A stretch of 15,037 bases of DNA from Candidatus Methylomirabilota bacterium (GCA_046726415.1 JBKPAK010000139.1:1-15037), one strand, 5' to 3'. Positions 1 through 15,037 are shown, numbered from the stretch's first letter. Numbers and translations are program-made. Notes: generated by a model not told the origin, from the letters alone.

Positions 1-78
1 GATGAAAGGTGGTGTGACGCTCTGGATCACGGTCAGCGCGTTGTGTAGCGCCTCGATGCGCTCGGCTGAGACGGGCAT
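1..78 (-). CDS. N-terminus of a probable cupin-domain protein (runs off the left edge)
   Basis: ATG at 78-76 preceded by CAGGAG; reads MPVSAERIEALHNALTVIQSVTPPFI. The 'LTVxQxVxPPFI' stretch resembles the N-terminus of cupins that accompany NmrA/SDR genes. The metal-binding motif would lie outside the window. Confidence 0.5.
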   Translation of the reverse strand, partial: MPVSAERIEALHNALTVIQSVTPPFI

Positions 79-100
79 GGTGGTCTCCTGTCGTGAGGGG

Positions 101-316
101 TCAGGCCGCTGCGCCGCCGCCGTCGGCGTGCAGCGTGGATCCGGTGATGAACCTGGACAGTGCGGCCGCGGCACGCGCGCCACGGTCTGCGTCGCGGCCC
201 GTGATGATCACGCTCGCACCGGCTTGGGCCAGCAGCCGCGCCGTCTCGAAGCCGATGCCCGCCGTGCCGCCCGTGACCAGTGCCGTCTGCCCGGCCAGCT
301 CGGCTGCCGCGCTCAA
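101..316 (-). pseudogene. Classical short-chain dehydrogenase/reductase with a large internal in-frame deletion
   Basis: TTG start overlaps the upstream TGA (TTGA, 316-313). The N-terminal Rossmann motif LAGQTALVTGGTAGIG...GASVIITGRD is joined directly (at about 158/157) to the canonical SDR C-terminus SRFITGSTLHADGG. Only 71 aa; the YxxxK catalytic region is missing. Confidence 0.78.
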
Positions 317-853
317 TGCCGGGCTCCGAGCCAGTCGGCGAACCGGGTGGAGCCGGGTGGCGCCGTCCCCGGTGACCAGGCTGGTCTGCGTGACGGGCGT
401 GCCGAAGTAGGTGGCCGCGGGGTCGACTACGACGGGCTTGTCGACGCCCTGTGCGGCGAGCACGGCGCGGGCCATGTCGGCGAACGACATCTTGTCGGGC
501 CCACCGAAGTCGAGGGTGCCGTCACGGGTTCGGCCGTGGCGGCGCGGGCGACCTCGCCGCCACGTCGACGGCAGCGACCGGTTGGATCAGGGCGTCGGGG
601 GCGCGCACCTCGTCGCCGACGACCAACGAGCCGGTGATCGCCTCGGTGAACTCGTGGAACTGCGTGACGCGCACGATCGTCTACGGCAGACCGGAATCGA
701 CGATCGTCTTCTCCTGCACGACCTTGGCCCTCATGTAGCCACTCTCGGGCAGGCCGTCCACGCCGACGATCGACAGCGCTACGTAGTGCCCCACGCCTGC
801 CGCCCTCGCCGCGGCGACGAGGTTGGCCGACGACGCGGTGAAGAACGCGAGAA
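313..853 (-). pseudogene. Atypical SDR / NmrA-like NAD(P)H-binding protein, 5'-truncated and frameshifted
   Basis: Joining frames gives LAFFTASSANLVAAARAAGVGHYVALSIVGVDGLPESGYMRAKVVQEKTIVDSGLPYTIVRVTQFHEF...PDALIQPVAAVDVA / EVARAATAEP / DGTLDFGGPDKMSFADMARAVL...YFGTPVTQTSLVTG / STRFADWLGARH*. Frameshifts near 556, 524 and 352. The N-terminal Gly-rich NAD-binding motif is absent. Confidence 0.82.
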
Positions 854-908
854 GAGCATAGAGTCTTCCGTCGTTGGTTCTCCGTTTTTTGGAAGAAGTC
901 TTTGGAGT

Positions 909-1187
909 TCACGCCGCCCCAGCGTACTCGTGGGGGAACTCTCGCTCCCTGAGCTTGACCGAAGTGCTCATGATGCGATGACCGAAGTCGGTGACCCGCC
1001 AGCGACGAGAACGTGGGATTTTTGCAACGAGGCCGTAGACGTGGAGCCGGTGCAGGAGGCGGCTGAGCTTGGCACTTTGGCGCCTCGGATCGCCGCTGAG
1101 GCGGATGGCGGTCGCGGCCAGCCTGGCGCGGAGATCGCGATTCGCGAAGCCGTGGACAGCATACTCGCCACTCATGAGCGCGGTGAA
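909..1187 (-). mobile_element. C-terminal winged-helix remnant of a putative transposase-like protein
   Basis: FTALMSGEYAVHGFANRDLRARL...SAKLSRLLHRLHVYGLVAKIPRSRRWRVT matches the 'GF.NRDLR...L.RL..HGL..K.P....Y.VT' C-terminus that I recall from a poorly characterised family of about 500 aa, often labelled MarR-like or hypothetical and behaving like an IS. It is followed by an AT-richer 50-nt tail that abuts the truncated NmrA gene. The family assignment is from memory. Confidence 0.5.
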
Positions 1188-1984
1188 GGGCTGGCAGCTC
1201 CCGGCCCTCGCTGCCAGAAAGGTGAGAACTTCTTGCGCGAAGGGGTCCGGTGCCTCTTTGCCCGGTGCCCTTGGCCTCCGAGCACTACAATTCGGCTATT
1301 GGGCAACAATGCATGAAGGTTCTCCGCGTCGGTTCTCCTGAATGGGGGACTGTCGCCACCGAGGAGAAGCAGCGTGGGTGTCTGCAGGGTGCCAAAGCGC
1401 TTGGGATCGAAGAGGTAGCCGCTCAAAGCTTGCAGTTCACGCGGTATCGTGTGGACGGCCGCGATCCACGCGGCCCACGTCGGCCGCGCTTGGGCGGCGG
1501 CGATCTTCTCGGGCGCCGTCTTGAGTACGTCACGGAGAAAGAGTAGAAGGGCCTGTTCCCGGTCCCCCGCGTCAACCAGATGTCGCATTCGGGAGCTGAA
1601 TTCCGCGGAACCGAACGGCCTCTCCGAGGGTATGACTGGTTCATAGAGTATCAGCCGACGAATGTTGGCGGTCAGGAGAGCGGCTTCTAGGGCACACGTT
1701 CCACCCAGGGAACGGTCGACGACATCCACGGTGCTCCCAATGCCGTCGACAACCGCGGCGACATCCTCCCACTCGCGTTCGAGGGCATACGCGTCGGCGT
1801 CGCCACTGCGCCCCCGCCCGCGCCGATCCATGGCATACACGCTGCCGTGTTGCTGAAGCGCAGGCGACACTGATGTCCAGAGAGTATGGTCATCTGTTGC
1901 CCCGTGCACAAGTACTAGCGGTGTCCCCGAGCCACTGCGCCAATATGCGATGGGCGTGCCGTCTTTTGAGACCACTGTCTTCAT
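1172..1984 (-). pseudogene. Alpha/beta-fold hydrolase, probably degenerate
   Basis: GGAGG RBS; SKDGTPIAY, LVLVHG, MDRRGRGRSGD, PTLLLLGGDS and GQGH motifs. The nucleophile elbow reads DRSLGG instead of GxSxG. After GQGHRA (about 1257) the family-type C-terminus EAPDPFAQEVLTFLA lies in another frame. Confidence 0.8.
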
Positions 1985-2033
1985 GGTGTTCCTCCACTCT
2001 GACAGTGGAGCCGAATACCCACCGACATTTGCA

Positions 2034-2132
2034 GTCGAACGATCAAGCTCACCTGCCGGGGCCGCCTGAGTGAGCTACGAACCCGGCAAAACCGGAATGA
2101 CGGCCGCGGTCAGGTGCAGCGGCTGGTTCGGC
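2034..2132 (-). other. attC: Integron attC-type recombination site (99 bp)
   Basis: Minus strand: R'' GCCGAAC - 5 nt CAGCC - L'' GCTGCACC (8 nt) - TGACCGCGGCCG...CGGCCCCGGCA - L' GGTGAGC (7 nt) - 6 nt TTGATC - R' GTTCGAC. The arms pair with two extrahelical bases (positions 2117 and 2110). It lies 28 nt after a stop codon and 49 nt before the next ATG on the same strand. Confidence 0.8.
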
Positions 2133-2160
2133 GCAGCCACGCACACCCGTGAAAACCCTT

Positions 2161-3069
2161 TCATTGGTCCAACCATTGCAGCCGACGGGGCGTGAAGTTC
2201 AGAGTCTCTTTCGCCTTCCCGTTTGTCGCCCCGCGGAGCTTCGTGCCGTAGTACACGGCATCCTCGCCGCCCCGTTCTCGCCCCTCCTGTTCCGTCACCC
2301 GGGGCGGGGGCGGGGCCCCGACCCACCGCGCGAACGCCGGTAGCCAACGGCTGACCGGGGACGGGTCGTCATCAACGAGATGATATACGCCCGGCGGGGC
2401 CGTCAGGGCGGCGGCCGTTGCGACCGCCGCGTCCTCGATGTGGACCCACGACCAGACCCCTTCACCCGCGCCGATGATCGCGAGTTCCTGCTTCCGCGCT
2501 TGGTCCGCCGCTGCGCCGTCCGGGTTGTACCAAGTTCCCGGCCCGTAGAAGAACCCGTACCGCAGGGCGACCCCTTCGATACCCTCCACGTTCAGCACCC
2601 GCGACTCCAGCTCGGCGTAGGTGCGCGCGCTCGCCGCCACGCGGGGGCTGGCATCGACCGCCAGGCCCTCGGACTCATCGGCCAGCCCGCTACCCGGTTT
2701 GAGGAAGAAGCCGCTGGACTGCTGGATATACCGCCGCACCCCGCACGCCCGCGCGGCGCGGTGGAGGTTCCCACCGCCTTCGAGGCGCAACTTCCGGTCT
2801 CCGGCCGCGGCGGCGGCCATTTCCGACGGGTGCCGGGGCAACGCCGTCAACTCGTCGATGACGACTTGCGCCCGTGACTCCTGAAGCGCCCGTTGCAGTG
2901 CCGGTGCGTCGAACGCGCTCACCTGGGCGACGGCCGCGCCGAGGCCCGTGATGACCCGTGCCCCGGCGTCGGAGTTGGTCATGCCTGTTACGGCGTGACC
3001 GTTACGGACCAACTCGGCGAGGAGCGGGCGGCCGATCGCCCCACTCGCCCCCGCGACGAAGATGTTCAT
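2161..3069 (-). CDS. NAD-dependent epimerase/dehydratase family protein (atypical SDR)
   Basis: 302 aa; IFVAGASGAIG Rossmann motif, LRYGFFYGPG, WSWVHIEDAA, YHLVDDDP; AGGAG RBS; intact. Confidence 0.92.
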   Translation of the reverse strand: MNIFVAGASGAIGRPLLAELVRNGHAVTGMTNSDAGARVITGLGAAVAQVSAFDAPALQRALQESRAQVVIDELTALPRHPSEMAAAAAGDRKLRLEGGGNLHRAARACGVRRYIQQSSGFFLKPGSGLADESEGLAVDASPRVAASARTYAELESRVLNVEGIEGVALRYGFFYGPGTWYNPDGAAADQARKQELAIIGAGEGVWSWVHIEDAAVATAAALTAPPGVYHLVDDDPSPVSRWLPAFARWVGAPPPPRVTEQEGRERGGEDAVYYGTKLRGATNGKAKETLNFTPRRLQWLDQ

Positions 3070-3103
3070 GTCGGTCTCCTAAGGTGTTACGGTCTCGTCG
3101 GGG

Positions 3104-3526
3104 TTACTTTTTCTTCGGCTCGGGAATGGTCACCTGCTTGGCGTCCCGCGGGTGCAGTATGACGGCCAGGACGCGGGTCTTGCCCTTCGCGGCCGGGTTC
3201 TTCGCCACCCGGTGTAGGCTCCCGGTCGGCTCGTAGAACGTCTCACCCACTTTGAGCACTTTCGCGGGCTGGTCGTCGATGGCCCACTCGAACGCGCCCT
3301 CCAGAACGTAGCCGAACGCCGGGCCGGCGTGGCGGTGCGGCACGTCCGCCTGGCCGGCTTCCAGCGTCACCTCCTGGAATGTCGCCTTCGCCTCCTTGCC
3401 GTCCAGCTTCTCGACGATGTCCCGCGCGGCGAGGGTCGTCACCTTCACACCCTCGTGTTGGGTCGCAGTCACACCGGCGACTCCCAAACCGATGCCAGCC
3501 GCGAGCGTCACCAGGGTCCGGATCAT
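3104..3526 (-). CDS. Cupin-domain protein with N-terminal signal/anchor
   Basis: 140 aa; hydrophobic leader, cupin motif 1 PHRHAGPAFGYVLEG and motif 2 GETFYEPTGSLH; GGAGG RBS. Confidence 0.9.
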   Translation of the reverse strand: MIRTLVTLAAGIGLGVAGVTATQHEGVKVTTLAARDIVEKLDGKEAKATFQEVTLEAGQADVPHRHAGPAFGYVLEGAFEWAIDDQPAKVLKVGETFYEPTGSLHRVAKNPAAKGKTRVLAVILHPRDAKQVTIPEPKKK

Positions 3527-3592
3527 GGCTTATCCTCCAAATAGGAGAGTGGGAAACTGTGCGGGCCATAGATGGGTTCGGCGTACTCGTCA

Positions 3593-3744
3593 TCAGCCGG
3601 CACCGTCTTCCGGCAGGGCCGCGAGGCAGGCGCGGAACTCCTCGGCACTTCCGGGCACACTTCGAGGTGTTCGGGCCCCCGCCGGAGCGGCTCCGGGACG
3701 GGCTGGCGGGCGGCGACAAGCTCGGCGTAGCGCGGCGCGTGCCC
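3593..3744 (-). pseudogene. Remnant of a small zinc-binding anti-sigma-like (zf-HC2/ZAS) protein
   Basis: GHAPRYAELVAARQPVPEPLRRGPEHLEVCPE is followed in the adjacent frame by AEEFRACLAALPEDGAG*. Restoring one T (GAA[T]GT GCC, about 3648) gives HLEVCPEC = HxxxCxxC. No credible start codon. Confidence 0.6.
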
Positions 3745-3970
3745 GTAGCCGCCTGGGCGAGGCGGTGTTGCGTGGGACAGGTGGACCGATGGTGAAGTCA
3801 GAGCCGTTGTAGTCCGCATCCGTACAACCGCCATTGGAGTTGACCCGGTTTGGGAGACGGTGCACTGCTAGCGATTTCACGCCGTGCCCACCATGTGACG
3901 GTGCTGCTGCTCGTAGCGGACGGGCGAGTCGTACGCGAGAGCCGAGTGGCGACGGTGCGGGTTCTAAGCC

Positions 3971-4132
3971 ATGACGGACCTCAAGCGAGAGAACCGGCGC
4001 CTGCGAGGCGAGCTGGCCCGCGCCCGCGAGGATATCGCCGATCTGCAGGCGCGTTTGGCCTACGCGCTTCAGAAGATTCGCGAGCTGAGTACGCGCATTC
4101 CTCGACGGGAACCATACTCGACCCAGTCGTGA
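3971..4132 (+). CDS. Possible small coiled-coil protein (53 aa; not in the ORF track)
   Basis: MTDLKRENRRLRGELARAREDIADLQARLAYALQKIRELSTRIPRREPYSTQS*; regular heptads (L4/L11/A18/L25/A32/L39 and N8/L15/I22/L29/I36). No clear RBS. Confidence 0.4.
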   Translation: MTDLKRENRRLRGELARAREDIADLQARLAYALQKIRELSTRIPRREPYSTQS

Positions 4133-4396
4133 GCGGCGCGCTCGAGCGCTCCGCGCGTGGAAGGAGCGATGCCAGTGTCTGTCCGAACGTCACGAGCGCG
4201 GACGGAACGGTACTACCGACCACGGATGTGCGGCACCAGGCACACATCGGATCGGCGGCGGCCTTCATTTTGCGGCGCATCTCTCCGCAGTTCTTCGGTA
4301 GATTCATGGGGCGCCCGCTGGGGCTCCATCGCCTTCGCCCAGTCACCTGGTGGGCGCGCTAGTCGCTAGTCGCACTCCACTAAAGGAGGACAGGTC

Positions 4397-4906
4397 ATGA
4401 GCGATGTGTGGCGCTTGAGGTTGGTCTCGCTCGTCGCACTCCTGCTGCTTTTCATAATGCCGGGCCTCGCGGTCGCTGGATGGCGAGTGCTTCCCGCGAC
4501 CGGGTTTGTCGCCGACCCACTCCATATCCGTCTGATTCACACGATCGGTGGGCTGTGGATCAGAACCGATCAGAACGGCGACCAGTTTCTTGTCCACCAG
4601 GGGGTCCCGATCGTCCTAGGCGATGTCATCGATGCCATGGCCGTCTGCTACCGCGCCGACCCGGGGACGTGGATCACCGCCATTGGACTCGTGGAGTTTC
4701 TCGGCGTGGGGGACAGCACCGGCAAAAGCCGACACTTCGACCGTACGGACCTGAAAAGCCCGACTGACAGCCGAGGACACCGCCGCCAGACTCGAGCGCC
4801 TGGCGGCCACGTTGAGACGCGCCTGATCGGTGCCAAGGTGGCCGATCGAGGCTTTGTTCGTGCAGGAGGTCGCAGTATGAACGGCGGTACCCAAAGCGCT
4901 GGATGA
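4397..4906 (+). CDS. Secreted hypothetical protein; C-terminus after about 4770 probably not native
   Basis: Strong RBS TAAAGGAGG; Sec-type signal peptide (WRLRLVSLVALLLLFIMPGLAVA|G). Protein-like sequence runs to DLKSPTDS, then an Arg/Gly-rich tail runs into the IS91 fragment. Confidence 0.62.
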   Translation: MSDVWRLRLVSLVALLLLFIMPGLAVAGWRVLPATGFVADPLHIRLIHTIGGLWIRTDQNGDQFLVHQGVPIVLGDVIDAMAVCYRADPGTWITAIGLVEFLGVGDSTGKSRHFDRTDLKSPTDSRGHRRQTRAPGGHVETRLIGAKVADRGFVRAGGRSMNGGTQSAG

Positions 4907-5108
4907 CTGTGACCGCCCCGCATTGGCCATCGCGAAGCCCCTCGCTCGCCGCCCTTCGCCGCCGCCAGCCGAAGACGACCTGGATGAAGACCGCGAGCAC
5001 GTCGCGGCACAGCGCAGCGTCGAAGGCGAGCTGGTAGCGTAGGGACCACGGCAGCGAGAGGACCCACTGGCGCACCGGGGGGACGTCCGGGATCACCCGG
5101 TCGACCAG
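4890..5108 (-). mobile_element. Internal fragment of an IS91-family (HUH, rolling-circle) transposase
   Basis: LVDRVIPDVPPVRQWVLSLPWSLRYQLA...GAVTVIQRFG is the characteristic IS91/ISCR-type segment. It stops just before the expected LNxHxH (HUH) motif and lacks the upstream Zn-binding cysteines. Confidence 0.85.
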
Positions 5109-5376
5109 GAAGGTCATCCTGCCCGCCTCGCTTCCACACCTGTTCAGCGGCCTTCGGGTGAGCCTGCCCGTGGCGCTCATCACCGCCTTCACGGCGGAGA
5201 TGGTGGCCGGCGGCGGCGTGGGCGCCGCGCTCATGTTCGCGCAGCGCTTCTTCGAGACGCCGACGGTCTTCGTCTACCTGTTGGTGATGCTCCTCACCGG
5301 ATTCGTGCTCGACAAGGTGCTCCTCGTGGCTCGCGCCCGCGCCGTACGCTGGCACGAAGAGGCGGCCGAGGAATAA
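5107..5376 (+). pseudogene. 3' fragment of a NitT/TauT/SsuC-type ABC transporter permease
   Basis: RKVILPASLPHLFSGLRVSLPVALITAFTAEMVAGGGVGAALMFAQRFFETPTVFVYLL...RW: the region following the EAA loop of TauC/SsuC permeases. The 5' part is missing. Confidence 0.85.
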
Positions 5377-5402
5377 CCGCCCCATTCCTCGTCGTCAACG
5401 CG

Positions 5403-6593
5403 TCACAGGCGCGGGTCGAGGGACGGCAACCCGAACTGGATCCGGCCGGCATTCACCGCCTGGATGTCCCAGGCCATGGTGATCTGCGAGACCGCGGCGT
5501 GGATGTCGCGCCAGGCGAGCTGGAAGAGGCTGTCCTGGTTGAGACCGCGCGCGCCGACCAGCGGATGCAGCCGCTCGACGGCCCGGAGACAGAGCTGTCC
5601 CGCGAAGGCATTGTTGCGCCGCCAGCGAGCACGCAGCGCGAGGGAGGGCGCCTCCTCGGTCGCGGCGATCCTCATCGCGTCCTCGCAGTCCTTGAGGAGT
5701 ACCGCGTGGGCGCAGTCGATCTCCGCCCCCGCCTCGGCGACGTGGACCTGGACGGTGGCCAGCTCGGACATCTTGACACCGCCGACCGAGAGGCGGGTCT
5801 GCATCTCCGCCTCGATCAGCTCCAGCGCCCCGCGCGCGATGCCGAGCGCGGGGCCGGAGAACACCTTGGTCCCGACGGACCAGGGCGGCACCCTGTAGAG
5901 CGGGTTTGCGTTCACCGCGCTGCCGGGCGCCGGTCCGCCCGCGATCAGCTGAGTGTTGAGCACCCGGTGCTCGGGGACGAAGACGTCCTTGAGCACGATC
6001 GACTTGCTGGCGGTCCCGGAGAGTCCGGTCACGAACCAGTCGTCCTCGATCGTGAAATCGGTCTTCGGCACCAGCACGAAGCGGTGGTCGGGCGGCCCCT
6101 GCTCCCTGGGAATGAACACCTGAAGGTTCTCCCAGTCCGCGAAGTCGATGCCGCTGGCGAAGCTCCAGGTGCCGCTGAGCACGAGCCCCCCGTCAACCCG
6201 GCGCCCCGTGCCACCTTTGACGGAGAAAGACGAGGCGCCCAGCGCATCGGGATTCCGGCCCCAGACGTCGTCCTGCGCCGCCGGCTGGTGCATGCCGATG
6301 ATCCAGCTCTGCACGGCGAGGTTGGTGAAGATCCAGGCGCTCGACCCGCATCCACGGCCGAGCTCGGCGGCCACCTCGACCATCATGCCGATCGGCATCT
6401 CGTAGCCACCGTAGCGAGCCGGCTGGAATAGCCGGTAGAAGCCCGCCGCCTCGAAGGCGCGATGGGTCTCGACCGGGATGGTGCGGTTTCGATCAGCCTG
6501 AAGGGCTCTCTCGCGGAGCACGGGGACCATGGCCCGCGCCCGCTGGAGAGTCCCCTCCCGGCTCGGAGTTTTTGGTGCGTCGATCCCGGCCAT
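5403..6593 (-). CDS. Acyl-CoA-dehydrogenase-fold flavin-dependent monooxygenase, oxygenase subunit (group D; HsaA/C2-HpaH/DszC-like)
   Basis: 396 aa; QPARYGGYE, LGRGCGSSAW, LSGTWSFASGID, DDWFVTGLSGTASK, WRDIHA motifs; GGAG RBS; intact. Confidence 0.92.
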   Translation of the reverse strand: MAGIDAPKTPSREGTLQRARAMVPVLRERALQADRNRTIPVETHRAFEAAGFYRLFQPARYGGYEMPIGMMVEVAAELGRGCGSSAWIFTNLAVQSWIIGMHQPAAQDDVWGRNPDALGASSFSVKGGTGRRVDGGLVLSGTWSFASGIDFADWENLQVFIPREQGPPDHRFVLVPKTDFTIEDDWFVTGLSGTASKSIVLKDVFVPEHRVLNTQLIAGGPAPGSAVNANPLYRVPPWSVGTKVFSGPALGIARGALELIEAEMQTRLSVGGVKMSELATVQVHVAEAGAEIDCAHAVLLKDCEDAMRIAATEEAPSLALRARWRRNNAFAGQLCLRAVERLHPLVGARGLNQDSLFQLAWRDIHAAVSQITMAWDIQAVNAGRIQFGLPSLDPRL

Positions 6594-6631
6594 GGTTCAT
6601 CTCCACGCTGACGACGAGGGATTCCGGCGGG

Positions 6632-8134
6632 TCACGCCTCCTGGAATGCCTCCTCCCGCGTCTTGCGGAACGCGGGCAGGAGCACGGTGCACAGGAGCAG
6701 GACCGCGGCCACCAGCAGGACGGCGCTGATCGGCCGAGTGAGAAAGACGAGGGGATCGCCACGCGATAAGAGCATCGCCCGGCGCAGGAACTCCTCCATC
6801 ATCGGGCCCAGGATGTAGCCGAGCAGCATCGGCGCCGGCTCACACTCCAGCTTGGCGAAGATGTAGCCCAGCAGCCCGAACAGCGCCATCAGGTAGACGT
6901 CGAAGGTGGCATTGTTCAGGCTGTACACGCCGATGGCGCAGAACACCAGAATGGCCGGATAGAGCAGGTGGTAAGGCACGCTGACCATCCGGACCCAGAG
7001 GCCGATCAGGGGCAGGTTGAGCACGAGCAGGAGAAAGTTGCCGATCCACATCGAGACGATCAGGCCCCAGAACAGCGCGGGCTGCTCGACCATCACCGAG
7101 GGCCCGGGCTGAATGCCCTGGATGATCATGGCGCCGATCATCAGCGCCATCACCGGGTTCGATGGGATGCCGAGGGTGAGCATCGGGATGAACGACATCT
7201 GGGCCCCGGCGTTGTTGGCCGCCTCGGGCCCCGCCACGCCCTCGATCGCCCCCTGGCCGAAACGGCTCGGGGTCTTGGAGACCTTCTTCTCCAGCGAGTA
7301 GGCGGAGAAGGAGGCCAGAGTCGGGCCACCGCCGGGTAAGATTCCCAGGGCGGCCCCGAGCGCGGTCCCTCGCAGAATCGGGGCGATGATCCGCTTGAGG
7401 TCCTGTTTGGTCGGCATCAGCCCGGTGACGCGCTTGACCGTCAGCTCGCGCGTCCCCTCGGTCTCCAGATTGCGCACGATCTCGCCCACGCCGAACATGC
7501 CCATGGCGACGATCACGAAGCCGATGCCGTCGGCGAGCTCCGGCAGCCCGAGCGTGTATCGCTGCGCGCCGGAGGTGACGTCGGTGCCGATGAGCCCCAG
7601 GAGCAGGCCGAACACGATCATCCCGATGGCGTTCAGCAGCGGGCCGTGCGCCATCACGATCGACGCCATGAGCCCGAGGACCATGAGGGAGAAGTACTCG
7701 GCGGGGCCGAACTTGAGGGCGAGGGTGGCCAGGGGCGGGCCGAAGGCGGCCACCAGCAACGTGCAGACGGTGCCGGCGAAGAACGACCCGATCGCGGCCG
7801 TGGCCAGGGCGACGCCCGCGCGGCCCCGGCGCGCCATCTGATAACCGTCCATCGCGGTGACCACGGACGAGGTTTCCCCGGGCAGATTCACCAGGATCGC
7901 CGTGGTGGAGCCGCCATACTGCGCGCCGTAGTAGATCCCCGCGATCATGATCAGGGACGAGACGGGCGGCAGCGTGAAGGTCGCGGGCAGCAGCATGGCG
8001 ATGGTGGCCACCGGCCCCAACCCCGGGAGAACGCCGATCGCCGTCCCCAGGACGACGCCCACCAGACAGTAGAAAAGGTTGACGGGGGTGAATGCCGCCT
8101 GCAGGCCCAGCCCGAGATTGGCGAGCAGTTCCAT
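6632..8134 (-). CDS. tctA: Tripartite tricarboxylate transporter large membrane subunit TctA
   Basis: 500 aa; GVLPGLGP, YYGAQYGGSTTAILVNLPG, GVAGPEAANNA, PMLTLGIP signatures; GGAGG RBS. Confidence 0.97.
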   Translation of the reverse strand: MELLANLGLGLQAAFTPVNLFYCLVGVVLGTAIGVLPGLGPVATIAMLLPATFTLPPVSSLIMIAGIYYGAQYGGSTTAILVNLPGETSSVVTAMDGYQMARRGRAGVALATAAIGSFFAGTVCTLLVAAFGPPLATLALKFGPAEYFSLMVLGLMASIVMAHGPLLNAIGMIVFGLLLGLIGTDVTSGAQRYTLGLPELADGIGFVIVAMGMFGVGEIVRNLETEGTRELTVKRVTGLMPTKQDLKRIIAPILRGTALGAALGILPGGGPTLASFSAYSLEKKVSKTPSRFGQGAIEGVAGPEAANNAGAQMSFIPMLTLGIPSNPVMALMIGAMIIQGIQPGPSVMVEQPALFWGLIVSMWIGNFLLLVLNLPLIGLWVRMVSVPYHLLYPAILVFCAIGVYSLNNATFDVYLMALFGLLGYIFAKLECEPAPMLLGYILGPMMEEFLRRAMLLSRGDPLVFLTRPISAVLLVAAVLLLCTVLLPAFRKTREEAFQEA

Positions 8135-8146
8135 GGCCGGCCTCCC

Positions 8147-8608
8147 TCAGCGGCCGAGCCAGGAGCCCACCGGGGGGATTGGTAGCCCCAGCCCCCAGAC
8201 GAACACTGCGACGCTGAACACCGCGAGGCCGACAGCCAGGGCGATGGATGGAGCCCATCGGAACATGGCGCTGGCCGACGCGCTCAGCACCACGAGCGCG
8301 ATCACCGCGACAGCGAGCCCAGCGCCGCGCACGAGGAGGCCGAACAACACGGTGGCCCCGAGCACGATGGCCAGGTTTTTCAGCGAGAATCGGCCGATCG
8401 GTGTTCCCGGCTGCGTGAACGCCCGCACCACGGCGATCAGCCCGATGACCGCGAGCAGGTAGCCGAGCACGGTCGGGAAATACGCCGGCCCCATCTTCGT
8501 GCCCGTTCCCATGGCATAGTCGCGGCCGATCACCACGGCGCCCAGCCCGAAGGCCAGATAGATCAGGCCGGTCCAGAAATCCTTGGGGTTTCGGATGCCC
8601 GAGGGCAT
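8147..8608 (-). CDS. tctB: Tripartite tricarboxylate transporter small membrane subunit TctB
   Basis: 153 aa, 4-5 TM segments, KDFWTG and MGPAYFP motifs, between tctC and tctA. Confidence 0.95.
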   Translation of the reverse strand: MPSGIRNPKDFWTGLIYLAFGLGAVVIGRDYAMGTGTKMGPAYFPTVLGYLLAVIGLIAVVRAFTQPGTPIGRFSLKNLAIVLGATVLFGLLVRGAGLAVAVIALVVLSASASAMFRWAPSIALAVGLAVFSVAVFVWGLGLPIPPVGSWLGR

Positions 8609-8620
8609 AGCGCTGTCTCC

Positions 8621-9595
8621 TCAGTCGGCGTAGGCGCCGGCGCTCTTGATGATCGGACCCCACTTCTCGATCTCCGCTTTGAGATGCGCTCGCAGCGCCT
8701 CCGGCTGGGCTCGGTCGTCGCTCTCCGGCTCCGTCCCCAGTTCGTTGAACCGCTGCTTGACCGTCGGGTCCTTCAGCGCCGCGCGAAGCGACGTGGCGAG
8801 CTTGTCGATGACCGGCTTGGGCGTGTTCTTGGGGGCATAGAGGCCGTGCCAGACCGCGACCTCGAAGTTGGGCAGCCCGGCCTCGTGGAGCGTGGGCACG
8901 CTGGGAAGGGACGGCACGCGCTTCCGGGTGGTGACTCCGTAGACCTTGACCTTGTCCGCCCTGATCTGACTGGTCGTGTTGGTGGTCTGATCGCACATCA
9001 GATCGATCTGGCCCCCGAGCAGGTCGTTCATGGCGGGGCCCGTCCCCTTGTAGGGCACGGTGGTGAGGTCCGTCGCGATGGCACTCATGAACAGCAGTCC
9101 ACACAGGTGGGAGGCCGCGCCGAGGCCGGCGTTCCCCAGCGAAACCTTGGTCTTGTTGGCCTTGGTGTAGGCGATCGCCTCCTTGAGGTCCTTGGCGGGA
9201 AATTCCCTCTTCGCCACCAGGGTCATCGGCACGTCAGTGACGAGGCCGATGGGCTCGAAGTCCTTGATCGGGTCGTAGGCGAGCTTGCGGTAGAGGGCCG
9301 GTGCCGTCGCCATCCCGATGTGGTGCAGGAAGATCGTATAGCCGTCGCCCGCCGCGCGCGCGACCCGCGCCGCTCCGATGGTGCCGCCGGCGCCGCCGAC
9401 GTTCTCCACGATGATCTGCTGCTTCAGCTGATCGCCCATGGCCTTGGCGATAAGGCGACCGACCGTGTCGGTCGGCCCGCCGGCCGCGAAGGGTACGATC
9501 AGGGTGATCGGCTTCGCGGGGTATTGCTGTGCGGACGCCGGCGACATCACCAGGCTCATCACGCCCACGACCAGCGCCACCTGTCTTCCGATCAC
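8621..9595 (-). CDS. tctC: TTT substrate-binding protein TctC/Bug (BugD-like subgroup)
   Basis: GTG start at 9595 after AAGGGAG; 324 aa; signal peptide ending ASA|QQYP; VPFAAGGPTD, GAGGTIG, YKGTGPA, LMCDQTTN. The 704-aa ORF in the track is this gene over-extended upstream. Confidence 0.93.
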   Translation of the reverse strand: MIGRQVALVVGVMSLVMSPASAQQYPAKPITLIVPFAAGGPTDTVGRLIAKAMGDQLKQQIIVENVGGAGGTIGAARVARAAGDGYTIFLHHIGMATAPALYRKLAYDPIKDFEPIGLVTDVPMTLVAKREFPAKDLKEAIAYTKANKTKVSLGNAGLGAASHLCGLLFMSAIATDLTTVPYKGTGPAMNDLLGGQIDLMCDQTTNTTSQIRADKVKVYGVTTRKRVPSLPSVPTLHEAGLPNFEVAVWHGLYAPKNTPKPVIDKLATSLRAALKDPTVKQRFNELGTEPESDDRAQPEALRAHLKAEIEKWGPIIKSAGAYAD

Positions 9596-9633
9596 GGCGT
9601 TCTCCCTTTCTGCCCCGGACGCTGCGTACCCTC

Positions 9634-10605
9634 CTACTTCGTGTCCACGAGGCTCTCGGGTAGCTTGATGCCTTTCTCCTGGTAGTACCGCACCGCCCCG
9701 GGGTGTACGGGAATCGGGCTCAGGACGATGTTGTCGGCCTTGACCTCTCGCGCGCTCCGGTGCGCCGCCGTCAGGATGTCGAGCCGCTCGAACGTGGCCT
9801 TGACCACCCGATAGACCAACTCGTCGGGAAGGTCCTTGCGGACCGCCATGAAGTTCCAGAGCGTCAGGGTGGTGATCGGATCCTTCTGGTTCCGGTAGGT
9901 GTTGGCGGGGATGGCGCCGGTGGCGAAGAACGGGTGCTTCCTGGTGAACGCTTCGGCCACGTCGGGCGGGACCCCGAAGAGGTTGATCGGCTGCTCGGCG
10001 GCGATCTCGGCCACGAGTCCCCACGGCAGCCCGATCGCCGATCCGTGAGCGTCGAGCACGCCGATTCTCAGCTGGTTGTCCAGGTAGGCCAGGCCCGAGT
10101 TGACGACGCGCGGCTTGACTCCGGCCGCTTCGAAAATTCGCGGCCAGTAGGTGGCCGGCGTCCCCCCCACCGGTCCCACGCCGACGCGCTTGCCGTTCAG
10201 ATCCTGGATCGAGCGGATCCCGGTCTTCTGCAGGGCATACATCTGGAAGTACGACGTGTACATGGGGAAAATTGCGCGGGCGTTGCGGTACCGCTTTCCC
10301 TCCGCCCAGCCGAGCCCGTTCCATCCCTCGTAGGCTGGGGCGGTGGTGACCATCCCGAAGTCGAGCACGCCGGCCTCGAGCAGCTTCATGTTGCCGACCG
10401 GGCCGCCGGTCAGCTGGACCGTGCTGTCGAGGTCCAGGGCTACCCTCAGGACCTCGGCGAACCCGCCACCCCAGAGGTAGTACACGCCGCCCAGCGAGGC
10501 CGCCCCGATCGTGACCGGCTTCGCCACACCCTGAGCGCGCGCGGTGAGAGGGAGCGCCAGGACCGCGACCAACAGGAGTGGCACCGCGAACGTTCGGTTT
10601 CGCAT
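9634..10605 (-). CDS. TAXI-family TRAP transporter solute-binding subunit
   Basis: 323 aa; signal peptide (ARA|Q), TIGAASLGGVYY, TGGPVGNM, DLNGKRVGVGPVGG, IPVHPGAVRYYQEKG; AAGGAG RBS. Confidence 0.93.
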   Translation of the reverse strand: MRNRTFAVPLLLVAVLALPLTARAQGVAKPVTIGAASLGGVYYLWGGGFAEVLRVALDLDSTVQLTGGPVGNMKLLEAGVLDFGMVTTAPAYEGWNGLGWAEGKRYRNARAIFPMYTSYFQMYALQKTGIRSIQDLNGKRVGVGPVGGTPATYWPRIFEAAGVKPRVVNSGLAYLDNQLRIGVLDAHGSAIGLPWGLVAEIAAEQPINLFGVPPDVAEAFTRKHPFFATGAIPANTYRNQKDPITTLTLWNFMAVRKDLPDELVYRVVKATFERLDILTAAHRSAREVKADNIVLSPIPVHPGAVRYYQEKGIKLPESLVDTK

Positions 10606-10640
10606 CGCCGCTCTCCTTGCCGAACAGACTGACGGGCCAG

Positions 10641-10669
10641 GCTATACCCCGCGGTCCCGCGCCAGTCAA
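10641..10669 (-). promoter_or_regulatory. Sigma70-type promoter for the TAXI-tctCBA-monooxygenase operon
   Basis: Minus strand TTGACT - 17 nt - TATAGC, 35 nt upstream of the TAXI ATG, in otherwise very GC-rich DNA. Confidence 0.65.
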
Positions 10670-10777
10670 ATGGGATCGTTCCTCGGTTACCACGCGGGCG
10701 CCACTCGGGCTACCCTGGGAGCCCGCTAAATTCACCGCGTCCGGCCGCCGAGAGCGCTCGGACGAAGGGGGGACGAC

Positions 10778-11758
10778 ATGGGCTTCTGGTCAAGTCTGGC
10801 TCGACTCCTCGTTGGGGCGACGGCGCTCGGACTGGTGACCGCCGGCGCGAATGCCCAGACGTATCCCAGCAAATCGATCCGCATGGTCGTCCCCTTCCCG
10901 CCCGGTGGCACCACGGATATCCTCGCCCGCACCATTGGGCAGAAGATGGCGGAAGATTGGGGCCAGCCGGTGGTGATCGACAATCGGCCGGGAGCTGGCG
11001 GCAACATCGGCTCGGACCTGGTGGCCAAGGCCCCTCCGGACGGCTATACCCTCTTGATGGGAACGATCTCCACCCATGCGATCAACCCCAGCCTGTACAA
11101 GAAGTTGCCGTTCGATCCCGCCAGAGATTTCGCGCCGATCAGCCGGGTGGGCACGCTTCCCAACATCCTGATCGTGCACCCCTCCGTCCCGGTGAAGTCG
11201 GTCAAGGAGCTCATCGAGCTGGCCAAGAGCAAGCCGGGCGATCTCAATTTCGCCTCCTCCGGCGTCGGCACCTCGCTGCATCTCTCCGGAGAGCTGTTCA
11301 ACAGCATGGCCGGGGTGAAACTGGTGCACATTCCCTACAAGGGCAGCTCGCCCGCCCTGGCTGATCTCCTGGGCGGACAGGTCAAGATCATGTTCGACAA
11401 CCTGCCGTCGGCGTTACCTCACGTGAAGGCCGGCAAGCTGAAGCCGCTGGCCGTCACCAGCACTAAGCGGGTGGCCGTGTTGCCCGAGGTGCCGACGGTC
11501 AGCGAGTCCGGCCTCCCCGGGTTCGAGGTGACCTCCTGGTTCGCCGTCTACGCTCCGGCGAAGACGCCCAAGGACATCGTCACCAAGCTCAACGGCGAGA
11601 TCGTGAAGATACTGAGAAGCGCCGACGTCAAGGACAAGCTCGCGCAGTTAGGCGTGGACGCAGCTCCCACCACGCCGGAGGAGCTGGCCACCTTCGCGAA
11701 GGCCGAGACCGAGAAGTGGGGAAAGGTCGTGAAAGCCACCGGCGCCTCCGCCGACTGA
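10778..11758 (+). CDS. tctC: Second TTT substrate-binding protein (TctC/Bug family), divergent and orphan
   Basis: 326 aa; signal peptide ANA|QTYP; VPFPPGGTTD, NRPGAGGNIG, PPDGYTL, HIPYKGSSPA. Confidence 0.95.
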   Translation: MGFWSSLARLLVGATALGLVTAGANAQTYPSKSIRMVVPFPPGGTTDILARTIGQKMAEDWGQPVVIDNRPGAGGNIGSDLVAKAPPDGYTLLMGTISTHAINPSLYKKLPFDPARDFAPISRVGTLPNILIVHPSVPVKSVKELIELAKSKPGDLNFASSGVGTSLHLSGELFNSMAGVKLVHIPYKGSSPALADLLGGQVKIMFDNLPSALPHVKAGKLKPLAVTSTKRVAVLPEVPTVSESGLPGFEVTSWFAVYAPAKTPKDIVTKLNGEIVKILRSADVKDKLAQLGVDAAPTTPEELATFAKAETEKWGKVVKATGASAD

Positions 11759-11760
11759 CG

Positions 11761-13088
11761 TCACGGAGGGCGGCGGAGCGGCTCGCCGATCGCGCTCCAG
11801 TACGGCAGGGCCACCGTGAGGACCACCAGCGCCGCCAGCACCGTCATCCAGACGCCGAAGCGAAAGATCTCGGGCGCGCTCAGGTGGCCGCGCTGGTAGA
11901 CGACGAGGGACGACGCGCTCTGCGCCGGGTAGTAGAGCACCGCATCGCCGGCGATGGTGACCACGAGGCCGCATACGACGGGATTGAGACCGGTGACGCT
12001 GCCGATGGACATGGCCACGGGGATCGTCGTGGCCAGAAAGCCGGTGATGTTGGGAATCACCAACCGCACGAGGGCCGCCCCCGCGAGAGGATCACCACCA
12101 CCAGAAGGGACGCTGACCGGCCGACGGCGTGGCCCGAACGATGAGCCCGGCCAGCCAGCCGCTCGCGCCGCTCATCACCAGGGCGTGGGCCAGCGAGAGC
12201 GACGAGGCGATGACGAAGAAGTTCGCCCAGCCCACGCCGCGCTCGAAGTCACTCCACGACAGCACGCCGAGGCCGGGCGCGAGCAGGAAGACCCAGGCGA
12301 GCATCGCGGGCAGCGCCGGCGGGAGCGCGTCCGTCAGCCACAGAACGGCCGCGCCCGCCGTGATGATCGCGGTCCGCCACTCCGGCGCGGAGAGCGGTTC
12401 CCATGCCGCCGCCGGCGTCACCGGCAGCGCCTCGTCGAAGCCGCGCCGGTAACGCAGGTAGATCAGCAGGGCGCCCGCCAGGAGCAGCACGCCGTACGGC
12501 ACGCTCATGAGGGCAAACCACCGCGTCCAGGAGATGCCACCGATCAGCCCGGCCGCCACGATGGGCGTGATGCCTCCCGTCAGCAACACCGTCGACGCCA
12601 GGCGATTGATCGAGTTGAGGGCCATCATGACCGCGCGGCGATCGGCGCGCCGGGCGGCACGCCGCTCAGCTCGAGCGCTTGATCGTAGACGTGGACGAGG
12701 ATGCCCGTGCGCGTGGTCGCTGAGGGCAGCAGCAGAGTCAGCAGCGGGAACGCGGCGAGGAGCTGCACGTAGAGCACCCGAGGGCGGCCACGGCAGCCGC
12801 GGAGGAACGCACGGGCCACCCGCTCGGCCAGCCCATTGTTGGAGACGGCCAGCCCGATGGTGAGGACACCGACGAGGAAGTACGCGATGGGGTCCGCGAA
12901 GCCGATCAGCGCCTCGCGCATGCCGGGCACGGCCCCGAAGACCACGAGTGCGACACCACCACGACGCCCGTCACCCCGGCGGGGAGCGTCTCGGTGCCCC
13001 ACAGCCCGACGGCGAGCGCGGCCACCGCCAGGACGCGCTGTCCGTCGCGGGGAAGGCCCTCCGGTGTCGGGAGCAGCAGCATGAGCGC
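11761..13088 (-). pseudogene. DASS/SLC13-family anion permease, frameshifted and probably 5'-truncated
   Basis: Four collinear pieces: LLLPTPEGLPRDGQRVLAV...WGTETLP / GFADPIAYFLVG...GLAERVA...LLPSATTR / ALNSINRLASTVLLTGGITP...ISWTRWF...LWLTD...VGWANFF / RLVIPNITGF...YYPAQSASSL...PYW. Breaks near 12955, 12637 and 12110-12085. Confidence 0.87.
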
Positions 13089-13110
13089 TTCGCCCGTCCC
13101 GCTAACCTGA

Positions 13111-13482
13111 TCACTCCCTGGGCAGAAAGGCGCAGAACTCGTTGCCTTCAGGATCAGCCATGATCGTCCACAGCAATCTCCCCTCGGCATCGCGGATCTC
13201 CCGGAGGGGACGTGCGCCTAGCCGTTGCAGACGCTCCATCTCCGCTGTATCAGGCAGATTAATGTCGACATGGACGCGATTCTTCATGACCTTCGGCTCG
13301 GGTACCTGGTTACACCAGATACGCAGTCCGCCCGCGGGGGGATCGAGGGCGATGGAGACATCCGGTGTTGTGGCTGGCTCGGGCAGGCGAATCGTATAAC
13401 CGAGGACGTTCGCCCAGAAGCGAGCGAGACGATGTGGGTCGGCACAGTCGAAACAGATATCGCGAAGGTGCGAGGTGGCCAT
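13111..13482 (-). CDS. VOC (glyoxalase/bleomycin-resistance superfamily) protein
   Basis: ATG at 13482 after GAAGGGA; 123 aa; ICFDCADPHRLARFWANVLG, VPEPKVMKNRVHVD, MADPEGNEFC. Confidence 0.92.
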   Translation of the reverse strand: MATSHLRDICFDCADPHRLARFWANVLGYTIRLPEPATTPDVSIALDPPAGGLRIWCNQVPEPKVMKNRVHVDINLPDTAEMERLQRLGARPLREIRDAEGRLLWTIMADPEGNEFCAFLPRE

Positions 13483-13512
13483 AGGATTCCCTTCTTCGTC
13501 CGAGTCATATAC

Positions 13513-13535
13513 GCCAGGGTAACGTAAGCCCTGGC
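13513..13535. promoter_or_regulatory. Inverted repeat upstream of the VOC gene (candidate operator)
   Basis: GCCAGGG-taacgtaag-CCCTGGC, a perfect 7-bp dyad 30 nt upstream of the VOC start, next to an AT-rich TATATGA box. Confidence 0.35.
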
Positions 13536-13704
13536 TAGACCGCCCTATGCCGGCGCCGCCAGCCCAGGCTTCGGCCGCGTGGCTCCGCGCCTGGGCGGTG
13601 CGGGCATCCGGGGCGCTGAGGATCGTGTGAGCGACCGGGCCACTCAGACCGGCTTCAGCTACCATCGTGCGAACCGTTCATCGGCCAGTGTGGGGAGGCC
13701 ACGG

Positions 13705-14895
13705 ATGAGGTGTCCGCGGTGCAAGCACGAGAACCGTCCCGGGGCGAAGTTCTGCGAGGAGTGTGGCTCCTCGGTCGCCCGTGTCTGTGACAGCTGCGGC
13801 GTCGAGCTGTCGCCCACGACAAAGTTCTGCCCCGAGTGTGGGAGGCCCGCCGACGTCTCGGTTGCCCGACAGCCCCGGTTCGCAGCTCCCGAGAGCTACA
13901 CCCCCGCGCATCTCGCGGAGAAGATTCTCCATTCCAAGTCCGCGCTTGAGGGCGAGCGCAAATTGGTCACCGTGCTGTTCGCGGACCTCAAGGGCTCGAT
14001 GGAGCTGCTCGCCGACCGCGATCCCGAGGAGGCGCGCAAGCTCCTCGATCCAGTGCTCGAGCGCATGATGGAGGCCGTCCACCGTTACGAGGGGACAGTG
14101 AACCAGGTCATGGGCGACGGGATCATGGCCCTCTTCGGCGCCCCCCTCGCCCACGAGGATCACGCCGTCCGCGCGTGTTACGCCGCGCTCCGGATGCAGG
14201 CGTCGGTCAAGCAGTACGCCGATGAGATCCACCGGGCCGAAGGCGTCCCCATCCAGATCCGCGTCGGTCTGAACTCGGGCGAGGTCGTCGTGCGCTCCAT
14301 TGGCAACGATCTGCACATGGACTACACCGCGGTCGGCCAGACGACCCACGTCGCGGCCCGCCTGGAGCAGATGTCCATGCCGGGCTCCGTGCTCATCTCG
14401 CCGGAGACCCTCGCGCTGGTTGAGGGGTACGTCAGCGTGAAACCTCTCGGACCGCGCCCGATCAAGGGCCTCGAGCGGCCGCTCGATGTCTACGAACTGG
14501 TCGGCGCCGCCACCGTCCGCTCGCGCTTCCAGGCCGCGGCTGTCCGCGGCCTCACCCGCTTCGTCGGCCGCGAGAGCGAAATGGATCAGCTCCGCCAGCC
14601 GCTCGAGCGCGCGCGGGCCGGACACGGGCAGGTGGTGGCCGTCGTGGGCGAGCCCGGCGTCGGCAAGTCCCGGCTCTACTGGGAGTTCACCCACTCCCAT
14701 CGCGCTCAGGGCTGGCTGATCCTCGAGTCCGGCTCCGTCTCCTACGGCAAGGCTATGAACTACATGCCCATCATCGAGCTCCTCCGGGCGTACTTTTCGA
14801 TCGAGCACGCCGACGATCCCCGCAAGATCCGAGAGAAGGTGACGGGCAAGCTGCTGTCCCTCGAGCGGCAGCTCGAGCCTTGCGTCTTGCCGATC
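13705..14895 (+). pseudogene. Double zinc ribbon + class III adenylate/guanylate cyclase + AAA (STAND-type) protein, 3'-truncated
   Basis: GGGGAGG RBS, ATG 13705; MRCPRCKHENRPGAKFCEECG...CDSCG...FCPECG; cyclase VTVLFADLKGS, MGDGIMALFGAP, IRVGLNSGEV, AARLEQ; Walker A GEPGVGKS (14647-14670). Homology ends after 397 codons (LEPCVLPI), before Walker B. The frame stays open to the window edge, which is probably why the ORF track omits it. Confidence 0.9.
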
Positions 14896-14896
14896 C

Positions 14897-15037
14897 ATGG
14901 TGGTGGACACCCAGGCCTCACCCGATCCCGTCAAGGCCGCCGCGTTCAACCGCATGGAGCGGCTACGCGACCCTTCGCACACGCGCGCTCTGCCCCTGGC
15001 CGAACACCGCGCACTGTTGCGCCGGGCGGGGCTGCGG
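14897..15037 (+). pseudogene. C-terminal-half fragment of a class I SAM-dependent methyltransferase (runs off the right edge)
   Basis: In a different frame from the cyclase: MVVDTQASPDPVKAAAFNRMERLRDPSHTRALPLAEHRALLRRAGLR. The 'FN..E.LRDPSH.R' motif is typical of YcgJ/UbiE-like methyltransferases. The SAM-binding N-terminus is absent. Confidence 0.72.

Follow-up and report, generated by a model that had tools for sequence, protein, structure and literature searches.

The 99 nt at positions 2034–2132 (minus strand) of contig C139 are, as judged by their sequence, a genuine integron attC site—a stranded relic of a known kind and not a new system. The window, that is, the whole stretch of 15,037 nt that was analyzed, is identical with this contig and belongs to a draft genome of an uncultured, soil-type Candidatus Methylomirabilota bacterium. 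Very probably, this bona fide attC is the 3′ site of a cupin–epimerase cassette, is followed by a hydrolase cassette, and represents together with them what is left of a decaying two-cassette array. The identity of the site as an attC rests on its architecture, on covariation, on siblings located in co-oriented arrays and beside intI genes, and on breaks of homology at the R′ box.

The site lies in the 176-nt gap that separates two minus-strand ORFs (2161–3069 and 1172–1984), at the 3′ end of the former, epimerase-like ORF, whose stop codon is located 28 nt before R″. Read directly on the minus strand from 2132 to 2034, it features the order R″–5 nt–L″...L′–6 nt–R′. The R″ box GCCGAAC (2126–2132) is followed by the spacer CAGCC (2121–2125) and by GCTgCACCTGaCCGCGGCCG (2101–2120), which comprises L″ and the 5′ arm of the stem. 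Two bases of this arm, G2117 and A2110, are unpaired and correspond to positions 16 and 23 counting from the first base of R″. The variable center of 36 nt (2065–2100) differs in length and sequence between sites. The 3′ arm CGGCCCCGGCAGGTGAGC (2047–2064) ends in the L′ box GGTGAGC (2047–2053) and leads over the spacer TTGATC (2041–2046) to the R′ box GTTCGAC (2034–2040). Hence, the site combines pairing of L″ and L′ with extrahelical bases and unpaired spacers of unequal length (5 versus 6 nt), and R″ and R′ form an imperfect inverted repeat around AAC...GTT; these triplets are kept in the sibling sites with the exception of one deleted A. The R boxes differ from RYYYAAC/GTTRRRY at one position, the fourth. 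Six of their seven positions pair on the top strand, and the seventh forms a T–G wobble in the fold of the bottom strand. No run of T follows the stem on its 3′ side. The preliminary description had read the 99-bp R″–L″–L′–R′ layout on the minus strand exactly in this way, with the same spacings and the two extrahelical bases, and it was likewise correct that the site has the orientation of both flanking genes and that its cores deviate from the consensus yet stay complementary.

In terms of attC nomenclature, the minus strand of the window would be the top strand and the plus strand the recombinogenic bottom strand. Folded as a single strand, the plus strand forms the expected attC hairpin, in which the arm facing the AAC triplet bears both bulges; on the coding strand, the bulges share the arm with AAC. 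The plus strand is favored by 2.1 kcal/mol (−23.7 versus −21.6 kcal/mol) and in its R box a T–G wobble takes the place of the C–A of the minus strand. According to the accessible text of PMC5027507, bulges opposite AAC mark the bottom strand, which also tends to be the more stable one. The folding z-scores of the 99-mer amount to −2.07 for the plus and −1.75 for the minus strand, and to −0.54 for 126 nt folded as DNA and −0.75 for the whole gap folded as RNA. For the latter two, folded in context, the energies are not significant; folding energy alone is weak evidence, and the z-scores are modest. In vivo, the plus strand would be expected to fold so that an R box and an L box are separated by an unpaired spacer, with two extrahelical bases in the L box and a variable tip. 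According to the established model, this hairpin would be bound by an integron integrase and cut between A2039 and C2040. This corresponds to a predicted crossover between G2040 and T2039 on the minus strand, or A|C of the AAC triplet on the plus strand, a rule taken from the accessible text of PMC5027507.

A DNA search of the genome with the 99-mer yields 32 matches at E ≤ 10, of which four are real and the remainder have E ≥ 0.24. The four are the window site itself and three siblings on contigs C301 (94% identity), C87 (77%), and C131 (74%). Nhmmer agrees with this result, giving four matches at E ≤ 3.9e-20 and all others at E ≥ 0.12. In the four-way alignment, 95.1% of 103 cells are paired (26 pairs), compared with 23.5 to 44.1% when the 3′ partners are slid by one to three columns. 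Compensatory changes occur in five of the 26 pairs—for example, CACCTG/CAGGTG, CAGCCG/CGGCTG, and CAGCAG/CTGCTG—and five such pairs are reached in six of 500 shuffles; overall, the observed pairing and covariation values are reached by one to six of 500 shuffles. Hence, the structure is kept while the sequence varies, in a set of four sequences of which two are 94% alike. Both unpaired columns are invariant across the four sites, the window site included, and the same two positions are also unpaired across an alignment of 17 sites. The C301 copy lacks one A of the AAC in R″. No Rfam family reaches its threshold in the window, and at E ≤ 10 two chance-level matches are located in 1900–2300.

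Two covariance models were built, R1 from 4 sequences and R2 from 17 non-redundant sites, both seeded with the window site and its siblings. R2 amounts to a taxon-specific attC model, an approach that is established according to the accessible part of PMC8352920. The window site scores 121.3 bits with R1 and 69.6 bits with R2 (E 3e-16), being itself part of both seeds; support that is independent of the seeded models comes from the adjacency of the family to intI and from the layout of its arrays. At least 31 sites are present in the genome at E ≤ 1.7e-5, with 150 of approximately 17,949 first-look candidates scored. Same-strand arrays hold 21 of the 31 sites: 11 on C319, three each on C177 and C9, and two each on C133 and C131. 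In addition, one site on C132 adjoins an integrase, one on C241 adjoins an integrase fragment, and eight contigs carry one site each, the window site included. Some of these singles are located within 600 nt of a contig end (C299:585, C326:330). The family thus features same-orientation arrays adjoining an integrase, and the window copy itself is single.

When aligned, the genome sites have the appearance of textbook attCs. In R″ they read GCCGAAC, GCCTAAC, or GTCTAAC, and in R′ GTTCGGC, GTTAGGC, or GTTAGAC; each site has one bulge in L″ and a second one 7 nt further, the centers vary, and whole sites span 65 to 108 nt. Twelve ORFs in the arrays are supported by Pfam. All of them are co-oriented with the attCs, ten stop within approximately 70 nt of one, and they include GNAT acetyltransferases, methyltransferases, a CPT-like kinase, Mrr, an ankyrin protein, and a BAAT thioesterase. 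One cassette of C319, approximately 3 kb long, carries two genes, so that a multi-gene cargo, which the preliminary description had considered unusual upstream of the window site, has a counterpart in the same genome. With filters off, a search of the whole 15 kb finds no second attC in the window, the next best match scoring 15.2 bits. In 80 foreign loci (646 kb), R2 gives no match at default filters, and with filters off nothing above 16.8 bits in 11 of the 80, where R2, as a clade-tuned model, may miss foreign attC types.

These arrays also bear on the idea that the element is a REP/MITE-like palindrome, or an intergenic terminator or attenuator hairpin, that resembles an attC. The element is situated between two co-oriented genes and can fold, its z-scores are unremarkable, and Rfam gives no match for it, all of which would suit such a palindrome or hairpin. 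However, the family forms same-strand arrays with a spacing of 0.5 to 3 kb that adjoin intI here and in at least 11 other published genomes of the family, its sites score 19 to 24 bits on the reverse compared with 45 to 75 bits on the forward strand, and the stem is not followed by a T-run. The random orientation of copies that a REP/MITE family would display—raised in the preliminary description—is contradicted by the same-strand arrays and the adjacency to intI, and a chance resemblance to an attC is hardly credible.

The integron integrase profile TIGR02249 has 26 matches in the genome and identifies three intI loci there; none of the 26 is on C139, in agreement with the earlier statement that the window contains no integrase. 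All three loci are on other contigs and are disrupted as assembled. The intI of C132 (3715–4658) scores 324.5 bits over profile positions 83–315, whereas its N-terminal part is in another frame, with a one-base frame change near 3975. The product of this locus aligns with VchIntIA/Vibrio cholerae IntI4 (2A3V) over residues 92–320 at an E value of 1.7e-59, and the alignment takes in the stretch following the central catalytic region of IntI proteins. The intI of C9 (41704–42647) is split across two frames at profile position 167, and that of C101 (2098–3039) has two in-frame stops. The genome has integrons, and none of its three intI genes is intact as assembled. In the classical layout, intI and the array are divergent. 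In C9 (41704–45558) and C132 (3715–5757), attCs are located just downstream of intI and co-oriented with it; the intI fragment of C241 is divergent from its attC and represents the one divergent case (G000).

A draft of this kind raises the question of whether the site still belongs to a functional integron whose array was merely broken by assembly. The genome consists of 352 contigs with 4.66% contamination, the window contig ends 2 kb downstream of the site, beyond which a further site might lie, several of the single sites are within 600 nt of contig ends, and draft genomes do split integrons (PMC9024848, accessible part). On the other hand, the 13 kb upstream are core-like and free of attCs, with a Tct transporter, an acyl-CoA dehydrogenase, and a GC3 of 0.84 to 0.93; the hydrolase cassette is visibly broken; and all three intI loci are disrupted. 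In addition, the C301 variant, which is 96% identical, extends another 12.5 kb downstream without an attC. C139 and C301 may represent two strains instead of two loci. An integron that still works is very improbable on this evidence; the relic of an array remains the preferred reading, and the site is probably inert now while still being structurally intact.

On the downstream side, an alpha/beta-hydrolase gene (1172–1984, minus strand; Pfam Abhydrolase_6) starts 49 nt after R′ and represents the second cassette, which would begin at the R′ core of the window attC. Its GC3 of 0.66 compares with 0.66 to 0.77 for array genes and 0.84 to 0.93 for core genes. None of 60 other genomes of the family carries a relative of this gene at E ≤ 1e-40. 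A metagenome scan yields six relatives, and the two closest of them, on loci L169 and L166, are cassette genes. L169 (73% over 115 aa) features two attCs of 49.3 and 41.5 bits, with the gene starting approximately 45 nt after the second R′, and in L166 (64% over 244 aa) an attC of 44.3 bits follows the stop codon at a distance of approximately 60 nt. L169 has in front of its gene another attC than the window, yet gene and leader follow R′ in both, which is what the shuffling of cassettes predicts. The stretch of 5′UTR and gene that L169 and the window have in common begins just after R′. In the leader of the window gene (1985–2033), the hairpin CTCCACT-GTCAG-AGTGGAG overlaps with its 3′ arm the GGAGG ribosome-binding site 8 nt before the ATG, and a similar ...CAGTGGAGG... 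precedes the ATG of L169. L166 further carries at 991–1121 the 5′ part of a group II intron (Rfam RF02005, 115 bits, truncated at the contig end), 34 nt after its attC and on the same strand.

The 3′ end of the hydrolase gene is disturbed. The L166 protein aligns only to residue 244 (window 1253), and the native-like C-terminus continues in another frame; a frameshift is located near 1253–1260, and the reading frame passes without a stop from hydrolase-like into element-like residues. The latter belong to a fragment (851–1197, minus strand) of a multi-copy ORF, namely its 3′ third, which tblastn aligns to residues 382–496 of a 499-aa ORF on C32 (15099–16598). Full or partial copies of this ORF are present on C303, C160, and C306, and a more distant one on C27. 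As read from these alignments, the hydrolase cassette is frameshifted, and the multi-copy element would have replaced its native end and its own attC. The C32 ORF has no match in Pfam or NCBIfam; the designation as an insertion sequence was set aside for this reason, and the ORF may be the gene of an undescribed mobile element.

On the upstream side, two genes would form the cargo of the cassette whose 3′ recombination site is the window attC: a cupin of 140 aa (3104–3526, minus strand; Pfam Cupin_2, 1.3e-13; GC3 0.88) and an NAD-dependent epimerase/dehydratase-family protein of 302 aa (2161–3069, minus strand; PF01370, 9.2e-18; GC3 0.84). The latter scores 215 bits with NCBIfam NF058621, under the 400-bit cut-off of this profile. 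Its nearest named record is L081 of a Candidatus Rokubacteria MAG (96% amino acid identity), followed by L082 of a Frigoriglobus MAG (90%), L083 of a Fimbriiglobus MAG (87%), and L084 of a Planctomycetaceae MAG (87%). The pair of cupin and epimerase is kept at 75 to 87% nucleotide identity in L083, L084, L085, and L095. In L083, L084, and L095, the similarity stops at the stop codon of the epimerase and no attC follows; L085 shares a few bases more. In L082 (88% nucleotide identity in the epimerase), the similarity proceeds past the stop codon into a homologous attC that reads GCCGCAC, CAACC, GCTGCACCTGACC onward. In the attC of L082, the L′ arm is missing, and directly after GTTCGA the similarity to the window stops. 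Homology to other loci breaks at R′ on both sides—at the end of the segment that is shared with L082 and at the start of the one that is shared with L169.

Two further copies come from the genus of the window. L072, from a same-genus genome, matches the window segment 3180–2057 at 94% identity, starting in the middle of the cupin; its attC contains an insertion within the spacer, breaks off before L′ at window position 2057, and receives no R2 score. The best match of the window TctA in that same genome is only 76% identical. With the TctA pair taken as best matches of putative orthology, this difference makes the cupin–epimerase segment look recently shared. The copy on C301 is 96% identical over window 3092–1916; window 155–1915 is absent from this contig. 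Positions 1–68 of C301 are an inverted copy of 147–213, which may be an assembly artifact at the contig end. Among the four related attCs, only that of the window is intact.

Upstream of the cupin, ORF 3523–3834 (minus strand) had been described as an anti-sigma remnant. It has no match in Pfam or NCBIfam, and the anti-sigma assignment is thus not confirmed. The remnant character is retained, since nucleotides 3558–3744 match the start of a 609-aa ORF located upstream of the cupin in L083. The homology to planctomycete loci, which reaches past the cupin into the remnant ORF, is more suggestive of a chromosomal segment than of a compact cassette. An R′-like sequence that could mark the upstream junction of the cassette was found neither by eye nor by model in 3070–4400.

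The first 5.4 kb or so of the contig are a patchwork that begins with an SDR gene whose start runs off the left end and contains stretches repeated elsewhere in the genome (3972–4122, 4366–4769, and 4891–5108). A fragment of an ISCR-like transposase (4674–5273, minus strand; NCBIfam NF052416, 9.8e-13, 47 bits compared with a 925-bit cut-off, profile positions 115–189 of 509) bounds the island on the side opposite the multi-copy element. On the opposite strand, part of its span is shared by a fragment of an ABC-transporter permease (5038–5376; GC3 0.92), a core gene that seems to have been cut by incoming DNA. Genes are core-like from 5403 on. The block with the attC lies in this patchwork together with the ISCR-like fragment and the other repeats. 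Further along, a Tct transporter cluster (6632–11758) comprises TctA (6632–8134), TctB (8147–8620), a TctC on the minus strand (Pfam match in ORF 8621–10735, frame 9634–10641 supported by GC3), and a divergent second TctC (10778–11758). A gene that runs off the contig end (13579–15036) features zinc ribbons, an adenylate/guanylate cyclase domain, and an AAA_16 ATPase domain.

The preliminary description had interpreted the site as a relic of a cassette array or a CALIN-like element. The relic is the best-supported history, whereas the class has to be changed. IntegronFinder 2 requires at least two attCs for a CALIN, according to the accessible part of PMC9024848, and the window has one attC in 15 kb and no integrase. 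A single attC with a CDS and with no other att site or intI nearby corresponds to a SALIN, defined in bioRxiv 10.1101/2022.09.11.507474 (accessible text) as a single attC lacking an integron-integrase.

For such a site, an origin other than array decay has to be weighed: an integrase could have inserted a cassette, or a circle of two cassettes, into a non-integron site by attC × attG recombination, with no array present there before or moved by a transposable element. This origin would account for a single attC that has no att site or intI within 13 kb upstream; SALINs are common and the route is demonstrated (bioRxiv 10.1101/2022.09.11.507474, accessible text); and intact IntI genes exist in the clade, such as one of 462 bits in a same-genus genome. 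However, the DNA that directly follows R′ is a cassette gene and not host DNA, fragments of mobile elements bound the block on both sides (851–1197 and 4674–5273), and neither an upstream G|TT junction nor an empty site was found among relatives that are too divergent for synteny. In same-genus genomes, the TctA part is matched at only 66 to 76% and the acyl-CoA dehydrogenase has no match, so that no empty site is definable by synteny. An insertion of this type is therefore unlikely. The remains of an array are the better account: the downstream neighbor is a cassette, and a broken one, and the block is enclosed by debris of mobile elements.

A more far-reaching and doubtful proposal is that the locus may preserve steps of cassette birth and spread across phyla, an attC having been gained once by a chromosomal operon that then moved to another phylum. 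Versions of the cupin–epimerase operon with a homologous attC are known from one Frigoriglobus MAG and as three copies from the genus of the window, and versions lacking an attC from the Planctomycetota loci L083, L084, and L095. In a quick IQ-TREE phylogeny (SH-aLRT supports, midpoint root), the epimerases of the window, C301, and L081 group together, with L082 next (supports 81–88), and this group is nested in a fully supported group of seven with L083–L085, all Planctomycetota; support is weak for the subgroup that the attC-bearing copies form within the attC-less ones. In L084, a GTTCGGC core (approximately 2825–2835) is located 14 nt after the epimerase stop, and L085 has a short GCATAAC...GTTATGC hairpin after the stop in AT-rich DNA (approximately 1665–1700; R2 12.8 bits). 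Both may be chance or attC remains. If they are remains of older attCs, they imply repeated loss and argue against a single gain. If the proposal were true, comparison of the cupin–epimerase alleles could reveal the way in which cassettes originate.

Beyond the genome of the window, R2 matches 55 of 61 genomes of the family at E ≤ 1e-4, or 53 of 59 without the unpublished G011 and G037. TIGR02249 scores above its curated cut-off in 23 of 61 (21 of 59 without these two), and many of these integrases are full-length and uninterrupted. Among the matches listed, 11 published genomes of the family feature intI followed within a few kilobases by co-oriented attCs, namely G036, G051 (two loci), G057, G061, G054, G031, G033, G072, G044, and G045 besides G000, a count that draws on 150 of 658 attC matches. 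The titles and abstract openings of the literature found by full-text search treat no integrons of this phylum (Rokubacteria, Methylomirabilota). The window site led to an unreported integron-rich clade. Since attC sites and stranded single sites are already well described, the element itself adds little; its value is that of a clean and checkable case of an attC recognized from raw sequence. In addition, the cupin–epimerase cargo, which is found with an attC here and also without one in another phylum, offers a small natural data set on the origin and decay of cassettes.

Integrons of the 'inverted integrase group' have the Treponema-type layout. The clade is likened to this group (PMC3575428, accessible part) by layout only, with intI located upstream of the array and co-oriented with it, whereas the window site has no integrase beside it. 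Among the 59-base elements of sedentary chromosomal integrons described in the accessible text of PMC5027507, attCaadA7, attCoxa2, and VCR2 have the same AAC/GTT inverted cores, spacers of 5 versus 6 nt, and the extra base in the L box, followed after 7 nt by another extrahelical base. The bulges of the window site carry the same numbers from R″ as G16 and T23 of attCaadA7, the numbering being matched by label only. Like the known attCs of that source, the site has a variable tip and bulges opposite the AAC of the bottom strand, and it stands at the 3′ end of a co-oriented ORF; in both, the bottom strand is the more stable one and has a G–T wobble where the top strand has C–A. Unlike known attCs, the fourth core position of the window site is G/C and not Y/R, and the unpaired base at position 16 of the bottom strand is C, whereas the sites tested in the accessible text of PMC5027507 have G. 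With 99 nt, the site belongs to a subfamily of approximately 100 nt that exists beside sites of 65 to 80 nt in the same genome, and neither an integrase nor a second site is nearby. With SALINs and CALINs, it has in common an attC with a CDS and no intI or other att site in the vicinity; here, mobile-element debris is present on both sides. For many SALINs, direct attC × attG recombination is the proposed origin (bioRxiv 10.1101/2022.09.11.507474, accessible text); in the window, the downstream neighbor is a second, broken cassette, which points to the decay of a longer piece.
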